A stretch of 64,000 bases of DNA from Candidatus Gottesmanbacteria bacterium (GTDB lineage: Bacteria; Patescibacteriota; Microgenomatia; UBA10105; UBA927), in contig OY970230.1 of the NCBI GenBank assembly GCA_963714095.1, positions 959,907-1,023,906 on the forward strand. The letters are read 5' to 3'. Position numbers and translations under genes: made by a program. This document shows positions 1 to 64,000 of this stretch, one piece after another. How positions within the stretch are numbered: position 1 is the first letter of the stretch; each line of letters opens with the position of its first letter. The notes under the pieces are model-generated. The model was given only the letters and a program-made list of their open reading frames with translations, searched no databases and was not told the DNA's origin.

Positions 1-5
1 CAATT

Positions 6-548
6 ATGGACCTCACGGGTTGGTCACGGGAAAAAACGGTCGAGGAATTTCATAAACTCCATAAGGTGACGATACAAAGTGCAACGGCGGTTATTGCCAA
101 ACTCTGTCATATATCAATTCCCGAAGCCGCAGTTGCTTCCGAGAAACGGTTTGACCGGCGAGATTATGTCCATCGAGATGAGAAGCTGATTGCCATGTTT
201 CAACATCTTAAGAATTTCCGTCATTTCATACTTGCAAACGGTGTGAAGCAATATCACATAGAAACCCTTAAAGTATTAGGAATTGCGCCCGAGATATTTG
301 AAGAAATAGTCACCAGTGAAACAATTGGGGTTACCAAACCTGATGATAAGGGGTTCCGCTATATTATGAAAAAAACGGGATTACCGCCCGCGGCGCACCT
401 GATGGTCGGCGACAGGGAACTTGTGGATCTGGCGCCGGCAAAAAAGTTGGGTATGCACACATGTCTTGTATGGAACGAGACTAAGAGTGCGTTTGCGGAT
501 GTCACCCTGCCGACTGTCTACGACGTCGCAACATTATTTTCTGCCTAA
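6..548 (+). CDS. HAD-superfamily hydrolase (putative phosphatase/nucleotidase), 5' end probably cut by the window edge
   Basis: C-terminal HAD motifs (K..., GDxxxD in 'GVTKPDDKGF...HLMVGDRELVDL'). The ORF runs to the window edge and is the first gene of the nucleotide-kinase operon. Confidence 0.6.
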   Translation: MDLTGWSREKTVEEFHKLHKVTIQSATAVIAKLCHISIPEAAVASEKRFDRRDYVHRDEKLIAMFQHLKNFRHFILANGVKQYHIETLKVLGIAPEIFEEIVTSETIGVTKPDDKGFRYIMKKTGLPPAAHLMVGDRELVDLAPAKKLGMHTCLVWNETKSAFADVTLPTVYDVATLFSA

Positions 549-559
549 CGATTCATCGT

Positions 560-1036
560 ATGCATATTTCGTATCTAGAACAGGCGATTGCGCGATTGCG
601 CGACGGGGAGTTCGGTCCCGGGGATCCGCGGACAGCGAGTTTGTTTAGTACGTCCGGCGCGGCATTATCATTTGAAAATCGGCGGAAGATTTTAGAGATG
701 GAACTGGGAACGTTGAAGGATATTGAGCGACAAGAAGCGTTGGGTGAAAAACACCGCCGCGAGTTTTGGTCGGATTCGTTGAATCTTGCAGAAAAACTGA
801 ACGGTACGGTTCGTTTTGTTGCCGCATATGCCAATATCCCTCCCGAAAAAATTGCTGATACACTAGCAATTGTACAGGGAGAGGGGGCAACGGTTATTCG
901 GCTCGAAGATTCGTTATACCACTATCTTGAAATAGATATGCCGGGTCAGCCAGTTTATATTGCACCGAAAGCAATATTGCCTGAAACAAAGATACATCTT
1001 CTTAAAACGGTTGCCGGTCTCGGGATCAAGTACTAG
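560..1036 (+). CDS. hypothetical protein
   Basis: 158-aa ORF on the same strand, packed between the HAD gene and the tmk paralog. No family recognised. Confidence 0.45.
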   Translation: MHISYLEQAIARLRDGEFGPGDPRTASLFSTSGAALSFENRRKILEMELGTLKDIERQEALGEKHRREFWSDSLNLAEKLNGTVRFVAAYANIPPEKIADTLAIVQGEGATVIRLEDSLYHYLEIDMPGQPVYIAPKAILPETKIHLLKTVAGLGIKY

Positions 1037-1039
1037 TAT

Positions 1040-1591
1040 GTGCATATGAAACGGGGAAAACTTATCGTTTTTGAAGGCGTGAGCGGGACGGGAAAAGAGA
1101 CGCAGGCAAAAATGCTGCAAGCATTTTTGAAAAAAAAAGGCATAATTTCTCACATCGCATTTCATCCCTCGCCGGAATTGAAAAAAGACTTGAAAATGGC
1201 TACATCTGTGCAGCAGCAGATTGCACTCCTGGCTCGTGACAGACGCAACAGGGTACGGCACCTCATTCTTCCGGCACTGCGCCGCGGGGAATGGGTGATA
1301 AGTCTTCGTAATTATGTGAGCGCGTATGTCTATCAGGGGGACGGGTCGCTATTGCAAGCATTTGATCCGAAACCCGACTGGCTGTTTTATTTTGACATAG
1401 AACCGGAAATTTCAATGAAGAGAATTGTGTCACGGGGCGGTATCCGCGGAACTTATGAGACGATGACATTGTTAGATGAAAAACGAAAAAGATATAAAGA
1501 AGTACTCAAAACCATTCCGCATATTCCGATCGATGCATCGGAGAGCATTCTTTCGCTGCATAACAAAATCGTTTCCTATATACCGTTGTAA
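1040..1591 (+). CDS. dTMP-kinase-family paralog (divergent nucleoside-monophosphate kinase)
   Basis: P-loop 'LIVFEGVSGTGKETQ'. The 'YVYQGDG' and 'PDWLFYFDIEPE' segments align with tmk 'IAYQGYG' and 'PDLVILLDAPP'. It lacks the 'TREPGG' segment of canonical Tmk. Confidence 0.6.
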   Translation: MHMKRGKLIVFEGVSGTGKETQAKMLQAFLKKKGIISHIAFHPSPELKKDLKMATSVQQQIALLARDRRNRVRHLILPALRRGEWVISLRNYVSAYVYQGDGSLLQAFDPKPDWLFYFDIEPEISMKRIVSRGGIRGTYETMTLLDEKRKRYKEVLKTIPHIPIDASESILSLHNKIVSYIPL

Positions 1592-1641
1592 TATTTTTTC
1601 TTCTTGCACTTTATCCGGTTTTTCACTAGGATGATTTTTGT

Positions 1642-2286
1642 ATGAAGCGCGGATATTTTATTGTTTTTGAAGGCGGTGAAGGATCGGGAAAATCCGTTCA
1701 GGTTAAATTGCTTGCGGATTCCCTGCGGGATACGGGGAAGACAGTCGTTGTTACGCGTGAACCGGGCGGGACCCGCATCGGTGAACAAATCCGTGCGATC
1801 ACGCATAACACGGAAAATGTGGATTTGGATCCGGTTGCAGAGGCGTATCTTATGGCAGCATCGCGTGCCCAGCATGTCCGCGAAACGATTGCGCCAGCCC
1901 TTGAGGACGGAAAAATTGTCATTTCCGACCGGTTTGTGGACAGCAGTATTGCCTATCAGGGATACGGCAGAAATTTAGGAGCGAAGGAAATTGTAGCGTT
2001 AAATACATTGGCAGTCGACGGAGTAACACCGGATCTTGTTATTCTTCTGGATGCGCCGCCTACTGTGGGACTCGCGCGGCTGGAAAAAGAAGGCAAACGG
2101 AAAGACCGGATGGATATGCAGCAAAAAGATTTTTATGAACGCGTGCACGCGGGATATTTGGCTCTTGCAAAAAATAATCCGTCGCGGTATCTTGTCGTAG
2201 ATGCGACGAAACCGATTGAAGACGTTGCATTTTCTATTTGGAAAATTGTTACAAACGTTCTGAATAAACGAAATGGCAAAGACTAA
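1642..2286 (+). CDS. tmk: thymidylate kinase
   Basis: 'FIVFEGGEGSGKS', 'VTREPGGT', 'DRFVDSSIAYQG' and 'DLVILLDAPP' are canonical Tmk motifs. Confidence 0.9.
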   Translation: MKRGYFIVFEGGEGSGKSVQVKLLADSLRDTGKTVVVTREPGGTRIGEQIRAITHNTENVDLDPVAEAYLMAASRAQHVRETIAPALEDGKIVISDRFVDSSIAYQGYGRNLGAKEIVALNTLAVDGVTPDLVILLDAPPTVGLARLEKEGKRKDRMDMQQKDFYERVHAGYLALAKNNPSRYLVVDATKPIEDVAFSIWKIVTNVLNKRNGKD

Positions 2287-2860
2287 CCATCCAGGAAAGG
2301 GTAAGCTCACTGTTATTGCCGGCCCGATGTTTGCAGGCAAAACAACAAAACTCCTTACGCTCTTCAGTGTCCTTTCAAATTTGGGGTACAGCGTTCTCTG
2401 TTTTAAAGCGGAGGCAATGAGCAACGGCGGCATGGGACACACGAAATCTCATGACGAACGCCCGCTTCCGGTAATTTATATCGACATGAAAAAACCGGAA
2501 AAAATTTTGGAGTATGTCGGAGGTCAGGGAATTAAAAAGGTGATTATTGATGCCGTTCATTTTTTCCCGAAAATAGAATTCATCGCCGTTGTACAAAAAT
2601 TACTGACGCAGGGGATTGATGTGTATGTGAACGGACTTATTTATGATTACAGAAAAAAAGAATACGGTGCGACGAAGACTCTGATGAAGATGGCGGACGA
2701 ATGTATCGAGCAATTCAGTATCTGCGTTAAATGCGGAGGGAAAGCTGCCCACACTGAACGCATCGCCGGTCCCGCGCAGTTGTCCATCGGCACGACCGGC
2801 CCGGTTGCCGCAAAATATATAGCCGTCTGTGCCGCCTGCCACAAAATATATAAGGGATGA
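2273..2860 (+). CDS. tdk: thymidine kinase
   Basis: 'LTVIAGPMFAGKTT' P-loop, 'VIIDAVHFF' and a C-terminal CxxC...CxxC zinc ribbon are type II TK hallmarks. It overlaps tmk by 14 nt. Confidence 0.85.
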   Translation: MAKTNHPGKGKLTVIAGPMFAGKTTKLLTLFSVLSNLGYSVLCFKAEAMSNGGMGHTKSHDERPLPVIYIDMKKPEKILEYVGGQGIKKVIIDAVHFFPKIEFIAVVQKLLTQGIDVYVNGLIYDYRKKEYGATKTLMKMADECIEQFSICVKCGGKAAHTERIAGPAQLSIGTTGPVAAKYIAVCAACHKIYKG

Positions 2861-3722
2861 TAAATAAAGGACCGGACGGTCAGCAACTTCATTTTGAACA
2901 AAATTTCATTCTTATACCCGGTCCTTTCGGTGCCGGTAAAACACATACAGTTGGTTTGATTAATAATTTCTTTTTCGAGCATAATCTTTGGTACGGTAAA
3001 CCAGTTACGGATGCGGTGTATATAGAAGCTGCGCTTGAAGCAGATCACCGGTTTAACGAAGGCGTCAATCACATGCATGATAATCAGACGCGTCCGGAAA
3101 AACATGAACATTACCCGGGTGAGCCGAATTTACATTTTAGTGTGACAGGTCCGTACATTCCTCATTTTATGCATAAACATTTGTTTGAGGATTTGTCCCG
3201 TGGGTTTTTCGATAATTATTTGTTCCCGGTTGAATGGTCCGGCGGAGGGAATACAAATCCTGAAGGACATCCGGCATCGCACGCGGATTATTCATTTAAG
3301 ACTCAAGTAGAAGGAATGCAAAGCGGTATATATATGAAAGCGATTGGTTATCAAAAGTACTGCTCGTCATTCATCCACTTGTACCTGATGGTGGTGGTAG
3401 AGAGCAATTAAATGGTCGCCGTAAAGGAAGACGCGATCCTACACAAACCGAAATTGAATCAGGTATGGGCAGTTGGTGGATTCCAGATGCTGGCATGAAG
3501 ATAACAGGCCATAATGATTTTCCTGAGGTGATTCCGATTCTAGAAAATATGGGACTGGGAGGAAAAATTCACGTTATTCCTAATGACGGCGGAGAAGGAT
3601 ATGATAGGCAGCTTCGTAGAATTTTAGAAGAGAAAATCGGACCGATGTTGGACAAAGAAGGCCACCCATACTGGCCAGAAGGTAACCCACATACTTCAGC
3701 TCGCGAAAGGGATCGGCGATGA
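2857..3722 (+). pseudogene. novel P-loop NTPase paralog 1, disrupted by a +2 frameshift in a (TA)4 tract; fragments are 2857..3411 and 3465..3722
   Basis: Both fragments align colinearly to the intact paralog at 3719..4507: 'ADHRFNEGVNHMHDNQ' vs 'AHDHKFHEGRNHMHEGQ', and 'NDFPEVIPILENMGL' vs 'DDFPVFQHFLESHGV'. The frame switches at tatatatat (3327..3335). Removing one TA restores 'SGIYESDWVSKVLLVIHPL', which matches 'SGEFATEWVPRVLTVLHPS'. Confidence 0.7.
3327..3335 (+). repeat. (TA)4T dinucleotide tract at the frameshift point
   Basis: Read directly: 'ggtatatatatgaaag'. Dinucleotide repeats are classic slippage sites. Confidence 0.8.
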
Positions 3723-4507
3723 AAAATATCATTTTAGTCACCGGGCCGATTTCGGACGGGAAGTCATTTTTGATAACAGGTCTACGGGAGGAATTTGCGC
3801 GCCGTGGAATTCCGCAGTCGCTTGAGGTGATATCCGACGGTAAATTTTTACTGGATGCAGTCGCACATGACCATAAATTCCATGAAGGGCGCAATCACAT
3901 GCATGAAGGACAACAAATACCCACAGCACATTACCACGGCGACGGGTGGCAGAATAAATATGATTTTGTTGCAACGGGACGGGAAATACAGACATTTATG
4001 TTTGCCAATTTTTTTCGCCAGCTTGAATGGATTCGGGACTCTGGACAGATCGTTTTTGCAGAACTTGCGGGCGGTGATGGAGTGTATAAAAAAGACAATC
4101 CACTCGCGGCAAATGATTACTCATATGCCCGCATTGTCGATGGGTTGAATTCGGGTGAATTCGCTACGGAATGGGTACCCCGTGTTCTTACCGTTCTTCA
4201 TCCGTCGTCTGAATTTTCCGATCGGATTGCATGGAATAGGAATCGCCTCAGCCATCCGCCAACAGAAGATGAAATTATGGGGGGTCGCGCTTCGTGGGGA
4301 GTGCCTGAAATGGTTATGGGGAATACAGCTTACGATGATTTTCCCGTGTTTCAACATTTTTTGGAATCGCACGGCGTGAATCCATTCAATATCGAAACGA
4401 TTCACAATTCCGGCGGACCAGAATTGTACCAAGGTGCAATTGCTTCGTTGGAACGGCAGGGGATCGGGTTGCCCCCCGAACGACAAACAAGAGGAAAGGA
4501 GTTTTGA
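3719..4507 (+). CDS. novel P-loop NTPase/kinase-like protein, paralog 2 (intact) with a His-rich HxHKFHEGRNHMHEG motif
   Basis: Walker A 'LVTGPISDGKS' and Walker B-like 'IVFAELAGGDG'. The ATGA overlaps its neighbours on both sides. No known family recognised. Confidence 0.7.
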   Translation: MKNIILVTGPISDGKSFLITGLREEFARRGIPQSLEVISDGKFLLDAVAHDHKFHEGRNHMHEGQQIPTAHYHGDGWQNKYDFVATGREIQTFMFANFFRQLEWIRDSGQIVFAELAGGDGVYKKDNPLAANDYSYARIVDGLNSGEFATEWVPRVLTVLHPSSEFSDRIAWNRNRLSHPPTEDEIMGGRASWGVPEMVMGNTAYDDFPVFQHFLESHGVNPFNIETIHNSGGPELYQGAIASLERQGIGLPPERQTRGKEF

Positions 4508-5253
4508 TGAATATAAATACTATAGTTATTGCAGGAGCGCCTGCGTCAGGAAAATCAGTCGGAAAAGATATCATTTCAAATCAATTATCGCGTGATGGAT
4601 TTTATGTTATAGGAATGACAGACAGGATGGAATTAGAACGGGTCGTTGCAAACGAAATGCGCGGACGTGCACCTAATCCGAACGGATCAGTTGAAAGTGA
4701 AAATACAATTCTTCTTAACCCTTCGGCCGATCCAAAATTTTGGGGAATGGAATTTAAAACTGCGTGGGCACTCAATAGAGCGCATGAGGAGATGTTTGCG
4801 ACTATACGGGATTTAAGCCGTGAAAATGATCCGGGCAGGATTATTGTCGCAGAGATTGCATACGGCGAAGATGCTCCGTATCCCAGGGGTCCGCTTCGGC
4901 AATCGGCCGGGGAGTTTGTTGCCGCGTTTGTGAAACAGGGAATTTTACATCGTATGTTACTGTTGGATATACAGGCCTCTCATGAAACGCGTCGTGATTG
5001 GAATAAAAAGCGTACAGTTGGCCGTATCCCTTCAGAGGAATTTGATTTGTATTTTAAAGACGGAGGAGGATTCGGGAGTCAGGAAATACGGCTCCTCGGG
5101 GAGAGGTATCATTCTATTAAAAATGAAGGGATTACTCCTCGAGAATTCGCCAGTCTGCTGTATGGTGAGTATGATACATTTATTGTACCGGGAATTCGCG
5201 GGGAGGGGCAACGAACGAGCGAGGAATTTTTGAATCCCCGGACACGACGATGA
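4504..5253 (+). CDS. P-loop NTPase/kinase-like protein, divergent paralog 3
   Basis: Walker A 'IAGAPASGKS'. 'IVAEIAYGEDAPYPRGPL' aligns with 'VFAELAGGDGVYKKDNPL' of paralog 2. It is ATGA-coupled on both sides. Confidence 0.65.
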   Translation: MMNINTIVIAGAPASGKSVGKDIISNQLSRDGFYVIGMTDRMELERVVANEMRGRAPNPNGSVESENTILLNPSADPKFWGMEFKTAWALNRAHEEMFATIRDLSRENDPGRIIVAEIAYGEDAPYPRGPLRQSAGEFVAAFVKQGILHRMLLLDIQASHETRRDWNKKRTVGRIPSEEFDLYFKDGGGFGSQEIRLLGERYHSIKNEGITPREFASLLYGEYDTFIVPGIRGEGQRTSEEFLNPRTRR

Positions 5254-5840
5254 AAACAACAGTTTATCTAATTCGCCACGGGGCGTATGAAAACCCGAAG
5301 AAAATTTTGCACGCAAGGTTGCCGGGGTTTCCGTTATCCGCAGATGGCAAAAAGATGGCTGAGCGTATCGCGTCGTATTTATCACAAAAACCGATTGTTG
5401 CCGTATACAGCAGCCGTCTCTCTCGGGCCTATCAAACCGCGGAAATTATCGCAAAGAAGCATCATCTGCCGATAGTTACCGATCGCCGTCTTCTGGATAT
5501 CCGCACACCGCTGCAGGGGAAACCGAAGGCATATATTGACAGCATCGACTCGGAGTTTTATACAGAAGATCTTATCCGTGCCGGCGGGGAACGGCTGGAA
5601 GATGTATATACACGCATGGACAGGTTTATCCGTTCAAAAGTTCATTCCCATGCAGGACAATCGATCGTTGTCGTCTCCCACGGTGATCCAATTATGAGTA
5701 TTGCGACAAAATATGAAGGCAAACCCTTGCCGCGAAAATATTCGTTCAGGGAGTGGTATGTGCCGCAAGCGTCGGGATTCAAAATAGAGTTTGATGAAGA
5801 AACACGGAAAAAGAAGATTACTAAAATTCCGTTACCATGA
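5250..5840 (+). CDS. histidine phosphatase superfamily (phosphoglycerate-mutase-like) protein 1
   Basis: N-terminal 'LIRHGAYENP' carries the RHG catalytic motif. 'VVVSHGDPIMS' supplies the C-terminal His. Confidence 0.8.
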   Translation: MKTTVYLIRHGAYENPKKILHARLPGFPLSADGKKMAERIASYLSQKPIVAVYSSRLSRAYQTAEIIAKKHHLPIVTDRRLLDIRTPLQGKPKAYIDSIDSEFYTEDLIRAGGERLEDVYTRMDRFIRSKVHSHAGQSIVVVSHGDPIMSIATKYEGKPLPRKYSFREWYVPQASGFKIEFDEETRKKKITKIPLP

Positions 5841-6433
5841 AACAGACGACAGTGTACCTTATCCGCCACGGAGCATACGAAAATCCCAAACACGTAAACC
5901 CCGGCCGACTCCCCGGATTTCCGTTATCCGCTGAGGGGAAAAAACAAGCGTCCGTTTTGGCAGAATTATTTTCAAAAATACCTGTCAGCTCGATCTATGC
6001 AAGCCCGATCACGCGAACACTGGAAACTGCCACGATTATCGCGCAGAAACTTAATCTTTTGGTTGTGAGGGATGACCGTCTTTTGGAAGTACGGTCGCCG
6101 TTTAATGGAGCTCCGGTTGAGGTGGTAGATGCGCTTGCATATGCCGGTGAAATGTATACACCCAAATATTTTAAGCAGGGATTAGAACATATACCTCAAT
6201 TCTTCCGGCGTATGGATGACTGCTTGAAAGATATTGTTCAACGGGAGCAGGGGAAGCAGGTTGTTGTTGTATCCCACGGAGATCCGATGATGTCCGTGTG
6301 GTTCAGATATAACGGCCTTGACTGGTCGAAAGGGTTTGCACTTGGTAATTGGTTTGTCCCGATGGGAACCGGTTTTACAATAGTATTTGATACCAAAGGA
6401 AAGCCTCTACGTTTCACCAAATTTCCCGCTTGA
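5837..6433 (+). CDS. histidine phosphatase superfamily protein 2 (tandem paralog)
   Basis: 'LIRHGAYENPKH...VVVSHGDPMMS' is colinear with the preceding gene. It has an ATGA overlap. Confidence 0.8.
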   Translation: MKQTTVYLIRHGAYENPKHVNPGRLPGFPLSAEGKKQASVLAELFSKIPVSSIYASPITRTLETATIIAQKLNLLVVRDDRLLEVRSPFNGAPVEVVDALAYAGEMYTPKYFKQGLEHIPQFFRRMDDCLKDIVQREQGKQVVVVSHGDPMMSVWFRYNGLDWSKGFALGNWFVPMGTGFTIVFDTKGKPLRFTKFPA

Positions 6434-6594
6434 CACCGGTACTTTGTACCAGTAGACTGAAAAAAAGCGCAGTCAGATATAAATCTCAAGCGCCTTTTTC
6501 TTTTTTTCTCACGTAACGCCATCCGTCAGCTGACGGACGTAGGTCACCAAATGAAAAAACAGAAGCAGAAATATCGTAATAGTTTTATTTTTCC

Positions 6595-6617
6595 AAAGCC
6601 CCCTTGCGGGGTTTTTT
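6595..6617 (+). terminator. rho-independent terminator closing the kinase/phosphatase operon
   Basis: 'aaagcccccttgcggggtttttt' forms a GC stem (cccc/gggg) with a ttgc loop, followed by a T6 run. Confidence 0.6.
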
Positions 6618-6624
6618 GCGTTTT

Positions 6625-7476
6625 ATGGGGTTAGAGTCACAATATTATTTTCAGATCGTCACATCCAATCGTCAGCGTGCACTCGCAATTCAACAGGCGT
6701 TACCCGGCGGGAGGAGCGTTCATTTTTCCTTCAGTCCGGTGAACGAGGATTTGGCAAAGGGGATAGAGAGTGGCGACCATGTTTCTATTCCTGACGCACT
6801 CTCACACGTACAACACGTTGCAGAATATAAAGGTCAAAGGGATTTTGTTACCGTAGGAAACACAGAAGGAGCACTGGATCAACTTCTCTATATCGGAAAA
6901 CCACGGGAAGATGCGCAGGGGTTTCCTTATTTAGCACGCGTGACGATTGATTCCAGTCAATTAGTGTTTGAAGATCCTCATATTGTCCGTTTATTGCAGA
7001 AACCACTTGGGAGCGAATTATTACATCTGCCCGACAAATTGTCCGGCAGACGAACTGCGATTATTACCGCTATCACTCGGATTGTTGCTCCGCTTGAGGA
7101 ATCACTTGCGACTTCTAAACAGGATCTCATAGCTCATATGTCTACTGTGATCGTTATGACGAGTTATACGTTGCAGTCATTTACAAGACAACAATATAAA
7201 GATTTTGTGTTTGAGGTGGGCGGGCCCGAACGTATTCGAAATGTCGCCGGCGGATTGCCGTTTGCTGATAATCCATTTGTAGATACCAGAGAACCCTATG
7301 AGATTCGCATGGTCAATCCTCATAGTTACGGTGAACAGGTACTAGATAGGGGATGGAATTGGGAAGAATTGAATCGGAGTCAATGTGTGCACGGTGCATT
7401 TCCGGATGCATTGCAAAGTCTTTTAGTAGAACCGGGAGTTCCCCTCGCGCGTTCCGGTGATATATTTAAACGATGA
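6625..7476 (+). CDS. hypothetical protein
   Basis: The listed ORF starts at a TTG inside the terminator. The ATG at 6625 ('MGLESQYYF') is the more likely start. No family recognised. Confidence 0.45.
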   Translation: MGLESQYYFQIVTSNRQRALAIQQALPGGRSVHFSFSPVNEDLAKGIESGDHVSIPDALSHVQHVAEYKGQRDFVTVGNTEGALDQLLYIGKPREDAQGFPYLARVTIDSSQLVFEDPHIVRLLQKPLGSELLHLPDKLSGRRTAIITAITRIVAPLEESLATSKQDLIAHMSTVIVMTSYTLQSFTRQQYKDFVFEVGGPERIRNVAGGLPFADNPFVDTREPYEIRMVNPHSYGEQVLDRGWNWEELNRSQCVHGAFPDALQSLLVEPGVPLARSGDIFKR

Positions 7477-7499
7477 TGTTTTAGATCATCCCGACCGTC

Positions 7500-8270
7500 C
7501 TACTTCGTCTCATGTGAATCGGCGAGGTATGTAAAGAGTTTTTTAGTTGCCTCAGTTGCCTCAATTGGTCCGCCTTTTTGAGGAGGATTGAGGATGAGGA
7601 AATCCGCAACACTTCCGGCTTTCTTTATTTCTTTAGCGGCATTATGGATGCGCCATGCTGCTTCGTCTGGATTCCGTTGTTCAATTATTCTTTGAGCTAA
7701 ATCAACGAACGGCATTTGTGGCAAAATAAAAGCGACATGACTTTGAACTTCCGGGTGATTTTTTGCCAGCCATTTTATAATTTTAGGTAGTCCATTTTCT
7801 TCACCGCGCCAGACGACAATTTTGCTTCCACTGCGTAGTGACTTTTCCATTTCTTCTACTGTTGTTCCAAAAAGTCCGGCTTTTTCCGGCTGAAATTCGA
7901 TAAATGCCCCCTGTTGTTTGAGATCGGAAAATTGTTGTCCACTGACAAAACGGTGCTTTTCTCGTACCGCAGTATGTATTCGTTCTTCTCTGGTAGTGTG
8001 CGTAATAATGAGGTTATACATATTAGGAGGAAGACTTTGAAGTACAGTATCTTTTCCTGATGCAGAAGGCCCCATAAATGCGATGAGGTGTTGTTCATTT
8101 AATGGCGCAATATTCTTTATTCCCCAAATAAGTGGATGTATATGTGCGAGTTGGTGAAATTCCATGAAATCAGGATTGACCGTTGATAACATCTCCGGAC
8201 CCATTGGCATTTCAGCCGGGAAAGGAAGCTGTTTTAGTATGTCGCTGGCTAGTTCTGCACGCACGGTCAT
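7500..8270 (-). CDS. gmk: guanylate-kinase-family protein with a ~60-aa N-terminal extension
   Basis: 'IAFMGPSASGKDT' P-loop and 'ITHTTREER' (the HTTR motif). 'FIEFQPEKAGLFGTT' matches the E. coli Gmk 'FLEHAEVFGNYYGTS' segment, with 'AFILPQ' against 'IFILPPS' as a second anchor. Confidence 0.65.
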   Translation of the reverse strand: MTVRAELASDILKQLPFPAEMPMGPEMLSTVNPDFMEFHQLAHIHPLIWGIKNIAPLNEQHLIAFMGPSASGKDTVLQSLPPNMYNLIITHTTREERIHTAVREKHRFVSGQQFSDLKQQGAFIEFQPEKAGLFGTTVEEMEKSLRSGSKIVVWRGEENGLPKIIKWLAKNHPEVQSHVAFILPQMPFVDLAQRIIEQRNPDEAAWRIHNAAKEIKKAGSVADFLILNPPQKGGPIEATEATKKLFTYLADSHETK

Positions 8271-8331
8271 AAGAAGGGAATTATATCATTTTTAGCCTAT
8301 AATATCAATATTTCTTAAAAATAGCATAACT

Positions 8332-8340
8332 TGGTATAAT
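8332..8340 (+). promoter_or_regulatory. extended -10 promoter TGgTATAAT
   Basis: A TGnTATAAT consensus sits 12 nt before the ATG at 8353. Confidence 0.4.
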
Positions 8341-8352
8341 GTGAATCTTCTT

Positions 8353-8712
8353 ATGAAGAATAAAATAGAAGAAAACAGGATTCCGGATTATGAAGGCGGC
8401 CCGATATTACGTAAATATTTTGGGAACGGTGAACTGGGTGAATATTGTTTTCAACTAATTACGATACATCACATTGCATGTGATACCCTTGTGGGTCCCA
8501 ATGGAGAGTCTTGCGGAAAGCCTGCAATAGGCACGACGGAATATGATCTTGCAGGAGAGCTTATGATAAAGGGTCATTGTAGTATGGCACATCACAACGC
8601 AATAAAAACAGCTGTAGAGCAAGAATTGAAGGATCAAGGTGAAGGTCGAATGACTGCTTTTGGTATCAATGGATGGGGTAGAAGTTCTGGGAACTTGTTA
8701 TTCAGAAAATAA
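8353..8712 (+). CDS. hypothetical small Cys/His-rich protein
   Basis: ORF 8341..8712, using the ATG at 8353. It has several Cys and His residues (CDTLVGPNGESCGK...GHCSMAHHN). Confidence 0.4.
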   Translation: MKNKIEENRIPDYEGGPILRKYFGNGELGEYCFQLITIHHIACDTLVGPNGESCGKPAIGTTEYDLAGELMIKGHCSMAHHNAIKTAVEQELKDQGEGRMTAFGINGWGRSSGNLLFRK

Positions 8713-8729
8713 TTCCGTATGATAACCCC

Positions 8730-10049
8730 ATGATCCTTGCTAAAACCGACCCGGAGATTGCCAAACTTATTGCTGCAGAAGAAAAACGCCAGAAAGACGT
8801 GCTGGAGATGATTCCGTCTGAGAATTACGCATCTGCTGCGGTACGGGAGGCAATCGGGTCGGTGTTAACAAACAAATACTCCGAAGGATACGCGTACAGG
8901 CGGTATTACCAGGGAAACCGTTTTATCGATGATATTGAAATTCTTGCGATCGAGCGGGCTAAAAAGCTGTTCGGTGTTCCGCACGTCAATGTCCAGCCGT
9001 ACTCGGGGTCTCCGGCAAATTCCGCAATTTACTTCGCTCTTCTTAACGCAAACGATACCATCATGGGCCTTAAACTTTCAGCCGGCGGGCACCTCACGCA
9101 CGGGCATCCGGGAGTGACATTTTCCGGCAAGTATTTTCAGTCAGCCCAATATGATGTCGAGGCTACTGGCGAGATTGATATGGATAAGGCCGCTGTGTTT
9201 GCAAAAACGGTGAAACCACGGATTATCGTTGTCGGCACGACTGCGTATCCGCGTATTTTCGATTGGAAACGGTGGCGCATGATTGCGGACAGCGTTGGCG
9301 CATATTTTCTTGCGGATATTTCCCACATCGTGGGTCTTGTAGTAGGAGGCGTACATCCGTCTCCGGTGCCGTACGCAGATTTGATTATGACCACCACGCA
9401 TAAAACGCTTCGCGGCCCGCGCGGCGCGATGATTCTGGTAACGAATCAGGGGTTGAAAAAAGATCCCCAGATGGGAGATAAAATTGACAAAGCTGTTTTT
9501 CCGGGGCTCCAGGGCGGGCCGCACGATAATGTTACGGCAGCAATCGCGGTGGCGCTTAAGGAAGCGGGGACACCGACATTTAAGAAATACACCGAGCAAA
9601 TCGTTGTAAATGCAAAAATTCTGAGTGAAACATTACTGAGCGAGGGATTTACGCTTACGACCGGAGGCACGGATAACCATCTTATGGTTGTTGATTTGCG
9701 TCCGCAGGGAGTCGTGGGAAACATTGCAGCTGAGGCGTTAGAGGCAGCAGGAATTGTTGTAAACCGGAATAGCGTACCGCACGATCCAAATCCGCCATTT
9801 TACCCATCAGGGATCCGGCTCGGTACGCCTGCCATTACAACCAGAGGAATGAAGGAAACGGAGATGAAGGTGATTGGGAAGTGGATTGCGGAAGTCATAA
9901 AAGAAGTTTCCGGTAGTCCGTTACCTGGGACAAAGGAAGAACGCATCGCGTATCTTAAAAAATTCCGTTCATCTGTTGCAAAAAATAAGCATCTTGCCAA
10001 AATTTGCGCGGACGTCAAAACCCTCACCACGCGCTTCCCTTTGCCGTAA
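8730..10049 (+). CDS. glyA: serine hydroxymethyltransferase
   Basis: 'TTTHKTLRGPRG' PLP-lysine motif, with full-length SHMT colinearity. Confidence 0.95.
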   Translation: MILAKTDPEIAKLIAAEEKRQKDVLEMIPSENYASAAVREAIGSVLTNKYSEGYAYRRYYQGNRFIDDIEILAIERAKKLFGVPHVNVQPYSGSPANSAIYFALLNANDTIMGLKLSAGGHLTHGHPGVTFSGKYFQSAQYDVEATGEIDMDKAAVFAKTVKPRIIVVGTTAYPRIFDWKRWRMIADSVGAYFLADISHIVGLVVGGVHPSPVPYADLIMTTTHKTLRGPRGAMILVTNQGLKKDPQMGDKIDKAVFPGLQGGPHDNVTAAIAVALKEAGTPTFKKYTEQIVVNAKILSETLLSEGFTLTTGGTDNHLMVVDLRPQGVVGNIAAEALEAAGIVVNRNSVPHDPNPPFYPSGIRLGTPAITTRGMKETEMKVIGKWIAEVIKEVSGSPLPGTKEERIAYLKKFRSSVAKNKHLAKICADVKTLTTRFPLP

Positions 10050-10054
10050 CATTG

Positions 10055-10063
10055 TGCTATAAT
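10055..10063 (+). promoter_or_regulatory. extended -10 element TGcTATAAT in the rpsB leader
   Basis: The consensus lies immediately after the glyA stop. Confidence 0.35.
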
Positions 10064-10143
10064 CCTTTTATTACGCATACTCGAGAATGTATCTCTCCCG
10101 TAAAGGGCATCGAGTAGAAGGTTAAGAGATACGCGAAATAGAA

Positions 10144-10165
10144 GGCGCGTATCGCGCCATTTTTT
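10144..10165 (+). terminator. GC hairpin plus T-run (glyA terminator or rpsB leader attenuator)
   Basis: 'ggcgcgtatcgcgcc' is a perfect 6-bp stem with a tat loop, then 'attttt', directly abutting the rpsB ATG. Confidence 0.45.
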
Positions 10166-11026
10166 ATGGAAGAAATAACGTTACAGGCACTTTTGGAAGC
10201 AGGTTGTCATTTTGGTCACAAGGCCGAACGGTGGCATCCCAAGGCAGCGCAGTTTATTTATACAAAAAAAGACGGCATCCATATTATCGATTTGGCAAAA
10301 ACCAAAACGGGATTGGAAGCGGCGGCAGCGTTTGTTAAAGATCTGGCAAGTCAGGGTAAGGAAGTCGTGTTTGTAGGTACCAAGCGCCAGGCGTCAGGCG
10401 TCGTGAAACAGGAGGCAACAGCGGCAGGTGCCCCGTATTTTGTTGCGCGCTGGATCGGGGGATTCTTAACCAACTGGGACCAGATTAAGAAAAATATCGA
10501 TAAAATTCTCAAAATGGAAGCGGACAGGGCCAGTGGCGCCTGGAAAAAATTTCCCAAACACGAACAGGTGAAAATGGGGCGTTACTTGGACCGGATAAAA
10601 ATTTATTACGGCGGCGTTCTTACTATAAAAGCAATTCCGCAGGCGCTTGTGGTCGTTGACGTGAAAAAAGAAGAGCCGGCTGTGCGTGAGGGGAAACGTG
10701 TCGGCGTGCCGATTGTGGGCATGGTAGACACCAATTCCGATCCGACGCCTATTGATTATGTCATTCCTGCAAACGATGACGCCGTGGGATCCATTCAATA
10801 TATTATCCATATACTCGCGTCCGCGTATGGTGAAGGAAAAGCATTGTGGGAGAAGGCGAATAAGGAAATGGCAGATAAAGCCATAGCTGCGAAAACAGTT
10901 CCCGCACCGACAGCAACACCAAAACCGTCAGTTGCTTCAGAAAAACCAAAAACTGAAGTAAAAAAGGAAGACGTAGCGGCAGAGAGTAAACCAAAACGCG
11001 GCCGACCGAAGAAAAAAGCTTTATAA
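10166..11026 (+). CDS. rpsB: 30S ribosomal protein S2
   Basis: 'LLEAGCHFGHKAERWHPK' S2 signature. It has a K/A-rich C-terminal tail. Confidence 0.95.
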   Translation: MEEITLQALLEAGCHFGHKAERWHPKAAQFIYTKKDGIHIIDLAKTKTGLEAAAAFVKDLASQGKEVVFVGTKRQASGVVKQEATAAGAPYFVARWIGGFLTNWDQIKKNIDKILKMEADRASGAWKKFPKHEQVKMGRYLDRIKIYYGGVLTIKAIPQALVVVDVKKEEPAVREGKRVGVPIVGMVDTNSDPTPIDYVIPANDDAVGSIQYIIHILASAYGEGKALWEKANKEMADKAIAAKTVPAPTATPKPSVASEKPKTEVKKEDVAAESKPKRGRPKKKAL

Positions 11027-11033
11027 TTATCGT

Positions 11034-11489
11034 ATGCAGGTAAAACTTGAAGATATAAAAAAACTCCGTGAAGACACGAGTGCGGGCGTATCCGATTGCA
11101 GGCAGGCACTGGAAGACGCCAGTGGCGACTTTGCCAAAGCAAAAAAACTTATTATGGAGCGGGGGTTGGAAAAAGCCGCTAAAAAGGGCAACCGCGAAAC
11201 TTCGCAAGGCCTCATTGAATCGTATGTTCATGCCGGACGGGTTGGAGTTTTGGTTGAAGTCCGATGCGAAACAGATTTTGTGGCCAGGACCGATGATTTT
11301 AAGAAATTAGCCCATGAAATTGCCCTTCAGGTTGCATCCATGAATCCGAAAAACGTGAAAGAACTTTTAGCCAGTCCTTACATTCGCGACGCATCTCTTA
11401 CGGTAGAAGCCCTTGTTAAGCAGACCGTCGCCAAAGTCGGTGAAAATATCACGATCGCCAAATTTACCCGCATTGCGCTGGGGGAATAA
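11034..11489 (+). CDS. tsf: elongation factor Ts (short form)
   Basis: N-terminal UBA-like 'IKKLREDTSAGVSDCRQALE' and the 'VEVRCETDFVART' motif. It is only 151 aa. Confidence 0.9.
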   Translation: MQVKLEDIKKLREDTSAGVSDCRQALEDASGDFAKAKKLIMERGLEKAAKKGNRETSQGLIESYVHAGRVGVLVEVRCETDFVARTDDFKKLAHEIALQVASMNPKNVKELLASPYIRDASLTVEALVKQTVAKVGENITIAKFTRIALGE

Positions 11490-11508
11490 TCGTGATACTA
11501 TTTTTTTG

Positions 11509-12072
11509 ATGATCGAACCCACCATCAACACTGCGCGGGAGAAGATGAGAAAAGCTCTTGACGTGACGCGCATGGATCTTACTTCCATCCGATCAGGGCG
11601 CGCCACCCCCGCACTTGTTGAGAATATTTTTATCATGGCCTACGGCGGGACGCAACGGCTCCGTGTACAGGAATTGGCTACGATTACCACGATGGATTCA
11701 AAAACAATCGTTATCTCTCCGTACGATCCCTCGACGATTGCCGAAATTGAGAAGGGGATTCTGGCCGGAAGCAGCGGATTGACACCGGTTGTTGACAGGG
11801 ACGTGATCCGAATAACGATCCCGCTTTTATCCGAGGAACGGCGGCTCGAATATATAAAACTTGCAAAAGCAAAATTGGAAGGCGGCAGGGTTATGGTGCG
11901 TCAGATTCGGGGTGACGCAATGCGGGAGTTGAAAAAAGCGGAAGAGGCAAAAACGATCTCCGAGGACGAGCGCAAACACGGAGAACGGCTGGTGCAGGAA
12001 TTGACCGATGAAATGGTCGCCGAAATTGATACCATGGGGCAGAAAAAGGAAGCGGAATTGCTGCAAGTTTAG
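11509..12072 (+). CDS. frr: ribosome recycling factor
   Basis: RRF colinearity from the internal Met 'MIEPTINTAREKM'. The longer ORF from 11413 overlaps tsf and is not used. Confidence 0.85.
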   Translation: MIEPTINTAREKMRKALDVTRMDLTSIRSGRATPALVENIFIMAYGGTQRLRVQELATITTMDSKTIVISPYDPSTIAEIEKGILAGSSGLTPVVDRDVIRITIPLLSEERRLEYIKLAKAKLEGGRVMVRQIRGDAMRELKKAEEAKTISEDERKHGERLVQELTDEMVAEIDTMGQKKEAELLQV

Positions 12073-12080
12073 ACTTCCCT

Positions 12081-13154
12081 ATGTTTATAAGCACAGTTAT
12101 ATATATCTTTAGCATAGTCGTGGAAACGTTACTCATTTTAAGTGCTCTTGTCCTTATCCATGAGTTAGGACATTTTACCGCTGCCAGACTTATCGGAGTT
12201 AAGGTGGAAGAATTCGGTTTTGGTTTGCCGCCGCGCGCTATTGGTAAAAAATTCCACGGTATTCTTTATTCTCTGAATTGGTTGCCGATTGGGGGATTTG
12301 TGCGCCTTGCTGGTGAAGATGAAGAAGATGAAAAAATAAAAGGTATTAAGGCAAAGGAATACTTTTTTGCACGGAGTAAAAAGGAACGGGCGGCAATACT
12401 GTTGGCCGGTGTATTCATGAATTTTCTCCTTGCCGTGGGAATTACGACCTTTTTATTAACCCAAGGTGTTCAGGAGACGAGCGGACGCGTGCATATTGAA
12501 CAGGTACAGGCAAACAGCCCCGCCCAAAAGGCAGGGTTGAAAGCAAACGACATAGTTGAAGGGTTTAAAACGCCGCAGGATCTTATTACATTTGCCAAAA
12601 CTCATGCCGGCAAGCCCGCGACGTTTACGATTCTGCGTGATAACAAAAATATTCAGATAACCTTGACGCCGCGTACGACGTATCCGTCGGGTGACGGTCC
12701 GGTGGGAATTGTGATTTCGGATTTGGAGACACGGGTGTATCCTATTTCGCAGGCGCCGCTGGTTGCAACGAAAATAAATATTGAACGTGCCCGGGATATG
12801 TTTGTTGCAATTTGGGATCTTCTTGTCCGCATGGTTCACCTTAAACCGGTGGGGCAGGATGTTGCCGGTCCCATAGGTATCGCGGTCGTTACCGGGCAGG
12901 TATTTAAGTTCGGATGGAAGGCAGTACTCGAATTGGTAAGCATGATATCCCTTGATCTTGCAGTGCTTAACGTGCTTCCGATACCAGCAATGGACGGAGG
13001 CAGGCTCGCGTTTGTATTTTTGGAAAAAATTATCGGGAAAAGGGTAAAGCCTGCGTTTGAGCAGTCCATACACCAGATCGGTATGATTGTCCTGTTTATT
13101 CTTATTATCCTCATCTCCATCAATGACATCATGCGTCTCTCCCGCGGCGGGTAA
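12081..13154 (+). CDS. rseP: RIP zinc metalloprotease RseP (site-2 protease)
   Basis: Has the 'HELGH' zinc motif in TM1, a PDZ-like middle region, and a C-terminal 'LDGG' motif. Confidence 0.85.
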   Translation: MFISTVIYIFSIVVETLLILSALVLIHELGHFTAARLIGVKVEEFGFGLPPRAIGKKFHGILYSLNWLPIGGFVRLAGEDEEDEKIKGIKAKEYFFARSKKERAAILLAGVFMNFLLAVGITTFLLTQGVQETSGRVHIEQVQANSPAQKAGLKANDIVEGFKTPQDLITFAKTHAGKPATFTILRDNKNIQITLTPRTTYPSGDGPVGIVISDLETRVYPISQAPLVATKINIERARDMFVAIWDLLVRMVHLKPVGQDVAGPIGIAVVTGQVFKFGWKAVLELVSMISLDLAVLNVLPIPAMDGGRLAFVFLEKIIGKRVKPAFEQSIHQIGMIVLFILIILISINDIMRLSRGG

Positions 13155-13163
13155 TGCTATAAT
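13155..13163 (+). promoter_or_regulatory. extended -10 promoter TGcTATAAT, 8 nt before the proS ATG
   Basis: The consensus match implies a leaderless transcript. Confidence 0.45.
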
Positions 13164-13171
13164 AGGGACAT

Positions 13172-14410
13172 ATGCTCTATAGTCAACTTTTTCCTAAAAC
13201 TCAGAAAGCTACTCCGGCAGGAGCTGAAAGTGTCAACCATAAATTTTTGGTGCGCGCCGGGTTTATTGATCAACTCATGGCGGGGAGCTGGACGCTCTTA
13301 CCGCTCGGGTGGCGCGTGGTGACAAAGATTAACAATATTATCCGCGAAGAGATGAATGCTATCGGCGGTCAGGAGATGCTTATGCCGCTTTTGCATCCCA
13401 AAGAACTTTGGAATGAAACCGGCCGGTGGGATAAGGCCGCCGGAATTATGTATAAGCTGAAAGATTCCCATGAACGTGAGTATGCGTTGTCGTTTACCCA
13501 TGAGGAGATCGTTATGGATCTTCTGCGTAAAAACGTGCGGAGTTACCAGGATTTACCGGTGGCGGTGTACCATTTTTCCACTAAATTCCGTAACGAGCCA
13601 AGGGCAAGAAGCGGTATTTTACGGGGCCGCGAGTTTATGATGAAAGATCTCTATAGCGCCCATGTAAGCGAGAAGGATCTCATGGAGTATTACGAGAAAG
13701 TGAAGCTCGCATATGTAAAAATATTTAAACGTCTGGGATTTTCCATCCGCGTGACAGAAGCGGACGGCGGCGTTTTTACCGATAAACACACCCATGAGTT
13801 CCAGGTGCTTTGTGACGGCGGTGAGGATACGATATATTACTGCGGCAATTGTACGTGGGGGAGTAACAAGGAATTAATCGGAGAGAAGGGTGTTTCGGTG
13901 TGTCCTTCATGCGGCAAAAAAGACGTCAGACAGGCAAGAGCTATTGAAGTGGGAAATATATTCCCGTTAGGCAAATGGTACGCCGAAAAAATGGGCGTGT
14001 ACTATACGGATGAAAAAGGGCAAAAGCAGTTGGTGTGGTTTGGAAGCTACGGCATCGGCCCAACCCGGGTGATGGGAGCGTTGGTTGAAGTCTCTCATGA
14101 TGACAAAGGTATCATTTGGTTTCCTCAGGTAGCGCCTTTCGCCGTGCATTTAATTTCACTATCCGGCGGGGAATTAAAAGCGGAGGCTCTGTATAAGCAA
14201 TTGACGAAAGAGGGAATTGAGGTTTTGTGGGATGAGCGTGAGGTATCCGCCGGAACGAAATTTGCCGACGCGGATCTTATAGGCATTCCCGTGCGGCTGG
14301 TTGTATCCAAAAAAACAGGAGAGAACATTGAATTCAAACGACGGAGTGAAAAAAACTTTGATGTAGTAGATACCTCTGAAGTAATCAAGCGCTTGAAATC
14401 TAACTCATGA
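13172..14410 (+). CDS. proS: prolyl-tRNA synthetase, short form lacking the INS editing domain
   Basis: Colinear with E. coli ProRS motifs 1-2 ('RNEPRARSGILRGREFMMKDLYS'). It has a Cys4 zinc-ribbon insert and is only 412 aa. Confidence 0.85.
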   Translation: MLYSQLFPKTQKATPAGAESVNHKFLVRAGFIDQLMAGSWTLLPLGWRVVTKINNIIREEMNAIGGQEMLMPLLHPKELWNETGRWDKAAGIMYKLKDSHEREYALSFTHEEIVMDLLRKNVRSYQDLPVAVYHFSTKFRNEPRARSGILRGREFMMKDLYSAHVSEKDLMEYYEKVKLAYVKIFKRLGFSIRVTEADGGVFTDKHTHEFQVLCDGGEDTIYYCGNCTWGSNKELIGEKGVSVCPSCGKKDVRQARAIEVGNIFPLGKWYAEKMGVYYTDEKGQKQLVWFGSYGIGPTRVMGALVEVSHDDKGIIWFPQVAPFAVHLISLSGGELKAEALYKQLTKEGIEVLWDEREVSAGTKFADADLIGIPVRLVVSKKTGENIEFKRRSEKNFDVVDTSEVIKRLKSNS

Positions 14411-15234
14411 AAACCATTGTTGCGCATATCGGGCCGGATTTGGATGCTATTGCCGCCATCTGGCTTATTAAGACGTTTTTCCCCGGCTGGGAGGAAGCGA
14501 TGCTGGCGTTTGTGCCGGCAGGTACCACGCTGGAAGACAAATCTCCTGACGATAACCCCGAAATTATCCATGTGGATACGGGGTTCGGAAAATTTGACCA
14601 TCATCAAAATAATGATGACACGTGTGCCGCATTGAAAGTATACGAAGAGGTCAAACGGATTCATGGTGCAGACTCCGCAATGGAACGGTTACTCGCGGTT
14701 GTGAACGACGTAGACCATTTTCGCGAGGTATTTTTTCCCAATCCGACAGCGGATTTTTGGGACCTGGGACTGGTGACCCAAATTGACGGCTGGCGGCTTA
14801 TATATAGCGACAATCCCATCAAAATTGTGGACCTCGGAATGCAGGCGCTCGATGGCATTTATAAAACATTTCAGAATAAAGTCTGGGCGGAAAAAGAATT
14901 AAAAGAAAAAGGTGTGGAGTTTATTACACAATGGGGGAAAGGGATTGGTGTGGAAACAACCAATGACGAGGTCGTGCATCTGGCGCAGAAAATGGGATAC
15001 GCGGTTGCGGTCCGTAAGGACTCGAACAAAGGATACCTCCGTATTAAGTCGCTTCCAAAAGATGAGATAGACCTTACGGGGGTGTATAATACGCTCAAGA
15101 GTGAGGAGCCCGACGCCACGTGGTTTTTGCACGCAAGCCGTCATATGGTGCTAAACGGCAGCAGCAAGAATCCCGACATGCGGCCGACGAAAAAAACACT
15201 GCAACAGATTATTGATGTTGTAAAGAAAAAATAA
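14407..15234 (+). CDS. DHH-family phosphoesterase
   Basis: 'HIGPDLDAIAA' and 'FDHHQ' are DHH motifs. It is ATGA-coupled to proS. Confidence 0.65.
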   Translation: MKTIVAHIGPDLDAIAAIWLIKTFFPGWEEAMLAFVPAGTTLEDKSPDDNPEIIHVDTGFGKFDHHQNNDDTCAALKVYEEVKRIHGADSAMERLLAVVNDVDHFREVFFPNPTADFWDLGLVTQIDGWRLIYSDNPIKIVDLGMQALDGIYKTFQNKVWAEKELKEKGVEFITQWGKGIGVETTNDEVVHLAQKMGYAVAVRKDSNKGYLRIKSLPKDEIDLTGVYNTLKSEEPDATWFLHASRHMVLNGSSKNPDMRPTKKTLQQIIDVVKKK

Positions 15235-15237
15235 CTT

Positions 15238-15558
15238 ATGGACTCGTGTATTTTTTGCGACGTCGTTTCAGGGAAATTGCCCAGTACGAAATTGTACGAG
15301 GATGATGACGTTATCGTAATTGCCGATATCCATCCGCAGGCGCCGGTACACTGGCTGGTCATTTCGAGGGCGCACGTGCCGGAATTATTGGAAGTGCCGG
15401 ATGGTTTAGCTGGCAAGATGATGGGGGTGGTCAACAAAATTATACGTGACCAGAGAATTGAGAAATACCGCATCGTGATAAACGGCAAAGGATCGGTATT
15501 GGTTGACCATTTACATATTCACGTTTTAGGGAAAATAGACAAGTTCAGAACGTTGTAA
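15238..15558 (+). CDS. HIT-family (histidine triad) protein
   Basis: 'HLHIHVLG' histidine triad. Confidence 0.85.
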   Translation: MDSCIFCDVVSGKLPSTKLYEDDDVIVIADIHPQAPVHWLVISRAHVPELLEVPDGLAGKMMGVVNKIIRDQRIEKYRIVINGKGSVLVDHLHIHVLGKIDKFRTL

Positions 15559-15577
15559 GGAGGTGTTTGTTTATTTT

Positions 15578-15766
15578 ATGGTATTTGTTAAAGCACAACC
15601 AGGTGAAACATCGGATTCTCTTATCCGTAAATTTACACGGAAGGTCCTGTCGGAGGGCATTTTGCAGGATTTGAAGAAACGCGAATTTTATCAGAAACCC
15701 GCCGAAGTCCGTAAAGAAAAGAATAAAGAGTTGAAACGGCGGCTTCGCCATCCGAACCGCATGTAA
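15578..15766 (+). CDS. rpsU: 30S ribosomal protein S21
   Basis: 'REFYQKPAEVRKEK' S21 signature. The start is taken at the internal Met. Confidence 0.85.
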   Translation: MVFVKAQPGETSDSLIRKFTRKVLSEGILQDLKKREFYQKPAEVRKEKNKELKRRLRHPNRM

Positions 15767-15768
15767 CT

Positions 15769-16209
15769 ATGCTCATGGATAGGTTACAAACTGATCTTAT
15801 AACTTCCCTTAAGGCGGGAAACTCTCCGCGTGTGGAAACTATCCGGTTTTTGATTGCCGGTGTACGCACTTTGGTAAGTGCTAAATACGGCGCCGATTGG
15901 GAGAAGAAAATGACGGACGCAGACGTTGTTGATACTGTGAAGAAGCAGATAAAAACGCACCGTGAGTCCATCGAGGCGTTTGCTCGTGCGGGCCGGCAGG
16001 AATTGGCAGACCGGGAAAAAGCACAACTCGCAATTCTTGAAGAATTTGCACCGAAAGAATTATCTGACGAAGAATTAAAAAAAATATTGGAACCGATTGC
16101 AAAATCAGGCGAAAAAAATTTCGGGTTGCTTATGAAAAATGCCATGGCAGCAACCGCGGGCCGTGCGGACGGCGGAAAAGTCGCAGCACTATTGAAATCC
16201 CTTGTATGA
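15769..16209 (+). CDS. yqeY: GatB/YqeY domain protein
   Basis: Family colinearity, and a conserved rpsU-yqeY-ybeY neighbourhood. Confidence 0.75.
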   Translation: MLMDRLQTDLITSLKAGNSPRVETIRFLIAGVRTLVSAKYGADWEKKMTDADVVDTVKKQIKTHRESIEAFARAGRQELADREKAQLAILEEFAPKELSDEELKKILEPIAKSGEKNFGLLMKNAMAATAGRADGGKVAALLKSLV

Positions 16210-16604
16210 TCACTGTTTTATTTCAAACAGAATCGCATTTTCCCGTAGACCGTAAAAAAATTAAGGCCGCCATCGAAGAGGCTCTCGTGGGTCAGGTACA
16301 TCGTGACGCAGAGGTGAGCGTGAGTGTTGTCGGCGACCGGAGAATGCGGGAGTTGAATAAGAAATATCGACAACTGGACAAGACGACCGATGTGTTGTCC
16401 TTTGGCCTCAATGATCCAACCGTTCAAATTCCCGCAGAATTTGTGGAAGCGCCGGATGATGTCTTGCGCTTGGGCGATATTGTGGTATCGTATCCACAGG
16501 CGGTCGCGGAAGCACGTGAGGAAAATACATTGGTGCATGACAGAGTAGTTTTTTTAGTGCTTCATGGCCTCGATCACTTGCTTGGAAAACATCACGCCGA
16601 ATAA
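16206..16604 (+). CDS. ybeY: endoribonuclease YbeY
   Basis: 'HGLDHLLGKHH' matches the Hx3Hx5H zinc motif. Confidence 0.85.
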   Translation: MITVLFQTESHFPVDRKKIKAAIEEALVGQVHRDAEVSVSVVGDRRMRELNKKYRQLDKTTDVLSFGLNDPTVQIPAEFVEAPDDVLRLGDIVVSYPQAVAEAREENTLVHDRVVFLVLHGLDHLLGKHHAE

Positions 16605-16613
16605 ATAAAAAAT

Positions 16614-17951
16614 ATGTCTTTTTATCGAATTTACCGGCCTCAGGTCATTGAGGAAATAGATAATGTTGCGGTGCGCGAACACTTATTGTCTCTCCTGACG
16701 AAAGAGAAAAAACAGCTTCCCCACGCATTTTTGTTTACGGGTCCGCGCGGCGCGGGAAAAACTACAGCCGCCAGAATTGTTGCAAAACTATTTAACTGTA
16801 CCAAACCCACCAAACACGGTCCATGCGGGAAGTGTGAGCAGTGTACAACAATTGCAGATGGACGGAATCTCGATGTGCTGGAAATTGATGCCGCAAGTAA
16901 CCGCGGGATTGACGAAATCAGGGCACTGCGGGATGCTATTAACTTATCGCCGTCGGGCGCTTCATTTAAAATTTATATCATCGACGAGGTGCATATGCTT
17001 ACGACGGAGGCGTTTAATGCACTCCTCAAAACACTGGAAGAGCCACCTGCCCACGCAGTGTTTGTGCTTGCAACGACTGATCCCCAAAAAGTACCGGCGA
17101 CTATTAAATCCCGGTGCGTCGTTCTTACGTTTCACCGGGCGACAGCCGGCGAACTGGCAGCCGCTCTCAAACGGATTGTCACTGCAGAAAAAATAACTAT
17201 CGATGACGACGCGCTGATACTTCTTGCCGGAAGCGTGGACGGATCATTCAGGGATGCAGTCAAGCTTCTTGAACAGGTGAGTTTCCACAAGGGAAAAATC
17301 ACCGTCGACGTGGTCCGGAAGCTTACGTCACTGAGCGATGAGTCAATACTCACCAATTTTTTTGAAACCCTTGCGAAGAAAGATACAAAAGCATCGCTTT
17401 CACTGATTGAAGGTCTGGTCGCTGACGGCAAGGATATAAGAATATTTCTTGTCGATTGTTTGTCGCATTTGCAGAAGGAACTTATCAACGGCGCGCCCTC
17501 TTCCCGCGAGCTTATCCGCAGATTTACCGAGGCCTATGCTCTGATGAAGGTTTCGCCGATTGCACAGTTGCCGATGGAAGTAGCGGTTGTGGAGTATTGC
17601 GCGGACAGCGTAGCGGTGAAACAAGTTGAGCCGGCAGCGCCCGCAGGGGGGACAGCTCCGCCGGCAGTTGACGATTCGCCGGTACCAGTGGGAATGCTGA
17701 CGCTGGAAAAACTGACGGAACACTGGAAAGATTTTATTGAGGAGCTCAAGCCGTTCAACCATTCCGTAGCAGGAGTTCTGAGGAGTGCTAGACCGAAGAG
17801 TGTCGCGCATGGTATAGTTACGATTGAAGCGTTTTATCAGTTCCATAAGGACAAGTTATCGGAGTCCAAAACAAAAGATGTCCTTATAGCGGTTCTGAAA
17901 AAATTATTCGGCGAAAAGGTAAAAGTAGAGGTAGTGTTAGGAAAAAAATAA
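16614..17951 (+). CDS. dnaX: DNA polymerase III subunit gamma/tau (short)
   Basis: 'FTGPRGAGKTT' Walker A, a 'CGKCEQC' zinc module, and the SRC motif. Confidence 0.9.
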   Translation: MSFYRIYRPQVIEEIDNVAVREHLLSLLTKEKKQLPHAFLFTGPRGAGKTTAARIVAKLFNCTKPTKHGPCGKCEQCTTIADGRNLDVLEIDAASNRGIDEIRALRDAINLSPSGASFKIYIIDEVHMLTTEAFNALLKTLEEPPAHAVFVLATTDPQKVPATIKSRCVVLTFHRATAGELAAALKRIVTAEKITIDDDALILLAGSVDGSFRDAVKLLEQVSFHKGKITVDVVRKLTSLSDESILTNFFETLAKKDTKASLSLIEGLVADGKDIRIFLVDCLSHLQKELINGAPSSRELIRRFTEAYALMKVSPIAQLPMEVAVVEYCADSVAVKQVEPAAPAGGTAPPAVDDSPVPVGMLTLEKLTEHWKDFIEELKPFNHSVAGVLRSARPKSVAHGIVTIEAFYQFHKDKLSESKTKDVLIAVLKKLFGEKVKVEVVLGKK

Positions 17952-17960
17952 GGAGGCAGT

Positions 17961-18227
17961 ATGATAAATCCGTTTAAAGCATTGGGAGATATGAATGCTA
18001 TGCGTAAGCAGGCAGCGGTTATTCAGGCGGCTCTTGAGAAGGAAGAGTTTGAAATTAACGAAGGGAATGTGCGGATTCTCATTTCCGGCAACCAGAATGT
18101 CCGGGTGGTGGAAATCGACGGGGTCGCCAACGAAACGCTCAAGCGCGCGATTAATGACGCGGTCAAGAAATCCCAGCAGGCCGCCGCCATGAAGCTGACG
18201 GAACTCTCGAAAGAGATGGGCCAATAA
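17961..18227 (+). CDS. ybaB: nucleoid-associated protein YbaB/EbfC
   Basis: 88 aa, with family colinearity. It lies directly after dnaX as usual. Confidence 0.85.
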   Translation: MINPFKALGDMNAMRKQAAVIQAALEKEEFEINEGNVRILISGNQNVRVVEIDGVANETLKRAINDAVKKSQQAAAMKLTELSKEMGQ

Positions 18228-18232
18228 TCCCC

Positions 18233-19165
18233 ATGAACGTTGTTATCACAGGAAGCCTGAGTTTTGATTACATTATGGATTTTTCCGGTAGGTTTGCCGA
18301 CCGCATTATGCCGGACAAAATCCATAAGATTTCCCTGAGTTTTCTTGTCGACACCCTCAATAAACAATTCGGAGGGACTGCAGGAAACATTGCATATTCG
18401 TTAAAACTTTTAGGAGTTAATCCAACGATAGTTGCCCCGGCGGGTAATGATTTCAGCGAATATCATACGCATCTTACGTCACGGAAGATTTCAACAGCAG
18501 CAATTCCGATATATAAAGATGTGAAAACAAGTTCCTATTTTGTCGTCACCGATAGGGATGACAATCAGATCGGATCGTTTTATACCGGTGCGATGAAATA
18601 TGCGGGTAATCTTTCTCTCCCAAAAACCGCTGATTTTGTGGTTTTGGCTCCGACTGAGCCGGATGCGATGAAAAAGTATGTCGCCGAGTGCAAAAAACGC
18701 CGTCTTTTGTATCTGTATGACCCGGCATTTCAAATCGGGAATTTTACAGCAGACGAGCTTCGCGAGGGTATTATTGGTGCAAAAATTTTAATCGGAAATG
18801 ATTATGAAATTGCGCTTATAGAACAAAAATTGGGAATCTTTCACAAAGAACTTGCCACTATGGTGCCCATTCTTATTACCACAGTAGGCGCAAAAGGTTC
18901 CGTCATCGAAACGCAAAAAGAGAGCATTCACTGTAAAGCGGCAAAACCGAAAAATACAATCGATCCGACCGGAGCAGGGGACGCATTCCGGTCAGGATTT
19001 CTTGCCGGATACCTGCGTGGATATGATTTACAAGTATGTGGTCAGATGGGATCGGTTGCCGCAGTCTATACTGTAGAGACATACGGGACGCAAACGCATT
19101 GGTATACGAAGAAGGAATTTATTAAACGGTATAAGGAGAATTTCGGGCAAACCATAACGCTATGA
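18233..19165 (+). CDS. PfkB-family carbohydrate/nucleoside kinase
   Basis: 'FGGTAGN' GG motif and 'DPTGAGDAF' ribokinase-family ATP motif. Confidence 0.8.
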   Translation: MNVVITGSLSFDYIMDFSGRFADRIMPDKIHKISLSFLVDTLNKQFGGTAGNIAYSLKLLGVNPTIVAPAGNDFSEYHTHLTSRKISTAAIPIYKDVKTSSYFVVTDRDDNQIGSFYTGAMKYAGNLSLPKTADFVVLAPTEPDAMKKYVAECKKRRLLYLYDPAFQIGNFTADELREGIIGAKILIGNDYEIALIEQKLGIFHKELATMVPILITTVGAKGSVIETQKESIHCKAAKPKNTIDPTGAGDAFRSGFLAGYLRGYDLQVCGQMGSVAAVYTVETYGTQTHWYTKKEFIKRYKENFGQTITL

Positions 19166-19713
19166 AGTTTGGTCAGATAATCAAAACATTTAAGAGTACA
19201 AAAGGTAACACCGTGGTATTCCGCTATCCGAAAAAATCGGATCTTGACGATATGCTTGCATTTGCAAACGATCTCATAGAAGAAGATACATTTGTGCTTT
19301 TAAGCGGGAAGAAACTGACTCGGGAAGAAGAAATAAAACATCTTAATGAAACACTGGCGGATATACAAAAAGGACGGAAGATTCATATTGCGGCGTTGGT
19401 CGGTGGACAGTATGCCGGAAACGCCGTTATCCGGATCGGGTTACTGCGGCATTCTCATGTCGGAGATGTGGGAATTTCTCTCTCCCGCGCATTTCGGGAT
19501 GAGGGCATCGGTACCGAGTTGTTAAAAACTATCATTCACGAAGGACGAGCTGCGGGATTGCGTCTGTTGACGATCAATTGTTTTGAGAACAATGACCGGG
19601 CTCTTCATGTATATAAAAAGGCCGGTTTTATACCAATAGGAATTATTCCCGGCGAAATTTTATATAAAGGTAAATATTACGGTGAAGTAAGGCTGTATAT
19701 GCCGCTTGTTTAG
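19162..19713 (+). CDS. GNAT family N-acetyltransferase
   Basis: GNAT fold segments ('HVGDVGISLSRAFRDEGIGTELL'). Confidence 0.7.
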   Translation: MKFGQIIKTFKSTKGNTVVFRYPKKSDLDDMLAFANDLIEEDTFVLLSGKKLTREEEIKHLNETLADIQKGRKIHIAALVGGQYAGNAVIRIGLLRHSHVGDVGISLSRAFRDEGIGTELLKTIIHEGRAAGLRLLTINCFENNDRALHVYKKAGFIPIGIIPGEILYKGKYYGEVRLYMPLV

Positions 19714-22205
<2,492 letters not shown>

Positions 22206-22206
22206 T

Positions 22207-23121
22207 ATGAAAGATTTTCTTCTGTTTTCCGGATCCAGTAACCAGCCGCTGGCCCGCGACGTGGCAAAACTTTTAAAAATTCCGCTGGGGAACGTAGATT
22301 TAACACGGTTTGCCGACGGAGAGCTGCGTCCGTGGATCCGGGAAGACGTGCGGGACAAAACGGTATGTGTGTTGGAGTCATTTTCGTACCCGATGGATGA
22401 ACACATCATGGAAATGGTACTTATGGGGGATGCAATCCGCAGGGGAGCACCGAAAACGATGGTTGCCGTGATTCCGTATTTTGGGTATGCCCGTCAGGAT
22501 AAACTTCACCGTCCGGGTGAGCCGGTCTCTGCGCGGGTCATCGCAAAATTTCTTGAAGTCAGTAAATACAAGGAAGTTATTACCGTGGACCTCCATAACG
22601 ACGCCATAGTCGGGTTTTTTCAGATTCCGGTGACACACGTATCTGCCCTTACCGTGCTTGCCGCGGAGATTAAACGCCTCCACATGACGAATACGGTTAT
22701 CGTTTCCCCGGATGTCGGAGGCACGAAACGCGCAAGGAATCTGGCGTACCTTTTGGATGTGCCGATGATTGTTATGGAAAAGAAACGCTCTCTGGACCGG
22801 CATGATACGAGTGAGTCGTTTCAAATAATAGGAGATGTCAGGGGAAAAACAGCTCTTATTATCGACGATATTATATCCACGGGCGGAACCATTGCCAACA
22901 GCGCCCAATCGCTTAGCCAAGCAGGGGCTACCTCCGTTCTTGTTTTTGCAACCCATGGGGTTCTGGCGGGTGATGCCAAAAAGAAACTGGAATCACCGCT
23001 GATTGATACTATTGTCATTACCGATACGATTAACGTTCCGAAAGATAAATTGTTTACTAAACTTCGGATAGTATCCATTGCCCCGATCCTTGCTGATGCT
23101 ATTTCGCAGGTAGTGCGGTAA
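22207..23121 (+). CDS. prs: ribose-phosphate pyrophosphokinase
   Basis: 'PYFGYARQDK' and PRPP-binding 'IIDDIISTGGT'. Confidence 0.9.
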   Translation: MKDFLLFSGSSNQPLARDVAKLLKIPLGNVDLTRFADGELRPWIREDVRDKTVCVLESFSYPMDEHIMEMVLMGDAIRRGAPKTMVAVIPYFGYARQDKLHRPGEPVSARVIAKFLEVSKYKEVITVDLHNDAIVGFFQIPVTHVSALTVLAAEIKRLHMTNTVIVSPDVGGTKRARNLAYLLDVPMIVMEKKRSLDRHDTSESFQIIGDVRGKTALIIDDIISTGGTIANSAQSLSQAGATSVLVFATHGVLAGDAKKKLESPLIDTIVITDTINVPKDKLFTKLRIVSIAPILADAISQVVR

Positions 23122-23134
23122 AATAAAGTCGCGT

Positions 23135-23737
23135 ATGAGCCGAATCCTTCCGAAAGCGGTCACAAAAGTTATTGAGTCGTTCCAGCGGCTGCCGGGGATC
23201 GGCCCCAAAACCGCGACACGGCTTGCGTTTTATTTACTGCACGTTCCCGAGGAAGAACTTGCTCAGTTTGCAAAAAATCTTACTGATTTGAAGGCAAATA
23301 CGGTGCTCTGTTCAATCTGCAAAAATATTGCTGAAGTTGATCCATGCACTATTTGCGCAAGTCCGTCGCGCGATCAGTCAATTATTTGCGTGGTTGAACA
23401 GCCGACGGATGTGCTTTCGATCGAGCGGACAGGAAAATTTAACGGCGTATACCACGTCCTTCATGGATCTATCGATCCGTTAAATAATATCGGTCCCGAT
23501 GAGTTATACATTGCGGATTTGCTGAAACGTGTTAAAAATGTGGAAGAAGTTATTCTTGCGATGAATCCGAATATGGAAGGAGAGGCAACGGCGATGTACT
23601 TAACCAAGCAGATAAAAACCCGTAATACGAACTGCGCCATCACGAGACTCGCCCATGGTTTGCCGGTCGGGGCGGATATCGAATATGCGGACGAAGTGAC
23701 GCTTTCGCGGGCGCTGGAGGGGCGGAGGCAATATTAG
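23135..23737 (+). CDS. recR: recombination protein RecR
   Basis: HhH 'LPGIGPKTA', a C4 zinc finger and a Toprim domain. Confidence 0.9.
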   Translation: MSRILPKAVTKVIESFQRLPGIGPKTATRLAFYLLHVPEEELAQFAKNLTDLKANTVLCSICKNIAEVDPCTICASPSRDQSIICVVEQPTDVLSIERTGKFNGVYHVLHGSIDPLNNIGPDELYIADLLKRVKNVEEVILAMNPNMEGEATAMYLTKQIKTRNTNCAITRLAHGLPVGADIEYADEVTLSRALEGRRQY

Positions 23738-23739
23738 CT

Positions 23740-24045
23740 ATGATTACAAAAAAAGACGTGGAAAAAGTTTTGAAGAATATTCCTGATCCGGAGATCGGGG
23801 TGTCGTTGTGGGATTTGGGACTTGTTTACAATATTGATGTCGATAAAAAAACGGGTCGCGTAGAAATTCTTATGACACTTACAACGGTCGGATGTCCGTT
23901 ATTTGGACAGATTGCCGATCCTGTACGGCAAAACGTAGAGAAGCTAAGGGGTGTTAAGAAAGTCGTAGTAACCCTGACATTTGAGCCGCCTTGGACGGTA
24001 GACCGGATGAGTCGTAGCGCCAAGATGCAATTAGGTTTTTCCTAA
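23740..24045 (+). CDS. DUF59/SufT-like Fe-S assembly protein
   Basis: 'LWDLGLVY' and 'TLTTVGCP' DUF59 motifs. Confidence 0.7.
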   Translation: MITKKDVEKVLKNIPDPEIGVSLWDLGLVYNIDVDKKTGRVEILMTLTTVGCPLFGQIADPVRQNVEKLRGVKKVVVTLTFEPPWTVDRMSRSAKMQLGFS

Positions 24046-24050
24046 AAATT

Positions 24051-24521
24051 ATGGCAGGAGTTGCAAAACAAATAATCGGGTCATTTGAAGATATCGGCAA
24101 GGATATTGCTCATGAAGTGGCCAAAGTTCCAACCGATATTGCCGGCAAGGCGCTCGAGAGCCTGGGAACCAGCAGCCAAAAGGGGCAAAAGGGAAATCAA
24201 ATGACTGCGGCGGCTGCAGATGCGACAAAAAAATCAGAAGGGGCCCTCGGACAATTGGACCAAACCAAAGATCAAAAAGCAAAACAGGCGATTGCTAGGG
24301 AAGCACTTTCTCAGCTGGCAGGAAGGCCGAAACAAAAAGAACTTTCGGTTCGAGAAAAACAGGAACAGGAAGAAGCGCAAAAAGCAGAGGCGTTAAAAAA
24401 GCAGCAAGCCATGCAGATGGGACCGGCACCGATGATATCCAGTAAACCCAAGCGAGATAATTTGTACGGCATTAAACAAAAATCTAGTTCCGAAATGAGC
24501 AAGAACGCCCGGCAGGACTGA
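24051..24521 (+). CDS. hypothetical K/Q/A-rich low-complexity protein
   Basis: An ORF with biased composition. Coding status is uncertain. Confidence 0.35.
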   Translation: MAGVAKQIIGSFEDIGKDIAHEVAKVPTDIAGKALESLGTSSQKGQKGNQMTAAAADATKKSEGALGQLDQTKDQKAKQAIAREALSQLAGRPKQKELSVREKQEQEEAQKAEALKKQQAMQMGPAPMISSKPKRDNLYGIKQKSSSEMSKNARQD

Positions 24522-24524
24522 GTG

Positions 24525-24533
24525 TGAGATAAT
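24525..24533 (+). promoter_or_regulatory. extended -10 promoter TGaGATAAT, 6 nt before the cysS ATG
   Basis: The consensus match implies a leaderless transcript. Confidence 0.4.
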
Positions 24534-24539
24534 GAACCC

Positions 24540-25976
24540 ATGGAATTCAAGGTATATAATTCGCTTTCCAGGAGCGTAGAAATATTCAGACCAATCCATC
24601 CGCCGGATGTCGGCATGTATACGTGCGGCATGACGGTGTATGACTACGCGCATATCGGGCACGGCAGGAAATACGTCGGCGATGATATCCTGCGGCGGAC
24701 CCTTTCCCGTTTCGGATACAACGTGACACACGTACAAAACGTCACGGACGTCGGGCATCTGGTTTCCGATGAGGACGCGGGGGAAGACAAATTAGAAAAA
24801 GGTGCTAAAAAGCAGGGAAAAACAGTTTGGGAAGTCGCGGATTTTTTTACCAAGCATTTTTATGATTCGATGGACGCGTTGAATATTCTCCGGCCGACCA
24901 TTATCTGCAAGGCAACCGATCACATTCCCGAACAAATAGCGCTGGTAGCGCGGTTAGTTGATAAAGGGTTCGCCTACGATACGTCAGAGGCGGTCTATTT
25001 TGATGTATCGAAATTTCCTAAATATGAGTCGCTCTTCGGAAATCAGCAATTGGCCCAAAAACAAGTCGCTGTGCGCGAAGCCGTTCAAACAGGGGAACAT
25101 AAAAAACATGCTGCGGATTTTGCCTTGTGGTTTAAGAGGGTAGGGAGGTTTGCCGATCACTCCATGCACTGGCAAAGTCCCTGGGGAGACGGATTCCCCG
25201 GTTGGCACCTCGAGTGTTCGGCGATGAGTATGAAATATCTTGGCGAATCGTTTGATATCCATACCGGCGGGATTGATCACATACCCGTGCATCATCCGAA
25301 TGAAATAGCCCAGTCAGAAGCTGCCACAGGAAAGCCGTTTGTGCATTATTGGGTTCACTACGCATTTCTTATGGTTGACGGTAAAAAGATGAGTAAAAGC
25401 CTGGGAAATTTTTATACGATCGGGGATATTATCCAAAAAGGGTTTGATCCGGTTGCTCTCCGGTATTTTTATCTCACTGCACACTACCGGAAGCCGGAAA
25501 ATTTTACGTGGGAAGGGTTGACTGCCGCACAAAATTCCTTAAATGAGCTCCGGAAACAACTTGCGGTGATGAAAATGTCCCACAGAAATTCACTTTCAGC
25601 AGAAAAATTGGTGAAGGTTGAGGTGTATCGGAAACGTTTTGACGGTGCGCTTGCTGATGATATGAATACACCTGAGGCGCTCGCAGTAGTGTGGGAGGTC
25701 GTAAAAAGCAATATTCCCGCACCGGATAAATATGATGTACTTATTGATTTTGATGAAGTATTAGGATTGGGTTTAAATACCGTACAACTACCGGAATCAG
25801 AGACAGTTTCAATTTCCGATTTGTCTCCGCAGATTCAAGCGCTCTACGAAAAGCGGAACGCATTAAAAAAAGATAAAAAATTTGATGAGGCAGACGTAGT
25901 AAGAAGTGAAATTGGAAAAGAAGGTTTTATACTTGAAGATACCGCGTCCGGTACCGTCATTAAACAAAGGCAATAA
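24540..25976 (+). CDS. cysS: cysteinyl-tRNA synthetase
   Basis: 'HIGHGR' (HIGH) and 'KMSKSLGN' (KMSKS). Confidence 0.95.
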
Positions 25977-25986
25977 AAAATTTCCG

Positions 25987-26376
25987 TTAAGGGGTGGTAA
26001 GCGTGACCGCCGTCAGAGCGTGACTTGCGACGTTAAATGTGGATGCCACAACTCCAACTGTGACGGTTTTTCCCGGTGACACTGATGAAAAATTAAAATC
26101 CACCGGAGCTGTGACTGTCCAATCACCCAAATTTTGCGGCGCACCTGCCAGATTGCTGGCAGCAAACTGCACGTTGATTACCTGAATTGTTCCTTTAGTT
26201 TCATTTACAGTGTTTACAATACCGGTCAGTTTGAGGGTGTTTTGGGTTCCTGCCTGCGCACGCACATCGTTAGAAGATCCGGCCGGGGTTGATTTATCCA
26301 GTATTGCAACAAGTGCAACAGCCATAAGAATCAGGATGAGGCTGCCGAAAATAAACACATTCGTTTTATTTTTCAT
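25987..26376 (-). CDS. hypothetical secreted/anchored small protein
   Basis: N-terminal signal/TM 'IFGSLILILMAVALVAIL'. Confidence 0.45.
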   Translation of the reverse strand: MKNKTNVFIFGSLILILMAVALVAILDKSTPAGSSNDVRAQAGTQNTLKLTGIVNTVNETKGTIQVINVQFAASNLAGAPQNLGDWTVTAPVDFNFSSVSPGKTVTVGVVASTFNVASHALTAVTLTTP

Positions 26377-26420
26377 CTCTTATTCGCATTCTTCCATGCA
26401 GGAATGCATCTGTCAAGTCA

Positions 26421-26429
26421 TGATACAAT
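26421..26429 (+). promoter_or_regulatory. extended -10 promoter TGaTACAAT, 7 nt before the dus ATG
   Basis: The consensus match implies a leaderless transcript. Confidence 0.4.
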
Positions 26430-26436
26430 TGGGGTC

Positions 26437-27402
26437 ATGAAATCGTTTTGGCACAGGTTGCCTAGACCCATTTTAGCGCTTGCACCGATGGAAGATGTGA
26501 CTGATACGGTATTTCGGAGAATTGTTGCATCGTGCGCCTGCCCTACGGTTTTCTTTACGGAATTTACGAGCGTTGACGGATTATTTTCCCGCGGCAGGGA
26601 AGCCGTTATTCATCGTCTGGATTATACGGAAACCGAACGGCCGATTATCGCCCAGATTTGGGGTAATACGCCGGAGTTATTTTATAAAGCAGCGAAACTT
26701 ATTGCACAACTGAAATTCGACGGCGTGGATATCAATGCGGGTTGTCCGGAAAAAAATGTTACATCTCATGGCGGGGGAGCGTGTTTAATACAAGATCCAT
26801 CACTTACGAAAGAAATTATTCAGGCAACAAAAGAAGGCATCGGCGATCTCCCTGTCAGTGTAAAAACCCGTCTTGGGTACAAAAAGATTTCAGATGATTG
26901 GATACCGTTTTTACTCGAACAAAATTTAGATGCATTAACGATTCACGGACGCACAGCAGCCGAATTATCGAAAGTTCCGGCTCATTGGGATGAGATTAAA
27001 AAGGCAGTGTTGTTAAATAAAAAGATGAAAAATAATACGATTATTTTAGGGAACGGTGATGTGAAGGATTATGCCGATGCAGTGAAGAAATGTGAGGAGT
27101 ATGGCACCGACGGCGCGATGATTGGGAGGGGAATATTCCGTAATCTTTGGGCATTTGATCATGCCGGAGTATCGCATATGGAGAATCATCAGGAGATGCT
27201 GAAGATTATGCGGGAACATATGAAGCTTTTCGGAGAAACATGGGGCAACGGGAAAAACTTTGCAGTATTAAAAAAATTCTTTAAAATCTATGTGCAGGGG
27301 TTTCCGAATGCAAGTGAGATTCGGGAGCGCCTTATGGAGTCCGCAAATAGTGGAGAGGCAGAACAGGTTCTCCACGGGATCAGCGTTTCAGCTTCCGGAT
27401 AA
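26437..27402 (+). CDS. dus: tRNA-dihydrouridine synthase
   Basis: 'LAPMEDVTD' Dus signature, with TIM-barrel colinearity. Confidence 0.85.
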   Translation: MKSFWHRLPRPILALAPMEDVTDTVFRRIVASCACPTVFFTEFTSVDGLFSRGREAVIHRLDYTETERPIIAQIWGNTPELFYKAAKLIAQLKFDGVDINAGCPEKNVTSHGGGACLIQDPSLTKEIIQATKEGIGDLPVSVKTRLGYKKISDDWIPFLLEQNLDALTIHGRTAAELSKVPAHWDEIKKAVLLNKKMKNNTIILGNGDVKDYADAVKKCEEYGTDGAMIGRGIFRNLWAFDHAGVSHMENHQEMLKIMREHMKLFGETWGNGKNFAVLKKFFKIYVQGFPNASEIRERLMESANSGEAEQVLHGISVSASG

Positions 27403-27757
27403 GCTGTTCAAGCTTCACGAGCGTTTGGTCGCTTACACCGTGTTCAAGTGCCTCAATATCGTGTTCAATAATATGCTCAGGTAACTTCAGGATGTGTAAG
27501 AACTCAGAGAGTATTTCATGGCGTTTCCGGATCCCGCGCCCGACAGATCTTCCTTTGGGGGTGAGCGTGAATCCCCGATAACGCTCGCGGACAATATGTC
27601 CCGATTGTTCGAGTTTTTTCAGCATCATGGTTACGGATGCAGGTGCCACATGAAGCCGCTGTGCCATATCCGTGACGCGCGCATATCCTTTTTCGTCAAG
27701 CAGTTCGCAGATGCGCTCAAGATAATCTTCATGTGGTATCGTCAGTGGTTTGGTCAT
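27380..27757 (-). CDS. mntR: DtxR/MntR-family metal-dependent transcriptional regulator
   Basis: HTH 'RVTDMAQRLHVAPASVTMMLKKL'. The start is taken at 'MTKPL'. It lies directly downstream of mntH. Confidence 0.75.
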   Translation of the reverse strand: MTKPLTIPHEDYLERICELLDEKGYARVTDMAQRLHVAPASVTMMLKKLEQSGHIVRERYRGFTLTPKGRSVGRGIRKRHEILSEFLHILKLPEHIIEHDIEALEHGVSDQTLVKLEQLIRKLKR

Positions 27758-27765
27758 TGATCGTA

Positions 27766-29061
27766 TTATAGAACGTTTATTACTGTTGCTATAAGCCAGA
27801 TATTTAAGACTGTGATGATAAGGGTGACGGTCCAACTGAGGTATTTGAGTACGGCGCCGTTTACGAATTGTCCCATGTATTTTCGTTCATTCGTAAATTG
27901 AACGAGCGGAATTACGGCAAACGGCAGTTGCATACTTAAGACAACCTGGCTGAAGATGAGTAATTTCGCGAGTCCGTGTGCGCCATACAACCCTACGATA
28001 ATGAGTGCCGGGATTATAGCAAGTAATCGGGTGAGTAGCCTTCGTTGCCAGGGTTTCAGGTGAATATCCACAAACCCCTCCATGACGACCTGACCGGCAA
28101 GCGTACCGGTAAGGGTAGAATTGTGACCGCTGGCTAAAAGTGCAACGGCGAACATGATGCTTGCAAGACCTGTCCCCAATAGCGGAGTCAGAAGTTTGTA
28201 GGCTTGCTGGATTTCTGCGACAGTCGCCATGCCGCGGGTAAAAAATGTAGCTGCGGAAACGATAAGGATCGCGCTATTGACGAGTGTTGCCATAATGAGT
28301 GCGATATTTGAATCAATGGTCGCATACGCGATCGCTTCTTTTTTATGAAAATTTGTATTTTTAAAATCGCGGCTCTGAACGAGCGCCGAGTGGAGGTATA
28401 GATTGTGCGGCATGACGGTTGCGCCCAGTATACCGATAGCGATATAGAGCATATCACGGTTCGTGATGAGTTGCATGGTGGGGATATACCCCGTCAACAG
28501 TGCGTTTATTACCGGATGTGACAGGAGTATTTCTATGCCGAAGCTTGCGATAATGACGGCAATGAGTGTGATAACAACGGCCTCCAGATATCGTATGCCT
28601 TTGTGTTGTAAAAAAAGAAGCAAGAGCGTGTCAAAGGCGGTTATGATGACCCCGATAATAATCGGCAGATGGAACAGGAGGTTGAGGGCTATGGCGCTCC
28701 CGATGACTTCCGCCAGATCACATGCGGTGATGGCTATTTCTGCCATAATCCATAAGAACCGGCGGATAGGCTTTGGATAATGATCGTGGCATGCTTGGGC
28801 CAAATCCTTGCCTGTGACGATGCCGAGTTTCAGCGCCAGGTGTTGGAGAAGCATTGCCATCAGCCCCGATATAAGTACGACAGACAGTAATGTATAGCCG
28901 AACCGCGATCCGCCGGCCAAGTCCGTTGCCCAATTGCCGGGGTCCATATAGCCCACAGCAATAAGGTAACCCGGGCCGGCAAACGCAAGGAATTTGCGCC
29001 ATTTTGAGAATTCCTTCAGAATCGGAATGGTTCTGTGAATTTCCTCCAAACTCTTGCGCAT
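27766..29061 (-). CDS. mntH: Nramp-family divalent metal transporter
   Basis: 'GPGYLIAVGYMDPGNWATDL' Nramp motif. About 11 TM helices. Confidence 0.9.
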   Translation of the reverse strand: MRKSLEEIHRTIPILKEFSKWRKFLAFAGPGYLIAVGYMDPGNWATDLAGGSRFGYTLLSVVLISGLMAMLLQHLALKLGIVTGKDLAQACHDHYPKPIRRFLWIMAEIAITACDLAEVIGSAIALNLLFHLPIIIGVIITAFDTLLLLFLQHKGIRYLEAVVITLIAVIIASFGIEILLSHPVINALLTGYIPTMQLITNRDMLYIAIGILGATVMPHNLYLHSALVQSRDFKNTNFHKKEAIAYATIDSNIALIMATLVNSAILIVSAATFFTRGMATVAEIQQAYKLLTPLLGTGLASIMFAVALLASGHNSTLTGTLAGQVVMEGFVDIHLKPWQRRLLTRLLAIIPALIIVGLYGAHGLAKLLIFSQVVLSMQLPFAVIPLVQFTNERKYMGQFVNGAVLKYLSWTVTLIITVLNIWLIATVINVL

Positions 29062-29082
29062 AGATAGAGTTTACCCCATCTA

Positions 29083-29108
29083 ACATTTTTAGTCGAGGTT
29101 AAAAATAG
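29083..29108. promoter_or_regulatory. imperfect palindrome in the mntH/MTHFS divergent region (candidate MntR operator)
   Basis: 'acatttttag-tcgagg-ttaaaaatag' has arms that are reverse complements with one mismatch. Confidence 0.3.
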
Positions 29109-29128
29109 CACCGCGTGATACAATCGAT

Positions 29129-29698
29129 TTGATGAGCGGTAACAAAAGCAAAGGACTCCCACGGATTTTTTATATGTCTGTCCGGCGGCTTATTCCAATT
29201 GCTGATCGATTGGATGCAGACCGGATTATTTGTGATAAAGTGATGAACCGGCCCGAGTGGCAAAAGGCAGAAACAATCTGCCTTTACATGTCTACACCGG
29301 AAGAGGTTGATACGAAGCCATTATTAGCTGCAGCGTTGACAGTCGGGAAACGGGTAGTTTTTCCGCGAGTCGATGAAGAACGTTTAGTTCTTCATCAGGT
29401 CCGGTCGGTTAAAGATTTTACCTGCGGCATATATAAAATCCTTGAACCTAAGAAATCGACTCCAGTTGTTAGTCCGAAATCCGTTGATCTTTTTATCGTT
29501 CCGGGTATTACGTTCGACTGGGAAGGGTACCGGATGGGTTATGGGAAGGGATATTATGACAGATTACTTGCGGGCCTCGACGCGCCTAAAATCGGTCTGG
29601 CGTATGCAATACAAATGGTTGCACAAGTTGCGCGCTCGTCGTATGATGTTCCGATGACAATGGTTATTACGGAGGAGGAAATCATATGCCGGCAGTAA
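29129..29698 (+). CDS. 5-formyltetrahydrofolate cyclo-ligase
   Basis: 'GYGKGYYDRLL' MTHFS motif. Confidence 0.8.
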   Translation: MMSGNKSKGLPRIFYMSVRRLIPIADRLDADRIICDKVMNRPEWQKAETICLYMSTPEEVDTKPLLAAALTVGKRVVFPRVDEERLVLHQVRSVKDFTCGIYKILEPKKSTPVVSPKSVDLFIVPGITFDWEGYRMGYGKGYYDRLLAGLDAPKIGLAYAIQMVAQVARSSYDVPMTMVITEEEIICRQ

Positions 29699-30642
29699 AA
29701 CACACGCATCCCGAATATCAGTATCTGGATCTTATGGACGACATCATGAAGCACGGCAAGTGGAAGGTGAGCCATTCTACGGGTGTAAAGCTTAAAAGTG
29801 TGTTCGGACGCATCTGCCGGTATGATCTCTCAAAGGGTTTACCGGTTCTTACAACGAAAAAAGTATTTACCCGCGGTATTATTTACGAGCTTCTGTGGTT
29901 TCTTTCTGGGTCCAGCAATATTAAATATTTACTGGATAATAACGTGCATATCTGGGATGAATGGGCGTACAAAAAATATGAGTGGGCGGTTGCGGAGCAT
30001 AAAGCCAAGGCCATGACGTTCGAAGCTTTTATGGAGAAGGCAAAAACTGATTCAGAATTTTTGAAAAAATGGGGAGAGTTGGGGCCGGTGTACGGCGTGC
30101 AGTGGCGAAAATGGCCTGTGAATCATACGCGAACTGTAGATCAGCTGGGATGGGCAATTGAGAAAATCAAAAAGTATCCGATGAAAAAGCATTATATTAT
30201 TTCAGCCTGGAATGCCGGATGCATTTATGAGATGAGCGGGTCACATAGCGCCAGCATGGTAATCGCACCGTGCCATACAATGTTCCATATTAATATCACC
30301 GGTGATAAATTATCGTTACTTTTGTACCAGCGCAGCGCCGATTTATTTTTAGGCGTGCCGTTTAATATCGCATCCTACGCACTTCTTACCATGATGCTGG
30401 CGCAGGTTACGGGATATAAGCCCGGCGAATTCGTTCATGTTTTTGGCGACGTGCATATTTATGAGAATCATTTAAAACAATGCCGAGAACAGCTTTCGCG
30501 TAAACCGCGCCCGTTTCCGAAAATGATCATCAATCCGAAAGTGAAAGAAATCGATGACTTCAAGTTTGAAGATTTCCAGCTGGTCGGGTACAACCCGCAC
30601 CCCCCGATTAAAGGGGATATCACTGTTGTCGGAGGATTTTAA
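29686..30642 (+). CDS. thyA: thymidylate synthase
   Basis: 'CHTMFHINI' active-site Cys region, and the 'LGVPFNIASYALLT' motif. Confidence 0.95.
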   Translation: MPAVKHTHPEYQYLDLMDDIMKHGKWKVSHSTGVKLKSVFGRICRYDLSKGLPVLTTKKVFTRGIIYELLWFLSGSSNIKYLLDNNVHIWDEWAYKKYEWAVAEHKAKAMTFEAFMEKAKTDSEFLKKWGELGPVYGVQWRKWPVNHTRTVDQLGWAIEKIKKYPMKKHYIISAWNAGCIYEMSGSHSASMVIAPCHTMFHINITGDKLSLLLYQRSADLFLGVPFNIASYALLTMMLAQVTGYKPGEFVHVFGDVHIYENHLKQCREQLSRKPRPFPKMIINPKVKEIDDFKFEDFQLVGYNPHPPIKGDITVVGGF

Positions 30643-31106
30643 TGCTGTCAATCATTGCGGTTATCGGCAAAAATAGAGAATTGGGAAAAGATAACGATTT
30701 GATCTGGCATTTGCCTGGCGACATGAAACGTTTCCGCCAGATTACCACCGGCCACCCGGTTATCATGGGCCGTAAAACCTTCGAGTCCATCGGCCGTCCT
30801 CTCCCAAATCGTTTAAATATTATTATATCCCATCAAAAAAATATAGCCGGTGTTACAGTTGTTCCCTCACTTGATGAAGCGATTGCCGTAGCTGGAAATG
30901 ATCCTGAAATTTTTATCATCGGCGGGGGATCTATCTATGCGCAAGCTATCGATAAGACTGACCGCCTTTATTTAACAATTGTTGACGCTACTGCCCCGGA
31001 GGCCGACATCTTTTTCCCTGACTACTCACGGTTTACAAAAGTAATTGAAGAAACCCTGCAGGAAGAGAACGGAATCAATTTTACATACCGTACCCTCGAA
31101 CCATGA
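30642..31106 (+). CDS. folA: dihydrofolate reductase
   Basis: 'VIGKNRELGKDNDLIWHLPGD' and the 'IMGRKTFES' motif. Confidence 0.9.
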   Translation: MLSIIAVIGKNRELGKDNDLIWHLPGDMKRFRQITTGHPVIMGRKTFESIGRPLPNRLNIIISHQKNIAGVTVVPSLDEAIAVAGNDPEIFIIGGGSIYAQAIDKTDRLYLTIVDATAPEADIFFPDYSRFTKVIEETLQEENGINFTYRTLEP

Positions 31107-31708
31107 TCAACCAGAATTTCGTCATCGTCGGATTTATTTTAAATCTTATCGGGGGCGCGAGTTATTTCATTGATACCGTTAAAGGCAAAATTCAGCCGAA
31201 CCGCGTCACGTGGTTTCTTTGGGTTCTAGCGCCGCTTATTGCATTTACGGCTGAAATAAAGCAAGGTGTTGGCATACAGTCGCTTATGACGCTCGGCGTT
31301 GGTTTATCCCCGGCATTTATTTTCGCTGCATCGTTTTATAATAAAAAAGCTGTATGGAAATTAAAACGTTTTGACTATATATGCGGAGTTTTTTCATTGA
31401 TTGGACTATTGCTGTGGTATATAACGAAAATCGGAAATATTGCGATACTATTTAGCCTTCTTGCTGATGCGTTGGCTTCAGTTCCGACAATTGTAAAATC
31501 ATATACCCATCCGGAGTCAGAAAGTTATATTGAATTTCTCTTCGCTTTTTTCAGCGCTGTTCTAACAGTACTGACTATACGGTTATGGAATTTTGCGACA
31601 TATGCATTTCCGATATACATACTCTGTATTAACGCTGTTTGCGTTATTCTTATAAAATTTCGTTTGGGAAAACGCAGAAAAAATATTCGTCTTGACAATC
31701 TAATTTAG
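31103..31708 (+). CDS. small ~6-TM membrane protein, ATGA-coupled to folA
   Basis: Hydrophobic helices throughout. Its size and topology fit an ECF-type S-component or other small-solute transporter. Confidence 0.5.
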   Translation: MINQNFVIVGFILNLIGGASYFIDTVKGKIQPNRVTWFLWVLAPLIAFTAEIKQGVGIQSLMTLGVGLSPAFIFAASFYNKKAVWKLKRFDYICGVFSLIGLLLWYITKIGNIAILFSLLADALASVPTIVKSYTHPESESYIEFLFAFFSAVLTVLTIRLWNFATYAFPIYILCINAVCVILIKFRLGKRRKNIRLDNLI

Positions 31709-31726
31709 CTCGATATACTGCTCCAC

Positions 31727-32362
31727 ATGGTGAATCGTGCGGAATGCCGGGAGACTCAACCCGATGTGATTAATAAACTTTATACGATGCCCTACGAATT
31801 TGTTCCGCGGGCATCCCTTCTTCATGCTATTGGATTTGCCGCGGATGATTGCGGGGAACAGTATATTTCAATGAACATGTTAAACAGGGTGCGGGTTAAA
31901 TTTCACAAAAGAGTGTTGAGTGTTTTGGGATCTGGCGGGGCGTGTTTGGTGCCCCACGATGCGCTTGCCGAATTTGAGATTACACATTTCCGGCCGATAC
32001 CGGAATCTGTGTATCACCTGCCGGAAAATCAACGCCGCGCATGTGAACTCATCTGGTCGCACGTGAAGCGTGTGAGTATAGTTGCAAGAAAAATAGGGGA
32101 GAAAATGATTGAAGAACTCCGACCGATGCCTACGGAAGAGAGTTATCAAACATTGGAAAAAGTTGTTCAGGCAATTACAGTATCAGCGCATCATAGTGTG
32201 GTATGGACAGATGTGATGTCGGGGGAGCCTATCGGAACAAGTGGTACTCAGTTTATTCAATCGATGAAGAGATTGAATGATTTTATGGCCGAAACACAAA
32301 TTCCTGTCCGTTTAAAACCGACGCATTTTGAGCCTTACCACTATGCATTTCGATGGATTTAG
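31727..32362 (+). CDS. hypothetical protein
   Basis: 211-aa ORF with no recognisable motif. Confidence 0.4.
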   Translation: MVNRAECRETQPDVINKLYTMPYEFVPRASLLHAIGFAADDCGEQYISMNMLNRVRVKFHKRVLSVLGSGGACLVPHDALAEFEITHFRPIPESVYHLPENQRRACELIWSHVKRVSIVARKIGEKMIEELRPMPTEESYQTLEKVVQAITVSAHHSVVWTDVMSGEPIGTSGTQFIQSMKRLNDFMAETQIPVRLKPTHFEPYHYAFRWI

Positions 32363-32388
32363 AATAAAAACTTTGTTACCATTAGCCT

Positions 32389-33291
32389 ATGCCGTGGTAT
32401 TTATTTGCGCTTGCCGCGCCGACGTTATACAGCGTTTCAACGTTCGTTGATAAGTTTTTGCTGGAAAAACGGATCCGCGACCCGCTGGCGATTACTGCTT
32501 TATCCGGCATACTGTCTGGCATATTGGGTATTATCATCGGAACTGTGACAGGTTGGCGCGCAGTCGGCGGACAGGGAGTATGGATTCTTCTGGGTGCAGG
32601 TTTACTCCTTATTATCTATCTGATTCCTTATTTCGCCGCTATGAAGCTGGATGAAACGTCCAGAGTGACGCCGTTATTCGGTTTTGTTCCGGTATTTACC
32701 CTCATTATGTCATCCATTTTTCTTCACGAAGGCATGGGCCTAAAGCAAATTTTCGGGATGATCATCGTCGTAGCCGGCGGATTTTTGTTGTCGGTCAAGC
32801 GTGTCGAAGGGGGTATATTCCGTCCTCGGGCATCATTGTGGCTCATGCTGTTGTCCAGTGTCTTATACGGATTGGTGAATATCTTGTTCCGGTTTGTGGC
32901 GCATGGGGCAACCGTTGGGTTTTGGAGTATCCTGGCGTATGAATACGTAGGGAAAGGGATCGGAGGATTTGTGCTTCTTTTCGTTCCGCGGATTCGGGGA
33001 GCTGTTGTCCGGCAGTTTCAGATCATCAAAAAATCCGTAGGCATTTTGGCGGTCAACGATGCCGTAAATATTACCGCTGAAACGTCTGAAGCGTTTGCGC
33101 TCACTCTTGCCACCGTTCCCATGGTGAATATTGTCGGCGCGGTGCAGCCGTTTATGACACTTGTTGAAGGATTGATATTGACGATTTGGTTTCCCCGCAT
33201 TATCAAAGAAGATATCGGCAAAACAGCAATTGTCCACAAGCTTATTTCCATTACGCTGATTTTCGCCGGGCTTTATTTGGTATTCGCTTAA
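32389..33291 (+). CDS. EamA/DMT-family transporter
   Basis: About 10 TM helices in a duplicated EamA-like arrangement. Confidence 0.65.
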   Translation: MPWYLFALAAPTLYSVSTFVDKFLLEKRIRDPLAITALSGILSGILGIIIGTVTGWRAVGGQGVWILLGAGLLLIIYLIPYFAAMKLDETSRVTPLFGFVPVFTLIMSSIFLHEGMGLKQIFGMIIVVAGGFLLSVKRVEGGIFRPRASLWLMLLSSVLYGLVNILFRFVAHGATVGFWSILAYEYVGKGIGGFVLLFVPRIRGAVVRQFQIIKKSVGILAVNDAVNITAETSEAFALTLATVPMVNIVGAVQPFMTLVEGLILTIWFPRIIKEDIGKTAIVHKLISITLIFAGLYLVFA

Positions 33292-33294
33292 CTT

Positions 33295-33555
33295 TTACGC
33301 GATATCCTTTTTCATTTCCAGATATTGCCGCTTGGTGATTTCTCCTTTGGCGTAGCGTTTTTTCAGTATCTCGAGCGCCGTTTCTTCCGCTGGGAGTTTG
33401 TTTTCGTTGTCGCTGGTGTCGTCATCATCCGACCGGTGAGCGGCAATTGCCCAAATCAAAAGAATCGCCCCGAGAATAAGAAAAAACGGGAATAGGCCGA
33501 ACCAGGAAAAACCCGGACTGCGCATGACGTACATATGACCGTAATATCCCCACAT
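33295..33555 (-). CDS. SHOCT-domain membrane protein
   Basis: C-terminal 'LKKRYAKGEITKRQYLEMKKDI' SHOCT motif after a TM helix. Confidence 0.7.
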   Translation of the reverse strand: MWGYYGHMYVMRSPGFSWFGLFPFFLILGAILLIWAIAAHRSDDDDTSDNENKLPAEETALEILKKRYAKGEITKRQYLEMKKDIA

Positions 33556-33627
33556 ATTTTTATCTCACCCTCTTTCTGTCAGAAAGTATACAGTTATTAG
33601 TCTGAGAAAATCCTGATAGCAGTGCCC

Positions 33628-34467
33628 TTATTTTTTTGTACGGAAGAGACCGTACGTTGCGACAGCGGCTGTTGCAGAAACGGCGCCGATAACAACAAGA
33701 AGTTTTAATCGTTTTTTTGCATCATTTTGTATTTCCGGGGATAACGTTGCGGGAGTACTTTTGATTGCTTTCAGTCGTTGGGCTGTCGTGATAGCATTTG
33801 CCGTAGCAGAGAGAACATCCGCGATAACCTGAACGGGAACTCCGTGAATTTCCGGAAATTCCATCCCCAGTATTGCCAAAAATGCTCTGCCGAGGCGTGT
33901 ACCGGCAAGTCCAATGATTCCTTTACCGTTTTCGGGGACCGCTACGCCTTTAGTTTCTGCCAATGCTCTTGCCGTACTTGGCCATGGTGAGGTCGTTGCA
34001 GCGGCCAGCGCTGCAATTGTTCCAATTGTATCGTGACGTTTTTCGGCGGATATTGAACGGGAGAGAGCCGAAAGTAATTCTCCGGTTCTGTCGCTTGCAA
34101 CGTCGATAAACGGCCCGTTAGGGTCAGGGGTGCCACCTTTCCGTATTCGCAATCTGGCCATGGGACCGTCAAATGCGTCGCCGAGTTGTGAAGCGACGGT
34201 TGTGGCAAGCGATACGGCGGTAAGCCTGTTATCCCGTGCGCTATGATCACCGCGGCGGATGGCCGCGATAGTACTGCCGATGGCAGTACCGGCAACTCCC
34301 AAGATGGTAATATCATTGGCGGTAAGTCCCGGCAACGACTCATGAAGTTTCCGTGTTATGGTATTGATGGTTTCAGCGGTTACTTTTCGGATCGGAGAAT
34401 TTCGTGTTTCCGTAACTGATTCTATGCTTATGGCCATAATGGTTGGAACTATATCATATTCATTCAT
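33628..34467 (-). CDS. hypothetical Ala/Thr-rich protein with terminal hydrophobic segments
   Basis: ORF only. Composition is biased. Confidence 0.4.
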   Translation of the reverse strand: MNEYDIVPTIMAISIESVTETRNSPIRKVTAETINTITRKLHESLPGLTANDITILGVAGTAIGSTIAAIRRGDHSARDNRLTAVSLATTVASQLGDAFDGPMARLRIRKGGTPDPNGPFIDVASDRTGELLSALSRSISAEKRHDTIGTIAALAAATTSPWPSTARALAETKGVAVPENGKGIIGLAGTRLGRAFLAILGMEFPEIHGVPVQVIADVLSATANAITTAQRLKAIKSTPATLSPEIQNDAKKRLKLLVVIGAVSATAAVATYGLFRTKK

Positions 34468-34579
34468 TTACGGCAAAACGATAGGAAATAAGGGATAAAG
34501 ATCTGAGAATAATCTGAAAATACTGGTTGACTTTGCTGTTTGGGTAAAGATAAACTGATAAAAAGGAGATCAAATCACT

Positions 34580-35113
34580 ATGGATACCAAACATGCATCC
34601 GTAACGCCGTCACCAGTGTCTGTAACACCAGCTCCTGTTTCAAAATCTACTCCCAGCGTGATTGTCTATGCGGGCTTCTGGGTAAGATTATTGGCTTTAA
34701 TTATCGATGGGTTACTGGTGGGATTCGTGAATTTTATTATTAGTATGGTATTTCATGTTGTTGGGCTTGGTACAACTATGGCGGTAAACGGGGGGACAGC
34801 TGGCACAAATTCCGCTCCTCTGCTTCTGACATCAGGTCTAAGCAGCCTGGTGACCATCGCCGTATCTCTTGGCTATTATATCTATATGATCGGGAGCCGA
34901 GGTCAAACCCTCGGGAAAATGGCGGTAAAAATTAAGGTTCAACGGCTTGATGGGGTTGAGCCGGTTGGCTATGTTCAGGCATTTTTGCGGGAGATTATCG
35001 GTAAGTTTATTTCAGGATTAGTTGTATGTCTTGGGTATCTGTGGATGCTTTGGGATAGTAAAAAACAGACGTGGCACGATAAGATAGCCAATACGGTAGT
35101 AGTTAAAGTGTAA
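34580..35113 (+). CDS. RDD-family membrane protein
   Basis: 'RGQTLGKM' and 'TWHDKIANTVV' RDD motifs. A strong SD 'aaggag' lies upstream. Confidence 0.7.
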   Translation: MDTKHASVTPSPVSVTPAPVSKSTPSVIVYAGFWVRLLALIIDGLLVGFVNFIISMVFHVVGLGTTMAVNGGTAGTNSAPLLLTSGLSSLVTIAVSLGYYIYMIGSRGQTLGKMAVKIKVQRLDGVEPVGYVQAFLREIIGKFISGLVVCLGYLWMLWDSKKQTWHDKIANTVVVKV

Positions 35114-35123
35114 TAATTGTTTC

Positions 35124-36137
35124 ATGCGCACAATCGATTACGGTAAAATTACCCGTCGTTCCTGGGAGATTACCAAGGCAAATAAATGGCTTTGGGTATT
35201 CGGTCTCGTGATCGCCGTATTTGGCGGAGGAGGGTCAAGCGGCGGATCAAGCGGGAGCTCGGGTGGGAGTTCAGGGTCGACGTTCCAAAAAAGCGTTCCC
35301 GTGAATCCCCCTCAACAACTTCAGGAAAAAGCAACAAAAGTGCTTGGGGATGCAACAAACATTTTTTTAGAGTGGGCGAAAACTGTCCCCTGGACGACGT
35401 GGTTTTTTATAGGGCTTGGTGTTCTCATTGTCGCAATCTTCAGCGCGGTTGTCGTGTGGGTAGTCAGAACGTGGGCGCGGGGTGCGCTTATTGCGGGTCT
35501 CGATAACGCAGATCGCGGGAAAACGGTTAGCTTATTAACCGAATCTCCGAAAGGGATTGCAAAAATAAAACCTCTTATTCTCTTTGACCTTATAAACGCA
35601 GGAATTCTTCTCGGGCTCATTGTTGCTTCCGTGGCACTTGTCGGCGGAGGCTTCTTAATTTTTTCTTTTGTATCATGGCTCCAAATACTTTGGATCATCC
35701 TTACCGGCATTCTTTCAGTATTTGCATTTATCGTTGCAATCGTTCTGTTGTCGCTCACGACTGTATTCGCCGAGCGGCTTATCGTATTTACCGAAACTAA
35801 GCCCTGGCCTGCATGGGAAAAAGGATTTTCGCTTGCGCGGCACGAGTTTTTGGCGACGTTTCTCATGGGCTGTATTAATCTCGGTATCGGTTGTGCCGGC
35901 GGATGCCTGGCAACCCTGGCGCTTCTTATTGTTTTAGGTATTCCGGGATTTTTTATCGCCATGCCGATGTTTACCGGCGGATTCCATGCACCGAACGCCG
36001 CACAGATTATAGCGCTTTTATTGTTATTTTTTATTTTTCTTTCGGCAAATTTGCTTGTGCGCACGATATTGGTGGTTTTTAATTACGGGAACTGGAATTT
36101 ATTTTTCCGGCAGATCGTGAAGGAGGACCATGTCTAA
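35124..36137 (+). CDS. multi-pass membrane protein with a Gly/Ser-rich linker
   Basis: 'GGGGSSGGSSGSSGGSSGS' low-complexity segment, followed by several TM helices. Confidence 0.5.
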   Translation: MRTIDYGKITRRSWEITKANKWLWVFGLVIAVFGGGGSSGGSSGSSGGSSGSTFQKSVPVNPPQQLQEKATKVLGDATNIFLEWAKTVPWTTWFFIGLGVLIVAIFSAVVVWVVRTWARGALIAGLDNADRGKTVSLLTESPKGIAKIKPLILFDLINAGILLGLIVASVALVGGGFLIFSFVSWLQILWIILTGILSVFAFIVAIVLLSLTTVFAERLIVFTETKPWPAWEKGFSLARHEFLATFLMGCINLGIGCAGGCLATLALLIVLGIPGFFIAMPMFTGGFHAPNAAQIIALLLLFFIFLSANLLVRTILVVFNYGNWNLFFRQIVKEDHV

Positions 36138-36726
36138 CATCGCGTCCCCCTGGCGGAGGCTCATCGCATACGCGATTGATAAGACAATATGGTTGCTGTA
36201 CTTCATGATGGTTCTTTTATGGCTCAGCACGTCTGACGATATGCCGACGGTGTTCAACAGGGCATTGGTTTTGGTTGGTTTCGGACTGCTTTTTTCCATC
36301 GTGTATGAGTTGATCAACATTTTTCTTACCTCGTGGGCCGGCGGGACTATCGGTAAACTTATCACTGGTATAGAGATTGTACGGTCGGACGGGAAACATG
36401 TATCGTTTGCCCGTGCATTTTTACGGAACTACATGGGCTATATGGTTTCCGGCATTTATTTTCTTGGATTTATTTGGGTATTTATTGATAAATTGCGTCG
36501 CGGGTGGCACGATCAACTTGCAGACACGTATGTCGTTGTCACACAGAAATTTGGGTGGATCATTGGACTTATTATGTTGGTATTTATCGGATATTTAAAC
36601 GTGAGCTTTGTCCGTCAAACGGTTGATAATTTTTTTTCCCGTCGGAGTATGTATACGTCATTTGTTATAAGTATATATGACGAGGTTCAGCCCGCACCGA
36701 AGACGCAAACATCCCCCGCGCCGTAA
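36130..36726 (+). CDS. RDD-family membrane protein (second copy)
   Basis: 'GGTIGKLITG' and 'RGWHDQLADTYVV' RDD motifs. Confidence 0.7.
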   Translation: MSNIASPWRRLIAYAIDKTIWLLYFMMVLLWLSTSDDMPTVFNRALVLVGFGLLFSIVYELINIFLTSWAGGTIGKLITGIEIVRSDGKHVSFARAFLRNYMGYMVSGIYFLGFIWVFIDKLRRGWHDQLADTYVVVTQKFGWIIGLIMLVFIGYLNVSFVRQTVDNFFSRRSMYTSFVISIYDEVQPAPKTQTSPAP

Positions 36727-36777
36727 TACTTCCATTCGGATCGTTTCTGGCAGTTGCAGATTGCGTAATTCTATATT

Positions 36778-36786
36778 TGATATAAT
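36778..36786 (+). promoter_or_regulatory. extended -10 promoter TGaTATAAT, 8 nt before the ychF ATG
   Basis: The consensus match implies a leaderless transcript. Confidence 0.45.
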
Positions 36787-36794
36787 GAACCATC

Positions 36795-37859
36795 ATGAAT
36801 TTAAAAATCGGGATTGTGGGTCTGGCGAACGTAGGGAAGTCGACGCTGTTTAATGCGCTTCTCAAAAAACAGGTGGCGTTTGCGGCAAATTATCCGTTTG
36901 CAACGATTGAGCCCAATATCGGCGTTGTGCCGGTGCCCGACACACGGCTCGCTAAGCTCGCCGTGATTACGAAGGCAGAGGAAAAAGTGGATACACTGCC
37001 GCCCCTCCGGCCCGCAACTGTGGAGTTTGTGGATATTGCAGGACTGGTAAAAGGCGCATCTGAAGGTCAGGGGTTGGGGAATAAATTTCTATCGCATATC
37101 CGGGAAGTGAATATTATTTGTCATGTGGTACGGTTTTTCCCAAATCCGGATATCGTCCATGTGGTAGGGGATATAGATCCTGCCCGCGACCGGGAAATTG
37201 CGGAAACGGAACTCATGCTTGCCGATTTACAAACGCTCAACAAACAGGCAGAGCCCAACCAAACCGCGACAAAAGAAGAACGTACGCGGTGGAACGTGAT
37301 AAATAAATTAAAAGCCGGATTGGATGCAGGGAAACTTGGTAGAAGTGTCATTCATGACCCTGAAGAGCAGTTCCTTGTTCGCGATCTCCAATTATTGACG
37401 ATGAAACCGATTCTCTACGTTGCCAACGTTTCGGAAAATCAACTCGCTCAAAAAATAGATACGTATCTGAGTATCTGTGCCGAAACGGAATCCCAGCTTG
37501 CCGGACTCACCGAAGATGAGCAAAAAGAATATCTGAAAACGCTTGGATTGGATGCGTCCGGCCTCGACCGGCTTATTCAAAAAGCGTATGAAATGCTCGG
37601 GCTTATATCATTTCTTACCTGCGGGGTTATCGAAGCGCGTGCCTGGACCATAGAAAACGGTACGAAAGCGCCGCAGGCTGCCGGAGTCATCCATACGGAT
37701 TTTGAGAAAAAGTTTATTAAAGCCGACTGTATATCGTTTGAGGATTTTGTAGCTTCCGGAGGTTGGAAAAAAGCCAGGGAGTTGGGCAAGGTCCGTGTTG
37801 AGGGGAAAGAGTACGTGATGCGGGATGGCGATGTCGTTGAATTTAAGATCGGAACATGA
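36795..37859 (+). CDS. ychF: ribosome-binding ATPase YchF
   Basis: 'GIVGLANVGKSTLFNAL' G1 motif and a TGS C-terminal domain. Confidence 0.9.
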   Translation: MNLKIGIVGLANVGKSTLFNALLKKQVAFAANYPFATIEPNIGVVPVPDTRLAKLAVITKAEEKVDTLPPLRPATVEFVDIAGLVKGASEGQGLGNKFLSHIREVNIICHVVRFFPNPDIVHVVGDIDPARDREIAETELMLADLQTLNKQAEPNQTATKEERTRWNVINKLKAGLDAGKLGRSVIHDPEEQFLVRDLQLLTMKPILYVANVSENQLAQKIDTYLSICAETESQLAGLTEDEQKEYLKTLGLDASGLDRLIQKAYEMLGLISFLTCGVIEARAWTIENGTKAPQAAGVIHTDFEKKFIKADCISFEDFVASGGWKKARELGKVRVEGKEYVMRDGDVVEFKIGT

Positions 37860-37873
37860 TAGTATTAAGCCTT

Positions 37874-38152
37874 ATGACGAGAGAATATGAACTAATGTTG
37901 GTGCTCCGGCCGGATTTCGGCGTGGAAGAAAAAACGGTACGCGACCTGGTAACGAAGCTCATCGGCGACAGAAAAATCAAAGAGCTTACTGTCATGGGGA
38001 AAAAGAGACTTGCGTACCCTATCAAAAAACAGACAGAGGGCGTCTATGCGGTCGCAACCCTAACCGGCGCACCCATGAATATCGGCGCATTTGAAAAACA
38101 AACGAAGTTAGGAATAGACGTTTTACGGTTTCTCATTACTGTAAAGGAATAA
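37874..38152 (+). CDS. rpsF: 30S ribosomal protein S6
   Basis: 'YELMLVLRPD' S6 N-terminus. It sits in an rpsF-ssb-rpsR cluster. Confidence 0.85.
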   Translation: MTREYELMLVLRPDFGVEEKTVRDLVTKLIGDRKIKELTVMGKKRLAYPIKKQTEGVYAVATLTGAPMNIGAFEKQTKLGIDVLRFLITVKE

Positions 38153-38156
38153 GCAC

Positions 38157-38690
38157 ATGTCGTCACGAAGTTTAAACAAAGTACAGTTGATAGGAAATTT
38201 GACCCGGGATCCTGAGTTGCGGTATACGCCGACCGGTGCCGCAGTCTGTACGATCGGGCTTGCGACGAACAGATCATGGACAACGGAAGCGGGAGAGAAG
38301 AAAGAAGAGACGGAGTTCCACAGGGTGGTTGCGTGGAACAAACTTGCGGAGCTCTGCTCACAGCTTTTGGTGAAGGGCAGAAAGATTTATGTGGAGGGGA
38401 GATTGCGTACAAACGCATGGCAGACAGCTGACGGACAGCCCAGAACGACGACAGAAGTCGTTATTGAAGATATGATTATTTTGGATTCGCGGCGTCCGGT
38501 GACGGGTGTAACTGGGGAAGCGGGCGCGCCTGAGGGGCAAGTAAGTGAACCGGCAGCAGCAACGGACGCGGGAACACCTGCGACGACGTATGCACAACCT
38601 GCAGTAAAAAAATCTACAAAAAAAGAAGAAGTCAAAAATGAGAAAAGTGCGCCATCAGAAGAAGTAAATCCTGATGATATACCTTTTTAA
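38157..38690 (+). CDS. ssb: single-stranded DNA-binding protein
   Basis: OB fold 'VQLIGNLTRDPELRYTP', and a C-terminal acidic 'DDIPF' tail. Confidence 0.9.
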   Translation: MSSRSLNKVQLIGNLTRDPELRYTPTGAAVCTIGLATNRSWTTEAGEKKEETEFHRVVAWNKLAELCSQLLVKGRKIYVEGRLRTNAWQTADGQPRTTTEVVIEDMIILDSRRPVTGVTGEAGAPEGQVSEPAAATDAGTPATTYAQPAVKKSTKKEEVKNEKSAPSEEVNPDDIPF

Positions 38691-38693
38691 CCT

Positions 38694-38936
38694 ATGATGA
38701 ACCGAAGAAACAACAGACGACGTGAGCGGCCGGTAGCAAAAAACTGTCCGTTTTGCGCAAATAAAACAAATCCTGATTACAAAGATACCGGGGCATTGAA
38801 TAAATATATTACCGAGCGGGGGAAATTATTGAGCCGTGCCCGGACGGGCCTCTGCGCCAAACATCAGCGATGGATGACTGCAGCGGTTAAGCGAGCCCGA
38901 TTGGTTGCGCTTCTTCCGTTTATTGTCCGCGCATGA
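38694..38936 (+). CDS. rpsR: 30S ribosomal protein S18
   Basis: 'CPFCANK' and '[31 protein letters not shown]'. Confidence 0.9.
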
Positions 38937-39016
38937 TCCTTTCGCTTCGCTCAGGACGACGATGCGTCGTATCCATTTACGAACGTGTGATTTCCTGATA
39001 CTATGGAAGTTGTCGT

Positions 39017-40288
39017 ATGAAATCGTTTCGTTTCACAAATATCCGGCTTTTTGTCATTATTGCGACCCTGTGTATTCTTACCGGTGGAATCGGATACCGC
39101 CTGGGGGAACAAAGAACGTCTGTCAGCTTTAGTTCCTATAAAGGGATTGTCGTACATCAAAATCCTCCCGCCGCCGTAACGGTAGATTTTTCTCTTTTTT
39201 GGACCGTGTGGCAGCGGATTACGCAGTCGTACATTGACCGCGCCACTCTTGATCCCCAGAAAATGGTTTGGGGTGCTATTTCCGGCATGGTGAACTCGCT
39301 CGGGGACCCGTACACGACATATTTTACGCCGGATGATAATAAAGATTTTAAGGAGACGTTGGGAGGGGCGTTTGAAGGTATCGGTGCACAGTTGGGTACA
39401 AAAGACAACCACGTTATTGTGATAGCCCCGCTGAAGGGCACACCCGCGGAGGCTGCAGGAATACGTGCCGGCGATTTCATTTTGAAAGTGGACGGGGCTG
39501 ACACAACCGGCTGGTCAGTGGACGAAACGGTCAATAAAATCAGGGGACCGAAAGGTACAACAGTCAAACTTTCCGTTCTTCACAGCACGGATTCGGTTCC
39601 GGTGGATATTTCCATTGTGCGCAGTACGATTAACGTTCCCTCCGTCGTTTGGTGGGTGAAACCGGTGAGTCAAATTACGGAAATTTCCGATACTGCAGCA
39701 TTTAAAAATCTGCCGCAAAACGGAACCGTGGCATATATCCAGTTATCGGAATTTGGAGACAACACGGATGCGGATTGGGATAAGGCTGTGGCGGATATAC
39801 TTACCCGCGGCAATATTGTGAGCGGACTTATCCTGGACGTGCGCAATAACCCCGGCGGGTATCTGGACGGCGCGGTGTATATTGCCAGTGAATTTATTAA
39901 AAGCGGTACAGTAGTATCTCAGGTGAACAGTGACGGTACCAAAGAGAACTATCCCGTTGACCGTCAGGGGAAACTTCTTACCATTCCTATGGTCGTTCTC
40001 ATCAATAAAGGAAGCGCCTCCGCTGCCGAAATCGTTTCGGGAGCACTGCATGATTATAAACGGGCAACGCTGGTCGGGGAAACGTCGTTCGGCAAGGGAT
40101 CGGTACAGACGCCGGAGGATTTACCGGACGGTTCAAGCGTCCATATTACAACCGGACGGTGGCTCCTTCCAAACGGTGATTCTATCAGTAAAAAAGGTAT
40201 CACGCCGGATATCGTTATTCCCATGGATTCCGTTAGCGCCACAGCGGATGCACAACTAGAGAAGGCTGTGGAATTATTGTTGAAATGA
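39017..40288 (+). CDS. ctpA: carboxyl-terminal processing protease (S41) with PDZ
   Basis: PDZ 'GIRAGDFILKVDG', 'DVRNNPGG', and a Ser-Lys dyad region. Confidence 0.8.
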   Translation: MKSFRFTNIRLFVIIATLCILTGGIGYRLGEQRTSVSFSSYKGIVVHQNPPAAVTVDFSLFWTVWQRITQSYIDRATLDPQKMVWGAISGMVNSLGDPYTTYFTPDDNKDFKETLGGAFEGIGAQLGTKDNHVIVIAPLKGTPAEAAGIRAGDFILKVDGADTTGWSVDETVNKIRGPKGTTVKLSVLHSTDSVPVDISIVRSTINVPSVVWWVKPVSQITEISDTAAFKNLPQNGTVAYIQLSEFGDNTDADWDKAVADILTRGNIVSGLILDVRNNPGGYLDGAVYIASEFIKSGTVVSQVNSDGTKENYPVDRQGKLLTIPMVVLINKGSASAAEIVSGALHDYKRATLVGETSFGKGSVQTPEDLPDGSSVHITTGRWLLPNGDSISKKGITPDIVIPMDSVSATADAQLEKAVELLLK

Positions 40289-40291
40289 CGG

Positions 40292-40981
40292 TTATAGTTG
40301 AACGGTCGCAATGACGGGATAATGGTCAGAGAATTTTATCCGTTCAACCTCGAGACCCGTGAGTTTACATTTTGATGTAAAGACGTAATCCAGTTGATGC
40401 TTCATAATGCCAAGGCGATGGGTTGCTAACCGCTTTGGTAACGTTTGAAAACCGTAGGTTTTCATAAGTTTGATGAGTTTTTTGTTGGGACGGATGGCGT
40501 GTAAATTAAAATCGCCGGTAATAATTGATGCATGTTTATTTGAGAAAAGTGTTTCTGCAATCATCCTGATTTGTTTGTATCTTGCTCGGTTGGCCGCAAG
40601 AAATACGAGATGCGTATTGGCGATAGTGAACGTTTTTTTACCCGAACGGAAGGTGAGAAGTAAACAGCTTTTTTCCATCGGATTCCCTAAAAACCGTTTT
40701 TCCATCGGGTGCACGCCCATGTGCAGTGTTTCATTTTTAATGACACGGACAGCTGCTTTCCGGTAGATTATGACGAGATGAAATATTTTTTTCTTAAATA
40801 TAAATGATTGTGCGGATCGATGCCCCCAGTCAGGGGAGAGAGCTTTGTAGAAATCGAGAAGCTTTGCTTCCGGAAATTCCTGCAAACAAATAATATCCGC
40901 GGTTTTTTGTTCATTAATCCATGAAAGAACCCCCTTGAGACGTTTCCCGAAGAAGATATTGTAGGTAATGACGCGCAGCAT
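40292..40981 (-). CDS. endonuclease/exonuclease/phosphatase (EEP) family protein
   Basis: 'ITYNIFFG' N-terminus and 'SDHYPV' C-terminal EEP motifs. The start is taken at 'MLRVITYN'. The upstream part of the listed ORF is discounted. Confidence 0.65.
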   Translation of the reverse strand: MLRVITYNIFFGKRLKGVLSWINEQKTADIICLQEFPEAKLLDFYKALSPDWGHRSAQSFIFKKKIFHLVIIYRKAAVRVIKNETLHMGVHPMEKRFLGNPMEKSCLLLTFRSGKKTFTIANTHLVFLAANRARYKQIRMIAETLFSNKHASIITGDFNLHAIRPNKKLIKLMKTYGFQTLPKRLATHRLGIMKHQLDYVFTSKCKLTGLEVERIKFSDHYPVIATVQL

Positions 40982-40982
40982 T

Positions 40983-41696
40983 TTATACCTGTGAGGCAGC
41001 AAGGGCCTCAGTGAGTTTTCCCATTTTTCCCTCAATGATATCGTCGAGATTGTGCCAGCTTTTTCCGATACGATGGTCGGTGACGCGGTTCTGCGGAAAG
41101 TTGTACGTCCGGATTTTTTCCGCCCGCATGCCGCGGCCGATGATACTGCGTGCGGCTCCGAGCGCGGTTGCTGCTTTCGTTTCCTCCAGCTCCCAGAGTT
41201 TTGCACGAAGCATGGAGAGAGCTACCTGCCGGTTCTGGTACTGGTCGCGTTCGGTTTGAGCTGATACGACGATTCCTGTCGGTTTATGGCGGATGCGGGC
41301 AGCGGAGCTTACTTTGTTAACGTTTTGGCCGCCTTTTCCTCCGCTTCTGAAGAAATCCCATTCGATGTCTTCGGGACGGATATAAATTTCAGTTTCAGGA
41401 ATATCGGGAAGGACCGCAATTGTTGCTGTAGACGTATGAATCCGGCCGGACCGTTCGGTTGAGGGAACCCGTTGCACACGGTGTGTACCGGCCTCATATT
41501 GTAATTTCGTGAATACGCCAGCTCCGCGAACGCGGATGGCAGTATCACTTATTTGTTCTACTTTCCACCCTGAAAGGTTCGCATACCGGATATACATACG
41601 CATGAGATCGGAAGCCCAAATCCGGGCTTCTTCGCCGCCGGGACCGGGCCTAAATTCCATAATCGTAACGTCAGGATTTACACTCGCCATAGGCAA
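40983..41696 (-). CDS. prfA: peptide chain release factor 1 lacking N-terminal domain 1
   Basis: 'PST' (PxT) codon-recognition motif, 'GGQ', and 'RTYNFPQNRVTDHRI'. The ORF begins at TTG/ATG immediately before the 'FRPGPGG' region. Confidence 0.8.
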   Translation of the reverse strand: MPMASVNPDVTIMEFRPGPGGEEARIWASDLMRMYIRYANLSGWKVEQISDTAIRVRGAGVFTKLQYEAGTHRVQRVPSTERSGRIHTSTATIAVLPDIPETEIYIRPEDIEWDFFRSGGKGGQNVNKVSSAARIRHKPTGIVVSAQTERDQYQNRQVALSMLRAKLWELEETKAATALGAARSIIGRGMRAEKIRTYNFPQNRVTDHRIGKSWHNLDDIIEGKMGKLTEALAASQV

Positions 41697-41699
41697 CGT

Positions 41700-42008
41700 C
41701 TACTTTAAACCCAAAAGCATATCTTTGAGGGATTTCGGATTGCGGAGGGATTCGGCGCGTTCCTGCTTCTTTTTCTTTCGCGCGGCAAGTACCGTTGATT
41801 GTGCCGCAGCGGCTTTCACCTTGGTCTGGAAGCGTTCCACGCGGCCCATGGTGTCGACGAACTTCATCTCTCCGGTAAAGAAAGGATGGCATTTGGCGCA
41901 GATTTCCACGCGCAGTTCTGGTTTGGTAGCTCCCACGGTGAACCTGTTACCGCAGGCGCACGTGACGACCGCATCCGGATACCATTGAGGGTGAATCGTT
42001 TTTTTCAT
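41700..42008 (-). CDS. rpmE: 50S ribosomal protein L31 with a ~36-aa K/A-rich C-terminal extension
   Basis: 'CACGN...[12 protein letters not shown]...GRVERF' L31 core. It is in frame with prfA across a single TAG. Confidence 0.8.
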
Positions 42009-42030
42009 ACAAGAAGCCTATTATATCATT

Positions 42031-43068
42031 TCATCGGTTCTTTTCAAAGATTGAGGCAAGGACTTCCTTTTTTTTGAGCCGTGTATGAGAAGGAACGGTG
42101 GATTGGGGAATAATGGGTATTGCGGCTTTTTCGATGGATTTTCCCAGCAGGATTAACTTCCGGATCGGGTGATAATGAATACGTCCTTCAGCAATATATA
42201 TTCCGCCGAAAATAAGGATTGCTCCTCCCAGAAAGGGAATCGTTATCGCTTCATGCAACAGGAGCGCGCCCATGACGGTGCCGACGATCGGATCCACGTA
42301 TGCAAACATTGCACTGTCCGTAGCGGAAATTTTGGACAGGCCCCACGCGAACAGACCATACCCGATGGTACTGCTGAATAGTGCTCCGTACCCAATACCC
42401 AGATACCCGCGCCAGTCAAGAAGTGCATACAGGTGGGGGTTATGCATAAATTCATATAACGCCAGAGGAAGAAAGCTGGCTGCTCCTACCAAAAATGCCC
42501 AAAAGGTAAATGCCCAAGGATTGTATTTACTGACGATTTTTTTGCCGACTATGGTTTGGCCAACTGCAGCAAATGTTGCAATGAGAAGGTAGATATTCCC
42601 CAGTATTGATCCGTCTACACCGTGCACGAGCAGCGGCTCAATGACGATAACGATTATTCCCAGTGTCCCCAGTATCATACCCAGGAATTTTTTCAATTTA
42701 AATGATTCATGCAGGAAAAGAAGTGCAAAAAATAGGGTGAGAATCGGTTGGGCACTTGATATGACAGGGGAATTGATGGAGTAGGTGAGGTTAAGCCCCC
42801 AAAAGAAAAAGATGATGTTGACGGTGATTCCCAAAAAGCCATAAAGAAAAAGTAGTATGCCGTCGCGCCTGTTGGCCAATGGGAGCGAGACTTTTTTGCC
42901 GATCACCAAAAGGATCATGATTGCGCCTAAAAAAAACCGCCAGAATGCAAGGGTAAACGGGGGAATATTCTTTAAACTGAGTTTAAATATCGCCGCCGCC
43001 GCGCCCCAGATGATGTTGGCGATAATGAGTGCCAAAAAAGCCTTTTGGACGGTGTTCAACGATTTCAT
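42031..43068 (-). CDS. EamA/DMT-family transporter
   Basis: 10 TM helices with an EamA repeat architecture. Confidence 0.65.
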   Translation of the reverse strand: MKSLNTVQKAFLALIIANIIWGAAAAIFKLSLKNIPPFTLAFWRFFLGAIMILLVIGKKVSLPLANRRDGILLFLYGFLGITVNIIFFFWGLNLTYSINSPVISSAQPILTLFFALLFLHESFKLKKFLGMILGTLGIIVIVIEPLLVHGVDGSILGNIYLLIATFAAVGQTIVGKKIVSKYNPWAFTFWAFLVGAASFLPLALYEFMHNPHLYALLDWRGYLGIGYGALFSSTIGYGLFAWGLSKISATDSAMFAYVDPIVGTVMGALLLHEAITIPFLGGAILIFGGIYIAEGRIHYHPIRKLILLGKSIEKAAIPIIPQSTVPSHTRLKKKEVLASIFEKNR

Positions 43069-43071
43069 GGG

Positions 43072-44286
43072 TCAGTTTGACTGAAGCATAAGAATGACGT
43101 CATCAACCGTTAATTCTTTTTGTTCTTTTGTAGCCATGTTTTTCAGTTTCACCTTGTTCCGTTTCACTTCATCCGGCCCGAAGATAACGATATACGGTAT
43201 TCTTTTTTTATCGGCATATTTCAGCTGCTTTTCCAGCTTTGCGCCGGAATCGACGTATATCTCAGCGTTGAGTCCTGCGCGGCGCAGTTTTGTCGTGAGT
43301 TCAAGTGAACTGCCCAGCTGCTCGGGAGAGAAAATAGCCACGAGTACTTGTGTGACGGTAGAACGCGTGGAAAGCAACTTAAATTCCTCCATGGCCTCCA
43401 TGATGCGGTCAAATCCGAATGCGATACCTACGGCCGGCAAATCCCTGCCGGAAAATTGGCTGATGAGTTTGTCATAGCGCCCGCCACCCGCAAGCGATCC
43501 GCTTGTGTAGGCTGCCGCCTTAAGTTCAAATATCGTACTCGTATAATAATCCAGACCTCTGGCCAAAAATCGGTTAAACCGGAAATCCGTATCCTCTTTA
43601 TATCCAAGCCGCTTGAGCGCTTCAAAAATTTTCCAGATACGTTCTGTCGCGCCCATATTTTTCAGTGACGTTAAAAGCTCTTGCGGATTTTTCCGACCTG
43701 CTGTTGCAAGTTCATCAAGGACAGCATCGACGCCGATTTTATCAATCTTATCAATGGAGGATATTTCCTTTTTGGTAAGTTTAAGTCCGTCGAAAATTGT
43801 ACGGTCATTTATATCCATGGTAATGCCGGAAAAGCCGAGCTGTTTAAACGCGGAAAGTGTGCAGTCTATAATTTCCGCGTCAGCCAGTGGCGAATCAGAT
43901 CCTACCGTATCGATATCGCATTGCAGGAATTCGCGGAATCTCCCTTTTTGTGTATTTTCCGCGCGCCAAACCGGCTGGATTTGATAGCGTTTAAAAGGTT
44001 TTGGAAGATCCGGATATTGCGCAACCACCCGGGAGAGTGGAACGGTCTGGTCATACCGGAGTCCGACGTTCCGTTTCCCGTTATCGCGGAAAAGGTACAA
44101 AAGTTTATCCGCCTCACCTCCGTATTTGCCCATGAGCGTTTCGGCGTATTCCAGTGCCGGTGTTTCAAGAGGATCAAATCCGTACCGTTCAAACACCGTC
44201 CTGATTTTTCCCACTACAACCTGCCGCGCGCTAGCGGCAGAAGGAAGGAAATCACGGAATCCCTTGAGTGTTTGTGCTTTGATCAT
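43072..44286 (-). CDS. hisS: histidyl-tRNA synthetase
   Basis: Class II motifs and the 'RGLDYY' HisRS signature. Confidence 0.9.
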   Translation of the reverse strand: MIKAQTLKGFRDFLPSAASARQVVVGKIRTVFERYGFDPLETPALEYAETLMGKYGGEADKLLYLFRDNGKRNVGLRYDQTVPLSRVVAQYPDLPKPFKRYQIQPVWRAENTQKGRFREFLQCDIDTVGSDSPLADAEIIDCTLSAFKQLGFSGITMDINDRTIFDGLKLTKKEISSIDKIDKIGVDAVLDELATAGRKNPQELLTSLKNMGATERIWKIFEALKRLGYKEDTDFRFNRFLARGLDYYTSTIFELKAAAYTSGSLAGGGRYDKLISQFSGRDLPAVGIAFGFDRIMEAMEEFKLLSTRSTVTQVLVAIFSPEQLGSSLELTTKLRRAGLNAEIYVDSGAKLEKQLKYADKKRIPYIVIFGPDEVKRNKVKLKNMATKEQKELTVDDVILMLQSN

Positions 44287-44489
44287 ACAATGTATTGCAA
44301 TATTTTTTTTGCTTCCTGTACGTCTGTTTTGTTTACCAGTAATTGAATTTGTTCCGTCATAAACGGATACATGCCTCCCGCATCGTCCATCCGGATAAAC
44401 GACCTGATCCCGTTTGCGTCCAACACGCTTTTGGCTATGTCTGCCTCATGACGGTCAGCGCATCGTTTGATACAGATAAAGTCTGCCAT
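44283..44489 (-). CDS. small hypothetical protein (DUF2007-like)
   Basis: 68 aa. It overlaps the hisS start by 4 nt. Confidence 0.4.
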   Translation of the reverse strand: MADFICIKRCADRHEADIAKSVLDANGIRSFIRMDDAGGMYPFMTEQIQLLVNKTDVQEAKKILQYIV

Positions 44490-44718
44490 CTTCTGTTAAG
44501 CGTATCAAATCTTTGACATGAATACCAGGCCATAGATGATTTGTCAGCTGCCTAATCCATCGGCAGGAGCTTTCATACCCGCTTCTTGTCGTCGTTTATA
44601 CTCTTGATATTGTTGATCTATAGGGTCATTAGACTGTTCGTTTAATTTTTCTTCTAATGGTTTGTTTTTTTTCCTTTACTGGTTCTTTTTCCGGTTCTGG
44701 CATAGATATCACCTCCTT

Positions 44719-46248
44719 TCATTTCAGTTTTCCAACTACGTTTTCCGCCGCTTCAAGTATCTTATATTGTCTGATAAGCGGGACGAGAGACTCGATATCT
44801 TTGTAAAAAGCGCGGTCCTCCGTAATAGCCGGGCTCACGTTACGAACAAGTTTGTAAACCGCCTGAAATACCGGCGAAGCCTTCAGCGGTTTTCTGAATT
44901 CATACGCCTGACAGGTTGCTAAGAGTTGAATTGCAATAACTGCTTCGGTGTTACGGATAATCTCGCGTGCTTTTCGTGCTGCGATCGTTCCGAATGAAAC
45001 GTGGTCCTCCTGATTGCCCGACACGGGAATAGAGTCAACGCTCGCCGGTGATGCGAGAATTTTGTTTTCGGACACGAGGGCAGCCTGCGTGTATTGGCTG
45101 ATCATAAGTCCCGAATCCAAACCCGCGCTGTTGACAAGAAACGCCGGTAAATCCTTGGAGCAGGCAGGATCCATCAGGTTATTTGTTTGCCGCTCGGAAA
45201 TATTACCGAGATCGGTAATCACAATTCCCAAGAGGTCCTGTGTGTAACCGATCGGTGCGCCGTGGAAGTTCGCTCCTGTTCGGCAGATTTTTTCTTTTGT
45301 AAAGAAAATCGGATTATCAGCAACAGAATTTATTTCTATTTCCGTAATTGTTCTTACGTAGTCCAGCGCATCGCGCGCAGCACCTGAAACTTGCGGGACA
45401 CTCCGAAGCGAATACGCATTCTGTACGTTTTTTTTGGGCTGCCGCATGAGTTCACTGCCCGCAATAAGTCTGCGGATATTGGCAGCAGTATCGTTTTGCC
45501 CTTTATATGGGCGTACTTCGTTGTACTCTTTGCTGTAGGCACTTTCTACGCAATTAAGAACGTCAATGGTCATACTACAGATAATTTCCAATTGCTTGAT
45601 GAACCGCTCACTGTCAAAAATATTCATCGCAGCAATTGCAGTCATAAATTGTGAACCGTTCATAATGGCAAGTCCCTCGCGGTATGCAAGTGGAACGATC
45701 GGAATTCCTGCCCGTTCCATTGCGACATCACCGGAAAGAACTCCTCCCTTGTAATAGGCTTTTCCTTCTCCGATAACGACGAGTCCCATTTGGGAAAGGG
45801 GAGCCAGATCTCCGCTCGTGCCGACTGATCCTTTTTCATAAAACAACGGAGTGACGCCGCGGTTGAGCATATCAACAAATGTTAAAAATAATCGTGGCCG
45901 AAGACCGCTGTATCCTTTGGCGAATACGTTTAAGCGCAAAAGCAATGTCGCTCGTGCAGTTTCAACATCAACGGGATTACCGTAGCCGGAAGAGTGCGCG
46001 CGAAGCATCCGTGTAGATAATTCACCCGCCTTATCTTTGGATATTTTGACGTTACCGAATCCGCCGATACCGGTATTGAGGCCATACATAATATCACCGC
46101 GATCAAGCATCTGGGATATGGCATCCCAATTGGCCTGAATCTGGACAATAACTCTTTTAGGCACAACAACCTTAGCGCCTTTTCGCGCCACGGCAACTAC
46201 ATCTTCAATGGTGAGCGCTTCCCCGGTTAACGAAACAGATTTTTTCAT
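44719..46248 (-). CDS. histidine/aromatic amino-acid ammonia-lyase (MIO enzyme) with a Thr-Ser-Gly triad
   Basis: 'GSVGTSGDLAPL' sits where HAL/PAL enzymes have GSVGASGDLAPL. Colinear over the full 509 aa. Confidence 0.8.
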   Translation of the reverse strand: MKKSVSLTGEALTIEDVVAVARKGAKVVVPKRVIVQIQANWDAISQMLDRGDIMYGLNTGIGGFGNVKISKDKAGELSTRMLRAHSSGYGNPVDVETARATLLLRLNVFAKGYSGLRPRLFLTFVDMLNRGVTPLFYEKGSVGTSGDLAPLSQMGLVVIGEGKAYYKGGVLSGDVAMERAGIPIVPLAYREGLAIMNGSQFMTAIAAMNIFDSERFIKQLEIICSMTIDVLNCVESAYSKEYNEVRPYKGQNDTAANIRRLIAGSELMRQPKKNVQNAYSLRSVPQVSGAARDALDYVRTITEIEINSVADNPIFFTKEKICRTGANFHGAPIGYTQDLLGIVITDLGNISERQTNNLMDPACSKDLPAFLVNSAGLDSGLMISQYTQAALVSENKILASPASVDSIPVSGNQEDHVSFGTIAARKAREIIRNTEAVIAIQLLATCQAYEFRKPLKASPVFQAVYKLVRNVSPAITEDRAFYKDIESLVPLIRQYKILEAAENVVGKLK

Positions 46249-46425
46249 ATTCCTCCTTCTTCGCAGAACAATAAACCTGCGAATGGAGGAGGGGATTATT
46301 GGGAAGATGAATGGATAATTACCTCAACCACGCTCAGGTTTTAGTTGAGGGTATGATGAAGTACACAAGAAGAAACGCTTGCAAAAGCGTTAAAGGAGAA
46401 CGTACTGGTATTGATGTTTATGTTC

Positions 46426-46455
46426 ATATATTAACATGTTAACATGTTAATATAT
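46426..46455. promoter_or_regulatory. perfect 30-bp palindrome atatattaacatgttaacatgttaatatat (candidate operator)
   Basis: Self-complementary over all 30 nt. It lies about 180 nt upstream of the ammonia-lyase start, in a 255-nt intergenic region. Confidence 0.45.
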
Positions 46456-46503
46456 TGCTGTCAAGTGTGAAAAAATAATTGGACGGAATGAAGGAAGTCA
46501 GGT

Positions 46504-46866
46504 TTAAATCCAGGTGCGTTTTCCACGGAGACGGAATGGTCTGTGTGGGAGAGAATCCCTATTTTTTTTCGGAAGCAAACGGCCGGCGATAGTCTGATAG
46601 CCGCCCATGCCGGTATGGAGCCAGTGAGCGACACGGGAAACGGTAGTCGTTGACGTTTTCAGTTCTGAGGCTATTTCAGCATACGGCAGGCCTTTTACGA
46701 GCAGTTTGACCATTTGCCAGCGGTTTGCGAATTCTTTTAATTCCGCCGCGGTTAAAAGATCCCGGAAGAAATTTGCAGCTTCGTCGGTTGTCTTGAGAGC
46801 AAGAATCGCTTTGAACAGCTCCTCCATAGCAGGGGTAGGGTATGAAGACGTAGGAGTTTTACTCAT
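46504..46866 (-). CDS. TrpR/YerC-like small DNA-binding protein
   Basis: 'EEL...LLTAAELKEFANRWQMVKLL..GLPYAEIASELKTSTTTVSRV' helix-turn-helix. The start is taken at the internal 'MSKTP'. Confidence 0.55.
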   Translation of the reverse strand: MSKTPTSSYPTPAMEELFKAILALKTTDEAANFFRDLLTAAELKEFANRWQMVKLLVKGLPYAEIASELKTSTTTVSRVAHWLHTGMGGYQTIAGRLLPKKNRDSLPHRPFRLRGKRTWI

Positions 46867-46870
46867 ATAT

Positions 46871-47641
46871 TTACGGGGTGGGGGTCGGTTTGACCGTTGC
46901 CGTAGCAGCCGGGGTTGTTGACGCAGTTGCCGTTGCTGTCGGAGCGGCGCCCGTGAGATTTCCGATATCAAGTATCCGGATTGCACTGACGCGGTTGTCG
47001 TATTTGGGTTCCGGCGTTTCCAGGACGTGGACCGTATCGCCGGTAAACAATTTAGCAAAACCGGCCTTTTGGGTTCCGTTGGTCGCGTCCCACGTAAACG
47101 CTTTCGTAGTTGTTTCAAAATCAACAACGTAGGATTGGCCGCCAGGTGTCGCGACTGTGACCGTATAGTCTGGTTTACTGATTGCCGTAACTACCCCGGA
47201 AATTCTCTCCGGTATACTACCCTGGATAAATATCACTTGTGCCTTTAGAATATCAAGGTTAGTATCGTAATCGCCAAAGACGACCACAGTATCCCCTTTA
47301 TTGATTTGATCGGTCGTCAGTGTCGTCCGTTTACCCTTGATGTTTTGGAATACGGAAATATTGTCGGTGAGCTCTATTTTCATATCGCTGGTTTTAGTAG
47401 ATACAGTTATTGTTGAAACCGATGTTGCCGAAACCGATCCGAAAATAGCGCGTTTTTGGGATTGTTGCAGCTGAGTGGCAGCTGATGCCAGCCGGTCTTT
47501 GAGTGTGTCTAGTTTTTGCTGTGCATCGGGGGTCGCGGACGCGGATGTGGACGCAGCAATAGTTGTGGCGGGCGTGGCTGAAGCGGCATACACGGATGTG
47601 GTAAACAACAATGCGCTGGCAAAAAGAATTACTTTTTTCAT
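46871..47641 (-). CDS. secreted Thr/Ala-rich protein
   Basis: Signal peptide 'MKKVILFASALLFTTSVYA'. Both termini are low-complexity T/A-rich. Confidence 0.55.
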   Translation of the reverse strand: MKKVILFASALLFTTSVYAASATPATTIAASTSASATPDAQQKLDTLKDRLASAATQLQQSQKRAIFGSVSATSVSTITVSTKTSDMKIELTDNISVFQNIKGKRTTLTTDQINKGDTVVVFGDYDTNLDILKAQVIFIQGSIPERISGVVTAISKPDYTVTVATPGGQSYVVDFETTTKAFTWDATNGTQKAGFAKLFTGDTVHVLETPEPKYDNRVSAIRILDIGNLTGAAPTATATASTTPAATATVKPTPTP

Positions 47642-48087
47642 AAACTTTCCGGCGTATAATAAACCGTGATTGTCTGACTGACCTGTTTTGTCTTTTGGTA
47701 CGAGGTAACGATAATGTCATTTTTGCCTTCGGTAAGCGTTACCTTGCCTGCGTACTTGCCGTCCGATTGGGCTGTTGCCACCGTTTCATCAATTGGTCCG
47801 GCAATAACGACGGTTGCCCCGGGGCTGGTCGCACCAGATACGAGAAGGTCGGTGGTGTTTTCTATAGCCTCGGCAAGCGGACTTTGGATGGAAATTGCGA
47901 ACTGTGAAGGAGTCGCTCCTGCGGTCGGCGTTGCTACCGTTTTTTGTTTTGATTGGGAAAACGTAATCGTCGGCAATTTTATTTTCGGCAGCGCTTTTGT
48001 TATATTGGGGCCTAAGAGAAGAAGTCCGGTAATCAACAGTCCGATGCCGAACCCGATAAGTGTCGCCAGTAGCGCGTCTTTATTCAT
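47638..48087 (-). CDS. N-terminally anchored extracytoplasmic protein
   Basis: TM 'LLATLIGFGIGLLITGLLLL'. It overlaps the downstream gene by 4 nt. Confidence 0.5.
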   Translation of the reverse strand: MNKDALLATLIGFGIGLLITGLLLLGPNITKALPKIKLPTITFSQSKQKTVATPTAGATPSQFAISIQSPLAEAIENTTDLLVSGATSPGATVVIAGPIDETVATAQSDGKYAGKVTLTEGKNDIIVTSYQKTKQVSQTITVYYTPESL

Positions 48088-48138
48088 GAGTGTTGCTAAG
48101 GATAGCCAAATCTGTTATAAATTGCAAGTGGCGATACT

Positions 48139-48786
48139 ATGGAAATTACGTATCTAGGGCATGCAGCGTTTCGTATTAAAGGAAAAACCGCGACGGTTGT
48201 GACCGATCCGTACGCTCCTGACATCGTGGGATTAAAATTTCCCAAACATATAACCGCGGATATTGTGACCGTTTCGCACAATCACCCGGACCACAACGCC
48301 ACACGCGAGATTGAGGGGGCGGCGTATATCGTGAACGGCTCCGGGGAATATGAAATTAAAGGCGTCGGTATCATCGGGCTCCCGACATTTCATGATGAGG
48401 AAAAGGGAGCAAAGCGCGGAAAAAATACCATCTACAGAATCGAAATGGACGGATTGTCTATTGTCCATTTAGGGGATTTGGGTCACACGTTGTCTGCTGA
48501 AGAGGTAGACAGTCTGGATGGGGTGGACATTCTTATGATTCCCGTCGGCGGATTTTATACGATTGATCCGGCTAAGGCCGTGTCGGTTATCAACGAAATA
48601 GAACCGTCCATTGTTCTTCCTATGCACTACGGCAGAAAAGAGCTTCAGGGAAAAGTGCCCGGCAATTTGGCGACGCTCGAAGCGTTCTTGAAGGAAATCG
48701 GTAAAGAAGACGTTGTGCCACAATCAAAACTTACGGTAACAAAAGATAAACTGCCGGAGCAAATGCAGGTAGTAATACTCGAATAA
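48139..48786 (+). CDS. MBL-fold metallo-hydrolase
   Basis: 'VSHNHPDH' matches the HxHxDH motif. Confidence 0.75.
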   Translation: MEITYLGHAAFRIKGKTATVVTDPYAPDIVGLKFPKHITADIVTVSHNHPDHNATREIEGAAYIVNGSGEYEIKGVGIIGLPTFHDEEKGAKRGKNTIYRIEMDGLSIVHLGDLGHTLSAEEVDSLDGVDILMIPVGGFYTIDPAKAVSVINEIEPSIVLPMHYGRKELQGKVPGNLATLEAFLKEIGKEDVVPQSKLTVTKDKLPEQMQVVILE

Positions 48787-48801
48787 TTTTTCACTTTTTT
48801 T

Positions 48802-50145
48802 ATGGCTGACCTCAAAATTCCGCCGCATGATGATGTTGCCGAGCAATCGGTCTTAGGCGCTGTTCTTATTGATAAAGACGCGATGATTGATGTTGCGGAA
48901 TTTTTGCGCCCCGAACATTTTTACGCAGATGCCAATGCCGCAATCTTTAGCGCGATGATTACGCTCTATGAAGCGCATGAACCGCTGGATGTCGTATCGG
49001 TGACTGCACAGCTTAAAAAAGACGGAACGCTGAAACGAGTTGGCGGCGCATCGTATGTTTCCGAACTTCTCAATGTGGTTCCCACGTCCGCGCATGCGCA
49101 GAAATATGCGCGGATTATCCAGGAACAGTATACCAAGCGGCGTTTAATCGAGCTCGGTGCGCGCGTTACGGAACTTGCATTTAAGGAACAGGGAGACGCG
49201 AAAGAAATTTTGGATCATGCAGAACAGGAAATGTTTGCCATCTCCCAGCAGACGACCAGGCAGGATTTTATTCCCATCAAGGATGCGCTGGCCTCTTCAT
49301 TTGACCGCCTGGACGAGCTCCATAAGCGGGCAGGAGGACTGCGCGGGGTGCCTACGGGATTTAGTGATATAGATTTCCGGCTTGCCGGTATGCAGGATTC
49401 AAACCTTCTCATTCTTGCGGCGCGTCCCGGCACGGGAAAAACAGCGATGATATTGAATATCGCCCAATATGCCGCGGTCAAGGAAAAAATTCCGGTCGGC
49501 GTGTTTTCACTGGAAATGAGCAAGGAAGAACTTGTGGACCGCCTTCTGGTATCTCAGGCAGATATCGATGCGTGGAAATTAAAAACAGGGAAATTATCCG
49601 ATGATGATTTTACGAGGCTTTCTGAGGCCATGGGTGAGCTTGCAGAGGCTCCTATTTATATTGATGATACACCGGGTCTCAATATTCTTGAAATGCGTAC
49701 CAAGGCGCGCCGGCTCCAGGTTGAGCGCGGCGTGAAACTCATCATTGTCGACTATCTGCAGCTTGCCGATTCCGGACGGAATTTTGATAACCGCGTGCAG
49801 GAGGTTTCCGTCATCTCACAAAGCCTTAAAAATTTAGCCCGTGAACTGCGGCTGCCGGTTCTTGCCTGTTCTCAACTTTCCCGCGCTGTCGAGTCGCGCG
49901 GTACGAGAGTACCGGAACTTTCTGATCTTCGCGAATCGGGTTCCATTGAGCAGGATGCCGACGTTGTGATGTTTTTGTACCGTGAGGAAGGGGATCAGAC
50001 GCAATGGGGAGAGCAGATTCCGACAAAACTGCGCATCGCCAAACACAGAAACGGCCCGTTGGGTGAAGTGGACCTTATTTTTCGCGGCGACCGCATCCGC
50101 TTCTACGGCATCGAGAGAAAACGCGAAGACTCTACGGCTAAATGA
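48802..50145 (+). CDS. dnaB: replicative DNA helicase
   Basis: Walker A 'ARPGTGKTA' and DnaB N-terminal domain colinearity. Confidence 0.9.
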   Translation: MADLKIPPHDDVAEQSVLGAVLIDKDAMIDVAEFLRPEHFYADANAAIFSAMITLYEAHEPLDVVSVTAQLKKDGTLKRVGGASYVSELLNVVPTSAHAQKYARIIQEQYTKRRLIELGARVTELAFKEQGDAKEILDHAEQEMFAISQQTTRQDFIPIKDALASSFDRLDELHKRAGGLRGVPTGFSDIDFRLAGMQDSNLLILAARPGTGKTAMILNIAQYAAVKEKIPVGVFSLEMSKEELVDRLLVSQADIDAWKLKTGKLSDDDFTRLSEAMGELAEAPIYIDDTPGLNILEMRTKARRLQVERGVKLIIVDYLQLADSGRNFDNRVQEVSVISQSLKNLARELRLPVLACSQLSRAVESRGTRVPELSDLRESGSIEQDADVVMFLYREEGDQTQWGEQIPTKLRIAKHRNGPLGEVDLIFRGDRIRFYGIERKREDSTAK

Positions 50146-50160
50146 TATAATACGTGCGTG

Positions 50161-50246
50161 GCCTGGGTGGCGGAATTGGTAGACGCGCAGCTCTCAAAAA
50201 GCTGTGAAGCTAACACTTCATGAGAGTTCGAGTCTCTCCCTAGGCA
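50161..50246 (+). tRNA. tRNA-Leu (anticodon CAA)
   Basis: Folded by hand. Acceptor gcctggg/cctaggc, D-loop 'GGTAGACGC', anticodon stem cagct/agctg with loop ctCAAaa, a long variable arm, T-loop 'gttcgagtc', and discriminator A. Confidence 0.8.
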
Positions 50247-50258
50247 CAGGAGGTAACT

Positions 50259-51218
50259 ATGATGACACTTGGGGATATTTATACAAAAGCACTTGAAATG
50301 GGAATAAAGGCGGACCCTAGGGGAGAAGCCGGGGTTAAAAAATTATTGGCGCGGAAGAAAAAAGAATTTGAGGATTTGCCCAGAAGACTGAAAGCGGAAT
50401 ATGACAGCGAGGATTTGGTGAATCCGTATTCCGATTCCCGGATAATTCTGGGTGATAAAAAGTTAAAAGTCGATAAAATTTTAGCAGGCATCGATATGGA
50501 TGCTTCCGAAGTCCTTTTGGCCGACCGCCTCAATCAAAAAGGGGAGGGTATTGATCTGCTTCTTTCCCATCACCCCGAGGGCGGCCCCTTGGCGGCACTG
50601 CATGAGGTCATGGACGTGCAGGCGGATCTCATGGCCAATTACGGGGTGCCTATAAATATTGCCGAAGGACTTATGGCAGACCGGATCGGTGAAGTGAAGC
50701 GCCGGTTTAGTCCTGTCAACCATAATCAGTCTGTGGATACGGCACGGCTTTTGGGTTTTGCGATGATGTCAACTCACACGATCACGGATAATTTAGTGTA
50801 CCAATTTCTTGAAGACGTATTCCATAAAAATTACTGTGAAACAGTCGGTGAGGTGTTAGCGGAACTGAAAAAAATCCCTGAATACAAAGAAGCGATGAAG
50901 GGGAAAGCGGGCCCCATGATCGTTGCCGGGACTGCCGGCAGCCGCGCCGGAAAAGTGGCTCCTTTGGATATTACAGGAGGCACAGAGCCATCGGCCACGG
51001 TCTACGAAAAACTTGCTGATGCCGGGGTCGGAACGATTATCGCCATGCATATGGGCGAGGAACACAGAAAAGAATGTGTAAAACATCATATCAATCTGGT
51101 CGTTGCAGGCCACATGAGTTCCGATAGCATCGGGATGAATTTGTTGCTGGATGAAATCGAAAAACAAGATGTAAAAATAATTCCCTGTTCCGGCCTTATC
51201 CGTGTGCGAAGGCCATGA
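50259..51218 (+). CDS. Nif3-family dinuclear-metal protein (YqfO-like)
   Basis: 'LLLSHHPEGG' HHP motif and a C-terminal 'VVAGHMSSD'. The SD 'aggagg' lies upstream. Confidence 0.55.
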   Translation: MMTLGDIYTKALEMGIKADPRGEAGVKKLLARKKKEFEDLPRRLKAEYDSEDLVNPYSDSRIILGDKKLKVDKILAGIDMDASEVLLADRLNQKGEGIDLLLSHHPEGGPLAALHEVMDVQADLMANYGVPINIAEGLMADRIGEVKRRFSPVNHNQSVDTARLLGFAMMSTHTITDNLVYQFLEDVFHKNYCETVGEVLAELKKIPEYKEAMKGKAGPMIVAGTAGSRAGKVAPLDITGGTEPSATVYEKLADAGVGTIIAMHMGEEHRKECVKHHINLVVAGHMSSDSIGMNLLLDEIEKQDVKIIPCSGLIRVRRP

Positions 51219-51508
51219 ATAGATTCGAGAACGGTCAATTCGCCGGCGCGACCTGGGGAGTCATCGAAGGTCAGATTAAAAGAGTTCATTTTATAGTGAA
51301 CAGCGAGCATCCGGACGGGCATTTATTGATAGGTAGTACTGCATTTCTGAATAAATTGGTAAAAACTATTTACTCTCCGCTTCAGGTTCCTGTTAAAGTG
51401 AAATTTGTCGAAAATTCAGTCAAGGGTGACATGCCCTCATTAGAGGATATTCGTTTATCTTGGGAAGATTTTAAACCGACGGAAGATTATTTTCCGCCGT
51501 TACCGTAG
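51215..51508 (+). CDS. hypothetical protein
   Basis: 97-aa ORF, ATGA-coupled to the preceding gene. Confidence 0.4.
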   Translation: MNRFENGQFAGATWGVIEGQIKRVHFIVNSEHPDGHLLIGSTAFLNKLVKTIYSPLQVPVKVKFVENSVKGDMPSLEDIRLSWEDFKPTEDYFPPLP

Positions 51509-51973
51509 AAGAAGAAGGAAAAACGCAACAGCGATGACCTGAGTGATGAGCCCGAACGGAAGATCAGTTTTGGAGTGAACCATATTTTCCCGGTGGTAAA
51601 TGCGGTAGCTCAGGCTTTCCCAGAATCCGGCTTTTTTGGAAACACCGGTATGTTTATTTTTTGCGAAAAAGATATACCACGGTGCTTCCAGCCAGTCGGG
51701 AAGCTCGCCGGCGATGATGCAGGAGAGGAGTAGTGGTGTTTCAACCTTTCCACGGAACAGAAAATATGCTAGCGTAATACCAAATACTGTTTCTCCGATT
51801 GCGAGTGCTCCGGTCATTGTTTTTGAGCGCGAACGCCAATCGGTGCCAATGTCCCAATGCGGGACGGCATCCATGATAAAATGAGACGTTATGGCAAGAG
51901 GTATGGCAAGATACGGGTTCGGAACGGCGCGGGCGATAGCCGCGGATACAAGAGCGTGAGCTGTAGCAGTCAT
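51500..51973 (-). CDS. hypothetical membrane protein
   Basis: Several TM helices. No family recognised. Confidence 0.45.
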   Translation of the reverse strand: MTATAHALVSAAIARAVPNPYLAIPLAITSHFIMDAVPHWDIGTDWRSRSKTMTGALAIGETVFGITLAYFLFRGKVETPLLLSCIIAGELPDWLEAPWYIFFAKNKHTGVSKKAGFWESLSYRIYHRENMVHSKTDLPFGLITQVIAVAFFLLLLR

Positions 51974-51993
51974 CTAACTATTGTAACAAACAT

Positions 51994-53253
51994 ATGACAA
52001 CTGATGCAAATGGGCATGCGCACAAGACGTCGTATTCGGAAGTACTGACCGTCCGGCCGTTCCGCGTTCTGTGGTTTGCACAAATATTTTCACAGCTTGC
52101 CGTTAATACGCTTCTTTTCGTGTTAGCGCTCCGTATTTATCAGGATACCAGGAGTAACGCCGCAGTTTCAGGTCTGTTTTTGGCGTACGGAATTCCCAGC
52201 GTCCTTTTCGGCATGGTTGCAGGAACTGCGGTTGACCATTTGGACAAACGCAGAGTCCTTATGTATTGCGATATCCTGCGGGGGGCACTCGTACTTTTAC
52301 TCATATTCGTTTCAAGAAACATTTTTCTTGTCTATATTGTGATGTTTATCAATGCGGTTATTACCCAATTTTATGTTCCCAGCGAGGCGCCGCTTATTCC
52401 GAAACTCATCCCCGACAGCCTTCTAATTCCTGCAAACAGTTTATTTTCCTTCACGTATTACAGCAGTCTCGCCGTTGGAACCGTGTTGTCAGGGCCACTT
52501 CTTCTGGGATTGGGCCCTCAGTGGATTTTTCTTTTCATCAGCGTATTGTTTTTTGTCGCCGTTGCGTTTGAGTCGCATCTTCCGTCTCAGGCGGCAAATG
52601 TATTCGGATTTACGAGTATATTCCGGTATCAGGTGGGCCATATCGTTTCACGGACGTTTGAGGAACTTTTTGAAGGAATCCGGTACGTACGGCAAATTCC
52701 GGCACTCCTGGACAGTTTACTCCTGTTAACCGGTACGCAAATTATCTTCGTGATGTTGGGAACGCTTGGGCCCGGATTTGCGGATAAGGTATTGCACATC
52801 GATGTGCGTGACGCGTCTCTTTTTATCGTAGGTCCCGCAGTCTTAGGTATCATTGCGGGCGCTCTGTGGGTTGGAACGTTCGGCTATAAACTGAAACCCG
52901 GCCGTCTTATTAAGACGGGTGTCGCGGGAGCAGGCGTCATACTTCTTTTGATTTCTTTTACCGTCCGGATTCATGTAGCCCTCGCTCTCGCTATGCTGCT
53001 GTTTTTCTTTCTGGGGGTTTCCAATAGCTTGTTGGATTCTCCGGCAAACAGCGTTTTGCAGGAAGAGGCAAAAGGCTCGATGCGCGGACGCGTGTACGGT
53101 ATGCTCACGGCAGCTGTGGGCGGAGTCGGCATTTTACCCGTCATTATCGGCGGAGTACTGGCAGACATCCTGGGTGTCGATCGCGTGATTTTTTTGCTGG
53201 GGTTGGTAGTACTTACGTACGGCGTCTTCCGGATGAAGTATAATAAAGAATAA
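51994..53253 (+). CDS. MFS transporter
   Basis: About 12 TM helices and an MFS loop 2-3 motif 'GTAVDHLDKRRVL'. Confidence 0.75.
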   Translation: MTTDANGHAHKTSYSEVLTVRPFRVLWFAQIFSQLAVNTLLFVLALRIYQDTRSNAAVSGLFLAYGIPSVLFGMVAGTAVDHLDKRRVLMYCDILRGALVLLLIFVSRNIFLVYIVMFINAVITQFYVPSEAPLIPKLIPDSLLIPANSLFSFTYYSSLAVGTVLSGPLLLGLGPQWIFLFISVLFFVAVAFESHLPSQAANVFGFTSIFRYQVGHIVSRTFEELFEGIRYVRQIPALLDSLLLLTGTQIIFVMLGTLGPGFADKVLHIDVRDASLFIVGPAVLGIIAGALWVGTFGYKLKPGRLIKTGVAGAGVILLLISFTVRIHVALALAMLLFFFLGVSNSLLDSPANSVLQEEAKGSMRGRVYGMLTAAVGGVGILPVIIGGVLADILGVDRVIFLLGLVVLTYGVFRMKYNKE

Positions 53254-53256
53254 TCT

Positions 53257-54066
53257 ATGCATCCATTACTCATGACAATCGGCCCGTTTCATCTCTATAG
53301 TTTCAGCGTCTTTTTGGTTGTTGCGTGGCTGGTGTTTTCTTTCCTCTTTTGGCGGGCTCTGCGGGCGCAGGGTGTCGCGGAAAATCATATTTTTAATCTG
53401 ACGTTTTACAGTACACTTTCTTCTTTTTTGGTTGCCAGAGTTGTGTTTGTTTTCCTTAACATGGATTTATTCCGGGAAACTCCTTTAAAGATTGCCGCAC
53501 TTTGGGTTCAGCCGGGGATGTCGCTTTACGGAGGACTTATCGGGGGACTGTTGATTCTTATTCTCCTGTGCCGCACATATAAAGTGCGCGTCGGGTACGT
53601 ATTGGACGCATTCGGCCCGGCATTCGGGGGCGCATTTATCGTCGGGACTATTGGAGCACTACTGGACGGCACGTACGTCGGGAGAATTACAAACCTTCCC
53701 TGGGCTGTTCGGTTTGTGGGACACCTCGGTAAACGGCATCCTGTGGAGGTCTACGAAGTCGTGGCGATGATTGGCATCCTGCTTTTTCTTGCGCTTATGG
53801 CACGCCGCGGGGCGCAAAAAAAATGGCCGTACGGACTTCTCGGATTGTGGTTTTTCTCGGTAAGTAGTGTTTTCATGTTCCTCCTTGAATTTTTTAAAGA
53901 TACTCGTGTATACTTTAATACGCTGCGCGCCAATCAGTGGATTCTTATCGCGATATTTGCGGAAACGATCGGCGCGTTTTATGTTCGGGGAGGGGGACGG
54001 GAGAGAGTCCGGCCGCTCGTTAACCGACTGAAACACTATGCAAAATTTTCCAAGCGAACTGCTTGA
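53257..54066 (+). CDS. lgt: prolipoprotein diacylglyceryl transferase
   Basis: 'VQPGMSLYGGLIGG' Lgt signature. Confidence 0.8.
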   Translation: MHPLLMTIGPFHLYSFSVFLVVAWLVFSFLFWRALRAQGVAENHIFNLTFYSTLSSFLVARVVFVFLNMDLFRETPLKIAALWVQPGMSLYGGLIGGLLILILLCRTYKVRVGYVLDAFGPAFGGAFIVGTIGALLDGTYVGRITNLPWAVRFVGHLGKRHPVEVYEVVAMIGILLFLALMARRGAQKKWPYGLLGLWFFSVSSVFMFLLEFFKDTRVYFNTLRANQWILIAIFAETIGAFYVRGGGRERVRPLVNRLKHYAKFSKRTA

Positions 54067-54403
54067 ACAACTGCGCCTTCATCTTGAAGATGAAAAAAAG
54101 AAACTTATTGCACAGATGAGTGATTTATCCGCGCAGGATCCGTTTTCCGATCCTGACCGCGCAAACGGCAATGCCGCATCCGATTCCGAAGCCAATGAAG
54201 AATCCAGTCACGACCGGTATGCCGCGATGCTGGATGAGCTGAAAGGTAAGTTGTCGGATATCGACGCGGCTCTCGCGCGTATCAGCGACGGGTCGTATGG
54301 ATTCTGTACTAATTGCCGTCAGATGATTGATACGGACCGTCTTGCAATTTTACCCACCGCGACGCTTTGCCTTTCGTGTGAACAAAAGAAGAAGGGAAAA
54401 TAG
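54038..54403 (+). CDS. DksA/TraR-family C4 zinc-finger protein
   Basis: C-terminal 'CTNCRQ...CLSCE', preceded by a coiled coil. Confidence 0.7.
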   Translation: MQNFPSELLEQLRLHLEDEKKKLIAQMSDLSAQDPFSDPDRANGNAASDSEANEESSHDRYAAMLDELKGKLSDIDAALARISDGSYGFCTNCRQMIDTDRLAILPTATLCLSCEQKKKGK

Positions 54404-54407
54404 TTTC

Positions 54408-55136
54408 ATGGATATCCCCATACTCTTCGAAGATGATGTGATGATCGCGATCAATAAACCACCCGGAATAGTCGTAAATCGCGCCGAGTCGGTGAAAGGG
54501 GAAACGGTGCAGGATTGGATGGGGGAGCACTATCCTTTTGATAAAACTAAGCAGACTGAAGAAACGAAAGATTTTTTTGACCGGGCCGGAATTGTGCACA
54601 GAATAGATAAGGAAACTTCGGGAATTCTACTCATTGCCAAAACTCCTATAGCATTCACCGAGCTTCAGCGGCAGTTTAAAGAACGGATTATCCATAAAAC
54701 ATATCTGGCTGTCGTGCACGGAGTGTTGGTTCCCGAAACCGGTGAAATTAGGGCGCCGGTTGCACGCCTTCCGTGGAACAGGGAGCGCTTTGGTATTGTG
54801 CCGGGCGGTAAAGAATCCGTGACCAAATATAAGGTGGTGCAACTGTTTGAACGAACGCAGGGAAAACAATCAGAAAAATATTCCTTCGTAGAAGTATATC
54901 CGGAAACGGGCCGCACCCATCAGATTCGTGTACATCTCAAATATGTCAATCACCCTATTGTGGGTGATTATCTCTACGCGGGCCGTAAAACCGCGAGGGA
55001 CGACCGTACATGGGCGAAGCGAGTGATGTTGCATGCATGGCGTCTCACCTGTATTCATCCCACGACGGGGAAGACTCTTGCAATCGAGGCGCCGATACCG
55101 GATGATATGAATGGTATCATCCATGGACGCACATAG
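54408..55136 (+). CDS. RluA-family pseudouridine synthase
   Basis: 'HRIDKETSGILLIAKT' catalytic Asp motif. Confidence 0.85.
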   Translation: MDIPILFEDDVMIAINKPPGIVVNRAESVKGETVQDWMGEHYPFDKTKQTEETKDFFDRAGIVHRIDKETSGILLIAKTPIAFTELQRQFKERIIHKTYLAVVHGVLVPETGEIRAPVARLPWNRERFGIVPGGKESVTKYKVVQLFERTQGKQSEKYSFVEVYPETGRTHQIRVHLKYVNHPIVGDYLYAGRKTARDDRTWAKRVMLHAWRLTCIHPTTGKTLAIEAPIPDDMNGIIHGRT

Positions 55137-56853
55137 CTTATCACTCATTTCGACATTGCTTCTCGTATTTTCCGCTGCCATTATCGGCGGCGTGATTGCC
55201 AAAATGCTAAAAATCCCGATGCTTCTCGGGTATATTGCAGCGGGCATAGTATTCGGAAATGTATTTCCGCGTGCCACAGATGCCGTGTTTTTGAAGGGTA
55301 TCGGCGACGTCGGCGTTACGCTGCTCCTGTTTACCTTAGGTGTTGAATTTTCCTTTCACAGGCTGAAAAAACTCATGGGTACTCTGCCATGGGCAGCAAT
55401 CACCCAGATTGTGCTGTGTATCCTATTATTTTTATTCTTAACGATGATGCTGGGATTTCCGTTTTTGGCGGCTTTGGTGATTGCAATCGCCGGGTCGCTT
55501 TCTTCAACCGCAGTCATCGTAAAAGTACTTTCTGAGCGGGGGGAACTGGATACAGTACCGGGCGAAGTGATGACCGGATGGTCGGTACTCCAGGATTTAG
55601 CAGTTGTCCCGATTATGATTTTGTTGCCGGTTGTTATCACAAGTGCTAGTCAAGGGGACATTACGATTCCTTTATTGGTAAGTTCACTTGCCATCGGCAT
55701 GCTGAAGGCAGCAGTCGCTCTTGCGCTCATTCTTGTTTTAGGCAAAACTATAATGCCCAGGGCGCTGGGGAAAGTAGCGACTCTCGGAAGCCGGGAAATA
55801 TTCATGCTTGTGACGGTGGGACTGGTTTTTTTGTCCGCAATGACAACATACCTTCTCGGTCTGTCGGCTGCCCTCGGTGCGTTTGTGGCGGGACTGCTGA
55901 TTTCCGAGACGAGTGAAAATCATGCGATTTTTGCGGAAGTCCGGCCGCTGCGGGATTTGTTTGTCGTCGTCTTTTTCGTTTCGATCGGTATGGGAATACC
56001 GGGGAGTTATGTCCTTCGGTCTGCAGGGACTATCCTCCTTCTTGCTATCGCCATTTTGGCTATTAAATGGTTTGTCGTCATGGGACTCATGCGCTTTATG
56101 GGATATCACCGCAAAACGTCCTTTCTTGTTGCGGTCGGTCTTACGCCCATGAGTGAATTCGGGTTTATCATTGCCAGCCAGGGGTGGTCTTTGGGAGCCC
56201 TGACCCGCGACCAATACACTCTTTTGGTTGCCCTTACGTTCGTTACTATTTTAGTGGCGACGCCGTTTTTTTCCCGGGGTCACGGGTTGTATTATGGACT
56301 TCACACGTGGCTAGATAAATATATTCCCAAGTTTTTTCATACATCGCGCGAGCCTGCAGAAGAAAAAGACGGGCTTCCGTACCGCGATCATATTATTCTC
56401 TGCGGGTACGGCAGGGTGGGGAAATATATCGGGCGCGCACTTCTGATGGCCGGGATCCCGTTCGTCGTTGTTGACTACAATAACGCAACCATTGCGGAGC
56501 TCCGGTCTAAAGGCATCCCGGTCGTGTACGGAGATCCGGCGGATAAAAACGTACTGGAGTTTGCCCGGGTCGACGTAGCACGTGCCGTCATTATTGCCAT
56601 TCCGGACCTGCACACACAGGAATTGGTGATAACCCATGCACAGACCCTAAACCGCCGGATCAAAATTATCTGCCGGACGCATCACGAGGAGGATCAGAAA
56701 TATCTGAAATCCTTGGGCGTCACTGCCGTCATCCAGCCGGAGTTTGAAGCGGCACTTGCAATCGTCGAGCGACTGTTGCCGTCCTTCGGTGTTGCCGGCA
56801 CAGACGTCTCGGGCGAAATCTCCCGTCTCAAAATCGAACACGGAGTAGGGTAA
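55123..56853 (+). CDS. CPA2 cation:proton antiporter with a C-terminal RCK/TrkA-N domain (Kef-type)
   Basis: Has about 12 TM helices, and 'IILCGYGRVGKYIG' is a Rossmann GxGxxG motif. Confidence 0.8.
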   Translation: MDAHSLSLISTLLLVFSAAIIGGVIAKMLKIPMLLGYIAAGIVFGNVFPRATDAVFLKGIGDVGVTLLLFTLGVEFSFHRLKKLMGTLPWAAITQIVLCILLFLFLTMMLGFPFLAALVIAIAGSLSSTAVIVKVLSERGELDTVPGEVMTGWSVLQDLAVVPIMILLPVVITSASQGDITIPLLVSSLAIGMLKAAVALALILVLGKTIMPRALGKVATLGSREIFMLVTVGLVFLSAMTTYLLGLSAALGAFVAGLLISETSENHAIFAEVRPLRDLFVVVFFVSIGMGIPGSYVLRSAGTILLLAIAILAIKWFVVMGLMRFMGYHRKTSFLVAVGLTPMSEFGFIIASQGWSLGALTRDQYTLLVALTFVTILVATPFFSRGHGLYYGLHTWLDKYIPKFFHTSREPAEEKDGLPYRDHIILCGYGRVGKYIGRALLMAGIPFVVVDYNNATIAELRSKGIPVVYGDPADKNVLEFARVDVARAVIIAIPDLHTQELVITHAQTLNRRIKIICRTHHEEDQKYLKSLGVTAVIQPEFEAALAIVERLLPSFGVAGTDVSGEISRLKIEHGVG

Positions 56854-57004
56854 TGTTACTGAAAATTATATAGTATTGTTAAGCCTTTAAAATCGCTCGT
56901 AAATTTTGCCGATTAAGCGACTGAGTAACGTAATCGTTTGCTTCAGCCAATATAGCAGCGCGCGCATATTCCCAATCAGGACAAGCTTTTGTCAATCCAG
57001 GACG

Positions 57005-57013
57005 TGCTAAAAT
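57005..57013 (+). promoter_or_regulatory. extended -10 promoter TGcTAAAAT, 7 nt before the tgt ATG
   Basis: The consensus match implies a leaderless transcript. Confidence 0.4.
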
Positions 57014-57020
57014 AGGGGAT

Positions 57021-58157
57021 ATGGTCAGATTTAGCTTCGAGCAGCTTCAGACAGATAAAAAAACACAGGCGAGGACGGGGATAATCCATACGTCGCACGG
57101 CGATATCCAAACCCCCGCATTTGTGCCGGTGGGGACGCAAGCGTCAGTCAAGAGCCTCACACCTGAAGAATTGGATACAATTGGTGTTCAGTTGTTTTTC
57201 GTCAATACGTATCACATGTACCTGCGGCCGGGGATTGAGGTCGTCAAAAAAGCCGACGGGCTACACAAATTTATGCATTGGAATAAGCCGCTGATGACGG
57301 ATTCCGGGGGATTCCAGGTTTTTTCGCTGGCACGGAAAGCATCGCTGGTAAAAATATCCGACGATGGTGTCGAATTTCAGTCCCATTGGGACGGTACGAA
57401 ACACGTTTTTACGCCGGAAAGTTCCATGAAGTGGCAGCACGCACTTGGCAGTGATATGCATATTGCGTTTGATGACTGCACGCCGTACCCGGTGACTCAT
57501 GAAAAAGCAAAACAGTCGATGGAGCGGACGCACCGCTGGGCAGTTCGAAGTCTGAAAGAGCATAAAAAAATAAATAAGAAACATATGCTATTTAAAAAAC
57601 CGTACCAAGCTTTGTACGGATCTATTCAGGGAAGCGTTTATAAAGATCTTCGGCAAGAATCAGCAAAATTTATCAGCGGGATGGATTTTGATGGCATTGC
57701 CATAGGTGGTGTGTCGGTGGGGGAAAGCAAAAAAGAAATGGTTCGGGTGCTGGACTGGGTGACGCCGCTTTTGCCTGAGGATAAACCCCGCCATTTGTTG
57801 GGGGTGGGGGAGATTGACGATATTTTTATGATGATCGGGCGCGGGATTGACACGTTTGACTGTGTTCAGCCCACCCGGCTGGCCCGCGTCGGAACGCTGT
57901 ATGAAAAACACTCGCAGATTGATATTACAAAATCGTGTTACGCAACAGATTTTGTGCCGATAGAGACTGGCTGTGCCTGTTATACGTGTACAAATTTTAC
58001 ACGCGCGTACGTTCATCACCTGTTTCATGTTAAAGAACTTCTGGGGTACCGGCTGGCGACGATTCACAATCTTCATTTTATCCACCGGCTCGTTGACGAT
58101 ATCCGCAAAAGTATTGTCAATCATTCATTTCTTGAACTCTCGCGCGCCTGGGCTTAG
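57021..58157 (+). CDS. tgt: queuine tRNA-ribosyltransferase
   Basis: 'MTDSGGFQVFSL' and a C-terminal zinc site 'CACYTC...H'. Confidence 0.9.
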   Translation: MVRFSFEQLQTDKKTQARTGIIHTSHGDIQTPAFVPVGTQASVKSLTPEELDTIGVQLFFVNTYHMYLRPGIEVVKKADGLHKFMHWNKPLMTDSGGFQVFSLARKASLVKISDDGVEFQSHWDGTKHVFTPESSMKWQHALGSDMHIAFDDCTPYPVTHEKAKQSMERTHRWAVRSLKEHKKINKKHMLFKKPYQALYGSIQGSVYKDLRQESAKFISGMDFDGIAIGGVSVGESKKEMVRVLDWVTPLLPEDKPRHLLGVGEIDDIFMMIGRGIDTFDCVQPTRLARVGTLYEKHSQIDITKSCYATDFVPIETGCACYTCTNFTRAYVHHLFHVKELLGYRLATIHNLHFIHRLVDDIRKSIVNHSFLELSRAWA

Positions 58158-58181
58158 AATACAAAGAGGAGGAATAAAACT

Positions 58182-58331
58182 ATGCCGTCATTTGGAGATT
58201 ATACCAACGAGAAAAAAAAGAAACTGAAAAAATCAGTGCTGGAAAAGAAGGCATTGAAACAAATGGTAGGAGCGGGCGCATGGCAAATGCCGCAGGTGGA
58301 AATTATCAAAAAGGGCAAGAAAGACTGGTAA
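58182..58331 (+). CDS. 49-aa Lys-rich small protein, below the ORF-track cutoff
   Basis: A strong SD 'aagaggagg' sits 9 nt upstream. 'MPSFGDYTNEKKKKLKK...KKGKKDW'. Its stop overlaps the next ATG (TAAATG). Confidence 0.45.
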   Translation: MPSFGDYTNEKKKKLKKSVLEKKALKQMVGAGAWQMPQVEIIKKGKKDW

Positions 58332-59276
58332 ATGATCGGGAGACGCAGAAATTCAAGATCCCTCGCGGGATTGTTTTTACTTTTTGCCATTCTTGCTTTC
58401 GCGGTCTGGATTTTTTTTCCACGGCAGGAAAATCCCTATGGCAGGGAAACATACATCATCGTCTCCGATCCGATGGTTGTTGTGTCGTGGAGTCATTCCG
58501 ACGGGACACTTACCCTTATTTCAATACCTGCCGATATTGCTTCGGAAGGAACACACGGATACGGCACCTATTCGCTTGCTGCGTTTTGGCGGCTCGGGGA
58601 AATAGATAAAAAGGACGGGACGGTACTTTCCGAGTGTATCAGTGAAGCGCTCGGTATTCCCATCGATGGGTATATAGGTCCGAAAACCGGTATGTTTTCT
58701 GGCGGGGTCGACACATTTACCACCGCCAAGACGATGTTTTCATTACAACATAGCTTCGGGGTTTTCAGCGGTCAATATCGGACAAATATTCCGCTGCGGA
58801 AATTTACCGGATTAGCATGGCTTTTCCATTATTCCCGTCCTGACCGCGTGAACACGTATGATTTTACAGGGAATCAGTCCGCGGTAGCGGAAGATGTGGT
58901 ACTGCCTGACGGTTCGACTCAGTGGGTGCTTGATCCCCAGCGCATCGATAGTGAACTTACGAGCGTATTTGAAGATGACTCCGTGCGGCTCGAATCGGTA
59001 ACAGCTGCCGTTTACAATACGACGGATATGCCGTCACTCGGAAATAGAGTAGGCAGGCTTTTGACCAATCTCGGCGTTTCGGTTGTGACCGTTGGCAATG
59101 ATACGCCCCAGGTTGATAGGTGTGAAGTGACGGGAAGTAGCAGGGCACTCAAAAGCAAAAGCGCCGGCGTTATCGTTGCAGTACTTGGATGCAAACGTGT
59201 CGTAGGGGTGGGAAGCCGCGCAGATCTCATTGTCCGAATCGGCTCCGCCTACGCCAAACGGTTCCTTCCGAATTAA
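58332..59276 (+). CDS. LCP (LytR-CpsA-Psr)-like membrane-anchored protein
   Basis: N-terminal TM, then 'TLTLISIPADI...LGIPIDGYI', colinear with the LCP core. The conserved RSDT Arg is replaced (SHSDGT). Confidence 0.5.
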   Translation: MIGRRRNSRSLAGLFLLFAILAFAVWIFFPRQENPYGRETYIIVSDPMVVVSWSHSDGTLTLISIPADIASEGTHGYGTYSLAAFWRLGEIDKKDGTVLSECISEALGIPIDGYIGPKTGMFSGGVDTFTTAKTMFSLQHSFGVFSGQYRTNIPLRKFTGLAWLFHYSRPDRVNTYDFTGNQSAVAEDVVLPDGSTQWVLDPQRIDSELTSVFEDDSVRLESVTAAVYNTTDMPSLGNRVGRLLTNLGVSVVTVGNDTPQVDRCEVTGSSRALKSKSAGVIVAVLGCKRVVGVGSRADLIVRIGSAYAKRFLPN

Positions 59277-59278
59277 TG

Positions 59279-60022
59279 TTACGTTTCGGCAGGTTCATCA
59301 GGGGCTGCTTCGTCAGCGTCTTCGCCGGTGGGGGTCATGTCCGGCGTTTCGCGGGTTCCGGATTTTGCAAACGATACATAGCTTGTTGTACTGGTAAATG
59401 AGGGTTGCTTGGCGAACTTTTTCCCGCGCGTTAGCTCCCGCAACATCACCTTGACTGATTTTTTGTCAACTCCTTTAACAATTGCCTGGTATGTATTGCC
59501 GCCGGCCATCATTTTATTGAGTTTAAATGACATGTCATCCGGAAGCGCCGCAACATAAGTACTACTGCTGGTGCGCACCTCAATGCAATGATTTTTCGGT
59601 CTAAGAAAGACTTCCTGTCCGGCAGACAACGTCGAGAGGACATGGGTAGGCGCTACGTGGACACACTCGACGATTTTTGTTTTGCCAGGTTCCTCCAAAA
59701 AAATCATCGGCGACATAAACGTGGCTGCCTCATTGGCCATGTCTTTTTTCTTCAGCGACGTCATTTTCTTCAGATTTTTGGTTGCAATTTGATTATATTT
59801 ATCTAATGCGAGTACTTTCTGGTAGGTGCGTTTTGCCGCTAAAAGTTGGCCGGTTTTGAGGTATGCAAATGCCAGGCGGCACAATGCCTCAAGGTCATTT
59901 CTGTCGGATTTCAGGATCGCAAGATTGACGCGGATAGCCTCTTTCCAATCCTGGGCAAGTGCGGCGGCAATTGCATTTTCCGCCGTCGGATGATCGGATA
60001 TCATAGTGGGCAGTGTACCCAT
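59279..60022 (-). CDS. TPR-repeat protein
   Basis: N-terminal TPR-like helices. The start is taken at 'MGTLPT' to avoid the divergent yebC. Confidence 0.5.
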   Translation of the reverse strand: MGTLPTMISDHPTAENAIAAALAQDWKEAIRVNLAILKSDRNDLEALCRLAFAYLKTGQLLAAKRTYQKVLALDKYNQIATKNLKKMTSLKKKDMANEAATFMSPMIFLEEPGKTKIVECVHVAPTHVLSTLSAGQEVFLRPKNHCIEVRTSSSTYVAALPDDMSFKLNKMMAGGNTYQAIVKGVDKKSVKVMLRELTRGKKFAKQPSFTSTTSYVSFAKSGTRETPDMTPTGEDADEAAPDEPAET

Positions 60023-60062
60023 TTCTTGAGAAAAGTCAATAGAGGAAGTAGAATAGGTCCAT

Positions 60063-60782
60063 ATGAGCGGGCATTCCAAATGGTCAAAGGTGAAACATCA
60101 GAAAGCAACGACCGATGTGGTAAAAAGTTTTGCATTTACCAAAGCATCGCGCGCGATAGCGGTTGCGGTCCGCGAGGGCGGGGGAATTACGGATCCCACC
60201 ATGAATTTTCATCTGCGGCTTGCAGTCGAAAAAGCTCGCGACGTGAACATGCCAAAAGAAAATATTGAGCGTGCTATTGCGAGGGGGGCAGGAGAAGGTG
60301 GATCTGCCTTAGAACAAATTATGTATGAAGGATACGGCCCCGGCGGTGTTGCCATCCTTATTGAGGCTACGACGGATAATCGGCAGCGAAGTGTTTCTCA
60401 GATAAAAAACGTTTTGGAACGTGCCGGCGGAACTCTTGCCTCACCGGGAGCGGTTCTCTTTCAATTTATACGGCGCGGAGTTCTCACTGTTCCAAAGCAG
60501 GGGATTACGTATGACGCGCTGCTCTCTGCCGCGTGTGACGCCGGGGCCCAGGATGTTGTGGAAACCACGGACTTATTTGAAATATATACGCAGGACGGGA
60601 CATTGCCCGCGGTGAAACAATCGCTCGATGCATTAAAAATTCCGATTGAAAATACGGCGCGCATCATGCATCCCACAGCACCTATATCGGGGGACGACGC
60701 GCTGCACGTAAAAATAGACGACCTGGAAGCATCACTGGAAGAGTTGGACGATGTGCAAATGGTATTCACCAATCTTCTGTAA
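60063..60782 (+). CDS. yebC: YebC/PmpR-family transcriptional regulator
   Basis: 'MSGHSKWSKVKHQKA' invariant N-terminus. Confidence 0.9.
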   Translation: MSGHSKWSKVKHQKATTDVVKSFAFTKASRAIAVAVREGGGITDPTMNFHLRLAVEKARDVNMPKENIERAIARGAGEGGSALEQIMYEGYGPGGVAILIEATTDNRQRSVSQIKNVLERAGGTLASPGAVLFQFIRRGVLTVPKQGITYDALLSAACDAGAQDVVETTDLFEIYTQDGTLPAVKQSLDALKIPIENTARIMHPTAPISGDDALHVKIDDLEASLEELDDVQMVFTNLL

Positions 60783-60790
60783 CCTAAACT

Positions 60791-61633
60791 ATGAGTACAA
60801 ATAGTATGGACGCGGTAAGGCGATGGTTTATCCGTCTGGAGCGGCATTTTTCATTGACCAAACGTCAACAATTTGTCGCAGTCACGGTTTTATTAACCGT
60901 GGGTCTCCTTTTTACACAGCTGGTAACCGGAGGATCCCGCTATGTCCTCGTATTTTTATCGGGGTTGTTGACCGCCGGTTTATCCGCATTGGTATTTAGG
61001 AAGGATCTCAAAAATATGGAATGGCTTACCATTCTGACATTACCCACATTGTTTACCGCGGCCGTTGCGCTTTTTTATTTTTTGCTGCCCGTCCGATGGC
61101 TGACCCGCCTGCCTGTAGCATTTTTGTACGGCATCGGCATGTATGCTCTTCTGTTAACAGAGAATATCTACACGGTTGCTGCGGACCGTACGATCGCGCT
61201 CCTTCGAGCCGCTCACTCCGTAGGGTTCCTGTTGACGCTGCTCACGTATTTTTTACTGGTACAAACGGTATTGGCATTCCGTTTTATTGCTCCGGTGCAG
61301 ACGCTTATCATAGGAGGTATCAGTTTTTTTCTCGTGGTGCAATCCGTATGGTCGATGGAATTGACGGGAATGTTGAGTAGGCGAGTGTGGCATATTAGTG
61401 TGGCAATAACCGTGTTTCTTACACAGCTGGTATGGGTTTTTTCCTTTTTGCCGACTACAACGACGCTTTTGGCACTTCTTTTCACGACGTTTTTTTACAG
61501 CGCCGTCGGGATGGCTCAGCAGTATCTGGTGGAAAAACTCTACAAGAAAACCGTCATAGAATTTATTGTTGTTGCTGTAATTGTTTTTGGTATTACACTG
61601 GTTGCAACTTCCTGGCGCGGTGGTGCTACATAG
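60791..61633 (+). CDS. hypothetical multi-pass membrane protein
   Basis: About 7 TM helices. Confidence 0.5.
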   Translation: MSTNSMDAVRRWFIRLERHFSLTKRQQFVAVTVLLTVGLLFTQLVTGGSRYVLVFLSGLLTAGLSALVFRKDLKNMEWLTILTLPTLFTAAVALFYFLLPVRWLTRLPVAFLYGIGMYALLLTENIYTVAADRTIALLRAAHSVGFLLTLLTYFLLVQTVLAFRFIAPVQTLIIGGISFFLVVQSVWSMELTGMLSRRVWHISVAITVFLTQLVWVFSFLPTTTTLLALLFTTFFYSAVGMAQQYLVEKLYKKTVIEFIVVAVIVFGITLVATSWRGGAT

Positions 61634-62751
61634 AGGCAGGGGAGGAGGGCATGATATAGTTTGATATATAGGCTTATAGTATCCTATAACAATGTGGATA
61701 ATTCTTTTCACGGAATAAAGTGAGTTTATTTCACGCTCGATACGCGCCCTATGCACACCTGTGCAAGAGCACGGTGTGCTGCGCGAGTGGGCCACTGGCC
61801 CACTCGCTTGAGTACACAATGTGTGCGTATTTTTAGTGGTTTGGATTGTTACTACGCGCTATTCTACTTGAGCGTCCATAAAGATTATTATGCAATATTA
61901 GCTTCGAAAAGATAGGTTTGGAGCATATTGAAGGCCTAAAAAAACCCGAACGTCCTATACCGGCAGGCACACTTCGTGAGTGCTGATAGCCTTAAAATAG
62001 ATAGATTAGCTCGTTATTACGCTCTAAATAGCGACGTATCCATATCTACGTGGGGTATAAACCAGCCTTGAAAATAGCATTATGGAGCATATTAATGAGC
62101 TAAACTGCACTCATGTTCATCCCGAGCCAACGCGAGGGATCTCGTATTTTAGCTTTGAATATTACGTTTTAGAGCATATTAATGGGCTAAATCGTGATGA
62201 CCTCAACACGCGGAGGATAAGAGTTCTTGTTGTATGATATGTGTGCATTTAAGGCTGTAGATTCGTTTAAACACTATCAAGGATAGTTGATCTCTTACCC
62301 GAGGAGAGTGGTTTTCGAGGCTAGGTTGCCCCCTGTTTATAACGCGCTATGGATAATACCTTTTCGGGTGTTTGGAATGCCTATCCTTGCTGCAGGGAAT
62401 CTTTACCTATGTAGTCGCACAATAATACTTTTGCGACGTGTACCAAGGCTTATGCGGGAGAGGCCTTTTCAACGGTATTTTAGATTCCGCGTTGGTTGAA
62501 CAAATATATTGTTGTTTTGTGTTATAGAATTATTCTTTCGATATTCTCTCTTTTATGTTTCTTAATTCTTTTTGTCCATCTTTGGTTTGAGTGGTTTTTC
62601 CGGAATCGCGAAAATGAGAAATTTCGCGTGGTTATAACCCAAACGTTCTTACGGGTGTTGCGTATAGATGAGTAACTGGGCATGCCCATTACCATTAAGC
62701 CGTCCTGGGGCATTACAGAGGCTTCCAGCTGAGGCTAATTTGTGGCTAAGG
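61634..62751. other. 1.1-kb non-coding region with hairpins, direct repeats, a DnaA-box 9-mer and an AT-rich tract
   Basis: No credible ORF. The elements are itemised in the findings. Confidence 0.6.
61915..62191 (+). repeat. three degenerate ~24-nt direct repeats (GGAGCATATTRANGRGCTAAA)
   Basis: Copies at 61915..61940, 62081..62104 and 62167..62191. Confidence 0.6.
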
Positions 62752-63675
62752 TTATTTGGGCAAAACCCCTGCTTTTTCGAGGATTCCCCTTGCCAAAAAA
62801 TAATTTTTGACGTGGTCCGTTTTTGGTTCAACCAAAATCCAAACATCGTTGCGGTTTTTGAAAAGTTTCAGGAGTTTGATCATTTCCTGTTTATTTGGAA
62901 TTGCATCGCTGGTATCCAGAACCGGATTTGCAAGCGTATCATGATTATCAACGCCGTTATACGGGGCAACGACGAATGAAAGATGGATAAGGTGCGTGGC
63001 TGTGGACAGCGTTTTTGTCGTGTCGTATAAAAATCGCCAGACCTTATTGCGATCGTCCGAAATCATATTGCAGGCCGTGTGTCCGAAATCATTGGCTATG
63101 GCAAATCCGAGAGCCCCAAGATGCAACTGAACCGTTATCGGTAGTTGATAAAAAGTAACTACCTGGGTTCGGTCTCTGTTAGATCTCCAGATTGTTGTAT
63201 CGCGCTGCGGAACGGTTTCCACTGTTAGCATAATTCCTCTTGAATCAGCATATGTTTTTAGTTTTGAAACATTGTCTAGAAAATTCGCAATACATATATC
63301 CGTTTTGGCAGGTTTTGATGCGACAGAAACGTTCATTGTATTAAAATTGACATTCAGCAGTATCTGCATATCAGTATGGATATTTACATAGGCAAAACGG
63401 TTTTGAGCAGCTGTGTCAATTGTGGCGCACATAAGCGCTAAAGACGGTTTTGTGATAGAAGGATCCGGGTATGCAATGTTTGTGAGTAAGCCGCTTTGAA
63501 GGGCGCCCCAATAATGTAAACCTACCTCCATCGGTTCACGCTTCAAATACGAAAATAGATTGCTGTAATCGTCCGCACGGGTTGCATCAAACCAGACTTC
63601 GGCCATTGCAGGATGGGTGGCAGCGATTTCTGAGGCGCTATTACGATTCAAACTTACTTTAATCCCGAGCTTCAT
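62752..63675 (-). CDS. hypothetical protein, possibly a TIM-barrel sugar-phosphate isomerase/epimerase-like fold
   Basis: 307-aa ORF with weak resemblance only. Confidence 0.35.
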   Translation of the reverse strand: MKLGIKVSLNRNSASEIAATHPAMAEVWFDATRADDYSNLFSYLKREPMEVGLHYWGALQSGLLTNIAYPDPSITKPSLALMCATIDTAAQNRFAYVNIHTDMQILLNVNFNTMNVSVASKPAKTDICIANFLDNVSKLKTYADSRGIMLTVETVPQRDTTIWRSNRDRTQVVTFYQLPITVQLHLGALGFAIANDFGHTACNMISDDRNKVWRFLYDTTKTLSTATHLIHLSFVVAPYNGVDNHDTLANPVLDTSDAIPNKQEMIKLLKLFKNRNDVWILVEPKTDHVKNYFLARGILEKAGVLPK

Positions 63676-63744
63676 TACGTAAGTATATCAGAATACTGCT
63701 TGACAATTATTGCGATGTCGCACATTCTAGTAATAGATACATGT

Positions 63745-64000
63745 ATGAATTTAGACCAATTGGTAAAAGACTTCCTCGAATATCTTGAAATTGAGCGCAA
63801 TGTTTCGCAGCTGACAATCCGTAACTATGCGCACTATTTGCACCGGTATTTGGAGTTCCTGGCGACCTATTCCCCTGCTCCCCCATCATCTTCCGGCGTG
63901 AAATCTGTGAAATATTTGACGAACAAAGATATTACAAACGAGTCAATCCGCGAATTCCGGCTCTATTTGTCCCGGTACGTCGATGCACACGGGATAAGTC
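63745..64000 (+). CDS. tyrosine recombinase XerC/XerD-family, N-terminal fragment running off the window
   Basis: Hand translation gives 'MNLDQLVKDFLEYLEIERNVSQLTIRNYAHYLHRYLEFL', the integrase N-terminal SAM-like domain. Confidence 0.6.
   Translation, partial: MNLDQLVKDFLEYLEIERNVSQLTIRNYAHYLHRYLEFLATYSPAPPSSSGVKSVKYLTNKDITNESIREFRLYLSRYVDAHGIS

Follow-up and report, generated by a model that had tools for sequence, protein, structure and literature searches.

In the window, which means here the whole stretch of 64,000 nucleotides that was analysed, the P-loop gene P1 is read in two different frames, and its tandem paralogs P2 and P3 are intact. The initial annotation had proposed slipped-strand phase variation, a recent pseudogenisation in a duplicated family, or an assembly error. 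The question raised by this locus is whether P1 has been inactivated, is switched or read across the break in some other way, or is in fact intact in the organism. The split is probably due to a genuine and very recent expansion of a short repeat by one TA unit, inactivating one of the three paralogs, and the lesion looks like an ordinary young frameshift pseudogene, not a regulatory switch. DnaB, DnaX, CysRS, HisRS and ribosomal proteins S6 and S18 are encoded in the window, indicating that it belongs to a cellular chromosome; the host may be an uncultivated bacterium with a reduced genome, possibly a member of the Patescibacteria.

Location of the frame break and reconstruction of P1

The features of the locus are shown in Table 1. 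Frame 0 is open from about position 3310 to 3722, and frame 1 is closed by the TAA that ends the 5′ fragment. The frame change sits in TATATATAT, a (TA)4T run of 4.5 units. Homology in frame 1 ends at ...VEGMQSGIY, with the TAT at 3331..3333, and homology in frame 0 begins at the GAA at 3336..3338 (ESDW...), so the switch is confined to the TA run, which is where the initial annotation had placed it.

Table 1. Coordinates and properties of the features at the P1 locus (positions in the window; ORF lengths and frames from the ORF listing)
Feature	Position	Strand	Description
Thymidine kinase	2273..2860	+	Upstream neighbour of P1, conserved in all orthologous loci
P1 5′ fragment	2857..3411	+	ORF of 184 aa, frame 1; 159 native codons (2857..3333), 25 out-of-frame codons (3334..3408), TAA 3409..3411
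TATATATAT, (TA)4T	3327..3335	+	One TA/AT unit above the in-frame state
Displaced P1 3′ part	3336..3722	+	Frame 0, ESDWLSKVLLVIHP ... RDRR, stop TGA 3720..3722, no internal stop
ORF2, mechanical call	3465..3722	+	ORF of 85 aa, frame 0; begins at the ATG of Met203, which is internal and conserved in the intact protein; not a new start
P2, intact paralog	3719..4507	+	262 aa; ATG overlaps the frame-0 stop of P1 (ATGA, 3719..3722)
P3, intact distant paralog	4504..5253	+	248-249 aa; P-loop present, His-rich motif absent

With one TA removed, a single P1 product of 287 aa was obtained. The repaired protein is colinear with the paralog P2 over 251 columns (32% identity, E 3e-32) and the alignment crosses the junction, which bears out the earlier claim that the ORFs at 2857..3411 and 3465..3722 align colinearly with the downstream paralog. 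The -2 repair needs no gap against P2 (SGEFATEW) or against three intact orthologs (SGIYERGW, SGLYDNTW and SGVYDTGW), and a +1 repair leaves one residue too many relative to the homologs. The statement that deletion of one TA unit restores the match to the paralog holds in this gapless form, but one residue of the peptide given for it had been mistyped; the peptide is SGIYESDWLSKVLLVIHPL, with DWLSK and not DWVSK.

In profile searches, the two fragments gave separate matches to complementary parts of the family profile (P0004, positions 1-156, E 6e-70; P0005, positions 197-280, E 7e-27), and their resemblance to one family is not due to chance. The intact homologs can be followed colinearly through both parts, with the frame disrupted between them: the ORF at 2857..3411 and the frame-0 stretch at 3336..3722 are halves of one gene. 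The 5′ fragment carries the Walker A motif GPFGAGKT, the His-rich motif NHMH...HEH and VEWSGG, and its start ATG overlaps the stop codon of the thymidine kinase gene (ATGA). The displaced part retains the family-conserved residues H172, R181, N185, R188, G202, S205, D220, N242 and G244. Between about 3310 and 3465, frame 0 contains no ATG, GTG or TTG. For annotation, this would mean that 2857..3722 is recorded as one pseudogene rather than as two hypothetical proteins.

Orthologs of P1 and gene order

When the repaired P1 was searched against 5.8 billion proteins, the matches were the truncated P1 ORF itself and three intact orthologs, P0001 to P0003, which are 281-286 aa long and align with full coverage at 64-66% identity; among these public proteins there was no near-identical intact P1 allele. 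The initial annotation had called for a comparison of orthologous loci, and all three orthologs are single-frame genes in the same context, with P1 following thymidine kinase (TK). The order is thymidine kinase, P1, P2, P3 and histidine phosphatase, with SHMT downstream, in locus L002; TK, P1 and P2 in locus L004; and TK and P1 with the histidine phosphatase gene directly after in locus L003. The number of family copies varies naturally between lineages, from 1 to 3, which agrees with a partial redundancy of the copies. One ortholog, found in three assemblies, is of groundwater metagenome origin. Profile scans with the P1 and P2 alignments (genome contigs), and those of metagenome contigs, returned no relatives.

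At the break, the closest ortholog reads AGC GGC ATA TAT GAA AGA GGT TGG (S G I Y E R G W), and the codon alignment gives AGC GGT ATA TAT AT GAA AGC GAT TGG for the window. The remaining two orthologs have CTT TAT GAT and GTG TAC GAT at these codons, with no repeat. The run in the window is exactly one unit above the (TA)3 of the closest ortholog, pointing to the gain of one unit by an ancestral (TA)3T run, a change that bears the signature of replication slippage.

Another apparently split gene, the dTMP kinase ortholog of L004 (about 435..444), was discarded as a case of the same kind, the interruption being a run of N, that is, a scaffold gap and not a frameshift. Two further assemblies of the L004 data begin inside this dTMP kinase gene just beyond the gap and then match L004.

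Predicted consequences and age of the lesion

For the recent slippage pseudogene, the predicted course of events starts with replication slippage, which would have lengthened a short (TA)3T run at P1 codons 158-160 by one TA unit. Translation would then depart from the native frame after Tyr159, add 25 unrelated residues and stop at 3411, giving a truncated P1 that would lack two of the five core β-strands, the arginine-rich helix (R181, N185 and R188), the DDF motif and the NDG motif. In the model of an ortholog, the strand 167-174 (KVLMVIHP), the helix 178-189 and the last strand 237-241 with NDG all lie after the break, as do 9 of the 26 residues that at least 90% of the 31 family members compared have in common. 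Together with the irrecoverable residues 160-202, these losses take away residues needed for function, and from the model and the conservation the truncated product is very probably inactive.

Termination of P1 308 nt before the P2 start would also remove the ATGA overlap that normally links the translation of the two genes, and P2 expression may be affected by the lost stop/start coupling. P1 would accordingly stand as a nascent pseudogene or as a loss-of-function allele dominant in the population. Its loss is possibly tolerated since P2 and P3 remain; with both of these intact, and with related lineages carrying one, two or three copies, the loss of one copy is plausible.

Sequence conservation was compared on the two sides of the break. 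Among the columns invariant in the three intact orthologs, P1 keeps 79 of 88 before the shift (89.8%) and 61 of 70 after it (87.1%), and the leave-one-out retention for the intact orthologs themselves is 87-94%. Relaxed constraint or further decay downstream of the shift was therefore not observed, the value after the shift being within the range of the intact orthologs, and the 128 displaced codons contain no stop. The displaced half is conserved as well as the intact half, indicating that the lesion arose very recently compared with the divergence of these lineages. Otherwise either the lesion would not be real or the frame would still be read in some way, and an undecayed displaced half is equally expected from an artefact or from an expressed, recoded gene, which weighs against the slippage pseudogene.

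P1 shares with known slippage frameshift pseudogenes the gain of exactly one unit in a pre-existing short repeat, the presence of intact orthologs and the redundancy of paralogs in the family; it differs from them in showing no secondary decay yet and in that its lesion is known here from assembled sequence. With intact syntenic orthologs, exactly one extra unit and an undecayed displaced half, the earlier suggestion of a recent pseudogenisation in a duplicated family is the best supported of the three, and P1 would represent a textbook one-unit slippage frameshift caught ahead of further decay in a redundant gene family.

Occurrence of the (TA)4 run and of other TA runs

NCBI, ENA and Logan all contain truncated P1, on contigs that fall into four size classes and reach 1,088,247 bp. 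In Logan, a 39,975-bp contig of run ERR11571142 and a 12,950-bp contig of run ERR11594402 match the window with 0 mismatches over 7281 and 5558 bases, respectively, including (TA)4 in both. The two runs show zero SNPs between them, indicating the same clone, and they may share a sample or platform. The flanking TK and P2 were found on exactly the same four contig classes as truncated P1, so no contig pairs these neighbours with an intact P1. A literature search under the run accession found no paper.

The window contains about 85 tidy ORFs, and the small ORFs with a Pfam match (HIT, FeS_assembly_P, S6, S18 and DUF2007) span the entire profile. The initial annotation had also asked whether other (TA)n tracts occur in coding regions, and three more runs of 8-9 nt were found in the window, at 12098, 14799 and 42194, all in ORFs with no frame break; two of these three ORFs have a Pfam match with full coverage (M50 peptidase and EamA transporter). 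A second TATATATAT is located at 12098..12106, 17 nt past the predicted start of the M50 (RseP-like) peptidase gene, in frame and undisrupted.

Alternative explanations

If the extra TA had been added by the sequencing platform, in polishing or during assembly, the organism would have (TA)3 and an intact 287-aa P1. The complete lack of decay in the displaced half agrees with such an artefact, as does the 100% identity of all contigs, which may stem from one sample or technology. Against it, both Logan runs, separate from each other and put together by a k-mer assembly independent of the deposited one, have (TA)4, the frames at the three other TA runs are unbroken, small ORFs cover their Pfam profiles completely, and no further split gene was seen among the about 85 ORFs. 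Dinucleotide-unit insertions are, to our knowledge, not a typical consensus error of any current platform. The identical (TA)4 in two runs and the clean window make an assembler-specific error unlikely, and with it the assembly error considered earlier; an artefact of any of these kinds, including a systematic sequencing error common to both runs, is judged unlikely. Reversible slipped-strand phase variation, with the TA run as a contingency repeat that is ON at (TA)3 and OFF at (TA)4 and varies the kinase repertoire, agrees with a lesion of exactly one repeat unit, whose contraction could restore the frame, and with an undecayed OFF allele. TA 8-mers are also mildly over-represented in the window (3 against 0.64 expected), but 3 is reached in 4 of 100 shuffles and the enrichment is not informative. 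As in the SSR contingency loci of Neisseria, Haemophilus and Campylobacter, the repeat is intragenic and the unit number sets the frame, but tracts with useful switching rates are far longer than this one. Contingency loci are usually surface or restriction-modification genes, and P1 is of an atypical class, a cytoplasmic enzyme of metabolic type. Its 4 units (4.5 with the last T) fall short of the cut-offs of 6-8 units applied to dinucleotide repeats in phasome analyses (PMC5953494), and dinucleotide tracts identified at such cut-offs in Neisseria showed no length changes (PMC5953494). The repeat is moreover not conserved at the site, where the orthologs have ATATAT (3 units, in the closest ortholog), CTTTAT and GTGTAC. 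No length polymorphism was observed between contigs, all of those with the flanking genes in the four size classes being OFF with (TA)4, and there is no ON allele in the 5.8 billion proteins. Slippage as the mutational mechanism stands, but the switch that had been proposed with it does not fit a short tract that is shorter or absent in orthologs and OFF everywhere, and phase variation is considered quite improbable.

The same repeat could be imagined as a site of programmed recoding, in which a +2/-1 ribosomal frameshift or transcriptional slippage on the TA run would give full-length P1 from (TA)4. The downstream frame of P1 is perfectly conserved, as this would require, and a TAT- or ATA-decoding tRNA could in principle re-pair 2 nt downstream in the TA repeat. 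The orthologs are all single-frame genes with no conserved slippery site, however, no X XXY YYZ heptamer is present, and the 100 nt downstream have a predicted MFE of -21 kcal/mol against a shuffle mean of -21.7 (z = 0.21), with no sign of a stimulatory structure. We know of no bacterial precedent for an efficient +2 shift at (UA)n. Programmed frameshifting was rejected on the lack of site conservation and of downstream structure, and is regarded as extremely improbable. A functional split gene, in which a 184-aa N-fragment and an 85-aa C-fragment are both made and reassemble, would agree with the fact that both ORFs are called by gene callers and that ORF2 starts with ATG. The first start in frame 0 is Met203, however, so the two pieces cannot restore residues 160-202, which are in neither of them and which include the core strand KVLLVIHP and the invariant R181, N185 and R188. 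A functional protein in two pieces was rejected because frame 0 has no start codon before Met203, and it is highly improbable. That the TA run is functional at all, be it as a low-frequency reversible switch or as a +2/-1 recoding site, has little chance of being right; if it were, the run would tune full-length P1 relative to P2 and P3, in the setting of a three-paralog, possibly hetero-oligomeric nucleotide-kinase-like system in a reduced-genome bacterium.

The P-loop kinase-like family

Searches of Pfam, NCBIfam and PDB sequences with the family gave no match, and no named kinase family (Thymidylate_kin, ADK, dNK, SKI, AAA_33 etc.) matched above threshold. All of 1.84 billion representative proteins were scanned with HMMER, and only 90 family members came out at E <= 1e-3. 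Their lengths are mostly 255-290 aa, with a few fused doubles of about 500 aa, and the genes occur as 1-3 tandem copies or as fused doubles (window 2857..5253; L002 4239..6612; L010 5426..6220; L009 688..2208). The existence of fused doubles suggests that P1 and P2 may interact. The conserved features are Walker A, D[DH]..GG.NHxH...HxH, AEWxGG, DxS, VIHP, R..LN..R, G.SW, DDF and NDG. The GK of Walker A is invariant in the family alignment, and the conserved NHxH...HxH suggests metal binding. P3 is a distant member that lacks the His motif (hhalign 93.5%, E 2e-7).

An AF2 model of an ortholog was built from a 47-sequence alignment (pLDDT 92.2, pTM 0.90) and superseded an earlier, poor model from a 4-sequence alignment (pLDDT 68). 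The nearest structures in Foldseek were adenylate, shikimate, deoxyadenosine and thymidylate kinases (probability 1.0, TM-score 0.43 by query and 0.57 by target, best E 3e-5); over the range of top matches there were E values of 3e-5 to 1e-3, TM-scores of 0.36-0.44 by query and 0.5-0.59 by target, and 8-15% identity. At the level of the fold, Walker A and the core fold place the family in the superfamily of P-loop NMP/nucleoside kinases, and the label "P-loop paralog" in the initial annotation is correct, with Walker A present and a kinase-like fold in the model. In common with these kinases, the family has Walker A of the form GxxxxGK[TS] and a five-stranded core fold with the best Foldseek match, and its genes adjoin TK, TMK, dNK and a GMK-like gene. 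It differs in having no match at the sequence level, low query TM-scores and about 80 extra residues, including the conserved His-rich hairpin (NHxH...HxH). The best guess is that the family is a nucleoside- or nucleotide-directed kinase in a salvage pathway.

Gene cluster around P1

A conserved cluster was found at 6..10049 of the window, 1728..9930 of L002 and 1118..10273 of L010. It encodes a HAD hydrolase, dNK in some cases, two dTMP-kinase paralogs, thymidine kinase, the P-loop family, histidine phosphatases (one or two) and SHMT. A protein of about 285 aa that has no annotation (6604..7476) also belongs to it, as does a guanylate-kinase-like protein encoded on the opposite strand, and many of its genes are linked by ATGA overlaps. 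The distant family member P0018 is in the same cluster, with dNK, HAD, TMK, TMK, TK, the family gene, HisPhos, PNP, GMK-like and SHMT. The cluster looks like one that serves nucleotide salvage; a literature search on nucleotide salvage in CPR bacteria found nothing.

Several other features of the window were recorded. Tandem His_Phos_1 paralogs are located at 5250..5840 and 5837..6433 with an ATGA overlap, and only one is present in L002, L003 and L010. The guanylate-kinase-like protein (7500..8270, minus strand, 256 aa) has an N-terminal extension of about 60 residues, and only its residues 62-218 match Pfam Guanylate_kin, weakly (E 1e-10). The stretches 46249..46705 (457 bases) and 61634..62286 (653 bases) contain no ORF of at least 60 aa, and an Rfam search of both gave nothing credible, the single match being to sR14 at chance level (E 0.04).

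Implications

The peptide SGIYMKAIGYQK would mark the truncated P1 product, and SGIYESDWLSK would point to recoding or to an intact allele. If the lesion is real, it shows that gene loss is still under way among these tandem paralogs, of which related lineages already carry anything from 1 to 3 copies. The unannotated family is a more interesting lead than the frameshift itself: compact, His-rich and fixed in a nucleotide-salvage cluster, it is a reasonable target for biochemical characterisation.

Follow-up and report, generated by a model that had tools for sequence, protein, structure and literature searches.

Adjacent rpmE and domain 1-less prfA genes of Candidatus Gottesmanbacteria are probably separate cistrons of one operon encoding L31 and a natural mini-RF1

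In a stretch of 64,000 nucleotides from Candidatus Gottesmanbacteria, a member of the Microgenomates within Patescibacteria/CPR (hereafter the window), rpmE, the gene for ribosomal protein L31, is followed in the same frame by a short prfA, an open reading frame (ORF) for release factor 1 (RF1). The two are separated by a TAG stop, and UAG is a codon decoded by RF1 itself. This arrangement raises the question of whether the two ORFs are distinct genes, one of them encoding a truncated RF1, or whether RF1 is made as an extension of L31. The original prediction proposed that read-through of the TAG yields an L31-RF1 fusion in an autoregulatory scheme, and mentioned as a sober alternative a truncated RF1 beside a tailed L31. 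As argued below, rpmE and prfA are probably separate cistrons of one operon, and prfA encodes a natural mini-RF1 composed of domains 2, 3, and 4.

Table 1. Features of the rpmE-prfA locus (coordinates in the window; aa, amino acids; nt, nucleotides).
Feature	Coordinates	Strand	Remarks
rpmE, bL31, 102 aa	41700..42008	-	TAG stop 41700-41702; Pfam and NCBIfam
L31 C-terminal extension, residues 64-102, K/A-rich	41703..41819	-	outside the L31 profile
Spacer from rpmE TAG to prfA ATG, ACG TTG CCT, 9 nt	41691..41699	-	direct reading
prfA, RF1 without domain 1	40983..41690	-	235 aa from ATG 41690; TAA stop 40983-40985
PST tripeptide, RF1-type PxT stop-codon "anticodon", residues 76-78	41457..41465	-	
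GGQ peptidyl-tRNA hydrolysis motif, residues 120-122	41325..41333	-	
RTYNFPQ motif of the prfA product	41091-41111		
Endonuclease/exonuclease/phosphatase-family gene, 3' of prfA	40292..40981	-	Pfam Exo_endo_phos, E=4e-11
Promoter-like site, TTGAAA, 16-nt spacer, TG-extended TATAAT	42020..42047	-	11 nt 5' of the rpmE ATG
EamA-family transporter gene, upstream of rpmE	42031..43068	-	
hisS	43072-44286		part of the order hisS-eamA-rpmE-prfA

The coordinates (Table 1) bear out that rpmE and the RF1 ORF lie in one frame (positions 41696 and 42008 both leave a remainder of 2 on division by 3) with a TAG between them, and that a product of 341 aa is predicted if this TAG is read through. The spacing of TAG plus one codon given in the original prediction has to be revised. 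The codons that come after the rpmE TAG are ACG, TTG (41696), CCT, and ATG (41690), and the RF1 ORF counts 237 aa if started at the TTG or 235 aa if started at the ATG. A database protein of 235 aa, P0001, is identical to the prfA product and begins at ATG 41690. Homology designates this ATG as the true start, leaving TAG plus three codons between the genes. No Shine-Dalgarno-like sequence was found in the 9-nt spacer before this ATG. At the other end of prfA, the ATG of the next gene lies 1 nt past the stop (junction TAAAATG, by direct reading). As previously remarked, prmC does not follow prfA here, the downstream gene being of the endonuclease/exonuclease/phosphatase family, and none was found within the 64-kb window. 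The promoter-like site ahead of rpmE, a match to the consensus alone, has 11 of 12 hexamer positions and a TG extension, and relative L028 has an equivalent site ahead of its rpmE. The position of this candidate promoter implies that the rpmE-prfA transcript would be near-leaderless.

The prfA product has the signatures of RF1 from domain 2 onwards. The RF-1 domain is complete (PF00472, positions 2-116 of 116, E=1.1e-36), while only positions 101-194 of the 194 of Pfam PCRF are matched and the RF1 NCBIfam models (TIGR00019 / NF001859) match from position 105 or 110 on. Alignment to RF1 structures (E=6e-73) begins at residue 112 of Escherichia coli RF1 and at residue 86 of Thermotoga maritima RF1, extending to residues 344 and 319, respectively; hence, domain 1 is absent. 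Moreover, the end of rpmE, only 9 nt upstream, leaves no space in which it could be encoded. Domain 2 is shorter by about 10 aa than in solved RF1 structures, the PST tripeptide is aligned with PVT of T. maritima RF1, and GGQ is invariant in alignment A1. Thus motif positions, Pfam and NCBIfam matches, and structure alignment all agree with the earlier reading that PST, GGQ, and RTYNFPQ are present and domain 1 is missing. The RF1 models give 314 (314.4) and 311 bits, vs. 202 bits for the RF2 models. The curated RF1 equivalog cut-offs are not reached (314.4 vs. 400; 311 vs. 423.25) because domain 1 is missing, and one homologue is named just "release factor-like protein" by the NCBI annotation pipeline. 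Finally, an AlphaFold model of the 235-aa protein, of moderate quality (mean pLDDT 68, pTM 0.44), has ribosome-bound RF1 chains as its best structure matches; the predicted structure thereby confirms the RF1 fold and adds little else.

Several observations suggest that this short protein is a functional RF1. The dN/dS ratio of short prfA genes is 0.03-0.07, with synonymous sites saturated, which points to strong purifying selection. In the window, TAG is the stop of 12 of the 80 long ORFs (15%), and RF1 activity is therefore needed. With PST and GGQ both intact, the protein would be expected to carry out peptide release. A pseudogene, an assembly error, or an annotation artefact was rejected in view of these dN/dS values and of the best 120 homologues, which are all 225-253 aa long.

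The loss of domain 1 extends well beyond this genome. Gottesmanbacteria have, at the rpmE-prfA position, a natural RF1 of 232-235 aa devoid of domain 1, and the adjacency of rpmE and prfA is also found in six other Patescibacteria loci. With a domain-1 profile, full RF1 is covered over positions 1-125, intermediates are covered over about 45-125, 82-125, 104-125, or 110-125, and Gottesmanbacteria RF1s match only the shared anchor at 112-125. One of the sister-lineage loci, L049, has the same order hisS-eamA-rpmE-prfA and an RF1 of 303 aa in which about half of domain 1 is kept. Other short RF1s, of 232-269 aa, also stand directly after rpmE, so that a missed exon could not be accommodated. Clustering at 50% brings the Gottesmanbacteria RF1s together in one tight group, and the next-best score falls from 448 to 333 bits. 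Domain-1 loss is thus real, common to a whole lineage of ultra-small CPR bacteria and graded in sister lineages. The truncation is indeed unusual, as had been noted, and it is lineage-wide and conserved; full-text searches of the literature found no description of a short RF1 in CPR bacteria. As to RF2, the genes collected (L040-L046), which belong to WWE3 and other Patescibacteria, are full length and in single open frames. When the RF2 of Gottesmanbacteria was sought with that of L040 as a query, all matches were Roizmanbacteria-like RF2s, again full length (332-354 aa).

The upstream gene encodes an L31 with an extra tail. The core matches Pfam Ribosomal_L31 (PF01197, positions 1-63 of 65, E=6.5e-27, residues 1-63) and passes the NCBIfam equivalog NF000612 (92.4 bits vs. 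a cut-off of 70), and its translation contains the four cysteines of zinc-binding type A bL31 (C17, C19, C37, and C40). The 39 aa beyond the Pfam model end in a motif, SLK[ED]ML[ML]G[LI]K, that is kept across Gottesmanbacteria. Homologous tails (PKT[IL]REM[LF]) are found in the Amesbacteria locus L047 and in L049. The tail has no similarity to RF1 domain 1 (2.3 bits against the domain-1 profile), and the score of the RF1 sequence rises by just 1.4 bits once L31 and the junction are prepended. Furthermore, tail and truncation occur independently, since the tail coexists with an RF1 retaining part of domain 1 in L049, and L050 has a short RF1 with no tailed L31 beside it. The tail as a remnant of, or a substitute for, domain 1 was rejected on these grounds.

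The junction was compared in the 39 related Candidatus Gottesmanbacteria loci that reach far enough upstream. In all 39, rpmE with the same tail precedes short prfA, and the RF1 N-terminus is kept as M-N-x-D-[IV]-A-I-[LM]-E-F-R. The L31 end (...GLK) is also unchanged, whichever stop codon follows. What lies between is variable. The gap goes from a 4-nt ATGA overlap (or a TAATG overlap) up to about 420 nt, and the spacer of L037 contains an inserted gene of the 23S_rRNA_IVP family. Of the rpmE genes, 26 end in TAG, 10 in TAA, and 3 in TGA. rpmE and prfA share a frame in 11 of the 39 loci, vs. 13 expected by chance, and they overlap out of frame in five. A further in-frame stop is lacking in only four loci, one of which has TAA. 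As a separate observation, two loci have a duplicated prfA 5' end, for which the Rfam match is to a tRNA only. With same-frame odds of one in three and a stop-free spacer of three codons, an in-frame layout is unremarkable, and the common frame at the present locus is best regarded as a coincidence.

Taken together, these data lead us to the following model, in which rpmE and prfA are two cistrons. The operon would probably be transcribed from the promoter-like site, and L31 with its lineage-specific C-terminal extension would be made from rpmE, terminating at the TAG. Translation of prfA would then start at the ATG 9 nt downstream, most likely by termination-reinitiation coupling, because no Shine-Dalgarno sequence is available. 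Judging from its homologues, the factor would read UAA and UAG through the PST loop of its domain 2/4 unit and hydrolyse peptidyl-tRNA through the GGQ loop of domain 3. In canonical RF1, domain 1 is in contact with RF3 and with the N-terminal domain of L11 (PMC3677378). With this N-terminal helical domain lost from the prfA product, the factor must presumably bind and leave the ribosome without the L11 and RF3 contacts. This would be compatible with earlier work, according to which domain 1 is dispensable for codon recognition and peptide release, a truncated RF1 is active in vivo, the role of domain 1 is the interaction with RF3, and prfC is absent from small genomes (PMC1586002).

One further idea can be combined with the two-cistron model. 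The time spent by ribosomes on the rpmE UAG, dependent on RF1, could control prfA, by reinitiation if the spacer is short or by holding open a hairpin or a terminator if the spacer is long. The high proportion of TAG at the end of rpmE, a stop also used in L047 and L049, would fit such a sensor, since the background amounts to about 12% over six neighbouring genes and to 15% across the window; however, related lineages are non-independent samples and the control gene eamA also has 39% TAG. TAG is probably ancestral, even with the synonymous sites saturated, but on the tree it gave way to TAA or TGA on no fewer than 10 separate occasions and was never regained. Strong hairpins (z down to -8), starting 0-13 nt past the stop, are formed by many of the longer spacers; in L028, L029, L030, and L033, a T-run comes after the hairpin and abuts the prfA ATG. 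Nevertheless, hairpins shortly after stops are also what ordinary terminators look like, and the spacer architecture is not conserved. Moreover, overlapping ATGA junctions have TGA as the rpmE stop, and a ribosome pausing at the present locus, with its 9-nt spacer, would occlude the prfA start instead of making it accessible. For these reasons we find control of prfA by RF1-dependent dwelling unlikely. The broader combination, in which a class-level branch of Patescibacteria would use a domain 1-less factor as its sole RF1 at UAA and UAG with no L11-RF1-RF3 bridge, and in which the rpmE UAG would sense the RF1 level via reinitiation or an attenuator hairpin and without any fusion, is a speculation to which we give little credence.

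Could the short protein instead be a specialized paralogue, acting in rescue or quality control like PrfH or ArfB, with a canonical RF1 encoded elsewhere in the genome? The genome is seen here through the 64-kb window, the protein scores under the RF1 equivalog cut-off, and PrfH, like other domain 1-less homologues, acts as an accessory factor (PMC1586002). Against this, the short RF1 occupies the conserved rpmE-prfA position, where graded intermediates connect it to ordinary RF1. In contrast to ArfB, it has retained the RF1-type PxT together with a complete domain 2/4 unit for codon reading; membership of the ArfB/ICT1 type was rejected, the model matching residues 103-137 only (52 bits vs. 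a cut-off of 100) and full domains 2 and 4 being present. Membership of PrfH was rejected as well: the TIGR03072 score is 67.8 bits (cut-off, 166.65) and comes from the GGQ region alone, the upstream gene is rpmE, and there is no RtcB-type partner gene. The single tight cluster of Gottesmanbacteria RF1s described above is another argument against a paralogue. Finally, a GTDB scan with search patterns specific to the short form gave one such locus per Gottesmanbacteria record. A paralogue is thus improbable, and the mini-RF1 may be the only RF1 of this organism.

Programmed UAG read-through at low RF1, with L31 replacing domain 1 in the resulting 341-aa protein and negative autoregulation like that of the RF2 frameshift, is by far the least probable reading. 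The close in-frame spacing of the two ORFs in this window and the same stop-free layout in L003, L017, L020, and the Amesbacteria L047 speak for it, but none of frame, spacing, and stop codon is constant among the 39 junctions, and this comparison of sequences refutes read-through as a conserved mechanism. Neither a fused nor a sense-codon orthologue was found: with the 341-aa fusion as a query against 5.8 billion proteins, the best 120 matches were all of 225-256 aa, and no fused form was seen in a library of 1.84 billion cluster representatives. Read-through would yield junction peptides of the form GLK-X-TLPMASVNPDVTIMEFR. The junction had been likened to the end of domain 1, a resemblance that is not significant by the profile scores given above. 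No suppressor or CUA-anticodon tRNA gene was found within the 64-kb window. TAG as a sense codon was rejected too, in view of this, of the L31 that ends in the same way before TAA or TGA, and of the use of TAG as a stop in the window. The fusion proposed in the original prediction is therefore not upheld: the relatives have the variable spacing and frame named there as grounds for refuting it, not a conserved in-frame TAG, a sense codon, or a fusion, and it is the sober alternative that the 39 loci with their conserved short prfA support.

The two-cistron interpretation has consequences beyond this locus. Domain 1 was called non-essential from engineered deletions; here, the same deletion is natural and maintained by strong selection in many species, and related lineages preserve intermediate stages of the loss. 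These bacteria may thus offer a natural system for studying the true contributions of domain 1, of the contact with L11, and of recycling by RF3, and how minimal bacterial termination can be. In addition, curated RF1 models miss short RF1s or label them "release factor-like", and inferences on genome completeness and on the genetic code of CPR genomes could wrongly call RF1 absent.

Compared with canonical RF1 (T. maritima 1RQ0, E. coli, T. thermophilus), the short protein has 45-55% identity over domains 2, 3, and 4, shares the PxT, GGQ, and RTYNFPQ regions, and has RF1 chains as its best sequence and fold matches. However, it lacks domain 1 (about 105 aa) and about 10 aa of domain 2, and its gene differs from canonical prfA in not being followed by prmC. 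The same architecture was obtained in E. coli RF1/RF2 by engineered domain-1 deletions (Mora et al., Vestergaard et al.), as these are described in PMC1586002; those deletions were made in an organism with RF3, whereas that of Gottesmanbacteria is natural, fixed, and conserved over a large lineage. PrfH (RF-H) is likewise a class-I homologue naturally devoid of domain 1 with GGQ kept (PMC1586002). In contrast, PrfH is RtcB-linked, and the protein described here has the RF1-type PxT and rpmE upstream of its gene. The RF2 recoding site, where prfB undergoes a +1 frameshift at an in-frame UGA, is widely reported to be conserved among bacteria. The idea is similar, in that a cognate stop could sense the level of the factor and the rpmE stop is often UAG. 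At rpmE-prfA, however, frame, spacing, and stop vary and no fused product was found. Another related case is the hemA-prfA operon of Salmonella and E. coli, for which Elliott reportedly proposed in 1989 an autogenous control of prfA via the stop codon of the upstream gene. There too, translation of prfA might be coupled to termination on the gene just upstream, even if that gene is hemA in those bacteria and rpmE in Gottesmanbacteria.

The rpmE gene, encoding ribosomal protein L31, and a prfA gene encoding release factor 1 (RF1) lie in one frame in the window (Table). Direct reading gives the codons ACG, TTG (41696), CCT, and ATG (41690) after the rpmE TAG, and the read-through product would comprise 341 aa. 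Residues 1–63 of L31 lie within the Pfam model, and residues 64–102 form an additional K/A-rich tail. The window RF1 carries the PST, GGQ, and RTYNFPQ motifs and matches the RF-1 (GGQ) domain in full (Pfam). It covers only positions 101–194 of the 194-position PCRF model (Pfam), its match to NCBIfam RF1 models begins at position 105 or 110, and it aligns with residues 112–344 of E. coli RF1 and 86–319 of T. maritima RF1. It scores 314 bits with NCBIfam RF1 models vs. 202 bits with RF2 models and reaches neither curated RF1 cut-off (400 and 423). The gene 3′ of prfA belongs to the endonuclease/exonuclease/phosphatase (EEP) family and is not prmC (Pfam). Reading and profile matches thus bear out the original prediction in its description of L31 followed by an in-frame, motif-bearing RF1 devoid of domain 1, with no adjacent prmC. 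A 159-aa antisense ORF has as its sole “homologue” the antisense strand of rpmE and prfA at the Amesbacteria locus L047, and is therefore a shadow ORF, not a gene.

Judged from sequence comparison, the RF1 truncation is real and common to the whole lineage. Candidatus Gottesmanbacteria MAGs (Microgenomates, Patescibacteria/CPR) supply the nearest proteins and loci. The database protein P0001 (235 aa), carried on a 1,088,247-bp contig, is identical to the window RF1, and the next relative (91% identity) is encoded on the closed 995-kb chromosome OY969569.1. The best 120 database matches are 78–100% identical and all 225–253 aa long. Among 1.84 billion cluster representatives, the clade falls into a single cluster at 50% identity, represented by a 235-aa protein; beyond it, scores fall from 448 to 333 bits. 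Relative to the window prfA, dN/dS is 0.03–0.07, with synonymous sites saturated. The RF1 start is conserved in Gottesmanbacteria (M-N-x-D-[IV]-A-I-[LM]-E-F-R); the window protein and those of its nearest relatives have 3–5 additional residues there (MASVNPD...). An AlphaFold model of moderate confidence (pLDDT 68) has ribosome-bound RF1 chains as its best matches. UAG termination is needed, since TAG terminates 12 of the 80 long ORFs in the window. A truly truncated RF1 beside a tailed L31, initially only a fallback reading, is correct.

We built a domain-1 profile, which also includes the EIRAGTGGDEA anchor, on 76 full-length representatives of RF1; its coverage drops stepwise from lineage to lineage (Table). 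At every fetched locus of these graded-series proteins (all but those of P0127 and P0154), rpmE stands directly 5′ of the RF1 gene. Hence, the short RF1s are not fragments and the window gene is, by its position, the orthologue of prfA.

Features of the rpmE-prfA region, its relatives, and other window genes (window coordinates unless a locus is named)
Feature	Location	Strand	Length	Remark
rpmE (L31)	42008–41700	minus	102 codons	TAG at 41702–41700
prfA (RF1)	41690–40983	minus		ATG 41690; TAA 40985–40983; open frame
Promoter-like site	42020–42047	minus		TTGAAA, 16 nt, TG-TATAAT; strong extended -10; ends 11 nt before rpmE ATG
Promoter-like site	L028 3583–3611			similar extended -10; ~10–11 nt before rpmE ATG
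Hairpin + T-run abutting prfA ATG	L028 3921–3994; L029 364–446; L030 3922–4003; L033 3923–4003
Spacer hairpins	L004, L008, L011, L015, L038
Shadow ORF	41509–41988	plus	159 aa	antisense to rpmE and prfA
RF1 domain 2 deletion	41540–41570	minus	~10 residues	RF1 residues ~41–56
RF1 GGQ domain segment	41200–41400			EDIEWDFFRSGGKGGQNVNKVSSA...
Insert	L037, ~3620–3980		119 aa	23S_rRNA_IVP family (four-helix bundle)
Duplicate of prfA 5′ end	L006 4010–4142; L022 3884–4006		~55 nt	81% and 91% identical to real start
S2	10166–11026
EF-Ts	11034–11489	plus	151 aa	EF_TS model (204 positions) matched at 1–76 alone
RRF	11413–12072
Ordinary RF1			~360 aa	domain-1 profile positions 1–125
P0122, P0125, P0127, P0154			303–331 aa	domain-1 profile positions ~45–125
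P0128			269 aa	domain-1 profile positions 82–125
P0123 (Amesbacteria)			256 aa	domain-1 profile positions 104–125
P0126, P0136			232, 242 aa	domain-1 profile positions 110–125
Gottesmanbacteria RF1			235 aa	domain-1 profile positions 112–125 (anchor only)

The junction had been thought to resemble the end of RF1 domain 1. The profile gives the L31 tail only 2.3 bits, and extending the RF1 sequence by L31 plus the junction gains only 1.4 bits, which rules out the tail as a piece of domain 1. Homologous tails (...PKT[IL]REM[LF]...) occur in L047 and in the sister lineage (L049), where the tailed L31 adjoins a 303-aa RF1 keeping about half of domain 1; at another short-RF1 locus, L050, a tail-less 72-aa L31 overlaps a 232-aa RF1. 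Comparison of these loci indicates that the tail predates complete domain 1 loss and is independent of it.

Forty-six loci were retrieved from GTDB species genomes, 39 from Gottesmanbacteria and 7 carrying full-length RF2 genes of other lineages. In all Gottesmanbacteria loci extending far enough upstream, rpmE with the same tail stands 5′ of the short prfA, and the L31 C-terminus is conserved (...SLK[ED]ML[ML]G[LI]K then stop). The genes overlap (ATGA or TAATG) in 5 of the 39 loci; spacers are short in many, 55–110 nt in many others, ~215 nt in two, and ~420 nt in L037, where a gene is inserted between inverted 'caaatcacaaatctcaaatcacaa' repeats (Table). rpmE ends with TAG in 26 loci, TAA in 10, and TGA in 3. 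Its frame is that of prfA in 11 of 39, for a chance expectation of 13, and only four loci (the window, L003, L017, and L020, the last with TAA) have no further in-frame stop. When the 341-aa fusion was searched against 5.8 billion proteins, no fused protein was found, the best 120 matches being RF1s of 225–256 aa; a true fusion would outscore them all. An autoregulatory UAG read-through yielding an L31-RF1 fusion is therefore not supported: spacing and frame vary among relatives, which the original prediction itself had named as evidence against it, and so does the stop. In two loci, L006 and L022, a direct duplicate of the prfA 5′ end is followed by a common ~70–80-nt insert (CTTGACTGGTT...AACCATCAATGC) just 5′ of the intact gene. 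It may have been left behind by recombination or by an insertion; an Rfam search of the duplicated region gave no family match.

The rpmE TAG, found in 67% of Gottesmanbacteria (26/39) and in the two nearest outgroups (L047, L049), exceeds the TAG share of the window as a whole (15%) and of six neighbouring genes (~12%). By parsimony on a neighbour-joining tree, it is ancestral, with at least 10 losses, always in single species or pairs on shallow branches, and zero regains. The longer spacers of relatives contain long, strong hairpins that begin 0–13 nt past the rpmE stop (dG as low as -38 kcal/mol, z as low as -8), whereas the window spacer is only 9 nt. These hairpins look like terminators or attenuators. 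An ancestral TAG in excess and hairpins whose T-runs reach the prfA ATG fit ordinary terminators plus an inherited TAG. They also leave room for an attenuator or coupling device that senses RF1, at low probability.

The promoter-like site lies so close to the rpmE ATG that a leaderless or near-leaderless rpmE mRNA is suggested. In the window, no Shine-Dalgarno sequence precedes rpmE, neither such a sequence nor a further promoter-like site lies between rpmE and prfA, and the EEP gene starts 1 nt past the prfA stop. With this arrangement, rpmE-prfA-EEP would be transcribed as one operon and prfA translation would be coupled to rpmE termination. By homology, the PST loop of the mini RF1 would read UAA and UAG, and its GGQ would release the peptide. 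According to work reviewed in PMC1586002, neither codon recognition nor peptide release requires domain 1, and a truncated RF1 is functional in vivo; RF3 stimulation does need domain 1, and small genomes lack prfC. Domain 1 also bridges the L11 N-terminal domain and RF3 (PMC3677378). Taken together, these roles lead us to predict a lineage devoid of RF3.

No second full-length prfA and no RF2, RF3, PrmC, or L11 gene was found in the 64-kb window. RF2 is full-length in Roizmanbacteria-like Microgenomates. The GGQ domain of the window RF1 is unusually close to RF2 of other Microgenomates (L040–L043), whose GGQ region reads EDIEWDFFR[AS]GGHGGQNVNKVS[ST]A..., a likeness that may point to co-evolution, specific to the lineage, of the two factors with the ribosome or PrmC. 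EF-Ts, flanked by S2 and RRF, is likewise trimmed, the second such translation factor in the window, and L052 has a similar 149-aa form. Elsewhere in the window are two tandem thymidylate-kinase-family genes followed by a thymidine kinase gene, and two tandem histidine-phosphatase-family genes (1040–2860, 5250–6433, plus strand); several nearby ORFs (2857–5253) have no Pfam match.

A full-text literature search found no paper describing a natural domain-1-less RF1. The window protein also has a deletion in domain 2, between the WKVE and VRG segments, when compared with RF1 of T. maritima, E. coli, and T. thermophilus. The natural, conserved RF1 lacking domain 1, with its graded intermediates, is a new variant within a known protein family.
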